A DNA stretch of 64,000 nt from a virus. Its lineage: Duplodnaviria > Caudoviricetes. The position numbers and the translations under genes are program-made. Under the pieces are notes generated by a model. The model worked only from the letters and a program-made list of their open reading frames with translations, made no database searches and was not told the origin of the DNA. Below, piece after piece: positions 1-64,000 of this stretch (position 1 is its first letter; the number at the start of each line of letters is the position of its first letter). The DNA is taken from IMG/VR virus record IMGVR_UViG_3300032007_000017; one strand, given 5' to 3'.

Positions 1-193
1 CGCCGATAACTGTGCCTTTGTCTGTTACATTTACTTTTGGAAGGTTGTTAAAAATAGGATCACTCGAAATCTTGATACAATTGTATCTTCCATTTTGGGT
101 ATCCTTGCCGATAATGATACCCATAACTCTTCTTTGCTTGCCAAGTGAACCAATTTTGCAGGCTATTACCTGCCCTAATGCTAATTCTTCCAT
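1..193 (-). CDS. Hypothetical protein (MEELALGQVIAC...), runs off the window start
   Basis: ATG at 193 with AAGGAG RBS, open to position 1; early-type motif at 261-269. Confidence 0.6.
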   Translation of the reverse strand, partial: MEELALGQVIACKIGSLGKQRRVMGIIIGKDTQNGRYNCIKISSDPIFNNLPKVNVTDKGTVIG

Positions 194-294
194 TCTTTAT
201 ATCTCCTTTATAGTATATTTGAGATAGGAGAACTGGCCATATCCTCTTATCCCATCATAATAATAATATATCTTCAAAGGATTTAATAATTACG

Positions 295-325
295 AAAAAA
301 GAAAAGGCCCGAAGGCCTTTTCTTA
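295..325 (-). terminator. Intrinsic terminator with c(UUCG)g loop
   Basis: AAAAGGCC-TTCG-GGCCTTTT plus T-run on minus strand after the beta'-C stop. Confidence 0.8.
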
Positions 326-2803
326 TTATTCTTCGACATCAAGGATTTCAGAATCATCCTCAAATTCAGAACTATCTGCTGTAACCTTATCACTATCTTC
401 CAATTTCGTAAACGGCTCATAAAGCTCACCAGGATCACGCTTTACAACCTCTGTATCAGCAGGAGTAATATCCCTAATGACAAGCTGAGGTTTATTCATA
501 AAGAATAGATCCATAAAGCTAGGACCATGCTTACGATAGGTAAGAGGATCATACAAAGCTCTTGTAATCTTCTGATAAGACAGTGCGATTGTTACGGAAG
601 GATTCTTTGTAAGAGCCTCATCAAGAGTAAGTATACGATAAGGAGGATTAATTTGATCCCAATCGGGACGTTCCAGTACATCGTCGATATCCCTAATCTG
701 ATTAGACAGGATGAGCTCGTAATGTACAGCACTAATGTCCATACTTCCTTCAATGTTGGTGTCGAGAATCTGTTGCAAGAGTTCCGGAATGGTGTCATAA
801 CGTTTAACTTCTTCTCCTCTATTATAGAGATGCTTAAGCTTATTCAAGATCTTGATAAGCTCATTGTTTTGCACTTTGAGATAAAACAGAGGAATATCAG
901 AAAGTGCAGAAATGGGAATATTCAGCCTTTCTCCAGAAGGTGTAGCCTTCTTACGAATTACAGCATTCATCTCATTTGTAAGATAGAGATGCTCATGATT
1001 TTTCGTACGAATAGTCCAACTCTGGCCTGTCGATTTCTGGACAATTTCAAACTCAGAAATATACTCATCGTAATTTTCAGAGTCATCATCATCCTCATCG
1101 GTATCTGCTTCAATAGCATCTTTACGAATGTACATACGGAAGTCAGACGGATTATCGACATACTGACTGATACGAATAACAGTATTCTCCATATCAAACA
1201 GCTTATCGAATCCTTCTTCCCATTCAATACGATCGACAGACGCTTCAAGAATGTGTTTTGCGGAGAGTTGCTTCTGAGTTTGCTTTGCTGTAATCAACTC
1301 AGATGCAATACGTCCAATATTGATACCCTGTTTGGTAACAATATCAAATACAGAATATGCGAGATTACCATAGCACCTATAGCATACACCCTGCCCTCTA
1401 GCAGCAGATGCACAAGTGCACGGAGATCTAAGATAGATAGTCTTTCCAATCAGATGCTTATCTCTCTTATAATTGATCTCCATCTCTCGTCCCATAGGAT
1501 CCAAACGATAAAATCTAAGATTCAGATGTTTTAAATGTCCATCTGTCTTGACTATCGTAGGAATAAGATTACGAGAATGACAATCATAATTAGGATCAGG
1601 ATACAGATACGAATCCATGTTATTCAGTGACATGATTCGTGCAAGAGTACCCGATTTAGAGACGTTCTTAAACTTCAAGATCTGAGCAATACGAGAAGTA
1701 GAACTCTCGATAAAGTAATTAACCGGATCAATCAGACCTCCACCAATGAATGATGTATCTGCGATCTCGGGGAAGATACCTCCTCGGCCATCCGGCTTAA
1801 TTCCGATAGCAATAGTAAATTCTGCATATTGCTTCGGATTAATACCTTCATTTGCTCTCCAAGCATCAGCAAGACAATGATCATATCCAAGAAGTTTCTT
1901 AGAAACTTCAATACGTTCAATTGATGTTCTAGCATCAGCCATGATAGCAGACTTAACTTGGTCAACCTGAAGACCAGAATAAGATCCATGAAGCGCTTTA
2001 AAGAACTTTGGATCTCTATCCATCAATTCTGCAGAGTCTTCAAGATTAAGAGTATTGCAAAGATAGTTTGCAAACTGCTCAATATCATGATAATGATACA
2101 GAGTATCAGAAATCGTAATACTGAGCTCTCTTGTAGAGTGAGTAATGCGATTATCATTGATGACAAAATCATCAATATAATTCTTGATATCTTTTGCAGT
2201 AATATTCTTAGGGAAGAATAGATTCTTAGGTTTAACCTTCTGTCCGATAAAGATGATTGGCTTCCACATAATAAGATTGAAGAAGTAATCAGGAATAGAC
2301 AGATGGCAAATCTTTCCTCTACCGAAATTGATCTCTAAGAAATACTTTTGCACATACAATGAGAAGATACCATCTTTAAGGATATTGATAATCCCTCTAT
2401 AGTGATCTTCCCAGTTATCTTTATTGATCTTAGCGACATCGACAGTCATCTTAAGACCAAGAGCAATCGACTTATAAGGTCCATAGTTGTCGAAATTCTC
2501 AAGAGGATTCTTTCTCATATCACAGGGGACAGAGTTAGAAATAGCATCTTGAATTTCTTTCTTTCTTGCAGCAACAAAAGCTGGCATGTCAGTTACCTCT
2601 TCTGGACTAATTGCTTCAAGAAGCTCCGGAGAACCATATTCATTAACAACATCGTAGAGTTTATCTACTTCGACTTGCTGTTGAATACGGTCTTGTTCAG
2701 TATCCTCATCATCATCTTCTTCTCTTGGATAGAGATGCAGATTATTGAATACCTTTTCCAATCGCTTAAGTTCAAGTGTTTGCTTATCGTACATGTGTGT
2801 CAT
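326..2803 (-). CDS. rpoC: RNA polymerase beta'-like subunit, C-terminal half (probably non-virion RNAP)
   Basis: Bridge-helix-like SKSGTLARIM; Zn site LRSPCTC...GVCYRCYG; trigger-loop-like IGRIASELITAKQTQKQLSAKH; no DFDGD catalytic loop, so split subunit. Confidence 0.9.
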   Translation of the reverse strand: MTHMYDKQTLELKRLEKVFNNLHLYPREEDDDEDTEQDRIQQQVEVDKLYDVVNEYGSPELLEAISPEEVTDMPAFVAARKKEIQDAISNSVPCDMRKNPLENFDNYGPYKSIALGLKMTVDVAKINKDNWEDHYRGIINILKDGIFSLYVQKYFLEINFGRGKICHLSIPDYFFNLIMWKPIIFIGQKVKPKNLFFPKNITAKDIKNYIDDFVINDNRITHSTRELSITISDTLYHYHDIEQFANYLCNTLNLEDSAELMDRDPKFFKALHGSYSGLQVDQVKSAIMADARTSIERIEVSKKLLGYDHCLADAWRANEGINPKQYAEFTIAIGIKPDGRGGIFPEIADTSFIGGGLIDPVNYFIESSTSRIAQILKFKNVSKSGTLARIMSLNNMDSYLYPDPNYDCHSRNLIPTIVKTDGHLKHLNLRFYRLDPMGREMEINYKRDKHLIGKTIYLRSPCTCASAARGQGVCYRCYGNLAYSVFDIVTKQGINIGRIASELITAKQTQKQLSAKHILEASVDRIEWEEGFDKLFDMENTVIRISQYVDNPSDFRMYIRKDAIEADTDEDDDDSENYDEYISEFEIVQKSTGQSWTIRTKNHEHLYLTNEMNAVIRKKATPSGERLNIPISALSDIPLFYLKVQNNELIKILNKLKHLYNRGEEVKRYDTIPELLQQILDTNIEGSMDISAVHYELILSNQIRDIDDVLERPDWDQINPPYRILTLDEALTKNPSVTIALSYQKITRALYDPLTYRKHGPSFMDLFFMNKPQLVIRDITPADTEVVKRDPGELYEPFTKLEDSDKVTADSSEFEDDSEILDVEE

Positions 2804-2849
2804 TCCTCCATAATCATAGAGTTATCAAAAAGTTAAAGAATGGGTAAAT

Positions 2850-3197
2850 TTATACCCATTCTTTAACCTGAACTTCTCCAACAGAATTAAATCCTACTAA
2901 TGCTACTTCTTGTGTATTATCGGTAGGATTGATCTTATGAATAAAGCAATCATAAGTCTCTGCTGTTCTTGGATTGCAGAATGCCATCTGAGGAGTATGA
3001 AAATCTTCAATATTATTAATCTTCTTCAGGCAGTCTGCATATGAAAGAGTCCATTCGATATTATATTTCTTAGAAAGCAGCATCTCATCTGTGATGTCTG
3101 GATAGAAATGAGCTTCTGCTTTTTCGCCAGAGTATTTTGCTACTCCAGTATGATGATAGTATTTATCCTTCTTAGGATCTAGGTATGATTTAGCCAT
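2850..3197 (-). CDS. Hypothetical protein
   Basis: 115-aa ORF in a packed minus-strand operon. Confidence 0.7.
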   Translation of the reverse strand: MAKSYLDPKKDKYYHHTGVAKYSGEKAEAHFYPDITDEMLLSKKYNIEWTLSYADCLKKINNIEDFHTPQMAFCNPRTAETYDCFIHKINPTDNTQEVALVGFNSVGEVQVKEWV

Positions 3198-3375
3198 GTT
3201 TATTACTTGTAAGCAAACCTAATGTGATAATGAAATATCTACATTGGTCATAGCTTATTCCTTTCTCTCGATATTTCTTAAAACATTCTGATCCTTGTTC
3301 AGGAAAGTTCTCTTTCATGAACTCGGCATCATCTTCAGTCCAATTTGCTTTCTTTCTGGTTTCTCTGTAAGGCAC
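3190..3375 (-). CDS. Small Myb/SANT-like HTH protein
   Basis: WTEDDAEFMKENFPEQG resembles the WT.EED Myb-like start; AAGGA RBS. Confidence 0.5.
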   Translation of the reverse strand: MPYRETRKKANWTEDDAEFMKENFPEQGSECFKKYREKGISYDQCRYFIITLGLLTSNKHG

Positions 3376-3389
3376 GGTTCATCATCCTT

Positions 3390-3626
3390 TTATATAAATT
3401 TTGCTTGATCTGACTCTATTATAGCTGTTGCTATAACTTCTGAAATAGATGAAATAGGGATTGATACCCTAACTGGTTTCATTCTTATTGGTCTTTCAGG
3501 TGTTGGATCTTTAAACAATGTGATATCAATTAAATTCGTTTTGCGATTATAATCTACTCCTAATATAATCGCATCTTCAACAAATAATTTACATATCTCA
3601 TTCAATGATTTATTGTTATTATCCAT
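3390..3626 (-). CDS. Hypothetical protein
   Basis: 78-aa ORF with GGGGGTG RBS. Confidence 0.65.
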   Translation of the reverse strand: MDNNNKSLNEICKLFVEDAIILGVDYNRKTNLIDITLFKDPTPERPIRMKPVRVSIPISSISEVIATAIIESDQAKFI

Positions 3627-3706
3627 AAATACACCCCCATAGAAAAGTTACTACCCGAGTTAACGGGTAGTAACTTCATTTTTATAATATCTTTCTGATC
3701 TGATCT

Positions 3707-4135
3707 TTAGTCTTCAAGATAGCTCTTGGGAACATATTTAGCTACAAAGTTTGTACGAGCATTCTCTGCATAGGTCTTAGCAGCATCACCATACTCGCCG
3801 ATCAGTTCATTCATCAGTCTACGCTCTTCAGCACGATGACGAACTAACTCATTCCAACGCTCATCCTCATTCTCTTTAGCCATATGAGAAACAACCAACT
3901 CCATAGCATGATCAGTATATTCCTCATTAGCAAGAGCTTCAAGCGTATCACCAGAAATGATGTCATTCTCGATCAGATATTTAGCCTCAGGGCCAGTTAC
4001 AAATTCATGAAGCTTACTCTTGGAAAGACGAGAAAGCTCCTGGAAGATAAAAGCCTCCTGAAGGGGCTTGGTGTCTTTAAAGATACTCTTAGGTGCTAAA
4101 GTAGCACTCTCATCAAACAAAATGGACGTAGCCAT
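3707..4135 (-). CDS. Hypothetical protein (late promoter)
   Basis: AAGGAGG RBS; AACA-N6-TA at 4168-4179. Confidence 0.8.
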   Translation of the reverse strand: MATSILFDESATLAPKSIFKDTKPLQEAFIFQELSRLSKSKLHEFVTGPEAKYLIENDIISGDTLEALANEEYTDHAMELVVSHMAKENEDERWNELVRHRAEERRLMNELIGEYGDAAKTYAENARTNFVAKYVPKSYLED

Positions 4136-4273
4136 CTATAATTCCTCCTTAAAAATTGGAATCGAATTAATTGATTGTTGATTGCATATTATTAATGTGA
4201 AAGGAGATAGAAAAGATTAATGAGATTTTTCAAAACATTTATCAATTTGCTTTAATTAAAGGAGGATGAAAAT

Positions 4274-4666
4274 ATGTTTCAGATTACAGTTTCTTCGTTG
4301 GATTGTAGTTTTGGAAAATATGCCAGTCTAACGATTGATTTTGAGTATGATAAGAATGCTAAGCTTCTTAATGCTTTATCTAATTTCAAGAAGAAGCTCT
4401 ATACTCAAATGATAAGTGTAGGAATTGATAACGATGAGTTGTCTGCTATTGGAGGAAATATCTTTCATAGTGATGATAATATTATCCCCAGTATTAAAAC
4501 CATCTTTGATGGTATTCCTGAATGCACTAAGTTCGATATCAACCGAGTAAGCGATAATATAATTCGGTGGGATATCGAGTTAGATCAATCTGCCGAAAAT
4601 TATGATAATTTGATAGCGGCTTTCGAGAAATTCACTAGTTATCTCGAATCTACTATCGAATTATAA
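4274..4666 (+). CDS. Hypothetical protein
   Basis: 130 aa, AAGGAGG RBS. Confidence 0.75.
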   Translation: MFQITVSSLDCSFGKYASLTIDFEYDKNAKLLNALSNFKKKLYTQMISVGIDNDELSAIGGNIFHSDDNIIPSIKTIFDGIPECTKFDINRVSDNIIRWDIELDQSAENYDNLIAAFEKFTSYLESTIEL

Positions 4667-4679
4667 GAAGGAGAAAATT

Positions 4680-5120
4680 ATGGAGCTTTTAATCCCATGG
4701 TCAAGAGGTATTCGAGAAGAGGTCAAGCAGATTTACAATCTGCTTGAAGAATACGAATCTAAAATAGCATCATATGCAAAAGATGGATATAAGTTTTCAG
4801 AAGTCTTTGTTGGTGCATATTATGCATCGTTCAAAGTATATTGCTTCTATAATGCAGAATTCAATGCATTATTTTCTAATTTATGCACATCTTCTTGGTC
4901 ATTAGAAGATGTAGTAAAGAAAGAACTTCAGCAAAATTGCACTATTTCTGCTGAGTATAAGTGGAAGCCTGATAATAATGAAATCCGAAGAATTATGATT
5001 TCTGCAACAGAGTTTTCATCATATCAGCCAGTCGTTAATACTCTTAAAATGGCAATTAGACGTATACCAATAGATTTTAATAAGTATGAAGCGGATGATG
5101 ATGAGGAGGAGGATGACTAA
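4680..5120 (+). CDS. Hypothetical protein with acidic tail
   Basis: 146 aa, AAGGAG RBS. Confidence 0.75.
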   Translation: MELLIPWSRGIREEVKQIYNLLEEYESKIASYAKDGYKFSEVFVGAYYASFKVYCFYNAEFNALFSNLCTSSWSLEDVVKKELQQNCTISAEYKWKPDNNEIRRIMISATEFSSYQPVVNTLKMAIRRIPIDFNKYEADDDEEEDD

Positions 5121-5171
5121 AATATACTTCTCTTAAAACGATTTAATAAGTAAATCTCAAAGGAGAATATC

Positions 5172-7334
5172 ATGAGTAGATATGCAGAAATGAGACTAGC
5201 TAAATCTATGCCTGAAATAGTTCCTGATACAAACTTTAAAGGAATTTATAAGGACAATTTAGCAGTCAAGAATTATCGAGAATCTGCTATTGAATGTCTT
5301 CAGCTATATTTTCCTGAATTGAATATAACTGAAATCTCGTATGGTGTCGATAGAGCTATTGCTGAGAATATCAAGTATCACAAAGCTACTATCGATAATT
5401 CATATAAGAAACAAACAGTAGAGACAACTATACCTGAATTAGCACACTATATTTTATCTAAGAAGCCTATCATGACTACCTATGGATGTTTATTTACTCA
5501 GCATGCTGAGGTACCACATCCATTCTACTACATGGTAGATAACTTCATCAACCAGCGCGATGTAGTGAAGAAAGAAATGTTTAAACATCCGAAAGGATCG
5601 TTTGACTTTCAGAAGTATTCACTACTTCAGCTACTGTATAAGCTTGACGCGAATGCATTCTATGGTGCAATCGGTATGCCGAGCTGCTTCTATTATAACT
5701 TCTATACTGCGGCTTCTGTTACAGCTCAAGGTAGAAGTCTTAATAGTGCAATGGCATTGTTCTTTGAGATGTTTCTCGATAACAATGTCCCGTTTGGAAG
5801 TCTAAATGAGGTAGTTACATTTATTCAGCATACGATTCACGATTCTTATAGTATCGATGATCATATGATTCTGAATCATGTACCTGGGCCTCAGGAAACT
5901 TTCTATAAGATTATCACTTCCTGTGGATTCAATTATGTCCCCTCTGAAGAGGATATGATGATCTTATGGAAAATGATTAATCAATTAGATCAGCCCGAAC
6001 TCAATAGGCTTTATTATCGTAATAATCTCTATGAGTTCTGTGATAATGTCTATGTATCCGATCTGATTGTAAGAATCCTTTGTAAGCTTGATAGTGAGTG
6101 GGGAGACTCGAATAAAGTTCCCGAAGAAGTTAAACCCGAAGTCTCTGAGCTTCTCGACTTACTGAGAGAGTATGTCTTTTATAATCATCAGATTATCGAT
6201 AGACTGGATAAGATGGAGAAGTTAATTCGTTCCGTCAGTATTATCCAAGATACCGATAGTGCTATAGTTTCGTATGATGCTTTCTATCGTTTCGTACTTC
6301 CCAAGACTAATGGGATTGATATGAAGATTAAGAGAACAGAGTACAACTATATCACTGAAAAGACTGAACCTGTAACTTATGATATCAAGGATTATGACTT
6401 TGGCAATGATGAAGTCATTGAACTTGAGAGAATGAGAAATCCGTTTGTGGTAATTCCTCAAGATCAACTTCGTCACTCCATTCTGTCAATTCTTGCACAT
6501 TGTATCTCTAAGTTGCTGAATGAGTATATGTATTCATATACTAAAAATTCTCAAGCATTTATTCCAGCAAATGAAAACTATCCTATTCCTAAGAATATGC
6601 AATGCTTGATCTTTGCGAAGACAGAGTTCTTAATGAAGCGAGTATTACTCACTGATGCTAAGAAGCATTATGGATCTAATATTGAGCTTCAAGAGGGAAA
6701 CTATGTTCCGAAGAGTGAAGCACTTGATACCAAAGGAATGGATGCATTCAATAAGTCCACTTCTAATGATGCTATTAAAGAGAGACTGAAGAAAGTTCTC
6801 TTTAATGAGATTCTTGATACTCCTGCAATTGAGCAGGTTAAAGTGATCAAAGCTCTTGCCATTATTGAAAAAGAAATATTCGATTCTATTCATAGTGGCA
6901 AGAAGGAATTCTATAAACCTGCAAAGGTAAAATCCAAAGCAGCTTATGGAGATCCTATGAGAATCCAAGGTATTAAAGCAAGTATTGCTTATAATGCTTT
7001 GCATCAAGATGGAACAGAAACACTAGACTTAGATCAACGAAATTCTATCGATATTGCAAAGTGCGATATCAATCTGAAGAATATCGGTAGGATTAAAGAA
7101 GATTTTCCTGATGTATATGAAAAGGCAGTTAAATTCTTGACTGACAATAAGTATTATGCAACAGGAATTGAGTCTATAGCAATTCCGATCAATGAGCCTG
7201 TTCCTCAGTGGTTATTACCATTTATCGCTTATGAGACAATCATCAGTGATAATGTAGGTAACTTCCCGCTTGAGTCTATTGGTATCATTCGCGGTAATCC
7301 AAACAACAATAAATCCAATATCGTACGATTCTAA
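5172..7334 (+). CDS. polB: Family B DNA polymerase, C-terminal part (motifs B and C) of a split enzyme
   Basis: QLLYKLDANAFYG (motif B), TAASVTAQGR, QDTDS (motif C), KKHY; lacks exonuclease and motif A. Confidence 0.88.
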   Translation: MSRYAEMRLAKSMPEIVPDTNFKGIYKDNLAVKNYRESAIECLQLYFPELNITEISYGVDRAIAENIKYHKATIDNSYKKQTVETTIPELAHYILSKKPIMTTYGCLFTQHAEVPHPFYYMVDNFINQRDVVKKEMFKHPKGSFDFQKYSLLQLLYKLDANAFYGAIGMPSCFYYNFYTAASVTAQGRSLNSAMALFFEMFLDNNVPFGSLNEVVTFIQHTIHDSYSIDDHMILNHVPGPQETFYKIITSCGFNYVPSEEDMMILWKMINQLDQPELNRLYYRNNLYEFCDNVYVSDLIVRILCKLDSEWGDSNKVPEEVKPEVSELLDLLREYVFYNHQIIDRLDKMEKLIRSVSIIQDTDSAIVSYDAFYRFVLPKTNGIDMKIKRTEYNYITEKTEPVTYDIKDYDFGNDEVIELERMRNPFVVIPQDQLRHSILSILAHCISKLLNEYMYSYTKNSQAFIPANENYPIPKNMQCLIFAKTEFLMKRVLLTDAKKHYGSNIELQEGNYVPKSEALDTKGMDAFNKSTSNDAIKERLKKVLFNEILDTPAIEQVKVIKALAIIEKEIFDSIHSGKKEFYKPAKVKSKAAYGDPMRIQGIKASIAYNALHQDGTETLDLDQRNSIDIAKCDINLKNIGRIKEDFPDVYEKAVKFLTDNKYYATGIESIAIPINEPVPQWLLPFIAYETIISDNVGNFPLESIGIIRGNPNNNKSNIVRF

Positions 7335-7353
7335 ATAAGAAAGGAATAAAAAT

Positions 7354-7893
7354 ATGAATACTATTGTCATTTCTGCATTCCCTGGCACTGGAAAGTCTTG
7401 GGCTGCTAAGAACTGCAATAATTTCTCTATCATTGATTCCGACAGCAGTAGTTATAAGAAGGAGCCTGGATGGGAAGATAAGTATGCTGAGTTTATCGAA
7501 TCCAAACTCGATACTGTTGACTTTATCTTCGTTTCTCAGCATGATGGTGTCAGAGCTGCTCTCCAAAAGAGAGGTATTCAGTTCTGCACTGTTGCTCCTG
7601 AGATTGATCCAATGGCTAAAGAAATTTATATTGGCCGTTGGCTCTTGAGAGACAATAGCCATATTAAGGATCTGAATCAGTGGATGAAGTTAATGGTCAA
7701 TAACTACGACCGTTGGGTTTCCAATGAAAATCAAGAGAAGTATGGCGCTCTCTTCTGCCTCAGACTTCCTGTTGGAACTTATCTGAATGACTATTTAACA
7801 GATCTGCATAATGTAGCATATCTGAGAAATGTCAACTATAATTTCCAGAAGCTCACACGTCCAGAAGAGGAAGAAAAAGAAGCAAATGATTAA
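7354..7893 (+). CDS. Small P-loop NTPase/kinase
   Basis: N-terminal Walker A VISAFPGTGKS followed by IIDSDSS. Confidence 0.75.
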   Translation: MNTIVISAFPGTGKSWAAKNCNNFSIIDSDSSSYKKEPGWEDKYAEFIESKLDTVDFIFVSQHDGVRAALQKRGIQFCTVAPEIDPMAKEIYIGRWLLRDNSHIKDLNQWMKLMVNNYDRWVSNENQEKYGALFCLRLPVGTYLNDYLTDLHNVAYLRNVNYNFQKLTRPEEEEKEAND

Positions 7894-7989
7894 GAAGAAG
7901 GGGAGAAATCCCCTTCTTTTTTATTTTTTACTAAATACTCCATCCTAAACAAATTAATTAAAATAATTAAGAAAAGGAGGATATTTCCA

Positions 7990-8796
7990 ATGACTAATAC
8001 AGAGCGATTTAATGTCGTATCTGAGAATGAGCTTACCGAAGTTATTTCTCATTTTAATACGGAATTCATTATGTCTATTATTGAACAAGCCATTCAGAAT
8101 AGATTTAGTCCTACTGCATATATGGCTAATCCAAATGTCGTTGATGCTTGGGATATGAATTTCAAACAGATTGTAGACTACTATGGATCAGTTGATGTAC
8201 AAGAGAGAATTGCTGCTCTTAGATTGTCTACATATGAAGAGATATGCAAAAGAATTTGTGATTATCATGGATTGATTTTTACAGTGGATGATGTAGATAT
8301 GTATACTGCAGCCCACTGTATTTATCATTTCTTTGTCTCAAATTATCTGCAGTATCTCGATCAATTCTTTGCAAATTATATCGTTCAGAATGCCGAGACT
8401 CTTTATGATGCTCTTGGTTTAGCAGAATCTACTAGATTCAGAGATGCTTCTAGTAGTTATGCAAGAACGGTCTTTAAAGATCCTAAACTTGGAGTTATTA
8501 GTGCTAATATCGATATGGTTGTAAACTATATTGCTGGAGCAGATATTCATCTTGAAGATATAATCCAGAACTGTGGTTTACAACCGCAAGAAGCACAATA
8601 TCTGCTAAGTATTGTTAGTGATGGTAATGGTACCTTTTATAGAGATCATTATCTTGCTACTATCATGAATGACTATGTCAAACCTATTCGTTTAAATAGT
8701 ATTCGATTCATCATCAGAAGTATTGCAGGATTTAATGATGAAATTCTTGCTCCTATGATGCTTCAGTCGACTGATGTAATCGATCCTCAATTCTAA
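7990..8796 (+). CDS. Hypothetical protein
   Basis: 268 aa, AAGGAGG RBS. Confidence 0.8.
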   Translation: MTNTERFNVVSENELTEVISHFNTEFIMSIIEQAIQNRFSPTAYMANPNVVDAWDMNFKQIVDYYGSVDVQERIAALRLSTYEEICKRICDYHGLIFTVDDVDMYTAAHCIYHFFVSNYLQYLDQFFANYIVQNAETLYDALGLAESTRFRDASSSYARTVFKDPKLGVISANIDMVVNYIAGADIHLEDIIQNCGLQPQEAQYLLSIVSDGNGTFYRDHYLATIMNDYVKPIRLNSIRFIIRSIAGFNDEILAPMMLQSTDVIDPQF

Positions 8797-8810
8797 AAAG
8801 GAGATTTATC

Positions 8811-10214
8811 ATGAGCAATTTCTATCAGAAACCGATCAACAATCCCAATGCAAATCGTGTACAGATTGTCGCTCCTAAGAAAGAAGAAGAGACTACTAAG
8901 GAGCCTACAGTTAAGGGTCATTGCTTGAACCTTGATGGTACTGACTTCGATATTCCGGCCAGTGTCATTCATAAAAAAACAGAAAATGAGCCCGAAGCAG
9001 TAGAGCCTGAGAATTCAGAAGAGGTTGATATCGATACCGGAGATGATACTCTCAATAAAGTAATCAAAGAGGCTGTTAAGAATGCCGAAGAGAATGAGGA
9101 TATTCATAAGATCCGTGAGCTTCAGGAAAAGGAATATGGCTCTCGTGATATAGATGAATTGACTCCTTCTGATGCTGAGAAGCTTGAGAATAATATCATC
9201 AAAAAGGTAGAGACTTTCCCTCTTGATGCTGCTGGAAAGCCTGATTTCCGTAAACCTGGTCGTGAGGCTGCTCCTGCATCTGATGTGGATATTCTTCATA
9301 TTGAAGATCTCGATTCATTGGATCGTAAGAACTTTGAAGAGAATTTCAAGAATACTGCTGCTGCTCATGAGATTTCCGATGAGGCTGCTGCTGGCTTGAT
9401 TGATCTGATTATTGCTTATCGTAAGGATAAGTCGATCAGTGTTTACAATCATATGCCGGATGAAATTAAGAAGCAGGTTAGAGAGCTCTGCGCGAAGAAT
9501 GGTGTTCCTGCTAATCAAGTAAATGTCATGGCTAAGATGATGCTTGAAGAGCTTATTACTGAAACTGCTACTGACCAGACTTTTATTGACTTTGATAAGT
9601 CTATTAAGGAAGCTATGAAAATTCCTAGCCTGGTTGATATGTATGAAGATCAGAATGCTGAGAATATTCTCGAGAAGCTTCCTAAGATGGCTGATGCTAT
9701 TCAGGAAGAAGATCCAGAAAAAGCTCAGATGCTCAGAGATATTGCTAAGTCTTATGAGAAGGCTGTTACCTTTAGCTTTGCTAAAGAACAGTATGATTCC
9801 GTAGCTCGTATTCGTAAGCATGTACGTCGTGACTATAACGATTGGAATCGTTTTGCAAAAGAACTCAATCTCGGTAATGAAAAGACCAGCTTCCGTATGC
9901 CTGATGCTACTACTCTTGAGCCTATTGTCTGCAAAGTTATTTGGGCTGAAGATACCGATATCACTACAGATGAAATTCATAAGTTCCTTACACTGATCTT
10001 CCGTCATTGTGCCAATCTCGATAAGAATAATGTGGTAGATGCAGCTTACATCTATTATCTTCTGAAGAATATCTCTATGCTTGCTTACATCAATGATGAT
10101 AGCAGAGATAATGCCGAGTCCTTCTCCGCGGAACTTATTAGTAATATCAAGACTTTGATTTACTATATAAGAGCCAAGGAGAGTGAGTTCAATGGTAATC
10201 AGTCCAAACACTGA
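8811..10214 (+). CDS. Hypothetical protein, acidic N-terminus, helical C-terminus
   Basis: 467 aa, AAGGAG RBS. Confidence 0.8.
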   Translation: MSNFYQKPINNPNANRVQIVAPKKEEETTKEPTVKGHCLNLDGTDFDIPASVIHKKTENEPEAVEPENSEEVDIDTGDDTLNKVIKEAVKNAEENEDIHKIRELQEKEYGSRDIDELTPSDAEKLENNIIKKVETFPLDAAGKPDFRKPGREAAPASDVDILHIEDLDSLDRKNFEENFKNTAAAHEISDEAAAGLIDLIIAYRKDKSISVYNHMPDEIKKQVRELCAKNGVPANQVNVMAKMMLEELITETATDQTFIDFDKSIKEAMKIPSLVDMYEDQNAENILEKLPKMADAIQEEDPEKAQMLRDIAKSYEKAVTFSFAKEQYDSVARIRKHVRRDYNDWNRFAKELNLGNEKTSFRMPDATTLEPIVCKVIWAEDTDITTDEIHKFLTLIFRHCANLDKNNVVDAAYIYYLLKNISMLAYINDDSRDNAESFSAELISNIKTLIYYIRAKESEFNGNQSKH

Positions 10215-11283
10215 ATGCACTTGTATGAACGTTGTAAATGGACCCATTGCGGAATTAGGTTCTTATTTACAGCTTAGTTTTAATAGTGGTCTTAAAGACT
10301 ACACTGTTCCTGTATATGTCGGCAAACTGTATACAATCAAGTGGTATAACCCTGATATGCAACAGTATGTGACAACCTCTGGAACGATTACTGGTATCAG
10401 TCAAGAATACATTGCTCAGAATTGTGTCAGGCTCTTAGATCAATATGGTAATGTATGCTTGAATGCTAATTTAGATCGTCTCAGTGGATTGATTTCTAAT
10501 GAAACTTATACGATTATGACCTCTAATATTGCCGCTATTGCTGCAATTGAAGAGCATACTCCAGTCGATCCCATTACTCCAGTTGAAAGGAGTGAACAAT
10601 TCGTGGCCGTACTCGGTATATCTTCTATGATCGTAAGATCTGTTATTGTCAGACTGAAGATCTTCGAAGATGATGTACAACATACTGTAACACCTGTCGA
10701 TATGGCAGTTGGAAATTCTTATCATGTAACGTGGTATAATCCTAATACCAATTCTGTCTATGAATTAACTGGCAGATTGGTTTTAATCGAGGAACTTCCG
10801 TTATATGGTAAAGAACCTACAACAAATGGATATGTACGTCAGGATCAAGCACAGCAAGCTGGTGACAGCAATAATGTGTATGATCCTAATTATTTTCATA
10901 ATCTTCCTAAGCATAATCCTGATGGAGATAGAATTAGATTCTGCTTTGACTCTTCTTCTAACTTCGAATCAAAATGGGATTATGTGATGCTGAGGGATAT
11001 CAGAAGAGTAGAGTTGGTTGAACCTGGTCCGATACCTCCGGCTCCTGTGCCGCCGGTACCGCCTCCTATACCTCCTATTCCTCCTTGCCCTCCGCCTCCA
11101 TATCCCCCGGGACCTGGTCCGATACCTCCGTATCCTCCCCAGCCTCCCTATCCGCCTTATCCTCCGTATCCTCCCTGCCCTCCTGGACCGCCTCCTGGAC
11201 CTAAGCCTCCATTCGATCCGGTTCCTCATCCATTCCCTGAGGGAGAGCATACGATTCAGCCTGATGCTGGAGAAGAAGGTTAA
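10192..11283 (+). CDS. Putative virion protein with two beta-rich repeats and a polyproline tail
   Basis: Internal repeat YTIKWYNP/YHVTWYNP; about 70-aa Pro-rich tract; ATG 10192 follows AAGGAG. Confidence 0.7.
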   Translation: MVISPNTECTCMNVVNGPIAELGSYLQLSFNSGLKDYTVPVYVGKLYTIKWYNPDMQQYVTTSGTITGISQEYIAQNCVRLLDQYGNVCLNANLDRLSGLISNETYTIMTSNIAAIAAIEEHTPVDPITPVERSEQFVAVLGISSMIVRSVIVRLKIFEDDVQHTVTPVDMAVGNSYHVTWYNPNTNSVYELTGRLVLIEELPLYGKEPTTNGYVRQDQAQQAGDSNNVYDPNYFHNLPKHNPDGDRIRFCFDSSSNFESKWDYVMLRDIRRVELVEPGPIPPAPVPPVPPPIPPIPPCPPPPYPPGPGPIPPYPPQPPYPPYPPYPPCPPGPPPGPKPPFDPVPHPFPEGEHTIQPDAGEEG

Positions 11284-11373
11284 GTTCTATAATAAGCCCT
11301 ATGCCTTTTTTAGGCATAGGGCTATTTCAGTCGAACAATCTAATAATTCAGTAAGAAGGAGGCGTAACACAGT

Positions 11374-13710
11374 ATGCCTATTATTGGTTCTGAGGTACTT
11401 CAGAAGAACTATTATAGACTTAGCATATCTATGGGTGGAGGACTTACTGATAACGTCCTCGTTTCCAAAGATGGCTTATATTCTGTGTACTACATCCGCA
11501 ATGGCCAGTATATCAATGAAACTGGCCGTATACCGCAGGTAGTTGTGGATTATAGACACCCGCAAAATAGCTATCTTCTTTTGGATTACTCCCATGATCG
11601 TTCGAGCCAGAGAGAACGTATTTACTTCTATCAGGTTCAGATGATCAAGGATATCACCCCGAATAACGCCTACATTATTGCAGTCGAACATGGGTTTGAA
11701 GGTACGATTGAGGAATGGCTCGCTTCTCTCAAGGGCGATCCTGGTAAGTCTGCCTATGAAATTGCTGTCGATTGTGGATATGTCGGTACCGAAGAGGAGT
11801 GGTTAGCTTCTCTTAAGGGTGAAAAGGGAGATCCTGGTAAAAACGCTTATGAGATCGCAGTTGATCATGGCTATGAAGGTACGATTGAAGACTGGATGGC
11901 CGAGTTTGGTGATACTACAGTTATCAAACAGGATGTGGATATCCTTAAGCAGACTACTGCTGGTTTGACAACTAAAGTTACTGAACTTGACACTGCAATT
12001 GAAGAAGCAAAAGCTACAGCTACTGAAGCCAAGACTGCGGCTTCACAGGCTGTGGTAGATGCGACCGCTGCACGAGTCGCATCTGGAGAAGCAATTACCA
12101 AGGCTAATGAAGCTAAGGGAATTGCTACTACTGCTGACGAGAAAGCTACCGAAGCTGGTACAAAGGCTGATGAGGCTAAAGACATTGCTGATGGTGCTGC
12201 ATCGCTCGCAGGTGATGCTTCCGCAAAGGCTGACGAAGCAAAGTCCATGTCAGAAGAGGCAAATACTAAATCTGATACGGCTGTTATCAAGTCTGAAGAG
12301 GCCAATACAAAATCTGAGGAAGCTAATGTAAAAGCTGATGAAGCTAGCACTAAGGCTGATGAGGCTAAGAGCTCTGCAGAAGAAGCAAATACCAAATCTG
12401 ATACTGCTATTACCAAGTCTACTGAAGCCACTGAAAAGGCTGCTAGCGCTGATGCTAAAGCTGATGAAGCAGTTACTAAGTCTGAAGAGGCTAAGACTGC
12501 TTCTGAGGAAGCTGGAACTAAGGCTGATGCTGCTAAGACTACCGCTGAAGAGGCTAATGAGAAAGCCACAGAGGCTAGCACCAAAGCAGACGAGGCTGGT
12601 ACCAAGGCCGATGCGGCCAAGACTGCTGCCGATGAAGCCGGTACAAAGGCCGACGAGGCCAGTACTAAGGCAGATGAGGCAGGAACCAAGGCTGATGAAG
12701 CCAAGACTGCTTCAGAAGAAGCTAATACAAAAGCAGATGAAGCAAAGACTACTGCTACTGAAGCTGGAACTAAGGCTGATGCAGCCAAAACCGCTGCTGA
12801 TGAAGCCGGTACAAAGGCCGATGAAGCTAGCACCAAAGCAGATGAAGCTAAGACTGCTTCTGAAGAAGCTGGAACTAAAGCTGATGCTGCTAAAACTGCT
12901 GCCGAAGAGGCTAGCACGAAAGCCGATGAAGCTACTCAGAAAGCAGAAGATGCTGCTTCTGAGATTAGTAAGATCGAAAAGATCATCGATACTACTGAGA
13001 AAGATCCTATCGTGATCCAGCCTGATATCGTTCCTTCGATTACCAATGCTGGAGAATTTGAGGTAGGAACTCAGTTTACTCCTGAATTCTCTAACCTGTT
13101 TGCTCCTGGGAATTATGAGTATGGTCCTGATCCTACTGGTGTTGTTGCTACTAGCATTTTGGTTACTGATACAGAGGGTAATACTTCTGATCAGATGGAA
13201 GGCACTATGCCTGCATTCACTATCACTGAAGATTCTAATTATCGCATTAGCGTTGATTGTAATCATAGTGCTGGTGAAGCTCCTCTGACAAATCTTGGTA
13301 ATCCTCGTCCTGCTCTTGCTATCGAGGAGAGCCATGTCACTAATATCACTGAAGATAGACTGGTTACTGGCGCTAGATATACTTTTGCTGGTGCAGTCAA
13401 TGAAAAGATTGCGATTGAGAATATAGATTCCGATTATATTCGCAGTCTTACTGGTTTTAGTGATACTAATATCGATAATATTAGACTTTCTGTCCCTGTT
13501 AATGCTCTTAGATTCATCTTCGCTACGCCGAATGATTCTATCACGAGAATCTGGGATGAGAATGCTAATATGGATATCACAAAAGCATTTAAGAAGTATA
13601 CTATATCCGTTGCTGGTGCTAATGGTTACGAAGCAATTGACTATTCTGTATATGTCATTAACTTTGCTGAGCCTAACGACACAGCCAATGTATATAATAT
13701 CACGCTGTAA
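11374..13710 (+). CDS. Fibre-like virion protein: GKSAYEIAV repeats, long Ala-rich heptad coiled coil, beta-rich C-terminus
   Basis: 3x AYEIAV..G..GT.EEWLASLKG; many 7-aa repeats (EAGTKAD); late promoter 11334-11345. Confidence 0.7.
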   Translation: MPIIGSEVLQKNYYRLSISMGGGLTDNVLVSKDGLYSVYYIRNGQYINETGRIPQVVVDYRHPQNSYLLLDYSHDRSSQRERIYFYQVQMIKDITPNNAYIIAVEHGFEGTIEEWLASLKGDPGKSAYEIAVDCGYVGTEEEWLASLKGEKGDPGKNAYEIAVDHGYEGTIEDWMAEFGDTTVIKQDVDILKQTTAGLTTKVTELDTAIEEAKATATEAKTAASQAVVDATAARVASGEAITKANEAKGIATTADEKATEAGTKADEAKDIADGAASLAGDASAKADEAKSMSEEANTKSDTAVIKSEEANTKSEEANVKADEASTKADEAKSSAEEANTKSDTAITKSTEATEKAASADAKADEAVTKSEEAKTASEEAGTKADAAKTTAEEANEKATEASTKADEAGTKADAAKTAADEAGTKADEASTKADEAGTKADEAKTASEEANTKADEAKTTATEAGTKADAAKTAADEAGTKADEASTKADEAKTASEEAGTKADAAKTAAEEASTKADEATQKAEDAASEISKIEKIIDTTEKDPIVIQPDIVPSITNAGEFEVGTQFTPEFSNLFAPGNYEYGPDPTGVVATSILVTDTEGNTSDQMEGTMPAFTITEDSNYRISVDCNHSAGEAPLTNLGNPRPALAIEESHVTNITEDRLVTGARYTFAGAVNEKIAIENIDSDYIRSLTGFSDTNIDNIRLSVPVNALRFIFATPNDSITRIWDENANMDITKAFKKYTISVAGANGYEAIDYSVYVINFAEPNDTANVYNITL
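12000..12965 (+). repeat. Degenerate 21-nt (heptad) coding tandem repeat
   Basis: Repeating E-A-x-T-K-A-D units. Confidence 0.85.
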
Positions 13711-13723
13711 GGAGGGTTAAACG

Positions 13724-14566
13724 ATGGGTTTAGAAGATCGTCGTATTCCTATTACAAACTTGCTGAATCTGTCGGTTTCTTTTAACCGTACTTCAGCATT
13801 TCCGATTGATGCGAGATCTTTCTTCTCCAGTCTTGCTGATGCTAAAGCTGCAGCAAGTACTGCTAAAGAAGTAGGGTCTGATGAATCAGTCTATTACTAT
13901 GGTATGCCGATTACTGTTTTCTCTGAGGGCGTTGCCTCGATGTATATCATTCAGGGCGATGGTTCTCTGAGACTCTGTGGTACATCGGTACTTCCTGATG
14001 GAAAGTCTCTTGAGTTCAAGACTGATGGGGAAACCCTTCAGATGAAGAACTTCGGTAAAGAGTATTATGCTTTCCATGATAAGGATACCATTATCGAAGG
14101 AGAAGACTGGGTTTATCCTACCGATATGCCTGTCATCTCCGATGAAATTGAAGATGGTACTTATTGCCATGCTCATAATGGATCTATTATGAGTTGGTGT
14201 GTACTTGAAAATCGTATATGGGTTCTTGCCCCTAGAGACGGTCATCCTACTCCTTGGTATGAACTTACTGAGGGTTGGAAGGCTGGCCTTGAGCCTAAGG
14301 TTACAAGTAATGAAGGCGGCGAATTTGTCATTGCATGGTATGAGCCGTCTAGTACCACTATAGAAGGACTCTCAAGCATAGTTGAGGGCCTCTCAGGAGA
14401 AGTAAGTGCTCTCAGTGAACGTGTAGCGTCCGTTGAGCAGAAGACTTTGACTCCTGATAACAGCACTATCTTTAAGACGAACACGAATGTGATTTACGTC
14501 AACGAGATTGAAACGTCTAAAGTTAAGGGTCTTAATGATACTTTAAGCTGGAAAGACTATATGTAA
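13724..14566 (+). CDS. Putative fibre/decoration protein
   Basis: FNRTSAFPIDARSFF start, short coiled coil, C-terminal LSWKDYM; structural cluster. Confidence 0.6.
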   Translation: MGLEDRRIPITNLLNLSVSFNRTSAFPIDARSFFSSLADAKAAASTAKEVGSDESVYYYGMPITVFSEGVASMYIIQGDGSLRLCGTSVLPDGKSLEFKTDGETLQMKNFGKEYYAFHDKDTIIEGEDWVYPTDMPVISDEIEDGTYCHAHNGSIMSWCVLENRIWVLAPRDGHPTPWYELTEGWKAGLEPKVTSNEGGEFVIAWYEPSSTTIEGLSSIVEGLSGEVSALSERVASVEQKTLTPDNSTIFKTNTNVIYVNEIETSKVKGLNDTLSWKDYM

Positions 14567-14702
14567 TCTATAGAGTCCTATACAGATAGTGATATTCTGT
14601 ATAGGACTTTTTAGAAAAAAAGGTCGGATTTGTATTTCAACAATATAATAATCCGATCAAGTAATTCGGAGTCCAAGAATAATTATAAGGAGGAATATAC
14701 CT

Positions 14703-16004
14703 ATGCTTTCTTGGCACATTGTAACTGCTGCTACTTATTATGCTGCAGGCACCTATGACGAGAACAAGCTGTACTTCCTGAGCGACACTGGCGAGATCTA
14801 CAAGGGCGCTCTGCCGTTTAGTGAGGCAATTGCTTTCGTCGATGATACCGCTTCGGGTGCTACTTTCGATACCGAGCTTGGTAAGATCACCAACCCGGCC
14901 CGTCGTAAGCTGTACGTCTCCAAGGCGACCCTGGCTGCTAAGACCTATGATGGTACTGCTTGGCAGTGGGTCATCCATCCTGTCGTCGCTACTCTCGACG
15001 ATACCAACACCACCGATCCCGTTTCCGGTAAGGCTGTTGCTGACTACGTCGCTGACGTTATCGGCGATTCCGAGACCTTCTTCCATGCTGTTGCCTATGA
15101 TTCCACCTCGAAGGTTCTGTCCTTCACTGGTGGTGAGGACGGCAAGAAGCAGGTCACTCTGAATGGTCTGGCTTGCCAGATCACCTATGATGATACTACG
15201 GGCAAGCTTGCCATCAAGGACAAGGCTGGCACTGAGCTCTCTTCCATCAACCTCGACCTCGAGCGTTTTGTGAAGAGTGGTACGTATAATGCCACGACCC
15301 GTAAGATCACGCTGTACTTCGATGATGCGAAGACCGACTACGTCGATATCGATGTTGCCGACCTGATCAGCATCATTAGCGCTACCGATACCGATAGCGT
15401 TGACCTGACTGCTACCAACACCCAGCAGGGCACTGTCCTGAAGGCTGATGTCAAGCTGGCCGCTGGTGCTGGTCATACTGATAACCTGATCAAGGTTATT
15501 GCTGGCGAGGGTCTGTATGTTGCTCCGACCGATCTGAGCGACTACATGCAGCTGGTCGATAATGCTACCAATGGTGACATTCTGACGGTTAACGCCAGTG
15601 GTCAGGCTGTTGATAGCGGCAAGAAGATCGGCGGCGGCACGATCAGCGTTGATCATGACGCTAACACCCTGGCTACCGAGGCTGCTGTTGAGGCCATTCG
15701 TGCTGCTCTGCAGACCAACATCGATGGCAAGATCGCTAAGGTTGCTGGCGCTACCGCTGGTAATCTCCCGACCCTGACCAACGATGGTCAGCTCTCCGAC
15801 AGTGGTAAGGCTATCGGTGGTGCCACTCTGGCTGATACGCCGACTGCCAATACCCTGGCTACTGAGGCTGCTGTCAAGAAGTATGCTGACGACCTCAAGA
15901 CCAACTCCATCGTTCAGGATGTCGCTGCGAATGCTTCTGAGACCACTAAGGTTGCTAGCGTTAAGGCTATCGCCGATGCTCTCAGCTGGCAGACCACGAT
16001 GTAA
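14703..16004 (+). CDS. Abundant virion fibre/decoration-type protein
   Basis: Strong C-ending codon bias, duplicated ANTLATEAAV module, late promoter 14639-14650, terminator at about 16032-16062. Confidence 0.65.
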   Translation: MLSWHIVTAATYYAAGTYDENKLYFLSDTGEIYKGALPFSEAIAFVDDTASGATFDTELGKITNPARRKLYVSKATLAAKTYDGTAWQWVIHPVVATLDDTNTTDPVSGKAVADYVADVIGDSETFFHAVAYDSTSKVLSFTGGEDGKKQVTLNGLACQITYDDTTGKLAIKDKAGTELSSINLDLERFVKSGTYNATTRKITLYFDDAKTDYVDIDVADLISIISATDTDSVDLTATNTQQGTVLKADVKLAAGAGHTDNLIKVIAGEGLYVAPTDLSDYMQLVDNATNGDILTVNASGQAVDSGKKIGGGTISVDHDANTLATEAAVEAIRAALQTNIDGKIAKVAGATAGNLPTLTNDGQLSDSGKAIGGATLADTPTANTLATEAAVKKYADDLKTNSIVQDVAANASETTKVASVKAIADALSWQTTM

Positions 16005-16107
16005 TTCACTTACATCAAAAGTCAAACTTATCGAGAGGGACTTCGGTCCCTCTCGGTTTTTATTGTATAAAAAACAATAAAATAATTTATAGTATAGGGA
16101 GGATATT

Positions 16108-16293
16108 TTGATGATCATTGAAGTTCCTTATATGCCTGGTGAATCCAGGTTTTATTCTGATAAGGGAGTTAAGATCCAAAACAAAAAGACTGGTGAGATC
16201 TCTGATGAGATTATCTCCGATGAAAAGCTCGATCCTGCAGATTTTGTTGAATTGGATACTGCTGTTGACACTGATACTCCTATTGAGGAATAA
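16108..16293 (+). CDS. Small acidic hypothetical protein
   Basis: GGGAGG RBS, 61 aa. Confidence 0.6.
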   Translation: MMIIEVPYMPGESRFYSDKGVKIQNKKTGEISDEIISDEKLDPADFVELDTAVDTDTPIEE

Positions 16294-16347
16294 TTACACT
16301 AAATCAATTCACATCTTATTAATATCCTAAATAAGGAGTGTATTATT

Positions 16348-16917
16348 ATGCCGTTTTTCTTTAAGTTTAGAGACTGCTTAGAGTCTGAACTCGATTCTCA
16401 GTCTTTTATTTCCGGTACCTTCATTGTCACCAGAGATGCTGGTAATTTATATTGCGATACATTAGCTGGTGATCGTTTACCTCTTGGACAGGTTGTTCAT
16501 GTTGTTACTGGCTCTATTAGTAGCATTCTTTATCCTGAAAGTGGTCACTTCTATTATAGTACCACTGATAAGAATGTGTGCTTCTATTCTGATGGTACCT
16601 TCCAGCCGATCAATATGACCGTTGGCTATATTGATTATAAGAATATTCGTGTACCGGCTGCTGGAAGTGCTAGTGTTGCTATCAATACTGGCTATTCTGG
16701 AAGAATCATGTCTGTTGCTACTCTGAAGCTCGATACCGATATCTCGATCTATGATCTGGATGCAACACAATTTGTCGGAGCTGGTAAAGTTAGAGCTAAC
16801 GCTGCTGTCAACACCAATGGAAGCTGGTCGATTCCTCTCGTCAACGAGAATACCAATTATGATTGGCTTGGTGGAATTACCGCTGTTATCGTTCAGAGAA
16901 CTGCACTGCCGTCGTAA
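16348..16917 (+). CDS. Putative virion/fibre-associated protein
   Basis: GTFIVTRDAGNLYCD knob-like motif; AAGGAG RBS. Confidence 0.6.
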   Translation: MPFFFKFRDCLESELDSQSFISGTFIVTRDAGNLYCDTLAGDRLPLGQVVHVVTGSISSILYPESGHFYYSTTDKNVCFYSDGTFQPINMTVGYIDYKNIRVPAAGSASVAINTGYSGRIMSVATLKLDTDISIYDLDATQFVGAGKVRANAAVNTNGSWSIPLVNENTNYDWLGGITAVIVQRTALPS

Positions 16918-16929
16918 AGGGTGATATAA

Positions 16930-17658
16930 ATGGCTGAAAGACTTCCCAGTTTCGTTAAACGAGATGGTGAGTCCATCATATTCAATGAAGATGGAGAATT
17001 TATCTTCTATGTATATGATGAATTCTTTCAAAAAGAATATGCACAAGTTAAAGGAGATCTAGTTAATCTAATTGGTATCCTTGACTATGCTGTTTTCGAT
17101 AAGAATGGTAAGAATAGTGGATTGAAGAGATTTTATTTCCCTTCTGTCTTTCTTACTAGACCTTATTCCATGGAAAAGATGAAAAACGTGAAGCTCACGA
17201 AAACTCAAGAGCCTCGCGACTATAGACTTCTTAGATATAAGAAAGGTGATGCTATCATTGTCACTACAAAAGTTCCTCAAGAACTTCGTAGTGTGGAGGA
17301 CTTTTATAAAGTCTTCTTATATGGTAAGCTTCCCACCACAATTCCTTATGGAAAACTTCAAGATTACTTCCCTAAGAATATTGCCTTAAATGGCGGTAAC
17401 TATGGAGTTAATCTTCAAGTATTCGGAATGGTTATAAGTGAAACATGTAGAGATCCTAATGACTTAAATAAGCCCTTTAGGATGACAAACTTTACAGATG
17501 AGACAGCTTATAAACCTATTTCGATTATTGATGTACCCAAATACATCTCTCCGCATCAATCTCTTACTTCCCAAAACTGGGATAGTGCTATTGTTGGTGC
17601 TATTATGCATCCGACTGATGTTGATTCTCCTTTGGAGAAGCTTGTTATGGGTCAATAA
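16930..17658 (+). CDS. Probable RNA polymerase beta' extreme C-terminal fragment (virion RNAP small subunit)
   Basis: ISIIDVPKYISPHQSLTSQNWDSAIVGAI...SPLEKLVMG aligns by eye with beta' LLGITKASL..SFISAASFQET..VL..AA...LKENVI.G and with the C-terminus of 326..2803. Confidence 0.6.
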   Translation: MAERLPSFVKRDGESIIFNEDGEFIFYVYDEFFQKEYAQVKGDLVNLIGILDYAVFDKNGKNSGLKRFYFPSVFLTRPYSMEKMKNVKLTKTQEPRDYRLLRYKKGDAIIVTTKVPQELRSVEDFYKVFLYGKLPTTIPYGKLQDYFPKNIALNGGNYGVNLQVFGMVISETCRDPNDLNKPFRMTNFTDETAYKPISIIDVPKYISPHQSLTSQNWDSAIVGAIMHPTDVDSPLEKLVMGQ

Positions 17659-17685
17659 GAAAAAATAAAGCCATCAACAAATTGA

Positions 17686-17826
17686 TAAAGGACCAGCCAG
17701 TCCTGGTCCTTTATCTTTATTCATAAGCTTGTCGACTTAAGCTCATGAATGATCCGATCGTCTAAACAAACCGGGATAGCTAAACGATCAGGAAGACGGG
17801 TAGCAGAAATGCTACCCGTCGTTCTA
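17686..17826 (+). ncRNA. Candidate multi-hairpin late small RNA
   Basis: AACA-N6-TA at 17676-17687, four consecutive hairpins, no ORF, ends in GACGGGTAGCA-GAAA-TGCTACCCGTC. Confidence 0.4.
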
Positions 17827-17849
17827 TCTATGCCTCATTGCTGAAGTTT

Positions 17850-17861
17850 AACATAGCAGTA
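17850..17861 (+). promoter_or_regulatory. Late promoter AACA-N6-TA upstream of tail sheath (representative of at least 16 copies)
   Basis: Same motif at equivalent positions upstream of many late genes; matches AR9 late consensus. Confidence 0.75.
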
Positions 17862-17929
17862 AAGCACAAATACCACATTAAGTATGTCATTTTTGTGGCT
17901 TAAAATTTGTTATAAAGGAGGAAACTTCC

Positions 17930-19810
17930 ATGATTCCTGGTACTTTCTTTGAATGGGATGACCAGAGTGAGATCATTAATCTTGATATTGTTCAAGTGAG
18001 AACAATGCCATTATTTGCTCAGGTCTTCACATCTGATAAGGGAGAGGAAGGATGGACTAAGCTTAGTGGCCAGGATTGGTTTGATATGTACGCTGTCAAC
18101 AACACTGTTGACTTCTCGCGTCATGGACAGCCTCTCCTTCAGACGGCTATGGCCGTTAATGCTGGTGCTGAGATCCTTAGCAAGCGTGTTGTTGCTGATG
18201 ATGCGGCACTGGCTAATATTGCGGTTATTGCCCAGGTCGTTCCTGGTTCTACTTCTACGTCTCCGGCTACAATCTCTTATACTCTTAAATCTGCTTCTGG
18301 ATGCAAGACTCAGGCTGAGATTATCTCTGCCATTAGTGCTGCAGTAAAAGCAGATAATGATGCAGAAGAGGCTGCAGCCGAAGAAGCTGGAAGAGAGCCC
18401 AATCTGTTCTATCCTCTGTGGATTTTCTTCGATAATGGTCGTGGTGAGTCGAAGAAGCGTATTCGCATTTCTCCGAACTACAACCTGTCGAAGAACTATA
18501 CGAATTTCTTCATGTATGATCTTGACGTGCTTGAGAGCAATTCTGAGTTTGATACTCTGCATTTCTGCCTCAATTCCGACATGATCAATAATGGCGAGAA
18601 CATCTCGCTTCAGTATGTTGTCCATACTCAGTCTAATCAGATCGATGCCTACCAGTATAGCGAAGATATCCGTAGCTTTATGGATGCTGTTATAGCTAAA
18701 CTTCCCGAAGGCACTGAGAATCCTGAGGGACTCGATCTTATCTTTGCACATGATAAGAAGGGTCGTTCAATTAGTACTGTCGTTGTCAGTGATACCGATG
18801 TTGATCTTTCGATCAATTCTGGTACTCTGCTGATGAATGGTTCTAACGGCTCCTTTGGCGATTCGCCTATCACTGCAGAGAACTATGGTCTTATGCTTGC
18901 TAAGGCTTTTGCTGGTTATGTGCCGCAGGGTCAGCGTAGCTTTAAGATTCTGACAGCTAAAGATGGTTGCTATGATCCCATTATTTACAATGTCGATCGC
19001 TACTATATCGATGCTGTTATGGATGCAAACTATCCCGATGTGGTTAAGCGTGCTATCGAGCAGCTTGTTACCTATCGTGAGGATTGCTTCTACTTCCGCG
19101 ATATGGGTACCGATAAGAACACGATTGATCTGATTCTGTCTGCTAATGACGATATGATGAAGACCAAGTTCGCTGGTACTTATTGCACGTACTATGATGT
19201 CATCAACCCGTACTCTCGTAAGCAGATCACTGTTACGATGATGTACTCGATGGCTCAGCTGGTTGTCCAGCAGTTCAACAATGGTCGTAACCTGCCGATG
19301 GCTGGTATCAAGTATGGTTTTACCATTACTGATGCTATCGAAGGCACTGTTGGCTTTACGCCGACTATCTGCCCGGGCCTCAATCAGAAAGAAGATCTGC
19401 TTGATGCTCGTATCAACTATGCGACCTATATTGACAATGCACTTGTTATTGAGTCTCTGTATACCTCTCAGGAGAAGTACAGCCAGCTCAGTTTCATGAA
19501 CAATGTCATTGCTACTCAGGAAGTTATTAAGGAGATCCGTCGTAGATGCCCGGCTCTGCGTTATAGCTTCATTGATGGCGATGATCTTGAGAAGTATCGT
19601 GCGGATGTTGAAGAGGTAATTGCTCCCTTTGTGTCTAACTTCAAGAGTCTGACACTCGAGTATAAGCAGGATCCTTATTACACTCGCAATAAGATCTTCT
19701 ATGCAGTGCTTGCTGTTCGGTATCGTGACTTTGTCCAGACCGAATACTTCAAGATTACTGCCCTTAGCAGCGATACTAGTGTTGATACCACTAGCAGCGC
19801 TACTGTCTAA
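17930..19810 (+). CDS. Tail sheath protein
   Basis: 626 aa starting MIPGTFFEWDDQS; sheath-like C-terminus (RINY...SLYTSQ...LSFMNN); own late promoter; followed by tube-sized gene. Confidence 0.8.
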   Translation: MIPGTFFEWDDQSEIINLDIVQVRTMPLFAQVFTSDKGEEGWTKLSGQDWFDMYAVNNTVDFSRHGQPLLQTAMAVNAGAEILSKRVVADDAALANIAVIAQVVPGSTSTSPATISYTLKSASGCKTQAEIISAISAAVKADNDAEEAAAEEAGREPNLFYPLWIFFDNGRGESKKRIRISPNYNLSKNYTNFFMYDLDVLESNSEFDTLHFCLNSDMINNGENISLQYVVHTQSNQIDAYQYSEDIRSFMDAVIAKLPEGTENPEGLDLIFAHDKKGRSISTVVVSDTDVDLSINSGTLLMNGSNGSFGDSPITAENYGLMLAKAFAGYVPQGQRSFKILTAKDGCYDPIIYNVDRYYIDAVMDANYPDVVKRAIEQLVTYREDCFYFRDMGTDKNTIDLILSANDDMMKTKFAGTYCTYYDVINPYSRKQITVTMMYSMAQLVVQQFNNGRNLPMAGIKYGFTITDAIEGTVGFTPTICPGLNQKEDLLDARINYATYIDNALVIESLYTSQEKYSQLSFMNNVIATQEVIKEIRRRCPALRYSFIDGDDLEKYRADVEEVIAPFVSNFKSLTLEYKQDPYYTRNKIFYAVLAVRYRDFVQTEYFKITALSSDTSVDTTSSATV

Positions 19811-19833
19811 TCTGTAGAAAGGAGTATATAGAT

Positions 19834-20733
19834 ATGGGACAGTATTACATGTTTAATGACCTGAAGTCCGCTCGTGATATTACCAAGTACACGTTATTCC
19901 GTGGTACTACCGACTGGACTCAGCTTGAACAGTTCGATATGTATGAGTCTGGCTATAACTATCTCGTCATGATCAGCATGCCTAAGTTCATTCGTGATAT
20001 GGCTGAGCAGGATCCTGAGGTTGATAAGCTGGCTAAGGCTTATAAGCATATTATTGAACGTGACTTCCTTGGTTTCGACAGTGGTCTCGACAATATCAGT
20101 GTTGAAACTCAGGAGATCTCCAATAACGTTCAGTCTGTCAACGTTATCACGAAGGTTAATGCACCTAGTGCTACCACCTTCTCTATGACACTGCGTGAGC
20201 GTAGTGGAACCCCGATTACGAGAATGCATGAGCTTTATCTGCGTTGTCTGAAGGATCCTGGAACTGAGTTTAAGACTTACAATGGTCTGATTCAGCTTCC
20301 TGGTATTACCACAGACAAGGAAGGATTCTATATCGATCCGAAGGATGCTGGATTCCATAAGGAATGCTTCTCCTTCCTCTATATGGCAACTGATAATACC
20401 GGTCTGCTTCTTGAGCGTGCTGTGTATTATGTTTGCTGCCAGCCTCAGAGTGCTAACCTTGAGATCTACAATGGTCAGCATGGTACTCCTGAATTCCAGC
20501 AGGTTTCCTGCGAGTTCAGTGGTCTGCCTCTGATGAGCGATAGGATCAATGAACAGGCTAAGCGTATCCTTAACTGGATGAACAACAAGGCCAATGAGAA
20601 TATGGTTCAGCGTAATAGCTGGAACTTCGATTATGAGCAGGTTGCTGGACGCAGAATTGATGGAAACAGAATGGATGATTCTGCCGCACGTGATCATGGT
20701 CTGCTTCAATCCAGTCTTATTGGCAATCAGTAA
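19834..20733 (+). CDS. Tail tube protein (putative)
   Basis: 299 aa directly after sheath, high-expression codons; bidirectional terminator 20739-20771. Confidence 0.7.
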   Translation: MGQYYMFNDLKSARDITKYTLFRGTTDWTQLEQFDMYESGYNYLVMISMPKFIRDMAEQDPEVDKLAKAYKHIIERDFLGFDSGLDNISVETQEISNNVQSVNVITKVNAPSATTFSMTLRERSGTPITRMHELYLRCLKDPGTEFKTYNGLIQLPGITTDKEGFYIDPKDAGFHKECFSFLYMATDNTGLLLERAVYYVCCQPQSANLEIYNGQHGTPEFQQVSCEFSGLPLMSDRINEQAKRILNWMNNKANENMVQRNSWNFDYEQVAGRRIDGNRMDDSAARDHGLLQSSLIGNQ

Positions 20734-20769
20734 TAACCAAAAGAGAGTCCCATTTTGGGACTCTCTTTT

Positions 20770-21108
20770 TTATTGGTTTTTAGAAACCCATACTCGTATT
20801 CCTGATAGAATCTTTTCGAAATCTTCATCGGACATATTGTATATCTGATCTCTTGTATATGTGAGTCTTCTATCTGGACTATGCAAGATATGCATACTAT
20901 CCTGATTCCAATTGGATGAATACAAAATTAATAAACGTTGTTTATATCTTGTACGCAGATCTTCAGCATTTTCCATTTTAATCTCTCTTTCTATTGCATC
21001 ATAATCAATGTCTTTATTAGTTTCTTTTATGCATTTATCTACATATTCTAAAATAGATTCTGGGGTAGTAAGATATTTATCATAATAATTATCTGGTATT
21101 ATTCCCAT
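20770..21108 (-). CDS. Hypothetical protein
   Basis: 112 aa, AAGGATG RBS. Confidence 0.7.
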   Translation of the reverse strand: MGIIPDNYYDKYLTTPESILEYVDKCIKETNKDIDYDAIEREIKMENAEDLRTRYKQRLLILYSSNWNQDSMHILHSPDRRLTYTRDQIYNMSDEDFEKILSGIRVWVSKNQ

Positions 21109-21169
21109 TTTATCACATCCTTTTTAATATAATGTATCCGAGGGTATCAAAAGATACCCTCGGTTTTTA

Positions 21170-23626
21170 TTATTGCTGGTCTTCTTCACCTTTTCTGGAT
21201 ACTTCGACAAGTTGTCTGGACTTTCTGAGAATCTCTTCATGACGAGAGATATCAAGATGAGTACCAAGATAGAAGTAATAGAGTTGTCTCATATACTCAT
21301 TCTTAATAGCCTCATCCTGCTCATTGGCGAGATCAAACTCAGTGACATTCTGAACAAACTGTTTTGTATTCTCTGCAATCTGATTGGTATTTGCAGTATT
21401 GATAAAGACAGGCGGCGGGAAACTAGCTTCAAGCTCAACATTCTCTTTATATTCAAAGTTATAGATCTTAGTGCAAATCCTAGACACAAACGGGGAGAAT
21501 ACAGATTGTCTTGCATAGATCTTTCTTAAGAACTTAGAGTTTGCCATAGAAAGCTGAGAAGCATAATCTACAGACATACGAGACTGAATAATTTCAAAAG
21601 GCACGCCAATAGAATTGATTGCCATTTCTTTGACTTGTTCAAGTTGCTCTGAATTGTCTGTAAACTGTTGGCCAGGCATAGTTTGAATATCAATGGGAGA
21701 ATTACCATCTGTGCCAACTGGGATAAAGAGGTCATTAAATTTACCAGTAATATTTAAGACATTATTGATATTAGAGAACTGTCTAAAACCAAAATTGCCT
21801 TGCTTTACTTGGTTAATGACATTTAAAAGAGTCTGAGCTATATTGGTATCAACCTGTTGTTTGACATAATAAACTCTCTTATCTTGTCCTCTCACAAGCC
21901 TACCAATAGCATCAGTGATATACATAGAAGCATAGATCTTAGCAGGTACCATTGCCTTATCAAGATCAGAAATACCTCTATGAGTAATGGGATCGAGTTT
22001 AAAGTATACATGAACCATATCCTCAGGCGGAATAAAGGTAATTTTTACCTTATCGATAGCCGGAGTATTAAAGAGATCATTATACTTTAAAATCTGGTAA
22101 ATCTCTTCTCTAAGATCCTGATTTGCCTGAATAAACTGCTTATCAATAAACTGGGAAAGTTGCCCAGCGACATATTTTAGCAGTTCTTCTTGACGAGAAG
22201 GATCAACACAGTTAAACGGAGCATTCATACCAGAGTTAGATCCTCTAAGAGATGTAAGAGAATCGCTCATGATATAGTTCAATCCTCTGAAGTCTTCAAG
22301 AGCTTCATAAGATCTAAGCTCAATGTAATAATATCCTAAGCAGGTATTATTAGATCCAATGTAAATAGGAATGACTTGTTCACGCTTAATACGAGATACA
22401 ACGCAACCAGGAACATCGACAGTTATCTCAGGTCTATTATCTCTCTGATTTGCAAATCCAATTAAGCCATCAGAAACAAGCTCATTCTTGTGGTTCGTCT
22501 CATCATCAATATCTTCTTCAATACCATCAACGACAAGCTTACCACTCTTTTTATCTTTCTTAACGATCTTAAGATCTTTCTTGCCTTCATTCAATGCTAC
22601 TTCATTCAAGAATTGAGCTGAAGTAGATTCCATAAATCCTTTTCTCTTATTGGTAATCTGAGCATTTCTAACTTCAGATTCGATAATACCACGACGGCAA
22701 ATCTCAACCTGAAGATGGAAAGATTCAGACTGATTGAGAAGGGATTGCATCTGCGGTTGATCAATACGATGTCCGGCCTTTACAGAAGAACCTTCTGTAA
22801 CAACAGCGGATTCTATGACATATTGAGGGTTTGCAGACTCTAAGACAGATGCTTTTGTATTATCGCTAATGACAGAACGTTTATTATCAATAGACAGCAT
22901 GAATGTCTCATTAAGCCTATCATCGGTTCCAACAGCAGACTCATGCTCAATATTAGCAGAAGTTATTGGATTAGTATAAGGCTTATCAGTAAGCAATCTA
23001 CTTAAAGCAGTCTTATACGGGACAATGTAAACGAAGTCTTCACCATACTTAGAAGCATGGTAATAGACATCTTCTATAAAAGGAAGAAGATTATATCTCT
23101 TCTTGAGATCTTTACAACGTTCATCGAAAGTTGTATCATCATCTTCTCCAATAGACAGATTCTTTAAAGTCAAGAAATCTTTAGAGAAATAGTCAGGAGA
23201 GAGAACTCCTTCTTTAAGAATAAGAAGAGCTTCTTCAAGATCAGGAAAGTACTTACAAGTAGAATCAATCTCTGCGTCCATCTCCATAAGATATCTATTG
23301 GACTGGAAAACAGCAAAGAAATCATCATAATTCAGAGCATCATCAAAGAATTTAGAAACGCCATTTTTGCCATTTATTCTTGATGTCTCTGTATCAAATT
23401 TAAACTTAAGCCTAGAATAAAGCTTCGAAACGCTAGGAATTCCCATAGTATTGATATTCGAAGCGACGATATCATCCAAATTAGAACTGATATCTTTTCT
23501 AAGCCTATCTATATTAGCATTATTAGACGGGGATGTAAAGTACGTAGTTTGATAAAGAGATGACATAGATCGATTTACACGACCCATGAGACCTCTTAAA
23601 CCACGTCTCTGGTCATTATCGGGCAT
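21170..23626 (-). CDS. Portal protein (T4 gp20-like)
   Basis: GISDLDKAMVPAKIY...IGRLVRGQDKRVYYV resembles gp20 SYLH.A.KP.NQL...YRL.RAPERRVFY; late promoter 23650-23661. Confidence 0.75.
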   Translation of the reverse strand: MPDNDQRRGLRGLMGRVNRSMSSLYQTTYFTSPSNNANIDRLRKDISSNLDDIVASNINTMGIPSVSKLYSRLKFKFDTETSRINGKNGVSKFFDDALNYDDFFAVFQSNRYLMEMDAEIDSTCKYFPDLEEALLILKEGVLSPDYFSKDFLTLKNLSIGEDDDTTFDERCKDLKKRYNLLPFIEDVYYHASKYGEDFVYIVPYKTALSRLLTDKPYTNPITSANIEHESAVGTDDRLNETFMLSIDNKRSVISDNTKASVLESANPQYVIESAVVTEGSSVKAGHRIDQPQMQSLLNQSESFHLQVEICRRGIIESEVRNAQITNKRKGFMESTSAQFLNEVALNEGKKDLKIVKKDKKSGKLVVDGIEEDIDDETNHKNELVSDGLIGFANQRDNRPEITVDVPGCVVSRIKREQVIPIYIGSNNTCLGYYYIELRSYEALEDFRGLNYIMSDSLTSLRGSNSGMNAPFNCVDPSRQEELLKYVAGQLSQFIDKQFIQANQDLREEIYQILKYNDLFNTPAIDKVKITFIPPEDMVHVYFKLDPITHRGISDLDKAMVPAKIYASMYITDAIGRLVRGQDKRVYYVKQQVDTNIAQTLLNVINQVKQGNFGFRQFSNINNVLNITGKFNDLFIPVGTDGNSPIDIQTMPGQQFTDNSEQLEQVKEMAINSIGVPFEIIQSRMSVDYASQLSMANSKFLRKIYARQSVFSPFVSRICTKIYNFEYKENVELEASFPPPVFINTANTNQIAENTKQFVQNVTEFDLANEQDEAIKNEYMRQLYYFYLGTHLDISRHEEILRKSRQLVEVSRKGEEDQQ

Positions 23627-23706
23627 AATCTCACCTCGAAATCATTAATTATTAAAGTGTTGAGGACAAAAAATAAAGCTAGAGATAACCCCTAGCTTTA
23701 TTTTAA

Positions 23707-24519
23707 TTATGAATCCAAATGAATAAACGTAGCATACGTTGACTCTATAAACTGTCCAGGATAAATATATTTGAATGGATTCTTTTTATGAGTGACAATA
23801 AACTGAATCTCGAATATTTTGGGATTGTCCAATCTATCTCTCAGTTTAATATCAAGAGAATCATCTTTATTTATCGGGAATAGAGTCTTAAACATAAAGA
23901 ATCCATAATTCCTTTTATCGACTTCAAGATTTACATAGCTTTCTCCCATCATAACCTTATTAGCTAGCACTGATGCAATGGTATCATTAAGATGCATAGC
24001 ATAATAGGTCTTGATAGGTTCGGAAACTAATTGTCTAGAATGAAGAAATCCGTTTACTAGACTGATTACATTCGGAAGCATAACAGATTTTCTACCATCT
24101 GGACCATACAAATCTACAAAATCAATTGGTTCATTGAGTCTAGTGTTTACCAGACCCCAGAGAGATGCATCAGATATAGGTCTCCATACAGGTTGTATAT
24201 ACTTGAATTCTTCTCTCATAGATAATGGAACCATTGCCCATTGAAGATCTTCAAGTATTGCAAAGTCTATATATTTATTGACTATATCTGCATCTACTGT
24301 ATCATATCTGAATATGAATGAGGATGGAACCTCTAGTTCTAGTGGGAGAGGCATCTCCCTAATGGAATGTATCTCATCTGGAATTCCATAGATAGCATGC
24401 CTCTCCGCACAAACGTAATAGAAGTGGCAACCTTTCATAGCTTTTGCGATTGTGATAATAATATCAAATCGCTTTACTACTTTATAACTAGAAGGATTGA
24501 TTGGGTGTGACAGCCACAT
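23707..24519 (-). CDS. Hypothetical protein overlapping the end of polB-N
   Basis: 270-aa ORF followed by terminator 23669-23706. Confidence 0.7.
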   Translation of the reverse strand: MWLSHPINPSSYKVVKRFDIIITIAKAMKGCHFYYVCAERHAIYGIPDEIHSIREMPLPLELEVPSSFIFRYDTVDADIVNKYIDFAILEDLQWAMVPLSMREEFKYIQPVWRPISDASLWGLVNTRLNEPIDFVDLYGPDGRKSVMLPNVISLVNGFLHSRQLVSEPIKTYYAMHLNDTIASVLANKVMMGESYVNLEVDKRNYGFFMFKTLFPINKDDSLDIKLRDRLDNPKIFEIQFIVTHKKNPFKYIYPGQFIESTYATFIHLDS

Positions 24520-26482
24520 TTTCTTTCCACTCCTGCAGTTTCTGTATTAATTCCTCAGACATTTCCACCTCATTAATGAATGGGCGATAATATCCTCCTT
24601 CTGTATGCTTTTCATACAGTGGGAAATAATACTTTTGATATTGGGTAAACGGATATCTGCATCCATCATCCATGGTCTCAGGCAGCCTTGCAATAGGATG
24701 TCTGGGCTGGATTTCATAGGTGTAGAGATCTCGTATATATGTCACAAGTTGATTGAAGTTCGGCAATCCTAACCAGCGTGTACCGAATTCTAGCCACTGA
24801 TGAGATTGTAGATCTTCACAGAATTGTCCTCCTGCTGTATAATGTTCATAATGAGTCCTATTATGCTTATCATGGATCTTACCAGCAATAATAATAAGAC
24901 CAATCTGGACATACGGGAAGACATTAAACTGACGCATAATCGACGGATACAGAGATTTATAGTCAGAGTCGACTAGATTCTCAAATACATTCGTCGGATT
25001 ACCGTTAAGAAATACTCTCGATTTATCGTTAACTTGAAGCGGATCAGCCACAAAGGCCCCAGGATAGGGCTGAGCGACATTATCATAATTGATATTATTA
25101 CCCTTTACGTAACCTCTATCCCAAAGAACTTGCTGACCGCGATTAGCAAGATATACAGTTTGACGATGAATCTTTGCATATCGAGTATTGTTCATCAAAC
25201 ACTTAGAGAATACATACTCTAAGTCTTGAGTATAATACTCAATACAATATTGAACGATAGTATCACAGACGTTATAGAAGAAGAATGTCTTATAGTTTTT
25301 ATAAGGCAGTAACTCAATCTGAGTTGTGATATCTTTATAGTCAAGCTTCTTCACCTTGGCTATAATTGTACCAATAGCATCCAATCCATAGGATAGGTAC
25401 TTTGTCTGTCCTTTTCGTCTGGATGCAAATTGGATCATTTGATCGAGCCAGACTGTATAAGAAGAGCATGAGAAGAAATCGTTACGCTCATCAAATACAT
25501 CTTTATTTCTATCGTCGACATAATAGAAGCATTCTTTGACCTTGAAATCTGGATGGCAGATTACATTTTCTGGTTTTCTACCAAGACGTTCAATTCTTGC
25601 AATCAGATATGGAAGGTCGAATGCTTCATTCCATGCCAGACAGAAATCTGGTTTATAGCTGTTTACCAGTTTAAAGAACTCACGTATCATTCTATATTCA
25701 TCATCTTCATCATAGAATGCTACATTGAATTTCATATTCTCTAAACCAAAGTAAAATGGCTCCTTGGTTTCAGAGTTATGATTATTCTCTGAAACATGAG
25801 CCAATACAAATTGCTTTAATTCAGCAAGATTCTGCTGAATATTTGCTTCTAGTTCAGCAATTTGTGGATTCCTAGGATTCCTCAGAAGGAATGTATAGGT
25901 CTCCATTCTATCCTGAAAAACGATGGTAATTGCATTGACTGGTGCTTCTCCAGGTTCCGGAAAATCACCAGCAATATCGATACCATCGACCTCAATATCG
26001 AAGAAAGCTTTAGAGATCTGACAGATCTGGTTTGTATAGGTATTATTAAACCAAAATCTATAATGATCTTCCAAAGTATTATCTGACATAAACACATCAG
26101 GGTGTTTATGAATATCTTTTATTTTTCTGAAATCGCCACTTCGAATAGTCTCTTTATACCAAGAAGTATATCCGAGCTTATCACAGATATCTGATTCAAG
26201 GAATAAATGAGGAGTATCATGGGCATCCACACTATTTAAAGGTGCATAAGTTCGATTATATGCTACCCGCTTATCAGGTTTTGCAATAAAATATTCATAA
26301 GCAGGATTCATAATCTCTTCTTTATGCTTCATTCCTGTTTTATTATCTTTATAGATAATAGTCATGCATTGAGTATATTTACTCTTTCCATTTTCATCTG
26401 GTGGCAACCTCCATTTCTTTACCATAGTATTCATAATGGTAAGATCATCACCAGGTTGCCTTGCAGTAAGTTTCAATTGCAT
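24488..26482 (-). CDS. polB: Family B DNA polymerase, N-terminal part (3'-5' exonuclease plus motif A)
   Basis: ExoI FFDIEVD, ExoII AWNEAFDLPYL, ExoIII YNVCD, motif A DYKSLYPSIMRQFN; start 26482 after AGGTGA. Confidence 0.88.
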   Translation of the reverse strand: MQLKLTARQPGDDLTIMNTMVKKWRLPPDENGKSKYTQCMTIIYKDNKTGMKHKEEIMNPAYEYFIAKPDKRVAYNRTYAPLNSVDAHDTPHLFLESDICDKLGYTSWYKETIRSGDFRKIKDIHKHPDVFMSDNTLEDHYRFWFNNTYTNQICQISKAFFDIEVDGIDIAGDFPEPGEAPVNAITIVFQDRMETYTFLLRNPRNPQIAELEANIQQNLAELKQFVLAHVSENNHNSETKEPFYFGLENMKFNVAFYDEDDEYRMIREFFKLVNSYKPDFCLAWNEAFDLPYLIARIERLGRKPENVICHPDFKVKECFYYVDDRNKDVFDERNDFFSCSSYTVWLDQMIQFASRRKGQTKYLSYGLDAIGTIIAKVKKLDYKDITTQIELLPYKNYKTFFFYNVCDTIVQYCIEYYTQDLEYVFSKCLMNNTRYAKIHRQTVYLANRGQQVLWDRGYVKGNNINYDNVAQPYPGAFVADPLQVNDKSRVFLNGNPTNVFENLVDSDYKSLYPSIMRQFNVFPYVQIGLIIIAGKIHDKHNRTHYEHYTAGGQFCEDLQSHQWLEFGTRWLGLPNFNQLVTYIRDLYTYEIQPRHPIARLPETMDDGCRYPFTQYQKYYFPLYEKHTEGGYYRPFINEVEMSEELIQKLQEWKENVAVTPNQSF

Positions 26483-26585
26483 AATCTCACCTACTATCTT
26501 AATTATTGCACAGTTATAATATATTTTCAAATTGACTTTTAAAGATTACACTAACAGCAAATTATATTAGAAGGAGGATTTCAAT

Positions 26586-27581
26586 ATGGAATTCTATTAT
26601 CCTTTCATAGGCACCGAGCCTACAGAAGAAATTTCTGCTAAGAAGAATGCACTCGATGGTTATACAGAATTCGATACGTCATTCTTCGAAGATGATGGTG
26701 CGAAAATCGTCCCCTCTGAACAAGAACTCGAGCTTGCAGATAAGAATAATAAAGCTAAGAAAGCCCCTGAAAGACTTACCAAAGTCTCTCAAAAGGGTGG
26801 TCCTTTCGATGTACCAGTTCCTGTAGCATCTACAGAAGCTGTTGTAGATCCTATGACTGTACCTTATGCTGATTCTTATCGTAGAACTAATTCATGGCTT
26901 GAGCAGTCTGTTCTTCAGACGGATGTACTTGCTAGTGAAGTAAAAGAAGACTTGGATAAGATCCGTGCTTCCAATACCATGAAGTCTAAGTACACCTATA
27001 TCTCTAATCTTGCTGGTGTTCAGGCTAGTTTGATTGGTACGAAGATTCAGGCTATTCGTGAAATCAATAACTCTATCAACAAGGCTCATGAACTTGAGCT
27101 TAAGAGAGCTAAGGATATCAAGGATGCTCAGAAGGATCAGCAGAATGATGATTCTCGCATGATGGATATGTACAATGCCTTTATCAATTCTCCTATGGGC
27201 ATGTACAATAATGCTTTGAATATGCCGACTGTCCCTGAAGCGATGCTTGGTACGAATGGTTTAAACCCCACTATCCAGGGTGTATCAATTGCTCCGAACG
27301 CTGGTCTGTCTTCCAATCAGTTGTCTCCCGAGCAGCTTCGCATGAGAATGGAGGGCAACCCCAATATTGAAGAGGTTGTCATGTATGAACCTTCTACAGG
27401 TAGACGTTGGTTCCAGATTTTAGATAATTCGACAGGTCAACCTGTCCCCGGTATGCCTACAAGTGACGATTTCTTACTTTCGGATGTCACTATTGATGTC
27501 CGTAGTGGGACTGCTAAGAATCGTAACATTGACCGGGTTTGGAGGCTCGTAAACACCGAAAATACAGTTTACGAATATTGA
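26586..27581 (+). CDS. Hypothetical coiled-coil protein
   Basis: 331 aa, AAGGAGG RBS, late promoter 26553-26564. Confidence 0.8.
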   Translation: MEFYYPFIGTEPTEEISAKKNALDGYTEFDTSFFEDDGAKIVPSEQELELADKNNKAKKAPERLTKVSQKGGPFDVPVPVASTEAVVDPMTVPYADSYRRTNSWLEQSVLQTDVLASEVKEDLDKIRASNTMKSKYTYISNLAGVQASLIGTKIQAIREINNSINKAHELELKRAKDIKDAQKDQQNDDSRMMDMYNAFINSPMGMYNNALNMPTVPEAMLGTNGLNPTIQGVSIAPNAGLSSNQLSPEQLRMRMEGNPNIEEVVMYEPSTGRRWFQILDNSTGQPVPGMPTSDDFLLSDVTIDVRSGTAKNRNIDRVWRLVNTENTVYEY

Positions 27582-27587
27582 TGTGAA

Positions 27588-28116
27588 AATAAAAGGGGGA
27601 GAGCCCCGATTGTGGGCTCTCCCAAGAAAGAGGAAGTTCGATGCATCTCTATCGCATGGGCGCATCGATTAATTATATGCTATCAACTATATAAAAAATA
27701 AATATAAGAGGACTTTTTGTCCTCTTATTTCTTTGCTAAAACTAATTAGACAGTCATTATGACTGTCTAATTAGTACTATGGAGGAATCAATCAATGAAA
27801 ACCAAAAAGAAATATAGAAATTGTGGCTTTACTTAATAGTTAGATAGACTATATACAAGGGACTCGAAAGTCCCTTGTATATAGTTTTGAAAGAAGAAGT
27901 CAATCTGGGAAAAGTGTGGATAACATGTTGAAAAATCATAAGTTTCATCCAAAACCAAATAATGGTTTTACTTTTTTTGTTATATGCATAAAAAATAATA
28001 CGAGGGTCTACCAGCCCCCCGTATTACTGTATGTAGTCATATAAGAGGCCCATCTCACAAACCTCTTACTGAGTACATACTAATGTGGACGTATTTCAGC
28101 CCACCATTAGTATGTT
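27588..28116 (-). ncRNA. Cluster of about four candidate small RNAs (promoter, short spacer, terminator)
   Basis: About 530 nt lacking a credible long ORF, with 5-6 strong hairpins and late-promoter-like sites at 27670-27681, 27830-27841, 28105-28116. Confidence 0.4.
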
Positions 28117-30854
28117 CAGTTCGCATTAAAATCCCAAATTATATTATTGGTAGATTTATCAATATCAATACCATCAGATCTAAGAAGAATGATATCAGCA
28201 TTTGATACAATCATCTCAGAAGAATGTGAGATCATAATGCACTGCTCAGTTTCCATAAGATCCATGATATTATCCATCAATAAAGCAAATGCTGCTCTAT
28301 TAGGTTCATCAAGAGGATCATCAATTTCATCTACTTTAATGACATTATACTCAGTAGAAGAAATCTTCAAAAGAGCAAATGAGATAATCATGGATATCAT
28401 AGTCAACTGAGAGGAACTCATTGAAGATATATCATCATTCAAATATCCATTACCAATGCAAGGAATTCTAAACTCATTTTCATTGATAACGAATGGTTGA
28501 AGTTGATACTGTCCTCCAAATAGATAAGACAATAACTTATTGGAGAGTTTCAGTATATTACCCATATAGAGTTCCATAAATACTAGCTGGATGCCAGTAG
28601 TAGGGGATGAATAGAACTTGACTTTTTCATACTTCTTAATCTCAGTTTGATAAGACTCAAGAGATTTTTCATAATCTGCAATCTGTCCAAGCTTGTAAAC
28701 CAAATCATCTCGTTCTCTATTTTTATGAGAAACATCATTCTCATAAACTTTCAAACGAGTAACCTCTTCTGCTCTTCTAGCTTCATGATTACGAATGAAA
28801 TCTATCTGAGATTTATACTGATCAAGCTCATTCTTTGTAGAATCATAAAGTTGCATTGTTTGCAGTATCTGATCGACCTTGGGTATCAAATAATCGTTTA
28901 TTTGATGAATTCTGTCTTCTGATACTGCTAAAGCCCTTTGAACGTGTTCTACGATCCTTTGGTTCGCCTCAGAGTGCCTAAATAAGGCGCTGAGAGAAGC
29001 TTCAAGTTGAATTTTCATGTCGTAGAACTTTTTCATGCCTTCTTTCATTCCAGCAAGAGAAGCTAGCTTAGCTTCATACTTTTGAATATTTCCTACTATG
29101 ATTTGATATTCTTCAAAGTAATTGGCTAAGTCAATATATTGATAGATTCTATCAATATATTTCAATTCATCTCCTCCAAGAAGAGTCTCAAAGAACTCTG
29201 CTTTGGATTCGAATATTCCTCCATTTGGAAGTCTTGAAAGAATGGAATGATTCTTATCAATAGAACGAATGATCGTTCTAATGGCATTTAAGCAAGCATT
29301 ATGAACTTCTGCATGTTTAACCTCAGATTCATATTGATCTATTTGTGCTTTAAAAATATCATATGAATTGGTTAAGTCAGATAGAGTTTCTGCCGGATTA
29401 GTAGCAGCGGCTTTTACAGCATCTGATATAAAGAAGCATGAATCAATCTTACAACCACTAGGACGATTCTTTAACTTTTCTGCCAGCTTACGATTAGTAT
29501 CTGCTTCAGCAATTGCTGTTAGATACTTTTCGTTATACTGGTCTTTGGTATCAAGAACCGCCTGTTGTTTCGATGTATCAATAACAGAAGGCATGCCTAT
29601 ATAATTAATGGTAGCAAACTCATTGATACATTCTTGAATTGTATGATAGTCATACATAAACTTAAAATCTTCTACTAAGCGAGTAATCTCATGCACTGTC
29701 TCCAACGCAATAATATACTCAGCTTTTGTAAAAGAATTCGGATCAATACCTGTAACAGATATTGTCTGGGCTATCTGTGCCGCATCTTGTTTAGCACTAT
29801 TCAGATAGGATTCGACCTCATTATACTCATCAGACTTTAAAGAGGATAACTGATTTTCAATATCATCAATCTGTCCTTTGATAGATTGAATTTGATTTAT
29901 CAATCCATTATTAATAGATCTAATTCTCTCTATCTCAGACTTGAAATAGGTATTAGCAGCATAGTCTTTCTGAAGTTGCTCAGCCAATGCTTTTGCTTCC
30001 ACTTCAGGAATAAACATCATCTGCATACCATCTCGATGATAACCAAAAATCATCTCTTTAAGCTCTTTATTAAGCTTTCTGAGTTCAGATTCTTTGCTCT
30101 TATATGAAGTTTGAATAGAAGCATCGGGATCAATGTTTCTGATTTCTACATCAATCTCTGTAATGGTTCTTTTAACTTCATCAATGTTTCTTTGAATTTC
30201 ATTTGTCTCTCGTTCTACAGAATCTTTTAAAGCCTCTAAACTTGCTTTATCTCCAAGAGCTCCTAATCTAGTAGTGATACTAGACATAATAGCCTTAACA
30301 GCACTTACTTTCTTAGAAACTGTCTTGTAGATATCGTTATAGACTTCAAGAGATTCGATAATAGAATTAACAAACTTCTTTCTCTCAGCAGGCTTCTTAT
30401 AACCAAGACCTCTATCATCCATGGATAGTTTAGAGAGAGCAAAGAAATTAGGATCAAGCTTAAATTCAGAATACAAAATGTCTCGATAACTCGTTACATT
30501 CCCATTCTGATTCATCTCAATCATAACTCCATTATCATTAGACTTTGAGATAAATGCTTTAGTGGTTTCTCTTGTACCATTTGGTTTCAGTTCATGAAAG
30601 AACTGAATTAGATAGTTGTGTCCTTTGTGATAGACTCCTACTATTTTACTAGCAGATCTATCAGGAATAAATGCATCAGTACTATCTGGAAATAAACTTA
30701 ATGCATTCATAATAGTGGTCTTACCAGACCCATTGGTTCCTTTAATGACTTGGACTCTATGTGTAGCAAGACTAAAATCTATCCTGATATTATAGAGACC
30801 CATTCCATTATAGATACCAACGTAGTTATTCAGTTCAAGACTTGTAAATCTCAT
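28116..30854 (-). CDS. sbcC: SbcC/Rad50-like SMC ATPase
   Basis: Walker A GTNGSGKTT, coiled coils with central Cys motif CKIDSC, signature SMSSSQ, Walker B VDEID, H-loop ISH. Confidence 0.88.
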   Translation of the reverse strand: MRFTSLELNNYVGIYNGMGLYNIRIDFSLATHRVQVIKGTNGSGKTTIMNALSLFPDSTDAFIPDRSASKIVGVYHKGHNYLIQFFHELKPNGTRETTKAFISKSNDNGVMIEMNQNGNVTSYRDILYSEFKLDPNFFALSKLSMDDRGLGYKKPAERKKFVNSIIESLEVYNDIYKTVSKKVSAVKAIMSSITTRLGALGDKASLEALKDSVERETNEIQRNIDEVKRTITEIDVEIRNIDPDASIQTSYKSKESELRKLNKELKEMIFGYHRDGMQMMFIPEVEAKALAEQLQKDYAANTYFKSEIERIRSINNGLINQIQSIKGQIDDIENQLSSLKSDEYNEVESYLNSAKQDAAQIAQTISVTGIDPNSFTKAEYIIALETVHEITRLVEDFKFMYDYHTIQECINEFATINYIGMPSVIDTSKQQAVLDTKDQYNEKYLTAIAEADTNRKLAEKLKNRPSGCKIDSCFFISDAVKAAATNPAETLSDLTNSYDIFKAQIDQYESEVKHAEVHNACLNAIRTIIRSIDKNHSILSRLPNGGIFESKAEFFETLLGGDELKYIDRIYQYIDLANYFEEYQIIVGNIQKYEAKLASLAGMKEGMKKFYDMKIQLEASLSALFRHSEANQRIVEHVQRALAVSEDRIHQINDYLIPKVDQILQTMQLYDSTKNELDQYKSQIDFIRNHEARRAEEVTRLKVYENDVSHKNRERDDLVYKLGQIADYEKSLESYQTEIKKYEKVKFYSSPTTGIQLVFMELYMGNILKLSNKLLSYLFGGQYQLQPFVINENEFRIPCIGNGYLNDDISSMSSSQLTMISMIISFALLKISSTEYNVIKVDEIDDPLDEPNRAAFALLMDNIMDLMETEQCIMISHSSEMIVSNADIILLRSDGIDIDKSTNNIIWDFNAN

Positions 30855-31171
30855 TATGTAAACTGTTTATATGCATATTTCTTTTCTTGTTGATTTACAT
30901 CAGTAGGTTTCTTTTCTTTTACAATACCAATACGGATAAGGTCTTGAAATTCTCCACTCATAATACTGATATCATCCGGTGTAGTGACACCAATATTCTT
31001 GCATACAGTTTCTACATCACTATATGTGAAATCATCAGTTAATTGCTGAAGAGTCAGATAAAGTAAACGACTTACACGTTCTTTATTCTGAAGGTCTGAT
31101 CTCCAGCGACTGTTGATATATTTGACTTCGTTTTGATTAAGATCTTCAATTATTTCTTGCATTGTCGTCAT
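30854..31171 (-). CDS. Hypothetical protein, possible winged helix
   Basis: GAGGTGA RBS, late promoter 31197-31208, coupled to sbcC. Confidence 0.65.
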   Translation of the reverse strand: MTTMQEIIEDLNQNEVKYINSRWRSDLQNKERVSRLLYLTLQQLTDDFTYSDVETVCKNIGVTTPDDISIMSGEFQDLIRIGIVKEKKPTDVNQQEKKYAYKQFT

Positions 31172-31239
31172 AATGGCAATCACCTCATAATAAGATTAAT
31201 GATCTGTTTTCATAAAGGTAATAAAAAGAAAAGAGAGAG

Positions 31240-31599
31240 CTATAAGCTCTCTCTTTTTCTCATAAGTTCTCTCTTCTTTCTCTGCTCAGTATCTGTAAGC
31301 TCTTTAAAAGCGCTTAAGAATATTTGAGAATTCAGAGGATTTGCATCAGGAATTGGAAAACCTCTATCCCAAAGTATAGGAAATGCCTTACCACACTTTA
31401 TACATCTAAATGTATAGAATGGGGTTCTGGTATTAAATTCCATACAGTGGGCACCGGCCATGTATTGATCTGCGATCTTTCTATAACCCACTGGATCATT
31501 GAAATACTCGTAGAGTTCTATACTTCGATGAGATCTGCAATTAGGGCAAGTATCAATCGGATCAATCATAAGATTAATCTTTTTGATAAACTCACTCAT
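31240..31599 (-). CDS. Zinc-ribbon protein
   Basis: CPNC...CIKC. Confidence 0.7.
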   Translation of the reverse strand: MSEFIKKINLMIDPIDTCPNCRSHRSIELYEYFNDPVGYRKIADQYMAGAHCMEFNTRTPFYTFRCIKCGKAFPILWDRGFPIPDANPLNSQIFLSAFKELTDTEQRKKRELMRKRESL

Positions 31600-32320
31600 T
31601 TGTTTCCTCCTCATAATTAGGTGTAGGCGGTGCTACAGGTGGAACAGTATTGCTGTATTTATTTCTCCAACGATTGAAAGACCCAAGAAGTTTATACTTA
31701 TTGGGAAAGTCTCTCGAAAGAGTATCACAATACTTGAAATCTTCCTCAAAGAACTTATAGTATGTGTCGTTATCTATAGCAATGCCAGTATCAATAAACG
31801 CAACTCTGAATGTATCGGGCTTTGTCAGATTGATTCTGGTGTTATTATAGATATACCATGTGATGATGTGCATGATGGCGAATTTAATCTGGCACAGATA
31901 TTCACCATCACATGCATCGTCAGGATAAATGATATCCAATAGAAGGTCATGCATGACCTTGATAAACTTCATCGTATTGACGCCATCCGCTGTATTAACA
32001 GGCGGAATGACAATGATCTTACCTAGTTCGCGGAACAATTCAGAATACTTGGAAACAGTCTCTGACTTAGCTACACTAGGTTTATTGATATCTTCACAGA
32101 TTCCGAGCCAATAGTCTCTGCCACGGAATTGAAGATAGTAAAACGAGGTATGGTCGAGATCGAAAAGCCTACTACGATTAGCAGGCCCCTCGAAATCGAT
32201 GATTGCTTGACGAATGGGCTCTTGACCCATGTGAGCAGGATAACTGCCAGAGATCGCTTTGTTGAAAAGCGTTACTGCGAATTCAAAAAGGTTAGTCGGG
32301 TTTTGCGGTGCGATAAACAT
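31592..32320 (-). CDS. Hypothetical early protein
   Basis: AAGGAGG RBS before ATG 32320; early motif 32370-32378. Confidence 0.75.
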   Translation of the reverse strand: MFIAPQNPTNLFEFAVTLFNKAISGSYPAHMGQEPIRQAIIDFEGPANRSRLFDLDHTSFYYLQFRGRDYWLGICEDINKPSVAKSETVSKYSELFRELGKIIVIPPVNTADGVNTMKFIKVMHDLLLDIIYPDDACDGEYLCQIKFAIMHIITWYIYNNTRINLTKPDTFRVAFIDTGIAIDNDTYYKFFEEDFKYCDTLSRDFPNKYKLLGSFNRWRNKYSNTVPPVAPPTPNYEEETNE

Positions 32321-32389
32321 ATCCATTTCCTCCTTTATAGTGATAGAGTACTGCCAATACCCTACACTATTATAATATGTAACCAAATG

Positions 32390-33139
32390 CTAGATAACCC
32401 AAGGCAACTTAGCGAAGGATCCTTTCTCAACATCGTATGCATCGATGAGATCTTCTGCAATCGGGGTGGTAGTCCTAAATGCATTGGCTACAATTTCAGG
32501 AGTAAGAGAAATTAATTGCTTAACTATGGATACAGTAAGCACATTCGTTAAAATATTCTTAGAGTTATCAGCCATGAGATTATCACCCATGCGAATATCA
32601 ACAAAGTGCTTTATGCATCCACGGAAGTCAAGCAGATATACCTTAAGATCATCACCAGATATATCTTTCGGATCCTTCTCAAGAAAATCCATTCTCAAGA
32701 AGAAATTAATGATATTGAGATGATCATCAAAACTCATGCAATATACAGAGTTATTGTTGATATTGAAGAGCTTCCCAGGAGTAAGATTGGCATACAGGCC
32801 TTGATCCTCATTCTCAACAACAGGAGCTTTAATGCCATAGATATTAAAGCTCATGGTAAGAGGACGACCAACTCCAAATACAGCATTTCCGATGTTTACT
32901 TTTGAATACGGATCTTCGTCTCTAATAATAGAGAAAATCTTCCATCCTGGATTTCTCTGACTGAATGTCTTAATGATCAAATCATTATCGATTCTATCAG
33001 CGATCATACGTTTAAGGTCACCGCTAAAAGATTCATCAAATTTACTTGCTAGATTATTGAAAACCAGATAGCTTTCATTGCACACATATGTATGTGCTTC
33101 TTGCAGTGATGATACCATCTTCTTGACAAAATTAACCAT
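32390..33139 (-). CDS. Hypothetical protein
   Basis: About 249 aa in overlapping operon. Confidence 0.75.
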   Translation of the reverse strand: MVNFVKKMVSSLQEAHTYVCNESYLVFNNLASKFDESFSGDLKRMIADRIDNDLIIKTFSQRNPGWKIFSIIRDEDPYSKVNIGNAVFGVGRPLTMSFNIYGIKAPVVENEDQGLYANLTPGKLFNINNNSVYCMSFDDHLNIINFFLRMDFLEKDPKDISGDDLKVYLLDFRGCIKHFVDIRMGDNLMADNSKNILTNVLTVSIVKQLISLTPEIVANAFRTTTPIAEDLIDAYDVEKGSFAKLPWVI

Positions 33140-33482
33140 CTTCAAATCCTTTCTCTGTATCAACCAGATAATTTATCGCATTTGGATTATAGTCTCGGTT
33201 AAATCTTTTATACTTCTCTCTGAGGTACTCATCCTCACCAAAAGGATTGAATCTCCATCCAGAGTCTGTAAGTATAAATTTATCAGATGTAAATCCACAC
33301 TCCAAGCAATGGAAGACGGTAGAAGTATCGACAACAAAGTTGCTAGGTGCTCCATCTTCATCCACCATTGCGAAGATGCTATCGCTCTGTTTATAGGCTA
33401 ATGCAGCTTTAAAACATTGCGGGCAAACGCAAGGAGGAAGTTCCTTAAAAGGATGATAAAGTTTATTAGTATTTCTTGCCAT
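33132..33482 (-). CDS. Zinc-ribbon protein
   Basis: CPQC...CLECG. Confidence 0.7.
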   Translation of the reverse strand: MARNTNKLYHPFKELPPCVCPQCFKAALAYKQSDSIFAMVDEDGAPSNFVVDTSTVFHCLECGFTSDKFILTDSGWRFNPFGEDEYLREKYKRFNRDYNPNAINYLVDTEKGFEDG

Positions 33483-33487
33483 CTCTA

Positions 33488-33712
33488 TCACCTACCTGTC
33501 GGAAGTGTGTATTTCATCTTAGTGTCATCACCCTCAGCAACAATCTTCATATCAGAATATCTATTGCTGGGAGATGATGACATCTCAGTGAAGGATTTAC
33601 GAGATCCTTTGTAGTACACGGTTCCAATGTTGAATGTTTTACCCATCTGCTCTTGGATTTTCCTCATGAACTTTTCTTGTTCAGAGGAATAAAGGAAATA
33701 CTTATACGCCAT
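33488..33712 (-). CDS. Small hypothetical protein (MAYKYFLYSS...)
   Basis: GGAGG RBS before ATG 33712, overlapping the beta-N stop. Confidence 0.7.
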   Translation of the reverse strand: MAYKYFLYSSEQEKFMRKIQEQMGKTFNIGTVYYKGSRKSFTEMSSSPSNRYSDMKIVAEGDDTKMKYTLPTGR

Positions 33713-35678
33713 AAGGCATTCCTCCAACTTGACGGAATGGATAGTAATAAATCCCAGGCTCAACTGCTTCCATTGCAGTAAAGAGAATCTTTTGACAAGC
33801 AACAGCTTTCTCTTTCAATGTCTTAGCCTTAGTTTCACTACCCTTAATATTAAGTAATTTCCCTTTTGCATCGAAAAGCTGAAGTTCTCCATTGGCTTTG
33901 ATATAGTCGTCATAGAGATCTCTATACTTCTCTTCCCAGGTATCAGGTTCTTCATAGTCAGTAAAGTAACCATCAGTCATATGGTTAAACGGACTAATCA
34001 AACCAGTAACACCAGGATTATTATCTGAAGAAGCATCAAGGTCAATTCTGCCGACATGAGAAGGATGAACAAAACGAATAGATTCAGGAATACTATTGTT
34101 GTCATCTTCACCAATGCCAGAGATACCCTTCAAACTGAATTTCAATGCAAGCAAAGAGTCCATATCACTGACGATATTTCTATACGAAACAAGGTTCGAT
34201 TTCGAAATAGCCTTCAGAAGGTACATAGGATCAGTTCTGATAGCTCTCTTAATTGATTCAACAGTGATACGATTATTCTGATCAGAAACACGATTGATAC
34301 CACGTGCTACTTTATAGATATAGGTAGCAGCAACATACTGTCCGAAACGAATACGTTTGATACCTACATCATAATTGTCCTTCTTCTTCAGTTCTACGAA
34401 TTCTCTCATGATCCATCGAAGAACTGAATACATGTCTTCTTTACTTTCATCTTTAAGTCTCAGATCCTCTTTGGTAGCGATGTCATAAACGTTTTCGAAA
34501 GAATCTAAAATACTCATGCCTTTGTTGTACGTATCCGTAACAGCAGGATCACCGGCAAACATAGCTAAGTATTTGTCATTTCCGCAACGATTAAACTCGC
34601 CACCAAGAGTCCTAATCCAGAATTCCTTCTTAAAAACTAATCTATAGTCCATTCCTGGTATCAGGTTAGTAAAGATGCATGTAATGAATCCCTGTGTAAC
34701 AGGATCATTATCAGTTAAGTACTTATCAGCAATGACGTACAGTTTTCCTTCTTCTTTCTCGAAGCAATAAACTGATTCGTCAAGACAGGGTTTGTTAGAA
34801 ACAGCAACTCCATGAATTCCAAGGAATTTCATAGTTCCTTCAAATCCCATCTTTGCTAAGAAGTACTTATCAACGCAAACAGTCTTGTTGAAGATATTTG
34901 CTCTATAGTTTAAGAGTTTAATCTCTTCACCAGTCCTCATGTCAAATAAGCCTATCGTATAACGGAAGACTCGAGCGGCCATGAAGATGATCTTGAATGA
35001 GATATTCGGGATCTTACTGTTTGTGTAGTTATTATTGTAGGTAGAACCATCCACAATCTGGTAGAGAGTGGATCTCACAATACCATTGATTCTAAAGTAG
35101 TACTTGTCAATCACTCTCGGAACACAGATATATACATCGAATGATTCTTCAGAAACTACTTTACCAGCAGCCAGATCTTCAGGACGAATCGAAAGATTAT
35201 TCTCAAGATTAACTGCAACATGGTATGTCACAATCAGAAGTCTGATATCCGACTGATTCATATTGATGTATTCATATGGATTATCACGCTTCTTGGTCTT
35301 TGTCTTATTACGAGCAAGATACTCATAATAATTAAACATGATCTTCTTAATCTGATCATAGTCATCTACAACTCTAAACTTCTCCACTTCGATGGAGAAG
35401 TAGTTATTATGTCTTTCACAAGACTTAATAACCTTTTGGAGTTGATCCATAACTTCATCATCAGAACGCACAAAAAGATCAGGGTTAAATTGTTCTTTAT
35501 AGAACTGGTTGAATTGAGACAGAAACTGTCTCTGATTCATTGCATTGATAGGAGGCATATCAGGAGGCATAAACCTAGTCCTAGTTGTCTCCTCTACATA
35601 CTTCAAATAGTCTGTGACTACTTGATCAACTACTACTTTAGAAGTAGTTTCATTTTTCTTATTCTTCTTCGTCGCCAT
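33702..35678 (-). CDS. rpoB: RNA polymerase beta-like subunit, N-terminal half (non-virion RNAP)
   Basis: YFRINGIVRSTLYQI (cf. FIINGTERVIVSQL); IRFVHPSHVGRIDL...NPGVTGLI (cf. VRDVHPSHYGRIC...GPNIGLI). Confidence 0.88.
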   Translation of the reverse strand: MATKKNKKNETTSKVVVDQVVTDYLKYVEETTRTRFMPPDMPPINAMNQRQFLSQFNQFYKEQFNPDLFVRSDDEVMDQLQKVIKSCERHNNYFSIEVEKFRVVDDYDQIKKIMFNYYEYLARNKTKTKKRDNPYEYINMNQSDIRLLIVTYHVAVNLENNLSIRPEDLAAGKVVSEESFDVYICVPRVIDKYYFRINGIVRSTLYQIVDGSTYNNNYTNSKIPNISFKIIFMAARVFRYTIGLFDMRTGEEIKLLNYRANIFNKTVCVDKYFLAKMGFEGTMKFLGIHGVAVSNKPCLDESVYCFEKEEGKLYVIADKYLTDNDPVTQGFITCIFTNLIPGMDYRLVFKKEFWIRTLGGEFNRCGNDKYLAMFAGDPAVTDTYNKGMSILDSFENVYDIATKEDLRLKDESKEDMYSVLRWIMREFVELKKKDNYDVGIKRIRFGQYVAATYIYKVARGINRVSDQNNRITVESIKRAIRTDPMYLLKAISKSNLVSYRNIVSDMDSLLALKFSLKGISGIGEDDNNSIPESIRFVHPSHVGRIDLDASSDNNPGVTGLISPFNHMTDGYFTDYEEPDTWEEKYRDLYDDYIKANGELQLFDAKGKLLNIKGSETKAKTLKEKAVACQKILFTAMEAVEPGIYYYPFRQVGGMPYGV

Positions 35679-36324
35679 CTACTCTCGTCTCCCTATCACC
35701 ATAATTCAGAGGATAAGAAATCTCATGTCCCATAGGATTAGCAACATCATTTGTTGCATCAGACAGTGTCAGAGTAGCCTTGATGTCAAGAGCGTTACAA
35801 TATGTAACGAGTTTCTTAAGAGAAATAGAATCTTTCTTAAGAAGTCTCTTATCGTTTGGGAAATTAGACTGTCCAAAACGATAATCATAACTATCAAGAT
35901 CAATATGCTTTGCAACAATAGCTTCTTTCAAAGCAACCATTGCAGGTTCATCACTCTCACTAATAACTGGGACTGTAAGAGAGTTAATCGTAGTCAGAAT
36001 AGATCTCTCTTCTCGATTCAATCTATCCTGAGTAGCAATGACATCTCTAAGAGTTCTTGCTTCAGAGAAGTCAATAATATTAGACTGAGAGTATTCAGCA
36101 GTCTCATACTTAGTAGCAGGGGATTTGAACCAATCAAATCCAAGACCAAGACAATAGAGACCAGGACGAATATCATAATTGGGATTACGAATTGGATAAA
36201 CAAATCCATCGCCAGGCATAACGGCAATAGATTCAGGATATGTCAAGTATAATGCACGATTGTGACAAAACTCTTCATAGGTAACGACATCATAAAGAGC
36301 GTCACGAATCTTCATTTTCCTCAT
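35659..36324 (-). CDS. Hypothetical protein with XRE-like C-terminal HTH
   Basis: ISLKKLVTYCNALDI; overlaps the beta-N start. Confidence 0.65.
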   Translation of the reverse strand: MRKMKIRDALYDVVTYEEFCHNRALYLTYPESIAVMPGDGFVYPIRNPNYDIRPGLYCLGLGFDWFKSPATKYETAEYSQSNIIDFSEARTLRDVIATQDRLNREERSILTTINSLTVPVISESDEPAMVALKEAIVAKHIDLDSYDYRFGQSNFPNDKRLLKKDSISLKKLVTYCNALDIKATLTLSDATNDVANPMGHEISYPLNYGDRETRVDGDEEE

Positions 36325-36436
36325 TGTGTGTCGACTCCTTTTCAAAAAGTAAATGCGGGGGTGGGGTACACCCCCGCATCCTATTTTTTCTTAATTCACT
36401 GAAAATAAATCAAGTGTATTAAAAAGGAGCATCTTC

Positions 36437-37138
36437 TTAGGAAATGCGCAACTGGAAGATAGGCAGATACGGACTATTGCGAGACATTGCAGCCTTAGCA
36501 GCAACTGCCACGTCGTTCTTCTCAGTAGCATCATCGTTCTTAACGATCTGCTTGACAGAATAGCCAGGAACGATGGAGTATACCTTAACACCGCCCTCAA
36601 AGCTAACACTAGCCTCGAAGGTGGATTCCATCTTAAGGACAACCTCTTCCTCAGAATCGTTGGAGTTCGCATCGAGGAAGTTCTTGATCTGATTGATGAA
36701 CTCTGTTATGATACGAATCAGATCAGAGTTAGAGTCGCAATGCGTACGAATGTCAGTGAACAGTTCGGACTGAACGATCGTCAGGAATGCATCGCTGAAG
36801 GTATTCAGATTCTCATCACAACCTTCCATATCCTTCTCGTCGAAGGTCATGGAGAGAACCCAGTTACCCTCATCTTCGGAATCATCAACCGGAGGCTCAT
36901 AGTTGAGGATGGTGCCGATCACGAAGTTACCCTTATCATCATTAAAACTAAATCCAATCTTATGGACATTTTTCTTAGCATGATACTTAGTCATGAGTGC
37001 AAAGGAACGGAAGAAGACTCGATAGAGTCCACCGACCATGTACTCGGGGACAATCATACTATACTTATCCTTAAGCTTCGTACGGATGTCATTGTTCAGG
37101 GTGCAGTTCTTGTCATTCAAAAAATCGAATGTCTTCAT
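36437..37138 (-). CDS. Highly expressed early protein
   Basis: C-ending codon bias, AAGGAG RBS, early motif 37205-37213. Confidence 0.8.
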   Translation of the reverse strand: MKTFDFLNDKNCTLNNDIRTKLKDKYSMIVPEYMVGGLYRVFFRSFALMTKYHAKKNVHKIGFSFNDDKGNFVIGTILNYEPPVDDSEDEGNWVLSMTFDEKDMEGCDENLNTFSDAFLTIVQSELFTDIRTHCDSNSDLIRIITEFINQIKNFLDANSNDSEEEVVLKMESTFEASVSFEGGVKVYSIVPGYSVKQIVKNDDATEKNDVAVAAKAAMSRNSPYLPIFQLRIS

Positions 37139-37260
37139 AGTGGTACTACTCTCCTTACATCTTAAAAAATCTTATAATTAAACGATCTCTCGTTTAACCC
37201 AAATTAATAATATCTAGTTACTCTCGAGTTTAACCGTTTGTAATTTTTTACATTAACTTG

Positions 37261-39606
37261 TTATATCTGAGAAAGATACCAGTCAATGTTTTTACGAAAC
37301 TCCTCGATAGCAACTATCTTTGTTTGTGGGCCAATCTTAGTCAACTTAGTGCTGGTATATCCTGTATAAGGAACAATCAGCAAATCAGTTGCTTTGGTTA
37401 CACCAGATTTAGAATTAGCATCATAACCTCTTCTAACGAGATCATCTTCTAATGTCTTATCTCTGCAACCAGTCCATCTTATTTGTTTTTGTTTTACTCC
37501 ATAAGTGACCTGACAATTAGGCATATGCCTAATGATATTCAAATCCTCCATGAAATAAGGTCTTTCCTTAATGATGATATCAGCAGTCTTCTGTCCGATT
37601 CCTTTAATACAACGAAGTCTAAAGGAAAGATCATTCGGAGTAGAATTCATGATAGCATCAATAGGAACTTCTATCAAAATCTTTTTCCATGTCTCGGCAG
37701 CAATATCTGTAAAACCGAGAGCTCCTACCATACGATAGTCAGGAATAGGACTATTCAAGAATAATTCTCTGGCTTCTACAAAGTTCTTTGCATTACCAGG
37801 CCCTAACTTTAATGCAACATCTGCAGGTTGAATGGTAAGATAATCTTTAAAAGATCTCAACTTAAGTTTCTTTACTGCAGATTCTGCAAACCCTCTAATG
37901 GTTAATTTATCAAGCATATTGGCAACTCTAGAGATTTGTCTTTCAGGACAAGTAAAGTTAGGACAATATGCTGAATCTGCCGTACCATCATCCTTATAGA
38001 AGAATGTGAGCGGAGATCTACAGAAGGGACAAACAGTCGGAAAAGGTATTACTTGTCCAACATGTTCAAAATACTCATCGATATCATTATATCCACCAGG
38101 TCTCTTTGTAAGATAAGGCATTACATCATTCACATATGTGAGATAGACTGGATCACCTTCACAAAGAGCTAGGTCTTGAAATCTACCATAAGAGTGACAA
38201 GAAGATTTTGTATGAATAGTACCAATAAATTCCACAGGATCATAATGAGCCATCGGAATTACAATACCATTCTGTCCTACTTCAAAACTCCAACCTCTAA
38301 AGATAGATCTCTTTGTAAGTGGATTGAACTTAATTGCCATAGAGAATTGATCTACAGAGTTCTTGGTTCCAAGAATATCTCTAGCATTTTTATCTGCGAT
38401 ATGAACAACCACACCGTCATACATAAAGTTAGAGATCTCTCTCATAGACTCTGCTTCTTTTACAAACTCATATACTTGATATAGGACTGTATTATAGTCT
38501 CCTTCAATAACAGCATACGGAAGAGCAACATCTTTCGTATAATACTGATTCATGAACTTGACTTCATCTACAGGATCTATATCAAGAGAAGTCTTTAATG
38601 GAACTAATGTGATAAAGTCACGATACTTATAAGCATCGGTTCCTTTCATAATTCCAATGACTCCATTACGAGCATTCTTATAAGACTTTCCTTTAAGCCG
38701 TCCAACAATCTCAAGATTAGTCTTTGTAATGATACATTCAAAGAGCATACCAAAAGATTCTGTAACAGGAACAGCTCTAGGGAATTTATAATCTTTGAAG
38801 ATGACAGTCAGATCATCAGCAATATCTGTATTTGCATCACCTCTAGATCTGGCTCCATGAATTCTATCAGTAACTTCAGTTTCAACAGAGAATCCATCCA
38901 TCTTAAGCTCTACTAATAGCTTAATATGATTTGGATTTAAAGCTCCCATAGAAACTAGCTTACCTAAGAAATCTCGTTCAAAGATCTTAATTGTTGGATC
39001 ATTAAGAATATCTGGATTGCTTTCAAGAACTTCTTTGATAAGTGTAAACTTGCACTTATCGAGAGTTCCACTAAGCTTCCGATATCTTCTCTGTGCATTG
39101 ATTGTTACACTTCTATACTCTGGATAATCTTTAGGAGGTTTAATCTCATAGAAAGCAGGATTGACTGGAGGTTGATTGAATAATTGGTCTCTGAATATCC
39201 ACTGATCTACTGGCTTTCTAGATTCATCAATCAATTTGAATGGATAATAATACTGAGTAGCACTTGTAGTATTATTTCTCTCACTTGTATAATCAATAGG
39301 TACAAAATCTGCACCAACTTGATATACATCTGGATAGATTTGCTTATACATATTCATAAGCATATCATAAATTCCATCATCTACAAGTGGTTCTGCATCA
39401 AAGTTATTATAGATGATATTGAAGATTCTCATCAATGTATCGAGATCTTCATTATACTTATCGTCATAGGTATTATTCTTATATGCATCTAAAAGAAACA
39501 TTACAAAGTTTTGAATGATTCCTTTATTTGCATAAAGTTCTTCCATAACAGATCTATCACCGGCAAGCAATCGCTGGTGAGCTTGTTTAATGTCAAATGT
39601 TTGCAT
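37261..39606 (-). CDS. ligA: NAD-dependent DNA ligase
   Basis: ELKMDG, SRGD, DGVV, AIKF, VGQNG, Zn finger CPFC...CPNFTC, HhH, BRCT-like C-terminus. Confidence 0.93.
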   Translation of the reverse strand: MQTFDIKQAHQRLLAGDRSVMEELYANKGIIQNFVMFLLDAYKNNTYDDKYNEDLDTLMRIFNIIYNNFDAEPLVDDGIYDMLMNMYKQIYPDVYQVGADFVPIDYTSERNNTTSATQYYYPFKLIDESRKPVDQWIFRDQLFNQPPVNPAFYEIKPPKDYPEYRSVTINAQRRYRKLSGTLDKCKFTLIKEVLESNPDILNDPTIKIFERDFLGKLVSMGALNPNHIKLLVELKMDGFSVETEVTDRIHGARSRGDANTDIADDLTVIFKDYKFPRAVPVTESFGMLFECIITKTNLEIVGRLKGKSYKNARNGVIGIMKGTDAYKYRDFITLVPLKTSLDIDPVDEVKFMNQYYTKDVALPYAVIEGDYNTVLYQVYEFVKEAESMREISNFMYDGVVVHIADKNARDILGTKNSVDQFSMAIKFNPLTKRSIFRGWSFEVGQNGIVIPMAHYDPVEFIGTIHTKSSCHSYGRFQDLALCEGDPVYLTYVNDVMPYLTKRPGGYNDIDEYFEHVGQVIPFPTVCPFCRSPLTFFYKDDGTADSAYCPNFTCPERQISRVANMLDKLTIRGFAESAVKKLKLRSFKDYLTIQPADVALKLGPGNAKNFVEARELFLNSPIPDYRMVGALGFTDIAAETWKKILIEVPIDAIMNSTPNDLSFRLRCIKGIGQKTADIIIKERPYFMEDLNIIRHMPNCQVTYGVKQKQIRWTGCRDKTLEDDLVRRGYDANSKSGVTKATDLLIVPYTGYTSTKLTKIGPQTKIVAIEEFRKNIDWYLSQI

Positions 39607-39627
39607 ATAAACACTCCTTTCTCATAA

Positions 39628-39636
39628 TAATAATAT
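39628..39636 (-). promoter_or_regulatory. Early promoter motif ATATTATWA upstream of ligA (representative of 11 copies)
   Basis: Recurs upstream of RBSs of non-structural genes. Confidence 0.65.
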
Positions 39637-39681
39637 CTAATTTCAGAGTGTATTGAAGAGGGGATTGCTCCCCTCTTCAAA

Positions 39682-42600
39682 TCATTTCATAGCTTTTCCA
39701 ACAGCATTAATTGTTTGCAAAGTTCCATATGAAACCTGTTGATTGTTTTCTATAATAGCCTTTGCAAGTGCTGCTTCCTCATTATGACGATCAGTATCAC
39801 GTATCTGATTAATACGTTCAATCATTTCGTCCTGAGAAATATCAAACTCAAGCGGAGATCTCAAGAAAGGATACTTATACTTTCTATTGAACTCTGCCCT
39901 CTCCATAACTGCTTCATGATCAACATATTCACCATCCTGATATTCAATAAACGGATGATAATAGGTCTTATCAGAAGCAAAGAACTTAAAGGGATTTCTA
40001 AGGAAAGGTTGAGCTTTGATTTTAGGAATCTTCATGAACTTAAGAGCTAATCCAATTGTCTTTAGATAAGTCGAAAGGATTTCAGCTCCAATGTTTCGTG
40101 AATTGTTTTCAAGTTGAATGTCTACATTATATGGGTTGTTTGTCATTGCAGATTCACAAAGCATTCTAGCTTCAGGAGAAGAAGAATACAACATGAGAAC
40201 CTGAATTACCAAGTCAATACCCATATGGCTCAGATCACCTAATTCCATGTCTCCGAATCTAATCGGAGTTCTAGAGAATTGAGCCTTGTATACTTTACTA
40301 GCCTTATTACGACTATTCTCATTCTTGATATTAGTTGCAGAAAGACTAGTAACTGAGAATTTCTCTTCTGCATGCTGCTTCAATCTATAATAATACACAT
40401 ATCCGCAGACAACAGGACGACGAGAAGTGACATATCTAATATTTCCGTTGGAGTCTTCAAGAGGCATAAGAATATGCTCTTGCTGAATCCAAGGAAATGC
40501 GTGTTGTAAAGCTCTGATAGTCTCCAAAGAAGGAGTATCAGTGCCAGGATCTACATTGATATACAGCATTCCATCATCAATGATACTACTGATATATTGG
40601 GCAACTGTATCATCAGAAGCATTAGAGATAAACTCAGAAAGTACCTGATATTCTTTAGGAGATACAATCTGATAGAATGTCAGAATATTTCTGATATTAT
40701 CTTCAATACTACTAAATTCATTGCATAATGATTTTACGATATTTTTAGCCTTATGTGTGTAAGACAGTTCAAATAGCTGACCGCCATTTTCACGTCCGTA
40801 TACCATATTTTACAAATTATAATATTATAATTTATAAAATCTTTATCTATATTCGTTAGATATAGATATAGTCATATAGACTATCTCATACTTTCATATG
40901 AGTGGAGATCATTTGTTCATCCTATTTCTAGGAGTCGGATTTTTCGAACTCACTTAAGTCCTACTCTCCCGCAAGGAGATGACCGTTGAACCTTCACCAT
41001 TTTACAGGTGAGTGGCTGCTAAACACCCATTTACTATCATTTAGGATTTGACCATGTGATAATCCTAATCTCTTTTTTCTGCTTTCGCAACTATCACGCT
41101 TACTGTTTCCAGTTACGTTGTAGTGGATTAGGCTTTAGGGTTTCAAAGCAATTAACCCGAAGTACTTGCATATTACTATACAAGCAGTGCATACTTTAAT
41201 TTACACCACACATATTGACTTGAATATCAACAACTTCACCGTCATAGGTTTTAGGCATCAGATTATCGGGTTTAACCCTAGAAATGACACCTTTACCCCC
41301 ATAGCGGTTGGTCAACTTGTCGCCAGCACACGCTTTGATATTTTCAACAACGGTAATGGTGATTACAGTACCGGAGAATACCCTCTCATTCAAGAACTTA
41401 TCACCTTTCAGCTCTGCTTGACAATTGCTGTAAAGCTTCTGAAGGTCATAAGTCATAGATACATGAGATCCATCTCCACGATATTGATCTACTACATCAA
41501 CAATTTCTTGGCACATACGCATATGCTCTGCATGATACCTAGCAATCTGTTGATAGTAGATCTCATCAAAGACTTCAGGATTATTACATTGCACATCAAT
41601 ATCGACTACTTTACCAAAGACGGTAATCTTCTCGTCAGACATAAATGCAGTAGACAATCTATTGAAGTCTTGAGAATAGAATGCTTCTTCTTTTTTCTCT
41701 TTGCGAACAGCACAGAGAATATCATCTTTTGTCATCTCTCCAATATCAGGAAAGATCTTATAATTATTTGCATCGCCAAAGAGATTCAAAGGAATATCAT
41801 TTACGTTGAAAGTGATATTAAACTTATGGATCAAAGGAGATGCAAGCTTTTCAGAGGCTGATTCAGAGATAATGATAGAGTCTTCCATTGTCTCTTCAGA
41901 AGCATTGAAGAGAACGAGAAGATTCTTACCATCCATTCTGTTATTGTATTCATCAAATGCTCTTGATTTGTGAAGAACGGTTCCCTTAGGAACCCCTCCT
42001 CCAACTACAATAGCATCAAGCTCTGTATTATCATTGATGTATCCAAATGTTTCAGTAATATGCTGATATTCGGATCTTTCAATAACATCAAGCTTTTTAC
42101 CACTCTCATCTAAGAGAATGATATAGTAGTGATCATAAGGACGAGAACTATACTTAGGAATAATTCCTACTGCAGTATAATCCTGATCTGCTATTCTAAA
42201 AGAAGATGAATACTGACCAAACTGATTTTCAAAACCAGTAGATACATAGGGGACATCTGGATTACATAATGCCAATCTCTGCTCAAGGTTAGTTGAGAAC
42301 ATTAACTTCCGCACCATATTCTATAGTATTGTAAAATACTCTAGTTCCTAGTTCACTGAATCCCTACTAGTTTAATACTAGATTTCTTATACTAATATTT
42401 CCGGAAGTTACACAAAAATACTAATATAAGAGCGGAATTCTCCGAAGGCTTAAACTCCCATGTATGGATCATGGTACATAAACACAGCAAAGTATAGAGA
42501 ACTCTTTACTTATTTATGCTATGTCTTTAAGTAAGAGTGTTTCTCTTCCCTCGGAAGTAACTAGGGGTTGTTGATATGCCAAATTCCGTAAATTATAAGC

Positions 42601-44269
42601 GGCATTAAGGTCTCGATCTTCTGTATATCCACAAATTGGGCATACAAAAGTTCTATAGCCATTAATATAGTAACCCTTAGATCCACAATGACTACATTGT
42701 TTTGAAGATGGAAAATATTTATTAGCAGTAATGACAGGAATATTTCTCCACCTAGCTTTATACTTTAGCTGACGATGTATTTCACAATACATCATTTGAT
42801 CATTATATGATCGTAAAGCATAATTATTGTGAAGCTGTTCATTAACAGAAATCGACTCGATTACTATTGCTTCTGGATTTCTATCAACAATTTCTTTTGT
42901 GGCTTTATTGATGTCATTTTTGCGTATATTTACCATCTTTTTAATGAGCTTAAGGCGTTTATTTTTTCGCTTATAATGATTTATAGATTTTGGCACATCC
43001 TCGTACTTGGTTCTCGTAGCGAGTCTGATCTTATTATACTTTTCATAATCCTTACTTAATCTACGATCTAATTTTCTTCTACGTTGCTCAAGCTTTGATG
43101 TATCAGTAAATTTGTAGAATTTACCATATGAAGTTGTGATCATATTTATAAGTCCTACATCAATACCAACAGGTTCAGTTTTTGGTTTATCTTCCATAGA
43201 AATATGTGTTTTATCATAATTTTCATATGAAGCCCCAAACCAAAAATTCAATCCATCATAATGAACTGAACAACGATAGAATTTGGTTCCTTTAGGAATT
43301 TGATGATCTTTTGCAAGTACCTTCAAATCCTTAATACCAGAAATGCTAATATAATCTCCTATAACCCTAGTTCTATCGTGTCTAGGAGAAAAAGACCTGG
43401 ATTTATATTCATTTTTTCTAGACTTAAACTTTGGGTATCTGTTTGGATTCGATTTATCAAAAAATCCTTGGAATGCTTTATCTAGATGGTCAAGGGTTTC
43501 TCTCATACATCCAACAGTTGATTCCTTAAGCCATTTATATCTAGAATCATGATTCCGCATATTAGCAAATTTTGTTATTAGATCATAGTAGCTAATGTAT
43601 GGATTTCCATCAGCATGATTATTATTTTGTATCTCAAGACCAAGATTATAGATAGCTCTAGCCAATTGAATTTGGCGCATAAGCTGTTTTGCTTGCTCTT
43701 CTGTAGGATAGAGCTTAATTCTGACGCCTACAAGATTTTCCTCATTTACATTAGGTGGTTTTCGACCCATCGAATACACCTCCTTTCTATAATGATTTAC
43801 ATATTAGTACGATGAATATTATTTTACAATACTTTCGAACACCTTTGTCTATATTCGCAACTTATAGACCCTTTCGGCTCATACTTTCATATGAGTGGAG
43901 ATCATTTGTTCATCCTATTTCTAGGAGTCGGATTTTTCTTCCACCATAAGCTTGTGGTTCTACTCTCCCGCAAGGAGATGATCGTTGAACCTTCACCATG
44001 CTAATCGTTTAGGTGAGTGGCTGCTAAACATCCCAATCTCTATACTTTTTATATCCATCACGCTTATCGTTTCCAATTACGTTGTGGATATAGAGCTCTA
44101 AGGGATATGTCAAAGCAATTAACCCGAAGTACTTATAGATTACTCTATAAGCAGTGCGCTATACACCGGAGTTTGTGCAGTTGAATGGCATTAAGGTTCC
44201 TTTACCAAAAAGATGTTCTGGTGTAGGAAGTGGTGCATTTCTAATCTGTTCTACAAGTTCACTTGCCAT
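39682..44269 (-). CDS. rpoB: RNA polymerase beta-like subunit, C-terminal half, in three exons (44269-44165, 42314-41205, 40803-39682; about 778 aa spliced)
   Basis: Joining restores LMPFNCTNSG|VRKLMF (cf. LIPFLEHDDANRALM) and NMCG|VYGRENGGQ (cf. NPLGVPSRMNIGQ); also GDKLTNRYGGKGV, YYYRLKQ, RFGDME. Confidence 0.9.
40804..41204 (-). ncRNA. Group I intron, ORF-less (401 nt; boundaries can slide 2 nt)
   Basis: P (TTAATTGC), Q (TTTAGCAGC), P7 GGTCA/TGATC, P3 TCGGGTT/AATCCGA, P9 CTCATAT-GAAA-GTATGAG; removal restores frame. Confidence 0.88.
42315..42500 (-). ncRNA. Putative omega-RNA scaffold
   Basis: ATGTACC...GGGAGTTTAAGCCTTCGGAG...GATTCAGTGAACTAGGAA between tnpB stop and element end resembles Firmicutes tnpB right ends (recalled, not searched). 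Confidence 0.65.
42514..43770 (-). CDS. tnpB: TnpB RNA-guided endonuclease
   Basis: HTH IKLYPTEEQ, RuvC-I GIDVG, RuvC-II VIE, Zn finger CSHCG...CPICG, RuvC-III DRDLNAAYNL; ATG 43770 after AAGGAGG. Confidence 0.93.
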   Translation of the reverse strand: MGRKPPNVNEENLVGVRIKLYPTEEQAKQLMRQIQLARAIYNLGLEIQNNNHADGNPYISYYDLITKFANMRNHDSRYKWLKESTVGCMRETLDHLDKAFQGFFDKSNPNRYPKFKSRKNEYKSRSFSPRHDRTRVIGDYISISGIKDLKVLAKDHQIPKGTKFYRCSVHYDGLNFWFGASYENYDKTHISMEDKPKTEPVGIDVGLINMITTSYGKFYKFTDTSKLEQRRRKLDRRLSKDYEKYNKIRLATRTKYEDVPKSINHYKRKNKRLKLIKKMVNIRKNDINKATKEIVDRNPEAIVIESISVNEQLHNNYALRSYNDQMMYCEIHRQLKYKARWRNIPVITANKYFPSSKQCSHCGSKGYYINGYRTFVCPICGYTEDRDLNAAYNLRNLAYQQPLVTSEGRETLLLKDIA

Positions 44270-44387
44270 GATTTATTCCTCCTTCATGTATTGTGCAGTT
44301 GAATGGCATTAAGGTTCCTTTACCAAAAAGATGTTCTGGTGTAGGAAGTGGTGCGCTTCTAATCTGTTCTACAAGTTCACTTGCCAT
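44173..44387 (-). repeat. Tandem duplication (about 97 bp) of beta-C exon 1; upstream copy is a dead-end 42-aa ORF
   Basis: 44291-44387 vs 44173-44269 identical except codon AGC/AAT. Confidence 0.95.
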
Positions 44388-44471
44388 AATGAAATCTCTC
44401 CTTACATGTGTGCGTCATTTAAGAAGAAGCCAGTCTAGAAATGTGTCTATTTCTAGACTGGCTTTTGATTA

Positions 44472-45734
44472 TTACGCTGCGTCTTGAATTACGGATTCAT
44501 TCATGATTTCGGCATTAAGCATATTAATAATGCTTATGGATGCCTTACGACTCTTAGCCGATTCCTCAGCAAGCTGATCATCAGAGTTGAGAATAGATCT
44601 GAGATATTTTGTAGCAGCTCTACTGAATGCTTCTGCAAACTCAGGATCATTCTCAAGCTTATCTTTAAAATCTTTCTGATAGAATTTCTTATCGTATCCA
44701 TCGAGAGAAAGATAAGCACCAGACTGATTGATTACTTTAGCAGATCTCATTGCTACAAACAATGAAAGATCTGCATCGAATCCATGCTCATAGTCAAAGA
44801 CAAGAGTACAGATTCTACCAGCTCTGCCAGTACGAGACTTACAGATCATAGCATCAACAATGATACCATTGATACCAAGATCTTTGTCTTCGCTAAGCTT
44901 GGTATTTTCATCCATACGAATGATCAGATTAGGAGTATATTTCCAAATACGACCACCAGGAAGAGTTTCTCCTTGCTTAAGCCAAGCCATATCAGGCTTC
45001 TTAGGCATGAAAGATACATCATCATTGATATGATTGATTGCAATCAGAATGATATTAGTAGCCTTCAGCATAGGAATAACTCTCTTCAGAGTAAGTGTAT
45101 TCGTTTTAGCTGCAGCAGTAGCAGACATAGAACCACTAAGTTCTTCCTCTTCAGTAAGCTTATCGGGAATAAGCATAGGAACTGAATCAAGAAAATAGAT
45201 ATCAGGAATCAGCTTAGTGATCTTATTTCCATAAGTATCATAAAGACCAGTATCATAGCTCATCTCATCGTAGTTAGCAAGCTTAACATCATGAAGAGCT
45301 TTGATTGACTGATAGAAATTCTCTACAGTGATACCAGAGTTACGATAACGATACTTTGCCTGCATTGTATCATTATCCCATCCAGTAAGAACTTTCTTAC
45401 GAATATCATTTGTACCACCTTCAATATCATCATGATAGATTGAAGAACCTTCGAATCTCTCAGTGATACGAGCAGCAATTTGGATGGACAGAGTAGTCTT
45501 ACCACAACCAGGACGACCTAAGATTTCCATACAGGCTCCATCAGTAATACCAAGGGATACATATGAAAATGGAGGTCTTCCATCTTGAGGTTTAACGCTC
45601 ATAATACATCCATTTGCAAAGTCAAGGGTTAAAAATCCAGTAGGATACTGAATATCAGGCTCTCCCTCTTTCTTCATTCTAGGATCTTTGAATTTGGAGA
45701 CTTCTTCGCGATAACGTTGGACTGTTGAAAGCAT
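44472..45734 (-). CDS. recA: RecA/UvsX-like recombinase
   Basis: PTGF..LD, Walker A GRPGCGKTT, Walker B YFLDSV, INHI, PGG, KSR. Confidence 0.88.
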   Translation of the reverse strand: MLSTVQRYREEVSKFKDPRMKKEGEPDIQYPTGFLTLDFANGCIMSVKPQDGRPPFSYVSLGITDGACMEILGRPGCGKTTLSIQIAARITERFEGSSIYHDDIEGGTNDIRKKVLTGWDNDTMQAKYRYRNSGITVENFYQSIKALHDVKLANYDEMSYDTGLYDTYGNKITKLIPDIYFLDSVPMLIPDKLTEEEELSGSMSATAAAKTNTLTLKRVIPMLKATNIILIAINHINDDVSFMPKKPDMAWLKQGETLPGGRIWKYTPNLIIRMDENTKLSEDKDLGINGIIVDAMICKSRTGRAGRICTLVFDYEHGFDADLSLFVAMRSAKVINQSGAYLSLDGYDKKFYQKDFKDKLENDPEFAEAFSRAATKYLRSILNSDDQLAEESAKSRKASISIINMLNAEIMNESVIQDAA

Positions 45735-45920
45735 TTGTATCTCTCCTTAATCGCGTTATTAATACGTAATGTATAGTTGACGTTTGAGTAAAAAGAAACT
45801 AGTATCAATAAAAGTCCCCTCTCTTCCAAAAGGAAGAGAGGGGTTATCATCTCTTCTCTAAACCAAATGTTGTTATGCAATGAGCGTGGTTTAGAGAACA
45901 AGATTTCTCCTTAATAGCAT

Positions 45921-46823
45921 TTACGGAATATAAATATTGTTTTGATCATACATTCTATCGACCACGTCTCTAATACGACCAAAATCTCTAGATAATGCAC
46001 GAAGGGAGAATCTTACAGGAGGTCTGGTATTTGACCAGGCATCCAAGAATATCTTAATGAGCCTGTAGATATCGCCGCTTGTCATGTTATTTGTAAGAGT
46101 TAGAACGGCAAGTGTGATATTGCTAAAGACATCATGAATATCTTGCTCATCAAACGCATTATCAGAAGCAATACCATGCTGTTTAGGATCATAGTCGAAC
46201 ATGGTAGCCATAAACAAATAACGCATTTGATCAAAGAGCTTTTCATAGATATAGATGATGGTCTGCTCTGTCATAATCTTATCACTGCAAGTGCAGATAT
46301 AGAAATTAACTCTTACTGCATTCTGATATTCATCAGTAGAGCTATATCTGCACATTGCAAGATAAACCGCATTCTCTTCAGGTAAGCCTTCAATAGTTAA
46401 CAGATTGCCAATCGTTCTAGAATTGACAATCTTAGATATCTCGAGCATTTCATGAAGAACTTCATGAGTTGCAGCTCTATAGTAGAGATATGAATAGCAA
46501 AGCTTATTCACAAACAGTCTACGAGACTCAGTGATTGGCATAGTAGAAAGAACATCTTTCAAGACTCTTAAGAAATCCATATCACCGAGCTTCTTAGCAT
46601 ACTTGCAAGTCCCATCGATAAATTGCTTAGCAATGAAATCGATATTGGACCTTACAAAATTATGCATATCATGATCATTCATGGCAGAGAAATTATTGAT
46701 CATTTTATAGAAGTAATCTAACTGCCATGCATCAAAAGAAGGTGTATATTCAGGTTGCGGATCGGGTGGAAGACTATTGATTTCAGTCATAAACTGAGGG
46801 ATCTCATAACCATTAATGTCCAT
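45921..46823 (-). CDS. Hypothetical helical protein
   Basis: AAGGAGG RBS before ATG 46823. Confidence 0.8.
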   Translation of the reverse strand: MDINGYEIPQFMTEINSLPPDPQPEYTPSFDAWQLDYFYKMINNFSAMNDHDMHNFVRSNIDFIAKQFIDGTCKYAKKLGDMDFLRVLKDVLSTMPITESRRLFVNKLCYSYLYYRAATHEVLHEMLEISKIVNSRTIGNLLTIEGLPEENAVYLAMCRYSSTDEYQNAVRVNFYICTCSDKIMTEQTIIYIYEKLFDQMRYLFMATMFDYDPKQHGIASDNAFDEQDIHDVFSNITLAVLTLTNNMTSGDIYRLIKIFLDAWSNTRPPVRFSLRALSRDFGRIRDVVDRMYDQNNIYIP

Positions 46824-46833
46824 TATATCCTCC

Positions 46834-47157
46834 TTATAAAACAAACTTTGTTCCAAGATAACTGTTGAAATATTCAGTTATTGGAATCTGATATTTTCGT
46901 TGTATGATCGAAAATGGACCACTAAATGTATCACTTGCAATAGTGACTTTCTTTACAAATCCATTTGGATCTACTCTAAATGAAACATAGGTGCGATTGA
47001 ATGCACTAAGAGTGATCATCTCATCATCATCGATTGTCACTCCGGTTTTAATGAGGTAAAGACTCACTCCAGGGTTTAAATAAGATTGAATGTCCTCCTT
47101 TAATTGAGAATTAAAATTGGTGTAGCGACGAGTCTTGATTACAATATTATCTTCCAT
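46834..47157 (-). CDS. Hypothetical early protein
   Basis: AAGGAG RBS; early motif 47189-47197. Confidence 0.75.
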   Translation of the reverse strand: MEDNIVIKTRRYTNFNSQLKEDIQSYLNPGVSLYLIKTGVTIDDDEMITLSAFNRTYVSFRVDPNGFVKKVTIASDTFSGPFSIIQRKYQIPITEYFNSYLGTKFVL

Positions 47158-47237
47158 TGTATCTTGACTCCTTTCTTGTACTTCACTATTATAATATGTG
47201 GTTGAAGTGAAAGTTATTAATAAAAAAGAAAAGAAGG

Positions 47238-47888
47238 CTAGGCCTTCTTTTCTCTTAGTTTGAACTCTGTTCCTATAAATGTTACTACTGGATCACCACG
47301 TTGAATAGAATTATGCTGAGACCAGGCATCATTAGTTGCTTTCGCTAACTTCTCTTCATTTCTTTTCTTAATGAGAGAAATCATTCGTTCTTTAACTTTA
47401 ACTAAATTTGCATGTTGGGATCTCTCTTCTGTGCAAACAACGAATTCTCCAGTAGGTTTATAGATACAGCGAATTCCAGTTTCTACCTTATTGACATTTT
47501 GTCCTCCAGGACTCCCACTATGCAAAGGTTCATAAGAAAACATTGATTCATCAAATTCTTCTTTATTAACTTCATTGATTCCAACTCGTTGAAATGAAAT
47601 AAACCAATTCTTTCTCTTATGATTCTTCCTATAAGGACTTTTACAGATCCATTGAATCGTACCAATATACTTATCGAGATCATCAGGAGTTTCGAAAATA
47701 ACCGATTTCAAATCTCCAGAATTTTCTCCATCTACTTTAATAGGATCATATATCGGATGATTCATGACAAGATAATGAAAGAATAAACCAGCAGCACATT
47801 CACATTCTACGGGAGCATGAATTCCAGCAGAAATCTGATATTGATTGTACTTCTTAGCATATTCTTCATCTCTATTCGTTTTTCTCAA
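47238..47888 (-). CDS. prfH: Peptide chain release factor H-like
   Basis: QISAG..PVECE, GTIQWICKSPYR..HKRKNWF, GGQ motif, ERSQHAN; downstream of rtcB. Confidence 0.88.
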   Translation of the reverse strand: MRKTNRDEEYAKKYNQYQISAGIHAPVECECAAGLFFHYLVMNHPIYDPIKVDGENSGDLKSVIFETPDDLDKYIGTIQWICKSPYRKNHKRKNWFISFQRVGINEVNKEEFDESMFSYEPLHSGSPGGQNVNKVETGIRCIYKPTGEFVVCTEERSQHANLVKVKERMISLIKKRNEEKLAKATNDAWSQHNSIQRGDPVVTFIGTEFKLREKKA

Positions 47889-47891
47889 TGT

Positions 47892-48998
47892 TTATCCTCC
47901 AGCTTTGAAGTTATATACCGGTCGAATGATATTCTGAATTTCCACAGTAGGTTCAATGAGTCTCTTAATATAATCAGAATCTTTATATGCCATAGGAGAT
48001 TCATCAAGAGTATTCTTTGCAACCGTAGTAGAATAAATACCTTTCATCTCAGATTTAAACTCATTCAATGTATGGTGTTGTGCAATATCAGATCGAGAAT
48101 ACTTACGACCGGCACCATGAGGAGCGGAGCAATTCCAATCCACATTTTCTTTGCCAACTCCAATAATGCAACCATCTCTCATATTGAGAGGAATAATCAC
48201 ATTATCATCCTTCCCGGCTTTAATAGCTCCCTTACGAAGAATATAATAAAGCTTTCCATCAAGATTAATATGACCGATATAATTGTGGGGTACAGAAATA
48301 CACCAGTCAATGTCCCACTTCATTGCCTTGCAGATCGTATACATAATAGCATATCGATTCAGCTTAGCAAACTCTACACCAATCTCTTGATCATGTATAT
48401 ACATCATACGCAAAGAATCTTCGAGATAGGTGTATGGATGGGGAACTTCATCAGACAGTGTAAGCTTATCTGCAGTATTGTGATAGTGCTCTTCAATAGC
48501 ATATCCAAGAGAACGACTACCACTATGAACCACAAGATAGAAATCATCTTCTTCATCTTTATCAAGTTCGATGAAGTGATTTCCACTACCAAGAGTTCCA
48601 ATAGCTCTTTTAGCCTTCTCTAAATCAATCGACTCAGCACAAGCGAGTTGTTCGAGATCGATATCATCATCAAAGGGACCACTCTTATCTCTATTCTTAG
48701 TACCAGATGGAATCAACTCCCTAACTACCTTATCAAGATGATCCATCTCAATATGCTTCTTGACTTTGATCTTTGCATAGGTCATTCCGCATCCGATATC
48801 AGGACCAATCAGTCCAGGACAAATCTTATCATTACGGATGATCATAGAGAGGCCAACAACTGATCCTTTTCCTGGATGGCAATCGGGCATAATACGAATA
48901 GTATTGCCATCAAATACAGGAGATTCGATCATTGTATTGATTGAACCAAAGGTTGATTTCTCCAAATTTTCTGCAAAGATTTTGCAATCAGCAGGCAT
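47892..48998 (-). CDS. rtcB: RtcB RNA ligase
   Basis: MPDCH.G, DIGCG, GTLGSGNHFIE, HSGSR, HN, RKGA, HGAGR, DESPMAYK. Confidence 0.95.
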   Translation of the reverse strand: MPADCKIFAENLEKSTFGSINTMIESPVFDGNTIRIMPDCHPGKGSVVGLSMIIRNDKICPGLIGPDIGCGMTYAKIKVKKHIEMDHLDKVVRELIPSGTKNRDKSGPFDDDIDLEQLACAESIDLEKAKRAIGTLGSGNHFIELDKDEEDDFYLVVHSGSRSLGYAIEEHYHNTADKLTLSDEVPHPYTYLEDSLRMMYIHDQEIGVEFAKLNRYAIMYTICKAMKWDIDWCISVPHNYIGHINLDGKLYYILRKGAIKAGKDDNVIIPLNMRDGCIIGVGKENVDWNCSAPHGAGRKYSRSDIAQHHTLNEFKSEMKGIYSTTVAKNTLDESPMAYKDSDYIKRLIEPTVEIQNIIRPVYNFKAGG

Positions 48999-49008
48999 AA
49001 AAATCCTC

Positions 49009-49143
49009 CTATTTTATTCTACTTCCATTTGAGTTAATACTGGAAAGAATTCTTTTGATATCATCATTTTGGCGAATGACTTTATCAAGCTTTCCATTAA
49101 GAGCTTTGATCTCATCTAAAAGCTCTTGTTCAAAATTACTCAT
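49009..49143 (-). CDS. 44-aa coiled-coil peptide (MSNFEQELLDEIKAL...)
   Basis: Fills the gap between 49136..49513 and rtcB, overlapping the upstream stop. Confidence 0.55.
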   Translation of the reverse strand: MSNFEQELLDEIKALNGKLDKVIRQNDDIKRILSSINSNGSRIK

Positions 49144-49513
49144 TCTTATCACTTTCTTTCATTTGTTCTACTTTCACAAAATGAGAAGGAGCCCAATCAG
49201 GAGTGTTGAAACCCATAATATTTTCTTGAAGCTCCGTCATCTGATCATATGATAGATTCTCAAATATGATTGACAATTTGTATGTTGCATTAAGATCTTC
49301 TTTTTCTTTCTCACTCATATCATCGTAGAACTTTTTCATACATTCCTCAGAGCAGAATGGAGCTTCAGACACAATATCAATAAAATGTGTAGGCTCTTTG
49401 CATAATAAGCAAGGTTCACTCTTATCTGTATAGAGAAGTCCTTCTTCCTCGAGGTCACTCATACGACTATTCCAAGCACTAGTAGCATTCGGATATTTTT
49501 CTGCGTATTTCAT
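49136..49513 (-). CDS. Hypothetical protein with TRASH/zinc-finger-like motif
   Basis: CLLC...FCSEEC. Confidence 0.7.
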   Translation of the reverse strand: MKYAEKYPNATSAWNSRMSDLEEEGLLYTDKSEPCLLCKEPTHFIDIVSEAPFCSEECMKKFYDDMSEKEKEDLNATYKLSIIFENLSYDQMTELQENIMGFNTPDWAPSHFVKVEQMKESDKNE

Positions 49514-49571
49514 AATAATACCTCCATAAAAATAAAAGAAAGAGGGGACTTAATGTCCCCTCTTCTCGATT

Positions 49572-50723
49572 TTAATAATCAGCTTCGTTGACACCTTTTT
49601 GAAAGGACTTGGTTCCAAAGCTATCGAAGAAATCTGAATCGCTTCGACTGTTTTCCTTCTGGGTTCCCATCATGTCGAATCCGTCATCTTCGAGCTCACT
49701 AACCATACCGCCAATGGCATCGAAAAATCCATCTTTGGTTTTATCGACTTTTGCAGTCTTTTCTTTATAGGACTCAAAGATCTCCTGAATCTCTTCTGTC
49801 GGCATCTTCATGCCGCTTGCGATAAAGGAAATCTTGTATTCCTTTGAATCGGAATTCTTATGAATGAAGAACTCAAACGGTTCGCCATAGAAGCTTCTCA
49901 GATCATTGCCATTATAATCAACAGTATCCTCATCATTGGGAACGTCGAAGATCATAGCAAGTCTCTTGGCACCAGGATTCACACTGGGAGTGATGAATCC
50001 TTGTGATCTGATGAAGTTGCTGAATCCCTTATGGAAATCTTCAGCAGTTGTTCTTTTAAACCGATAGGTATTGGCTGCCATAAATCCGGGGGTTGTAGCA
50101 GCCTTATATAAATCGGTGTCATCCATGACTTGGGTTCCAGTCTGATTATAGGAACCGGTCAGGATCCGCATTACTTCGATGAAAAGCTCATTGGCAAGCT
50201 TTTCGGCCTTGAACTTATTACCGTTTGCTTGGTCAAGGAACTTCGCATTCGAAATTCCAATGATAGTAAAATCATCCGAGAGCTCCTGGCAGATTTCGAG
50301 ACTGTTCTTCATACCTCTGGCATCGTCACCGAAACCAAAGAATAGAACAATTATAACGTTCTTTCCTTTCTGCTCATGGAAGTATCTTGCAAGAATGGGA
50401 ATGCTGGAACTACCGGTACCACCTTCGGTAGCACCGACAAGCACTATTGCCTGATCATCGTCGTTAACAATGTGATTGATATCAATCTTACCTCCTCTAA
50501 GATCGGAGATAAGCATCTCTCTACCAACGGATCTTTCCTTTCCACAACCACCCAGGGTTCTGTTTCCCTTACCAAAGATGATTGTATCGAGACCTGTGTT
50601 CTCGATATCTTTATCCGTACTATTGATAAGATGGACTTTTTCGGGTTTATACCCGCTGCGGACCAGATCTGTGGCAACCTTGTTACCACAAGCGCCACAC
50701 CCTACGACAGAAAAACTAAGCAT
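49572..50723 (-). CDS. tubZ: Tubulin/FtsZ-family GTPase (TubZ/PhuZ-like)
   Basis: VVGCGACGN, GGCGKER, signature GATEGGTGS, T7-like MDDTD, acidic C-tail. Confidence 0.88.
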   Translation of the reverse strand: MLSFSVVGCGACGNKVATDLVRSGYKPEKVHLINSTDKDIENTGLDTIIFGKGNRTLGGCGKERSVGREMLISDLRGGKIDINHIVNDDDQAIVLVGATEGGTGSSSIPILARYFHEQKGKNVIIVLFFGFGDDARGMKNSLEICQELSDDFTIIGISNAKFLDQANGNKFKAEKLANELFIEVMRILTGSYNQTGTQVMDDTDLYKAATTPGFMAANTYRFKRTTAEDFHKGFSNFIRSQGFITPSVNPGAKRLAMIFDVPNDEDTVDYNGNDLRSFYGEPFEFFIHKNSDSKEYKISFIASGMKMPTEEIQEIFESYKEKTAKVDKTKDGFFDAIGGMVSELEDDGFDMMGTQKENSRSDSDFFDSFGTKSFQKGVNEADY

Positions 50724-50756
50724 GATAATTCCTCCTTGTGTATTATATGAATTTAA

Positions 50757-51557
50757 TTAGTCGACAAGATATACGTTTACGTTGTTTCTTGTTATGGCAT
50801 AGCATTCGTCATGGCTATGGCATGCTATATCAATTGTAGTTCCATTCATATTACCTGTATCATCTACACGATAGTATCCATAACCCTCAATGTAAAGCCT
50901 AGTACCGAATTTAACACCATTTAATGCACATGTGGTGCCAATTTCGGCAGGTCGACCACTGGCTGTAATGCCATTGGTCGTTGTACAACAATGAGCACAA
51001 TATGGATCGTACCCAGTAATGCGATACGATCCCAGATATGTCATACCACTTGTATCCGCGGACGTATTATTACGGATAGATATAGTGGTCGTCTTCTTTG
51101 GTCTACTGGCTTCAATCTCTTCAATCTTATCCAGGTCAAGCGGATAAATCTTCAGGATCTTACCAATTAGCAATTCTTTTCCTTGAAGGCCGTTGTCGTA
51201 CTCGATCTGCGGCCAATAAATACCATTTCCATAGTATCTCTCGGCTAAGCCCCAGTATGTATTTCCGGACTGAACTTCGAATTCTTCATATTCTCTTCCA
51301 TCCCAGTATACATATTCAGGCTCTGGATCATTGATAACCGCAGTACTTGTTTCTTCTTCTTCAATCCCATCAATCATTGGATTGTATTGAGGGATTTTGG
51401 TTTTGAGATATTCTATTTCAATCTCATATTGTTCAATTTTCTCGTTATTTTCTTCAATCTCCTTTTCGTAATTCATTGCTCCTATATAAGTACCAATAAC
51501 AGTCATAAGTACAATAGCTGTCATAAGTCTCAACAGTATCGATTCACTCTTTGTCAT
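50757..51557 (-). CDS. Membrane-anchored LysM + 3D domain peptidoglycan enzyme
   Basis: N-terminal TM; LysM VQSGNTYWGLA; 3D: ITGY...TASG...FGTRLYIEGYG...DDTG...IDI. Confidence 0.85.
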   Translation of the reverse strand: MTKSESILLRLMTAIVLMTVIGTYIGAMNYEKEIEENNEKIEQYEIEIEYLKTKIPQYNPMIDGIEEEETSTAVINDPEPEYVYWDGREYEEFEVQSGNTYWGLAERYYGNGIYWPQIEYDNGLQGKELLIGKILKIYPLDLDKIEEIEASRPKKTTTISIRNNTSADTSGMTYLGSYRITGYDPYCAHCCTTTNGITASGRPAEIGTTCALNGVKFGTRLYIEGYGYYRVDDTGNMNGTTIDIACHSHDECYAITRNNVNVYLVD

Positions 51558-51614
51558 TCTTGTCCTCCAAAACGCTGGATACCACCTAGAGGGTGGTATC
51601 CATAAGGTTTATAC

Positions 51615-51749
51615 TTACTTCTTGTTTTTCTCTGCTTCCTTCTTGGCGAAGGCAGCCTCAATCTCCTGTCTCTCAGCCTCGGAGATAGGCTTGTACCCGA
51701 ACTGACCAGCAGGATAGCCTTGTTCGGTAATGACTCCAATGTTTGCCAT
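51615..51749 (-). CDS. 44-aa early peptide (MANIGVITEQGYPAG...)
   Basis: AAAGGAG RBS, early motif 51786-51794. Confidence 0.65.
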   Translation of the reverse strand: MANIGVITEQGYPAGQFGYKPISEAERQEIEAAFAKKEAEKNKK

Positions 51750-51798
51750 AATAGTTAAACTCCTTTCCTTATGGTTTCTCCATTATTATAATATGTAA

Positions 51799-52188
51799 CT
51801 AAAAAAGTTCTTTCAAGCGATCTGCATCGTTTAAATATTGGTTCCATATTTCAGTTACATCTCTGACACCAAAATAATGGTCTCCAACAGATATACATTC
51901 AAAAAAGCATACATTCATATGCTCAGATTTTGCAAGTGTTCTATAATTTCTAGCCTCATTTAACAATGTCTGAGGCTGCATAAACCCATAATACAGAATA
52001 CATTCAAGTGCTACTTTCTGATCTTCAGAAGTTTTAATCATCAGAAGAGCACCAATCATATCTTTATCAGTTTGATCAGCAGAAATAATCTTAACTTTCT
52101 GATCAATAACATGAGAAGCAACATTTGTAGGATTGTTGGCTTTCATATAATCATCGAATGGAATAATCTCTCGTTTCATAAGTATCAT
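51799..52188 (-). CDS. Hypothetical protein
   Basis: 129 aa, GGGAGG RBS. Confidence 0.7.
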   Translation of the reverse strand: MILMKREIIPFDDYMKANNPTNVASHVIDQKVKIISADQTDKDMIGALLMIKTSEDQKVALECILYYGFMQPQTLLNEARNYRTLAKSEHMNVCFFECISVGDHYFGVRDVTEIWNQYLNDADRLKELF

Positions 52189-52216
52189 TCCTCCCTTATT
52201 AATATGTACTTTTCAA

Positions 52217-52341
52217 GATAATATTCCCCAGGTATAACCTGGGGAATATTATCAAGAGTGATGTAAGGATGGTCTTTTTACATTTACGACACTTGACACG
52301 AAAAGATATAGAATGACACACAATACCGGCTAAGCCGATTT
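52217..52341 (-). ncRNA. Candidate late small RNA
   Basis: AACA-N6-TA at 52341-52352; long perfect hairpin 52217-52253; no ORF. Confidence 0.4.
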
Positions 52342-52368
52342 ACTTGTATGTTTATGAGAGATATTTAT

Positions 52369-53094
52369 TTATACTTCTCTTACAACTCTACGTTCTTTAT
52401 TACGAACTGTAATCGGAAGCATATAATCCTGATTAATAATATTCGTATAAATACAAGATCCTAAGAGATAATAATTCAATGTGTTTTTAGACGTAAAATC
52501 ATCTTGATCAATGGGAATATCTTTCTCAGACAGAGTACCAGTAGTGGCAATTGTTGCATAAGCAACAGACTTTGCATTCATAGCATCTGCTCTGAATGTA
52601 GATAATTCCTTCATTGTATGATCCATATTCATGGCAATTAATCCTTCCATTTCACGGTCGGATTCTTTACCACCTTTATCATGATACACAAGAAGACCAG
52701 TCTTATAATCACGATCATTAATTCCTGTAGTAGTATGATTCTTCTTAACGATAAACTGTTTCATTTTCTTAATATGAATTGGAACTACTACAGCTTCTTT
52801 AGATGTAATAGGCTCTCCCTTAGAGTTCTTATACATATAAGGAAGATATACTTTCTCAGTAAGAGGAACTCCAAGTACATCTAACCCTTCTTTGATATCT
52901 TCCATCTTAGGTTCTACTACCCAAGGTTTTACATGAAAACGAAATGGAAGAGGTCTATTACAAAATGTTTTAAATTGAGTATCACTCATTTTAGAAAACA
53001 GATTCTTATAATATGCTGTATTTGATCCAGTCTTATCAACTGCATCAAAATATTTATAGATTAATTCTTCAGCTTTTTTACGTTGCGGAGTCAT
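52369..53094 (-). CDS. rpoB: RNA polymerase beta extreme C-terminal subunit (probably virion RNAP)
   Basis: IHIKKMKQFIVKK (cf. YMLKL.H.V..K), KGGKESDREMEGL (cf. GGQRFGEMEVWAL), KELSTFRADA (cf. QE.LT.KSDD); late promoter 53111-53122. Confidence 0.8.
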   Translation of the reverse strand: MTPQRKKAEELIYKYFDAVDKTGSNTAYYKNLFSKMSDTQFKTFCNRPLPFRFHVKPWVVEPKMEDIKEGLDVLGVPLTEKVYLPYMYKNSKGEPITSKEAVVVPIHIKKMKQFIVKKNHTTTGINDRDYKTGLLVYHDKGGKESDREMEGLIAMNMDHTMKELSTFRADAMNAKSVAYATIATTGTLSEKDIPIDQDDFTSKNTLNYYLLGSCIYTNIINQDYMLPITVRNKERRVVREV

Positions 53095-53122
53095 TTAATC
53101 ACTCTCCTTTTAATAAAGTGTT

Positions 53123-54117
53123 GATGATCACAGGGTTTTACCCCTGTGATCATCATTGCAAGAAGAGACGTGGATGCTTGATAAAAGCAACAGGATATAA
53201 GAAATCAATCTAACCCTAATAAATTGTTTATTCTTTAAAAATAAAAATAAAGGTGATTAGAGGGGAAAGATTCCCCTCTAATCTATAGAAGATTGTGAAG
53301 ACATGATGATCAAGCAATTAACAACGTCTTTTCTTGCATTTTCATAAGATTAAACTCCTATATTCATTAAAGCGATAGACTCGCTAAAGTCTTAGTTTTA
53401 CTTATGATAAAACGAGTATCGCTTAGATCATCCTAATAAAATGTTAAAGATAGGGAGCATAGAGCTCCCTATCTTTATGCCTTTGTTATACCTGTTAGAA
53501 AAAGCAAATGATACACTTTTAAACAGAAGATAGACGAATTGGAAATCCTAGACGATGTTTTGCCTTTGTTGCCGAGAAGAATTACTTGGTAGCATATGAT
53601 ACTTTCGTTTTACCAGTGGGGCGATGATATGATTACATAAACTCTATAGAATTCTAATTATATTTTCTTTTATAAGCGATAACTTCGCTAAAGGTTAATT
53701 AGATTATATAGAAGGTATCATATCATTTTTTCAAATTCCTGTGTTCTAAGTACTTAAGGGGAAATGATTAAGTACTTAAGAGTGGGGAAACACTCTGCTC
53801 GCAATTACGGACCACAACATATTGTGCATCATTCTACACTATATTGAGTGGATTATTCATTTATCTCTTCAGATTAAATATTTTTTATTTGAACTACTAT
53901 ATACCAACATTACAATATTCAATTTTTGAAAGTTTCTACAGTTGGCGTTGTACAAACACATTAGCTAGAGAAGTTAACAAATTCATACACTTAGTAGCAC
54001 AGGTTTTTTTGTATATAGGAGTTCTTTATATTATAGAGAGTAAATTCTCTTTATTTAATTATAGAGATAGAAGTTTACCGCTCTCAATATAAATATAGAC
54101 TGATTTACTAATATGTT
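53123..54117. ncRNA. Non-coding structured region with several candidate RNAs
   Basis: No credible ORF; late promoters at 53217-53228, 53434-53445, 54106-54117; hairpins at 53123-53154, 53255-53283, 53446-53476; duplicated pseudoknot motif. Confidence 0.4.
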
Positions 54118-54349
54118 TTTGACAGATATATTTATATAATTTTTATAAGAAATTCATAGAACTAAAAATCTAAAGAGACTAGAGCGTTAGCTCTAGTCTC
54201 TGATTTTAATTAATTGAATTATTCTCTTTCTTATGATTTGTTCTAGGTTCTTTTCCCATATATATTTAAAGTTATTTACCTGGAGAACGCCGAGAACCCG
54301 CCCTTATTCGGGTTCTCCGCCATAACTTAAATAAAAAGAACGTCTTACG

Positions 54350-54800
54350 ACGAATTTAGATTAAAATAGGAAGGTCAAATTTTCTCAAAAATTTCGAAAA
54401 ATTGGCAAAAAATAAACCCCGTAGCCTCAGCTACGGACAAAAAAATATACCCATGTTTAGATTAAACATGGTTAAATAAATTAAGTTAATTTAGATAAAC
54501 TTAAATGAAATTTATTAAACTTAAGATATAGATTTAATAAACTTTTTTGAAATGTATAAACATTTCATGTTTATATTATGTGTTTATTTTCAAGTTTACT
54601 CAGGTAATTTTTCAGAAAAATATATTTTCTATTGCCCCATGTATCCTTTTTCTTTTTTTTATTATATATAATTTATTTATATATAATTTATATATATTTA
54701 ATTTATTTATTTTATTTAATTTATATATATTATATTTATTTTCCTTCCTTCTTCCAAGCCCCCTTTATTAGTAATTTTGTTAGTTTTGTAAAAAATTATT
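54350..54800. other. Candidate replication origin or tubZ-type centromere region
   Basis: TAAAC repeats at 54463, 54496, 54516, 54538, 54557 next to a nearly pure A/T tract (about 54648-54742). Confidence 0.35.
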
Positions 54801-54920
54801 TTACATTTTCGGATTTATAGAGAGGGGAAGCAACCCCCTCTCTATAAACAGCCAAAAGAAAAGGAAACAAGAGATGGAATAAGAAAGAATGATTCATATG
54901 AGTAATTTATTGTTAGTGAA

Positions 54921-55043
54921 TTATGAAAAATTACTCAAAAGCCAAATGCTGAATATAATTCCAAATATTCCAACTGGTGGTAAAAATGGAAGCCAGAAAA
55001 AGATACTAGATAGCAATGTAATTATTCCTATAAGTTTAATCAT
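54921..55043 (-). CDS. 40-aa hydrophobic hairpin membrane peptide
   Basis: AAGGAGG RBS, early motif 55076-55084; MIKLIGIITLLSSIFFWLPFLPPVGIFGIIFSIWLLSNFS. Confidence 0.65.
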   Translation of the reverse strand: MIKLIGIITLLSSIFFWLPFLPPVGIFGIIFSIWLLSNFS

Positions 55044-55110
55044 GATAATAGCCTCCTTTAATGTATTGGTCATTTTAATAATATGTAGATGAGTGGGAAT
55101 TTAATCCCAC

Positions 55111-56373
55111 TCATCTATTAGCATTATGGATAGACAATGCGAAATACATCTTGATTGCTCTTTCAAAAGAATTCTTAGTAGCAAGACGAGATCTTCTACG
55201 GATATATGCAGGAGAATTCTCAGAAAGTAAAGATTCAATCAACTCCTGAGTCTTCTTTAACTCAGGTTGTTTGGCATTTGGTTTTGGAGAGATCGTATAA
55301 GTAATAAACTTAGGATTTCTCACATCTTTATCCTTACTATCGCTATAATTACAATATGCCGTAATCATAAGCATAACAAGCTCTCTGATCTTGATAGTAC
55401 TTCTAGGATCACCAAAGAGAGATTCCATAATAGACTTCATCTCTTTTGTAGTGATATTAGAATCTGAACAAGCTCTACAGATAGCATAGTCAACACCAGA
55501 ACTCAGCATGTAATTGACTGCTTTCTCTGTCATTTTCTGAATTCGTAAAGAATCTGAATCAGCAAGTCTATAACTATCTTCTTCAACAGAATCAGAGTTA
55601 TAGTTCATATATAACTGATCTCTCTTCTCCCAATTCTTATAATACTCATTTGCAATATTACGAAGGAAGGAACGAAGACGAGATTGAAGCTGGTTAATCA
55701 TGATATAAACCACATCTTCATCAGTAAAGCTTTTAAGATTCTTTGAATATGTAGTATACCAAACATTTGAAATCTTTCTGACAGCTCCAATAACAGATCC
55801 TTCAGAAACAATATCAAACTTAGTATTCAGAGAATTATTGACGGTATACTCCATAATATGTCTTGCAGGAAGTACTACTTTCCATTGATTATAGTGAATA
55901 GAAGGATAGAATTTACCAGAGAATGCAAGATGAATACAAGCAAGCTCTGCTTCTTTCTGCATTTTCTTGAGATAGAAATAACGAATGACACACATCATCG
56001 TTACTGTAAATTCATCTTTAGCAGCTAGAGGAGAGAAATGAGGTTCATTACCATAATAGGTCTTTTGAATACACTCTGTTACAAAGCTCTTATCAATATC
56101 AAGAGCTTGAAAGAGTGCATTTGCATCATCTTCTCCAAAGACAATTCTAGCGCAAGGAAGTGTATCATAAAGATCATCTGATCTCTTTTGAATAAAATTA
56201 GATACAAGTTGCTTATACTTTTGCTTACCATTAGGTCTATCGAGCTGTTTCTCTACTAATGGATAGAGTTTGTCTCTAAAGACTGTAGTATCTGCATCAA
56301 TCTTATAAGCAACTTCATTGAGAGGACTAAGAGACATAAACATAGTCTCTAATAATACATTATTAGGCATCAT
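55111..56373 (-). CDS. Hypothetical late protein
   Basis: 420 aa, AAGGTGA RBS, late promoter 56383-56394. Confidence 0.8.
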   Translation of the reverse strand: MMPNNVLLETMFMSLSPLNEVAYKIDADTTVFRDKLYPLVEKQLDRPNGKQKYKQLVSNFIQKRSDDLYDTLPCARIVFGEDDANALFQALDIDKSFVTECIQKTYYGNEPHFSPLAAKDEFTVTMMCVIRYFYLKKMQKEAELACIHLAFSGKFYPSIHYNQWKVVLPARHIMEYTVNNSLNTKFDIVSEGSVIGAVRKISNVWYTTYSKNLKSFTDEDVVYIMINQLQSRLRSFLRNIANEYYKNWEKRDQLYMNYNSDSVEEDSYRLADSDSLRIQKMTEKAVNYMLSSGVDYAICRACSDSNITTKEMKSIMESLFGDPRSTIKIRELVMLMITAYCNYSDSKDKDVRNPKFITYTISPKPNAKQPELKKTQELIESLLSENSPAYIRRRSRLATKNSFERAIKMYFALSIHNANR

Positions 56374-56415
56374 ATCACCTCTTACTAAAATGTTTCAGGT
56401 AAAAAAGAAATCGCC

Positions 56416-56682
56416 TTAGCGATTTCTTTTCTTCGTCAGCTTCTCAATAAAGCACAAAGCCTTATAAAGAACCCAACGTGCAGGGACTGACAGCATTGCC
56501 AGAGTCATAAACCCGGCAAATGCTACCATGATGAGCATCCCAAAGAACTGGGATTCGGTAGGATCGGTCATGAAATGTGCCAGAATGAAGTTTGGTGCCC
56601 AAATGATATAGGGCACTAAAAATGCCATTCCGGCAAGAATGCCGATGCTGTGGTAGATGGCTTTTGCAATCAATTTCTTCAT
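56416..56682 (-). CDS. Two-TM membrane protein
   Basis: AAGGAG RBS before ATG 56682; two hydrophobic segments, basic ends. Confidence 0.7.
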   Translation of the reverse strand: MKKLIAKAIYHSIGILAGMAFLVPYIIWAPNFILAHFMTDPTESQFFGMLIMVAFAGFMTLAMLSVPARWVLYKALCFIEKLTKKRNR

Positions 56683-56719
56683 GTTCTTTTTCTCCTTTTT
56701 ATTTTTATATTTGGTATAA

Positions 56720-56944
56720 CTAACTATTGACAGGACTATATCCTGCCAGGAACTGATGCAATGCATCAATCGAATACTTGCCTAATGCCATGGGTGCAAT
56801 TCGATTAGTATGCAGAGCGATCTGAGATGGAGTCAGTGGTGATGACTCCATCTCACTCTCTTTGACAAACGTAATACGTCCATCATCGAGAATAAAGTAG
56901 CAGCCAGGATCTTGTGTCGTCCTACTGCAATATAGAGACCTCAT
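56720..56944 (-). CDS. Hypothetical early protein
   Basis: AAGGAG RBS; early motif 57008-57016. Confidence 0.65.
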   Translation of the reverse strand: MRSLYCSRTTQDPGCYFILDDGRITFVKESEMESSPLTPSQIALHTNRIAPMALGKYSIDALHQFLAGYSPVNS

Positions 56945-57091
56945 AGCTCTACTCCTTTCTTCTAGAATTCAAGTGGGGGTGAGATATAAGTATCTCTTTA
57001 TTCATAATTATAATATGTAATTGAAAATGATAACTTTTACGGATCATCGAAATCAACAAACCCCACACCAAAACTGGTGTGGGGTTACATT

Positions 57092-57670
57092 TTATGTAGA
57101 AGCTTGTTGTTCGTCTTTTTTGACTTTGGATAATGTATACAGATCAATGAGTTTATCAACAATTTCTTTTGTTTTATCATTGATTAGTTTCTTATCCTTT
57201 CTACAAGCCCAATACTTGTCGGCTGGCATATACTTGCTGTTTTCTCCAACAGCAATCCAATCCAGTACCATTTCTACAATGGATTCTGGATCCATTTCCA
57301 AAGCAACAAATTGTCCATTGCTCATATCTATCCAGTGTTCTAGATAATATGAATTCTCATGATAATGAGCTAATAGACTACGCTGATACATATATTTTCT
57401 ACGAGGAGAATCTATTGGTAGATCTTCTGTAGGGAATCTATAGAAATAAGCCATAATACCAATAGTTTCAATCTTGTTTGATAATTTAGATAGGTCATGT
57501 GCTGTTATCCTAGCTTCTACAGTTGAATAATCGGCGCCTGCCACTTTACAAAATACCTCGCCATATTTATCAAATGCCTTCTTGATCAATTCTCTGTGAT
57601 TTGATACATCTCGCAGGAATGCATCACGTGCCTCTTCCTTTGTGTCAAATGTTTGAATATTACTTTTCAT
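57092..57670 (-). CDS. HD-like protein (DUF5662-type)
   Basis: H...HDLSK...HYHEN...EHW...EMVLDW. Confidence 0.6.
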   Translation of the reverse strand: MKSNIQTFDTKEEARDAFLRDVSNHRELIKKAFDKYGEVFCKVAGADYSTVEARITAHDLSKLSNKIETIGIMAYFYRFPTEDLPIDSPRRKYMYQRSLLAHYHENSYYLEHWIDMSNGQFVALEMDPESIVEMVLDWIAVGENSKYMPADKYWACRKDKKLINDKTKEIVDKLIDLYTLSKVKKDEQQAST

Positions 57671-57748
57671 GATGACTCCAAACAGCCTCCTTTCTCTAGG
57701 CTCATTAATGGTATGTTTCAGGTAAAAAATAAAGGGCCCTTAGGCCCT

Positions 57749-58312
57749 TTATCTTCTTTTATCTTTATAGAAATATGTAGCAGGATCTCTTTTCCATTCA
57801 TTATAATTATTATAGATATCTTCAGCTATTTTTTCGGGAGTTTTGGTAGGAGCTCTATTGTTTATAACAGCATAATTGCATAAAGAGTGATAGAATGGAT
57901 ATCTGATATCTGCAAGTTTTCTTTTTGACTTTATATTGATACTCATGGTTCTGGGGTCTCTGACGTATTTGAGATCACATTTGACCCAGACGATAAATGT
58001 ATCTGTCATTGTACGAAGCAATTGTCTACAATCTTCGCTCATAACAATGCCACCACCAGTATCGATAATAAATTCTTCACCTATAAATTCTCTACTGCTA
58101 CATATATTCTCAATAATACTTAATGTATCATGCTGAATTCTATTTCTATAGTATTCTGTAATATTACTTACATCTCCACAAATTCCTTTAATTACCTGAT
58201 CCATACGTGTATAATTAACCATAGTTTTAGGATCATCTAAAACATCTTGCAATGCATTTGCAATTGTTGACTTACCTGCTCCAGGCATACCAATTAAAAT
58301 GATTTTAGACAT
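57749..58312 (-). CDS. Shikimate kinase-like P-loop kinase
   Basis: LIGMPGAGKST, DTGGGIV, R.PFY. Confidence 0.7.
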   Translation of the reverse strand: MSKIILIGMPGAGKSTIANALQDVLDDPKTMVNYTRMDQVIKGICGDVSNITEYYRNRIQHDTLSIIENICSSREFIGEEFIIDTGGGIVMSEDCRQLLRTMTDTFIVWVKCDLKYVRDPRTMSINIKSKRKLADIRYPFYHSLCNYAVINNRAPTKTPEKIAEDIYNNYNEWKRDPATYFYKDKRR

Positions 58313-58358
58313 AATAAAACCTCCTATAAAATGTAAAGAGGCCCGAAGGCCTCTTTAT

Positions 58359-60737
58359 TTAATTGATCTGTGAATATATGATTTGATCATTCTTTAAATT
58401 CAATACCTTATCTCCACCAGATACTGAACTACCAATGGTAATTCCTTTAACAGGGAATTGTAGTTCTCCAGCATTAAAGCATCGAATTGTAAGAGTCTGA
58501 GAATCATCAGCACAAAGAATATTCTGAATTGTATCATCTTTTGATAAACGAATCAGAGAGAATTCTTTCTTTTCCTTATCAACACCAGGAATACTATTAA
58601 AGGCAACTTTATTCAGTTTACCCATCTTAGTAACACAGATCAGATAAGGAGCATGCTTAGCATTTAATATAATCATTCCATCAAGATTTCCAGACTTAAG
58701 AGTCTTATTACCCCTAGCAGCTCTTTTCATAGTAGAAATAGAGTTGACAGGAATAGTCATGACTCTCTTGTTATTGAAAACCAAGATAGAGCAATTAGAG
58801 AATGCTATATTCAGATCCTGAATATAATCACCCTTATCAAGCTTTGCATACAAGAGACCAGAAGAAGGAATCGTAGTAAACTCATCCAACTCCATCTTCT
58901 TAATAAAGCCAGACCTTGTAATAGATACAATGTGATATCTTACAGAAGTCTTATCTTTATTTCTCATCTTCTTCAAAAGATCCTCAGAAAATACTTTAAC
59001 GCAATTTCCAGAGAATGTCTTAAAGATAAATCTAAGATCAGTTCTTGCATCAAACGGGAGTTTATTGACTAAGAGCTTAAATACCTTACCAGCTCCATCA
59101 AAGATAATCAAATGATCAGCATTATCAATTTCGATAATCTGTTTGATTACATCATTCTTGATAGAGTTGAACTTAGAACCAGCAGGTACTTTAGCAATGA
59201 ATCCTTTTTCAGTAATAGCTACATACATCGGACCAGTAGGAATGAAATCCTTAGCAGAACTCATATGAATGAGTTTAGAATGCCTAGGACAACCATACTT
59301 CTGCTTGATTGTAAGTAGCTCTTGTCGAATATATTCAGTGATAGCATTATCATCAGTTGTAAGCATAAAATACTGATCTCTCATCTGATAGAGCTGAGCT
59401 CTTTCTTCCTTCAGCTTCTTCAGATATGCAGGAGTCAAATTTCCAAGGTTTGCATTGATGATATACTTTGCTTGAAGATCGGTAACATCAATCATCTTAA
59501 TGATATACTCGATCAATTCATTACTATCTTTTGTATTATCTTTACGATAAGACCGAATCTTAGCGATTACTTGATCAATTTTGCCAGACTCCATCAGTTT
59601 AATGAAAGCTTCCTTTTCATGAAGCTTAGTATTAATCTGCTGAAGACGATTGACAAAGAGTCTATACTTAACCTTCTTACGATGCTCAATAAAGAACAGA
59701 AGATAATCACGATAAGAAGGTCTAATCAGATCCAAACCATTCAGCATCTCAAAGTTAATTCTTTGAGTAGACTGAATAGAAGTATTCTGATAAAGTACAT
59801 TCTTGATATATTCAGGATCAGTTCCTGATTTCAAGATATACACGTATTCAAGATTGTCTCCTTTTGATTCATCGAACTCAGAGTCAATCTGAATGATCTT
59901 CTTTTTAGCAACAAGCATATTGACCTGATTAATAATGGTATCCAGAAAGATTCCATCAGGAATACTATGGATAATCACTGCAGGTCTATGCTTGAAGTTC
60001 TCATTAGAATAATCCTGAACGGTTTCGATGATTCCTCTTACAGTAAAGAATCCAAAACCGGTCTTAGAAATCTCTGCCCAGTTAGCATCATCAAAGATTT
60101 CACAATGCTGACAAGTATCAGGAATCAAGACAATATTGGCTTTAGGATTATCCATAAGAGTAAGAATAGCATCGATTACTTCATTGGTATTATGACAAGG
60201 AATCTCTGCTTTCTTACCAACACCAATACCAAAAGAACCATTGATCATTGCCATCGGTAAAGCTGAAGACAAATATTCAGGTTCTTTACGAGTATGGTCA
60301 TAATTGTCAACCCAGTTGACTGAGTCAGATGCTTCTCTCATATCTCCAACGATATATTCAAGAGCAAAGTCACTAAGTCTTACCTCATTATATCGAGGAG
60401 CTGCCATAGGATCACCTTGAATATTACCAAAGGATCCTTGCTTTGCACAAACTGGAAGATATGACTCAAACCAGTTTACCATAGGCTTTACAGATCCAGC
60501 AAGAGATTGATCACCATGACCATGATATCTCATTGCTGCACCAGCAATGGTAGCTGTCTTTATTGTATGAGTCGTAGCACCTTCTTCAAGCATAGTATAT
60601 AATAATCTACGCTGAACAGGTTTGAATCCATCCTTAATGTCAGTCATGATTCTATCATAAGTGACATATAAGGCATAACGTTGATAATCTGATTTAAATT
60701 GCTGTGACAGATTAACAGGAATTATTTTTTCCGACAT
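58359..60737 (-). CDS. gyrA: Type IIA topoisomerase subunit A (GyrA/ParC)
   Basis: DGFKPVQRRLLY, YHGHGD, catalytic AAPRY, beta-pinwheel CTD; ATG 60737 after AAGGAG. Confidence 0.92.
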   Translation of the reverse strand: MSEKIIPVNLSQQFKSDYQRYALYVTYDRIMTDIKDGFKPVQRRLLYTMLEEGATTHTIKTATIAGAAMRYHGHGDQSLAGSVKPMVNWFESYLPVCAKQGSFGNIQGDPMAAPRYNEVRLSDFALEYIVGDMREASDSVNWVDNYDHTRKEPEYLSSALPMAMINGSFGIGVGKKAEIPCHNTNEVIDAILTLMDNPKANIVLIPDTCQHCEIFDDANWAEISKTGFGFFTVRGIIETVQDYSNENFKHRPAVIIHSIPDGIFLDTIINQVNMLVAKKKIIQIDSEFDESKGDNLEYVYILKSGTDPEYIKNVLYQNTSIQSTQRINFEMLNGLDLIRPSYRDYLLFFIEHRKKVKYRLFVNRLQQINTKLHEKEAFIKLMESGKIDQVIAKIRSYRKDNTKDSNELIEYIIKMIDVTDLQAKYIINANLGNLTPAYLKKLKEERAQLYQMRDQYFMLTTDDNAITEYIRQELLTIKQKYGCPRHSKLIHMSSAKDFIPTGPMYVAITEKGFIAKVPAGSKFNSIKNDVIKQIIEIDNADHLIIFDGAGKVFKLLVNKLPFDARTDLRFIFKTFSGNCVKVFSEDLLKKMRNKDKTSVRYHIVSITRSGFIKKMELDEFTTIPSSGLLYAKLDKGDYIQDLNIAFSNCSILVFNNKRVMTIPVNSISTMKRAARGNKTLKSGNLDGMIILNAKHAPYLICVTKMGKLNKVAFNSIPGVDKEKKEFSLIRLSKDDTIQNILCADDSQTLTIRCFNAGELQFPVKGITIGSSVSGGDKVLNLKNDQIIYSQIN

Positions 60738-60939
60738 AATTTTAGATAACTCCTTTGCTAGTTTCAATCTTATGTTTATTCATCATTTAAAGAGCGATGT
60801 CAGAAACTCTGATATTGTAATAATGAAATTCATATAATCACCTCAATATAATAATATCCAACTGAAAGACATATTATTATTATGAGAGTTTATGACCCTT
60901 TAAACATTTGATTAGCAATAACACAAGGAGTTGAAACTA

Positions 60940-63900
60940 ATGGCTGATAAAAAGAAAGTGAATCAAACCGATTTCAAATCCAATATTGAAAACTATTATG
61001 ACGAATTTAAGTCATATGAAACTTTCGCTGATGCTGTGCGTCATTTGCCAGGCAACTATTTAGGAGCCATCGGAAATACTGGATGGAAAGCAATGGTTCG
61101 AGAAATATTTCAGAATGCTACAGATGAGGCTATTAAAAATGAATCCCCATGCAATTATGTCATTCTGAAATATAATGAGAGTGATCAGTCTGCAGAAGTT
61201 ATTGATAATGGTCGTGGTATTCCGCATAATCACATTATCGATATCTATACATCTGCACATGTATCGACTAATTTTATCGAATCGAAAAAGCTATACGAAT
61301 ATTCCTCTGGTGCACATGGCGTCGGCGGTGGCGTTGCAATGGCATTGTCTGAATTCATGTCCATTGAATCTTCTGTCCTAGGTGTATGCCATCGAGTAGA
61401 GTTCAATAGAGGTATTCCTTGGAAATATGGAGAAAAGAAAGTCAAGTCTGATATCCAACAGGGTACCAGAATATTTCTGACTCCTGATAGAGATATTGTG
61501 GGTCAAACTAATCTTACTTCTGATGAAGTATTGAATGGATTAGTTCTAAAAATCTTCCCACTGATTCCCATTGGATATACTATCGAGTATATTGGTACTA
61601 GATATGATGGATCAGTAGATCATCAGATTCTTACCAATAAAGATGGTATCATGTTCAATCTGAATAAGAAGGTTGCAAAACCCCTTATTCATCCGATTGA
61701 AATCTTTGAAGACAATGGCACCATGAAGTTCCATGCTGTATTTACCTATGATCCTACAGCTATGGAAGACTCCGAAGATATCGATGCATTTGCAAACTAT
61801 ACGCCTTGCGTGGGCGTGAATCAAACGAAGTTCTTAGAAGCTCTTTGTTCATTCTTCACTCAGTATATGAATAAGATCTTCTTAAAAAATCAGAAGATTA
61901 CTGTTACTCAGGCTGATATTAAGACTGGTCTTAAAGCAGTAGTTGATGCTGCACATTTGCATCCAATTTTCGAAGGACAAGGTAAAGTGGCAATCAATAA
62001 TCCTGACTTAGGAAAGTTCATTTATGATCTTACCAAAAAGTCTCTCGAGAATTGGGCAAAGGTTAATCCTACTGAGCTTGCTAGACTCTGTAAATACTTT
62101 AAAGATATTGCAGAGATCAGGTCTAAGCTTGAGAATGGAAAGACCAAGCTTAGTAATCAATATGCAAAGTCTATAATTTCTGGTGATCCTGAAAAGTATT
62201 TGAAAGCCTCCGGCAAGAAAGGTGTAGAGCTCTATATAGTCGAGGGAGATTCAGCATTTGGATCTGCTCGTTCTGGTAGAGATCCAGTACACAATGCCGT
62301 ATTCCCCATACGTGGTAAGATCCTTAATGTATTTGGCAAGGTTAAATCAGAGGTTTTCAAGAATCAAGAAATAGCATCGATTACCAAAATTATTACAGGT
62401 CTTGATCATTATGATAAAGACTTCGATCCTGCAAAATCTAGATTTGATAAGATTATATTTATGGCTGATGCCGATCCGGATAAATATGTGTTGCTGTCCG
62501 GCCCAGTGGTGACACTGGTGAACAAAATCCCTTTAATTGCTGGAAACTCCTTACATCAAGCAAACTACAACGTGGCTAGCAATAGCGAGCGTGAATGTTT
62601 GAAAATTGCTTGATTTGGACAATCAGCAGCTAAGACCAATTATAATACCACTATTTAAAGAAAGGAGTATAAAATATGTATTATCCATTTATAAGAAATG
62701 ATATACAGTGGAAACCAATAACTGATGATATGGTACCAAATATAGAAAAAGATAGATATCTGATTTCTAATGCTGGTACGATATACGATAAATTACAAGA
62801 TAAAATACTAAGTGTCCATAATTGTGGCGAAGGATATTTAAGTGTATCTCTTGCAACTATTGATGAATCTGGTTTAAGACACCGTAAAGGAATGCTTGTC
62901 CATCGTTTAGTTGGAATGGCATTTATTGATGGTGATTGGAATAAACAGATTAATCATAAAGATGGAGATAAAGTTTATTGTGAAGAAGAAAATCTAGAGT
63001 GGGTTACACCAAGAGAAAATTTAATGCACGCTTTAGATATGGGTCTTCATAAATCCGGCGGAGATAGAATAACGTCACATTTGACAAATGAACAAGCCGT
63101 TATTGTTAAACAAGACTTAGCTAATAGAATGACTATTAGCCAGATACTAAATCACATAGGTCTTGAAGATAATAAAAGAAATAGGGGTTTGATCATTGAT
63201 ATTAAACGTGGAAAAACGTATACTAGAGTGGGCACCGATATATCATATTCTGTCGAAAAATTATGTGAACGAAGACTAGATAGAAATACTGTAATACAGA
63301 TATGCGAATATATGCAAGCAAATCCGAATATTACATATGGCTATTATAGTAGACTTATTGATATGCTTGGGATACCTTGCTATAATCAAGAAGAGCGTTC
63401 AATGATTAGAAGTATGATAGGTAGTATTTATCGTAGAAAAGCATATACTGATATATCTAAAAATTATAATTGGTAAAGTTCAGAGACTATCGAAATGGCG
63501 AATAATATTCGTACAGAGTAGAGTAGGATTGTATGATTGCATAAGTTGCTCTAAATTTATGCAATCATATGATTCGAAATGGGGGACTCTCATATATGTA
63601 TATGAGATGAAGATATAGTCCAACCGCCTGAAAGGGTAAACACATTCGATCTCTTCTTTGTAGACTCTTCGTCGTGTATTTTCCGAAATTCATTGAAGCT
63701 GGAAAAGTATATGCTGCTGTACCTCCTCTCTTTGGTCTATATCAAGGAGGTAAAGTAGTACAGTACTTTACTGACAATAATGAAGTATCTAGATACGTGA
63801 AAGATCAGTTTACAAAAAGATATGAGCTTAGAGATAAAGATACTGGTAAGAAGCTTACTAGTAATGATATCATTAAGCTCTTCTCTACAAATCTAGATTA

Positions 63901-64000
63901 TGTAGAACTTCTGGAGAATACAGCTAAAATTGTTGCTGTTCATCCGAAACTTCTTGAGGATATTCTTATTCAGGTCGCTGATGATATTGAACTTACGGTT
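60940..64000 (+). CDS. gyrB: Type IIA topoisomerase subunit B, intron-split (exon 1 60940-62481; exon 2 from 63635, runs off window)
   Basis: EIFQNATDE, DNGRGIP, GAHGVG, VEGDSA, PIRGKILN; splicing restores DADPD|GKHIRSLL, then VPPLF. Confidence 0.93.
62482..63634 (+). ncRNA. Group I intron in gyrB
   Basis: P1 CCGGAU/GUCCGG with U.G; TTAATTGCTGGAAAC, AATCAGCAG, TTCAGAGACTA, AAGATATAGTCC; terminal G; extended P10. Confidence 0.92.
62676..63476 (+). CDS. Intron-encoded HNH homing endonuclease (NUMOD4-like N-terminus)
   Basis: WKPI...YLISNAG...VHRLVGMAFI...INHKDGDK...NLEWVT..EN..HA. Confidence 0.9.
   Translation: MYYPFIRNDIQWKPITDDMVPNIEKDRYLISNAGTIYDKLQDKILSVHNCGEGYLSVSLATIDESGLRHRKGMLVHRLVGMAFIDGDWNKQINHKDGDKVYCEEENLEWVTPRENLMHALDMGLHKSGGDRITSHLTNEQAVIVKQDLANRMTISQILNHIGLEDNKRNRGLIIDIKRGKTYTRVGTDISYSVEKLCERRLDRNTVIQICEYMQANPNITYGYYSRLIDMLGIPCYNQEERSMIRSMIGSIYRRKAYTDISKNYNW

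Follow-up and report, generated by a model that had tools for sequence, protein, structure and literature searches.

A transposase-less IStron in an RNA polymerase gene of an uncultured jumbo phage is a candidate RNA-guided homing intron

An RNA polymerase gene interrupted by a composite intron

The window (the whole 64,000-nt stretch of viral DNA analysed) contains a locus with all of its genes on the minus strand, among them an RNA polymerase (RNAP) beta-like gene of an uncultured jumbo phage that hosts a composite element (Table 1). The element starts with a group I ribozyme core, continues with an intact tnpB gene and closes, at the 3' splice site, with an omega-RNA scaffold. These sequence features make it a variant of the known "IStron" that has no transposase: a group I intron and an IS-derived tnpB form one unit, the ends of the element are the predicted splice sites, and neither a tnpA (Y1 or serine) nor a remnant of one lies inside it. 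The sequence-only reading had recognized this element but placed it at 42315-44164, 1 nt off the register that we prefer. The boundaries are uncertain by 1-2 nt, and three splice registers give an identical mRNA because a 2-nt repeat is present at both element ends.

Table 1. Coordinates and defining features of the interrupted RNAP beta-like gene and its introns.
Feature	Position	Strand	Description
Exon 3, RNAP beta-like	39682-40802	minus	From the reconstruction of exons 1+2+3
Second intron, same family and gene	40803-41203	minus	401 nt, no ORF
Exon 2	41204-42313	minus	Pfam Rpb2_6 match
Whole element	42314-44163	minus	1850-nt group I intron with tnpB and omega-RNA scaffold; TnpA-less IStron
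Putative omega-RNA scaffold	42314-42480	minus	Conserved blocks, compensatory pairs, layout as in c-st CbISt3
Terminal stem, 3' strand	42319-42338	minus	Between omega scaffold blocks and 3' splice site
tnpB	42514-43770	minus	418 aa from ATG (421 aa from upstream GTG)
Terminal stem, 5' strand	43820-43839	minus	Long-range helix enclosing tnpB and omega scaffold
Group I ribozyme core, P1 to P9	43878-44163	minus	RF00028 alignment, P1 covariation, intron homology
Exon 1, RNAP beta-like (C-terminal part)	44164-44269	minus	35 codons + 1 nt, ends GGUG
Tandem duplicate of exon 1	44291-44390	minus	97% identical, without the exon's last 8 nt

Removal of both introns in silico yielded a single 778-aa open reading frame (ORF) without internal stops, and both intron sites are read through uninterrupted in intron-less relatives. 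Joining exons 1 and 2 produces ...NCTNSGVRKLMFSTNLEQ..., which is contiguous in the intron-less homologues L006, L011, L012, and L115, and the insertion point of the tnpB intron (site 1) falls in the conserved beta-subunit motif ...NSGxRKLMF.TNLEQ. The duplicate of exon 1 has its own ribosome site, encodes a 42-aa ORF (44259-44387) and is absent from the intron-less relatives L011, L012, and L115. The phage's own gyrB gene carries an HNH group I intron.

The group I core and its splice register

The Rfam model RF00028 aligned end to end with 43878-44174 (minus) in Infernal, yet scored only 24.8 bits against a gathering score of 50 (E value of 2.4e-5 per genome and 2.2e-4 per region). The match emerged only in a narrow or whole-genome Infernal pass, and Rfam scans at the gathering threshold, or at E values up to 10 on 2.7 kb, returned no group I match. 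Independent support for this weak match comes from the P3-P8 region, where 105-112 nt are approximately 80% identical to CbISt3, an IStron of Clostridium phage c-st, and to the introns of Twort-like Staphylococcus phages, which include group I introns known from experiments. The core, assessed as an IA2/Twort-like group I intron and carrying a P7.1/P7.2-type insertion, is also 73-85% identical to the cores that precede all related TnpBs. Covariation in P1 adds to this support. P1 pairs the end of the 5' exon with the internal guide sequence GCACU (44153-44157, minus); four exon-guide pairs are preserved in 8/8 elements, and compensatory changes affect two further positions at three loci among the eight family members compared. 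A strong Rfam intron at C1:49297-49519 was discarded as a family member, as the actual member is a separate intron at about C1:48640-49052.

An exon 1 ending in U (U.G wobble) and an intron ending in G never coincide in one register. When the intron is read as U...GG the terminal G is present, but exon 1 then ends in G; in the classical U.G wobble register the intron would end in a pyrimidine. We examined the register via family members with C as the first base of exon 2. The DNA polymerase motif and the phage's own empty site (GGTGC, window position 5658) favour U...GG, while the L098 homologue favours the alternative. An IS607-style GG crossover register was rejected because it breaks the reading frame. 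The ends, GGYG(U) and UAUGG in 7/8 family copies (GGCAU in L096), fit neither IStron group A (TTGAT.../...TCAG) nor group B (...GG/...CGG).

An intact tnpB without a transposase gene

A strong Shine-Dalgarno sequence lies 8 nt 5' of tnpB, whose product matches the Pfam families HTH_OrfB_IS605, OrfB_IS605 and Cas12f1-like TNB as well as NCBIfam guided_TnpB (185 bits), all above their cut-offs. It also matches solved TnpB structures. The RuvC triad (D207, E308, D390) and the four cysteines of a CxxC...CxxC zinc finger are invariant in a 48-sequence alignment, and the combination of HTH, OrfB and zinc-ribbon domains with the triad places the protein among the TnpBs. There is one tnpB copy per genome. 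We did not find a Y1 or serine tnpA (PF01797, PF00239) in the 178-kb genome record, which is 72% complete, or at any of the eight element loci, and the approximately 100 nt that separate the core from tnpB leave no room for one. Thus, the group I core, the three acidic residues of RuvC and the missing tnpA, all proposed in the sequence-only reading, were upheld by the full-length, though sub-threshold, RF00028 match together with intron homology and P1 covariation, by the alignment of relatives and by the search of the element and genome record, respectively.

A putative omega-RNA scaffold that abuts exon 2

The segment 3' of tnpB has the layout expected of an omega-RNA, with a nexus hairpin (42458-42474) and a candidate pseudoknot to the 3' end of the scaffold. 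The hairpin loop exposes the bases CCAUA (42463-42467), complementary to the final five intron bases, UAUGG (42314-42318). A long covarying stem around a variable branch follows the nexus, then a GAAYUAGGAAYU block (GAACUAGGAACU in this window), a linker and the terminal UAUGG. The nexus stem has three compensatory pairs, and the long stem has several. The pseudoknot is invariant within the family and, therefore, covaries only between families: the c-st IStron has a like arrangement built from other bases (CGAUAC:GUAUCG). In CboIStron, the nexus pseudoknot is placed directly before the guide (PMC10690162). Because the element shares this feature with experimentally studied IStrons, exon 2 should serve as its guide.

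Both guide and target are predicted to be the first 16-20 nt of exon 2 (UGCGGAAGUUAAUGUU...); the 16-mer has no second match in the genome when up to 2 mismatches are allowed. On the other side of the insertion point, a GGYG(T) flank is present in 7/8 family copies and at 4/5 independent sites, the L096 site having GGCAT, which makes it a candidate target-adjacent motif (TAM) by comparison of the sites. The G at -5 is kept at 5/5 sites, though it is unpaired in P1 of 6/8 elements. The proposals of the sequence-only reading for this region fared well: its omega-RNA-like segment ending at the 3' splice site proved to be a conserved, covarying scaffold; a guide in exon 2 is backed by the nexus-loop complementarity and the c-st and CboIStron parallels; and the recurrent flank speaks for a TAM at the end of exon 1.

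The scaffold does not have a local guide-adjacent hairpin. Instead, a linker of 24-33 nt pairs with a strand upstream of tnpB, and the mature omega-RNA may differ from known ones for this reason. The two strands of this terminal stem form an inverted repeat (I3) of 20 nt that is 90% complementary. The stem sequence varies among elements yet complementarity is kept in every one, and cognate strands from seven elements pair with an average of -17.7 kcal/mol versus -6.8 kcal/mol for non-cognate combinations. The same helix is present as a simple hairpin in the ORF-less sibling intron.

Distribution of the family and apparent recent spread between phages

Searches of the GenBank phage collection with the region and of IMG/VR with TnpB identified no close relatives (none above 33% for TnpB), and the 3' tail did not match the phage collection; close relatives came solely from ENA and Logan metagenome assemblies. 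TnpB relatives in six fetched loci are 47-58% identical to the protein, and all six are preceded by the same intron core and lie inside genes, on the coding strand, in contigs of jumbo-phage size. The related elements interrupt other essential genes, including RNAP beta at a second site (site 2) and DNA polymerase. The family spans at least five distinct sites in different genes. The TnpB of L011 (RNAP site 2) is 76-77% identical to the TnpBs of the DNA polymerase site but only 70% to that of L012, also at RNAP site 2. TnpB similarity does not track the site and, therefore, new sites have been colonised.

Comparison of the window with locus L007 revealed 3 differences in 1571 positions of intron and tnpB versus 41 in 1110 of exon 2 (Fisher p 4e-13); identity in exon 3 and the ligase gene is 96-98%. 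The intron is thus about 20x less diverged than the flanking exon between the two strains; the test covers the exon-2 side, as the contigs used end inside the intron. Recent homing is expected to leave an intron less diverged than its flanking exon, and the contrast indicates, at the level of sequence, recent horizontal spread between phages. Also as in homing introns, the same site is occupied or empty in close relatives, a pattern observed for the sibling intron at 40803-41203, which is missing from strains 96-98% identical and has its empty site in L007 and L008.

The sequence-only reading had called for a search for empty alleles among relatives. Intron-less ones were found, but among the relatives searched the guide has no match in any natural allele with an empty site 1, and none of these alleles belongs to the same species. 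The closest, L115 (83% amino acid identity), has a GGCG flank and 3-4 mismatches in the first 18 nt of the target, two of them near the TAM. The GGYG motif is absent from site 1 of L011, L012, and L006. Proteins of 365-371 aa that resembled site-1-occupied alleles proved to be N-terminal fragments truncated at intron sites other than site 1.

A model of RNA-guided homing and its alternatives

The TnpB-bearing intron is probably an RNA-guided homing intron of the RNAP beta gene, with splicing, omega-RNA production, cleavage and homing all inferred. The 5' ribozyme core would splice the entire 1850-nt element out of the RNAP beta transcript, and the essential RNAP gene would stay functional because the intron is removed. 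The tnpB gene and scaffold sit in the loop of the intron's last helix, and transcripts left unspliced would yield an omega-RNA in which the scaffold gives way to the guide at the 3' splice site, the guide being the start of exon 2. Cleavage by the TnpB-omega-RNA complex would require a GGYG-type motif, here the end of exon 1, immediately next to the exon-2 target. An intron-less allele in a co-infecting related phage has this combination, and the cut allele would acquire the intron when repaired with the intron-bearing genome as template. The occupied allele would be immune because the end of the intron (AUAUGG), rather than the TAM, precedes its target.

Among the alternatives, an ordinary non-autonomous IStron is unlikely, though it would accommodate several of our observations. 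Such an element would move, or would have moved, through a TnpA acting in trans and encoded either by the host or in a stretch of the phage that was not sequenced, and TnpB would only restore it after excision. The spread of the family over at least five sites in different genes and the TnpB similarities that ignore the site agree with this, as do the incompleteness of the genome record and the GGYG flank and GG element end, which recall IS607-type ends (PMC13565253). Against mobilization in trans, the junctions match neither IStron group, tnpB is in single copy with no tnpA in the record or the eight loci, and every copy is in frame with, and on the coding strand of, an essential phage gene, within a conserved motif. 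Furthermore, diverged strains carry the identical element at the same position. Near-identity of the element across such strains argues for active spread and, with the invariance of the D-E-D triad and zinc finger in 48 relatives, makes it improbable that TnpB has no role on DNA and acts as a splicing regulator, maturase-like RNA binder or RNA-guided repressor in an intron inherited vertically and by ordinary recombination. We considered this possibility because no matching target allele was found and because the TnpB of CboIStron represses splicing by binding, with no need for its nuclease site (PMC10690162).

Slightly less probable still is a module of tnpB and scaffold that is itself mobile, with the 3' strand of the terminal stem as guide, and that invades ORF-less introns of the family. 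The module does sit exactly in the loop of a hairpin that the ORF-less sibling has in intact form, the same genome contains ORF-less copies as potential targets, and 24-33 nt separate the splice site from the last of the strongly conserved scaffold blocks. However, the complement of the nexus loop is at the very end of the intron and not before the stem strand, the guide of known omega-RNAs begins right after the pseudoknot strand (PMC10690162), the mapped right end of the c-st IStron repeats this geometry, and we saw no conserved TAM-like motif at the left edge of the module. Finally, the frequent splitting of jumbo-phage RNAP subunits and the sub-threshold Rfam score could be taken to mean that no splicing occurs and that an inserted tnpB element merely split the gene, leaving the 35-codon upstream piece as a relic. 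This is hardly credible, given that exon 1 holds part of a universally conserved beta motif in frame with exon 2, that P1 and the core are conserved with covariation and that the ORF-less sibling at site 2 would disrupt the gene too.

Building on RNA-guided homing, we offer more tentatively, and with the balance of probability against it, a self-retargeting homing system that operates in phage-phage competition with ORF-less copies as immunity alleles. Since the guide is whatever exon follows, any rare landing beside GGYG would at once create a new homing specificity, which would explain the presence of one intron-TnpB lineage in RNAP beta (two sites), DNA polymerase and other essential genes. 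Copies without ORF, such as that at 40803-41203, would protect against the TnpB of a competitor because they separate TAM and target. The last intron bases would be contested by the terminal stem and the nexus pseudoknot, and this competition would set the balance between splicing and guide production.

Significance and comparison with known systems

TnpB is the ancestor of Cas12. The phage family described here is a natural test set for RNA-guided homing: one intron lineage is found with TnpB, without TnpB or not at all at defined sites of essential genes, each site has a predicted TAM and guide, and the divergence pattern points to recent lateral movement. If the model is correct, RNA-guided nucleases have taken over the niche of classical homing endonucleases in virulent phages and affect marker exclusion during phage co-infection. 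With their compact size and G-rich candidate TAM, the pairs of TnpB and omega-RNA are ordinary candidates for characterization in genome editing. The novelty implied by the sequence-only reading was overstated. IStrons in phages and TnpA-less IStrons have been published, and IStrons with ORF-B only are already accepted in the literature (PMC4227781). A 2026 review suggested that TnpA-less IStrons could spread by intron homing, an RNA-guided route that is so far only a proposal (PMC13565253).

The closest known systems are the group B (IS607-type) IStrons, for which we compared BcISt1, CboIStron and CbISt3/CbISt4 of the C. botulinum phages c-st and D-1873 (PMC4227781; PMC10690162). They share with the phage element a 5' group I core, tnpB, an omega-RNA whose 3' end is the 3' splice site, a G-rich flank and a GG element end; the preferred register also gives, as reported for group B, an exon 1 whose final G pairs with a C of the guide sequence. 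The similarity extends in CbISt3 of c-st to the scaffold blocks and to a nexus-loop pseudoknot that adjoins the element end. Unlike group B IStrons, the phage element has no serine tnpA or remnant of one, its TnpB is only 28-30% identical to theirs, and its ends are GGYG / UAUGG rather than (A/T)GGG / CGG. The guide-adjacent helix is a local hairpin in group B but a long-range stem across tnpB in the phage element, which, in addition, resides in essential genes of a virulent-type jumbo phage and belongs to a family with ORF-less siblings and a homing-like population pattern. Group A (IS200/IS605-type) IStrons, such as CdISt1 and the CdiIStrons of Clostridioides difficile, also combine a Twort-like group I intron with TnpB and omega-RNA, and many of their copies have no full tnpA. 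Yet insertion after TTGAT/ATTAT/TTTAT, a TCAG end, Y1 tnpA fragments and multiple copies in bacterial chromosomes are features of group A and not of the phage element.

Introns with homing endonucleases (T4 td/I-TevI, Twort, SPO1 and the HNH intron in the phage's own gyrB) resemble the element in other respects. They, too, carry a nuclease gene in a peripheral loop of the ribozyme, interrupt conserved motifs of essential genes, have ORF-less and empty alleles in relatives and display a divergence pattern suggestive of recent lateral spread. Target recognition in these introns is by protein, whereas the phage element would use an exon-derived RNA guide and a short TAM. With the target read by a guide from the downstream exon, specificity would, therefore, reset itself at each new insertion site.

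Group I intron carrying tnpB in a phage RNAP gene

We located tnpB within an RNAP beta-like gene (Pfam Rpb2_6) in a region of the 178-kb IMG/VR virus record where genes run throughout on the minus strand. The gene carries two insertions, the tnpB element (at site 1) and an ORF-less sibling (at site 2), and taking both out in silico leaves a single stop-free 778-aa ORF. The exons joined across site 1 read ...MPFNCTNSGVRKLMFSTNLEQ..., a stretch that is unbroken in the homologues intron-less there (L006, L011, L012 and L115/P0122, the last at 83% identity). The spliced junction is expected to read ...CCGGUG/UGCGGAAG... A 2-nt repeat at both intron ends allows three registers, all giving an identical mRNA. 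An intron of the form U...GG is the preferred reading, because it has a G as its last base and yields a G-C pair at the junction, as reported for group B (IS607-type) IStrons (PMC13565253); the register evidence from relatives is divided.

Features of the interrupted RNAP beta-like gene (window coordinates)
Feature	Position	Strand	Remarks
Exon 1	44164-44269	-	106 nt; 3' end GGUG
tnpB	42514-43770	-	418-aa ORF, complete; domain, profile and structure matches
Exon 2	from 42313	-	
ORF-less second insertion (site 2)	40803-41203	-	401 nt

The covariance model RF00028 aligned end to end with 43878-44174 (-) at 24.8 bits, below its gathering score of 50, and routine Rfam scans detected no group I core. 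The group I assignment is safe on three independent lines of evidence. The P3-P8 region shares approximately 80% identity with introns of Twort-like Staphylococcus phages, and likewise with the IStron (group I intron plus IS-derived tnpB) CbISt3 of Clostridium phage c-st. The core is also homologous, at 73-85%, to the site-2 insertion, to a third copy in the genome and to the sequence upstream of every related tnpB. Lastly, the internal guide sequence GCACU (44153-44157) pairs with the last exon bases in all eight family members, and P1 shows compensatory changes at two positions in three loci. The tnpB product, encoded once in the genome record, carries the Pfam domains HTH_OrfB_IS605, OrfB_IS605 and Cas12f1-like TNB. 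Its NCBIfam guided_TnpB score is 185 bits, and solved TnpB structures are among its matches. Across 48 aligned relatives, D207, E308, D390 and the four zinc-finger cysteines never vary. Neither a Y1 nor a serine-recombinase tnpA was found in the genome record (178 kb, 72% complete), and none of the related loci has space for one. Three claims of a sequence-only reading, namely a group I core upstream of tnpB, a full set of RuvC acidic residues and the lack of tnpA, therefore stood.

Exon 1 is tandemly duplicated with a period of 118 nt (44259-44390, -), a feature absent from the intron-less relatives. The coding part of the upstream copy is 97% identical; its ribosome-site region differs, the last 8 nt of the exon are missing, and it yields a 42-aa ORF that stops 11 nt beyond the real start codon. 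The duplication may be a scar of an aberrant recombination event that delivered the intron, or may act as a coupling leader.

Nesting of tnpB in a terminal stem and the candidate omega-RNA

A 20-nt inverted repeat has one strand immediately ahead of the tnpB ribosome site (43820-43839) and its pairing partner immediately ahead of the intron 3' end (42319-42338). The two strands vary in sequence yet remain complementary in all seven TnpB-bearing relatives, with mean duplex energies of -17.7 kcal/mol for cognate strands versus -6.8 for non-cognate ones, and in the ORF-less sibling the equivalent helix is a small hairpin. Thus, tnpB and its RNA sit in the terminal loop of the last intron helix, where classical phage introns likewise place their homing-endonuclease genes. 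The HNH intron of gyrB that had been noted from sequence lies in the same window (62614-63673, +): behind the gyrB-like gene (60931-62613) comes an HNH_3/NUMOD4 endonuclease ORF (62676-63476), with weak group I matches on either side (about 62515-62621 and 63588-63638).

Downstream of tnpB, the family shares strongly conserved blocks in which RNAalifold identified three compensatory pairs in the first hairpin and several more in a long stem around a variable branch. The first hairpin has the loop CCAUA (42463-42467), which is complementary to the final five bases of the intron, UAUGG (42314-42318), and both motifs are invariant within the family. The c-st IStron has the same scaffold blocks and a loop, CGAUAC, complementary to a GUAUCG one base off its mapped right end; further TnpB elements retrieved by motif search show the same loop-end complementarity with different bases. 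In the experimentally characterised CboIStron, the corresponding nexus pseudoknot closes the scaffold and overlaps the 3' splice site, and the guide follows directly (PMC10690162). By analogy with this layout, the guide would be the start of exon 2, as first proposed from sequence. The predicted omega-RNA would begin near 42480 and extend 16-20 nt into exon 2. The helix adjacent to the guide is, however, not local in the phage element: the partner strand is located 1.5 kb upstream, and a linker of 24-33 nt would therefore take its place in a processed omega-RNA.

The end of exon 1 had been put forward as the TAM, and the alignments agree with a GGYG-type candidate. Seven of eight family copies, representing four of five independent sites, have GGTGT or GGCGT as their 5' flank; L096 has GGCAT. 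Because the G at -5 is kept at all five sites while unpaired in P1 in six of the eight elements, the pattern suggests a constraint on the flank beyond P1 pairing. The occupied allele has AUAUGG and not GGYG ahead of the predicted target, which would protect it from its own nuclease. No second copy of the predicted 16-nt guide occurs in the genome (allowing up to 2 mismatches).

Family distribution and recent mobility

TnpB relatives at six fetched loci (47-58% identity) lie on contigs between 8 and 257 kb long (124-257 kb for the largest ones), which carry the RecA-like/RNAP/ligase gene order of this phage or other phage replication genes. Every related TnpB follows the same core and is intragenic on the coding strand: at RNAP beta site 2 (L011, L012), in a divergent DNA polymerase (L093, L095) and in two other genes (L096, L098); other relatives in this phage group have their RNAP beta gene interrupted at several more positions. 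The L011 TnpB is 76-77% identical to the polymerase-site proteins versus only 70% to L012; similarity therefore does not track the site, which means that the family has moved into new ones. At the L093/L095 position (5658-5678, +; motif ...FYGAIGM...), this phage's own DNA polymerase has no interruption; GGTG is followed there by a stretch that differs from the L095 guide at about three bases, and the site is therefore a near-target for a competitor's element.

Four JGI metagenome contigs (L106, L107, L108 and L112) carry a GC-richer TnpB element with the same omega-RNA blocks, one fixed end sequence and three different flanks. Such a multi-copy pattern is expected of an ordinary transposing IS and contrasts with the phage family. 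Outside the window in the phage's own genome (C1), a third intron of the family (about 48640-49052, -) is found beside a beta'-like gene's DxDGD catalytic motif; a different group I intron (49297-49519, -; RF00028, 93.7 bits) is only ~250 nt away. At these introns, the end of the upstream exon looks like a diverged duplicate of the start of the downstream one.

Two loci (L007 and L008) have an identical TnpB protein at site 1 and lack the site-2 intron. Their contigs start inside the intron, probably owing to exact repeats common to intron copies, and the comparison with L007 covers the intron 3' part and the exon-2 side: 3 differences in 1571 bases of the tnpB-containing intron versus 41 in 1110 of exon 2 (Fisher p = 4e-13), with exon 3 and the ligase gene 96-98% identical. 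The best explanation for a coding tnpB element ~20 times less diverged than its flanks is homing, a recent lateral transfer of the element into one shared site of otherwise diverged genomes. A same-species empty site-1 allele was looked for and not found; the nearest intron-less allele (L115) has a GGCG flank but differs from the predicted guide at 3-4 bases.

Of the differences from L007, 14 fall in the first 100 nt past site 2, a segment that looks like a co-conversion tract brought by the ORF-less intron. This intron shares with the tnpB intron stretches of 40 and 61 nt (97.5% and 100% identical). Site 2 holds a TnpB-bearing copy in L011 and L012 and is empty in L007 and L008, alleles that fit the classical cycle in which an intron invades, loses its nuclease and is then lost itself. 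Each of the three occupied site-2 alleles (40790-40802 in the window; L011, L012) has TAC GGN right after the intron. At this position the three distinct empty alleles (four loci, among them L006, L007 and L115) have TAT GG, mimicking the intron 3' end UAUGG. The synonymous TAT to TAC difference may abolish a cryptic 3' splice site, or may simply be donor sequence carried in by co-conversion.

Comparison with known IStrons

IStrons are well established: C. botulinum phages carry them, and copies with ORF-B alone have been described (PMC4227781). The conflict between omega-RNA and intron has already been dissected (PMC10690162). A 2026 review proposed that TnpA-less copies could spread by intron homing (PMC13565253). 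Our literature search found no description of such elements in jumbo-phage essential genes. The ends of the phage lineage match those of neither group A (IS200/IS605-type) nor group B IStrons. What is new is a lineage with ends outside both groups, a long-range terminal stem that encloses TnpB, a series of alleles with TnpB, without an ORF or without the intron, and a divergence signature in numbers.
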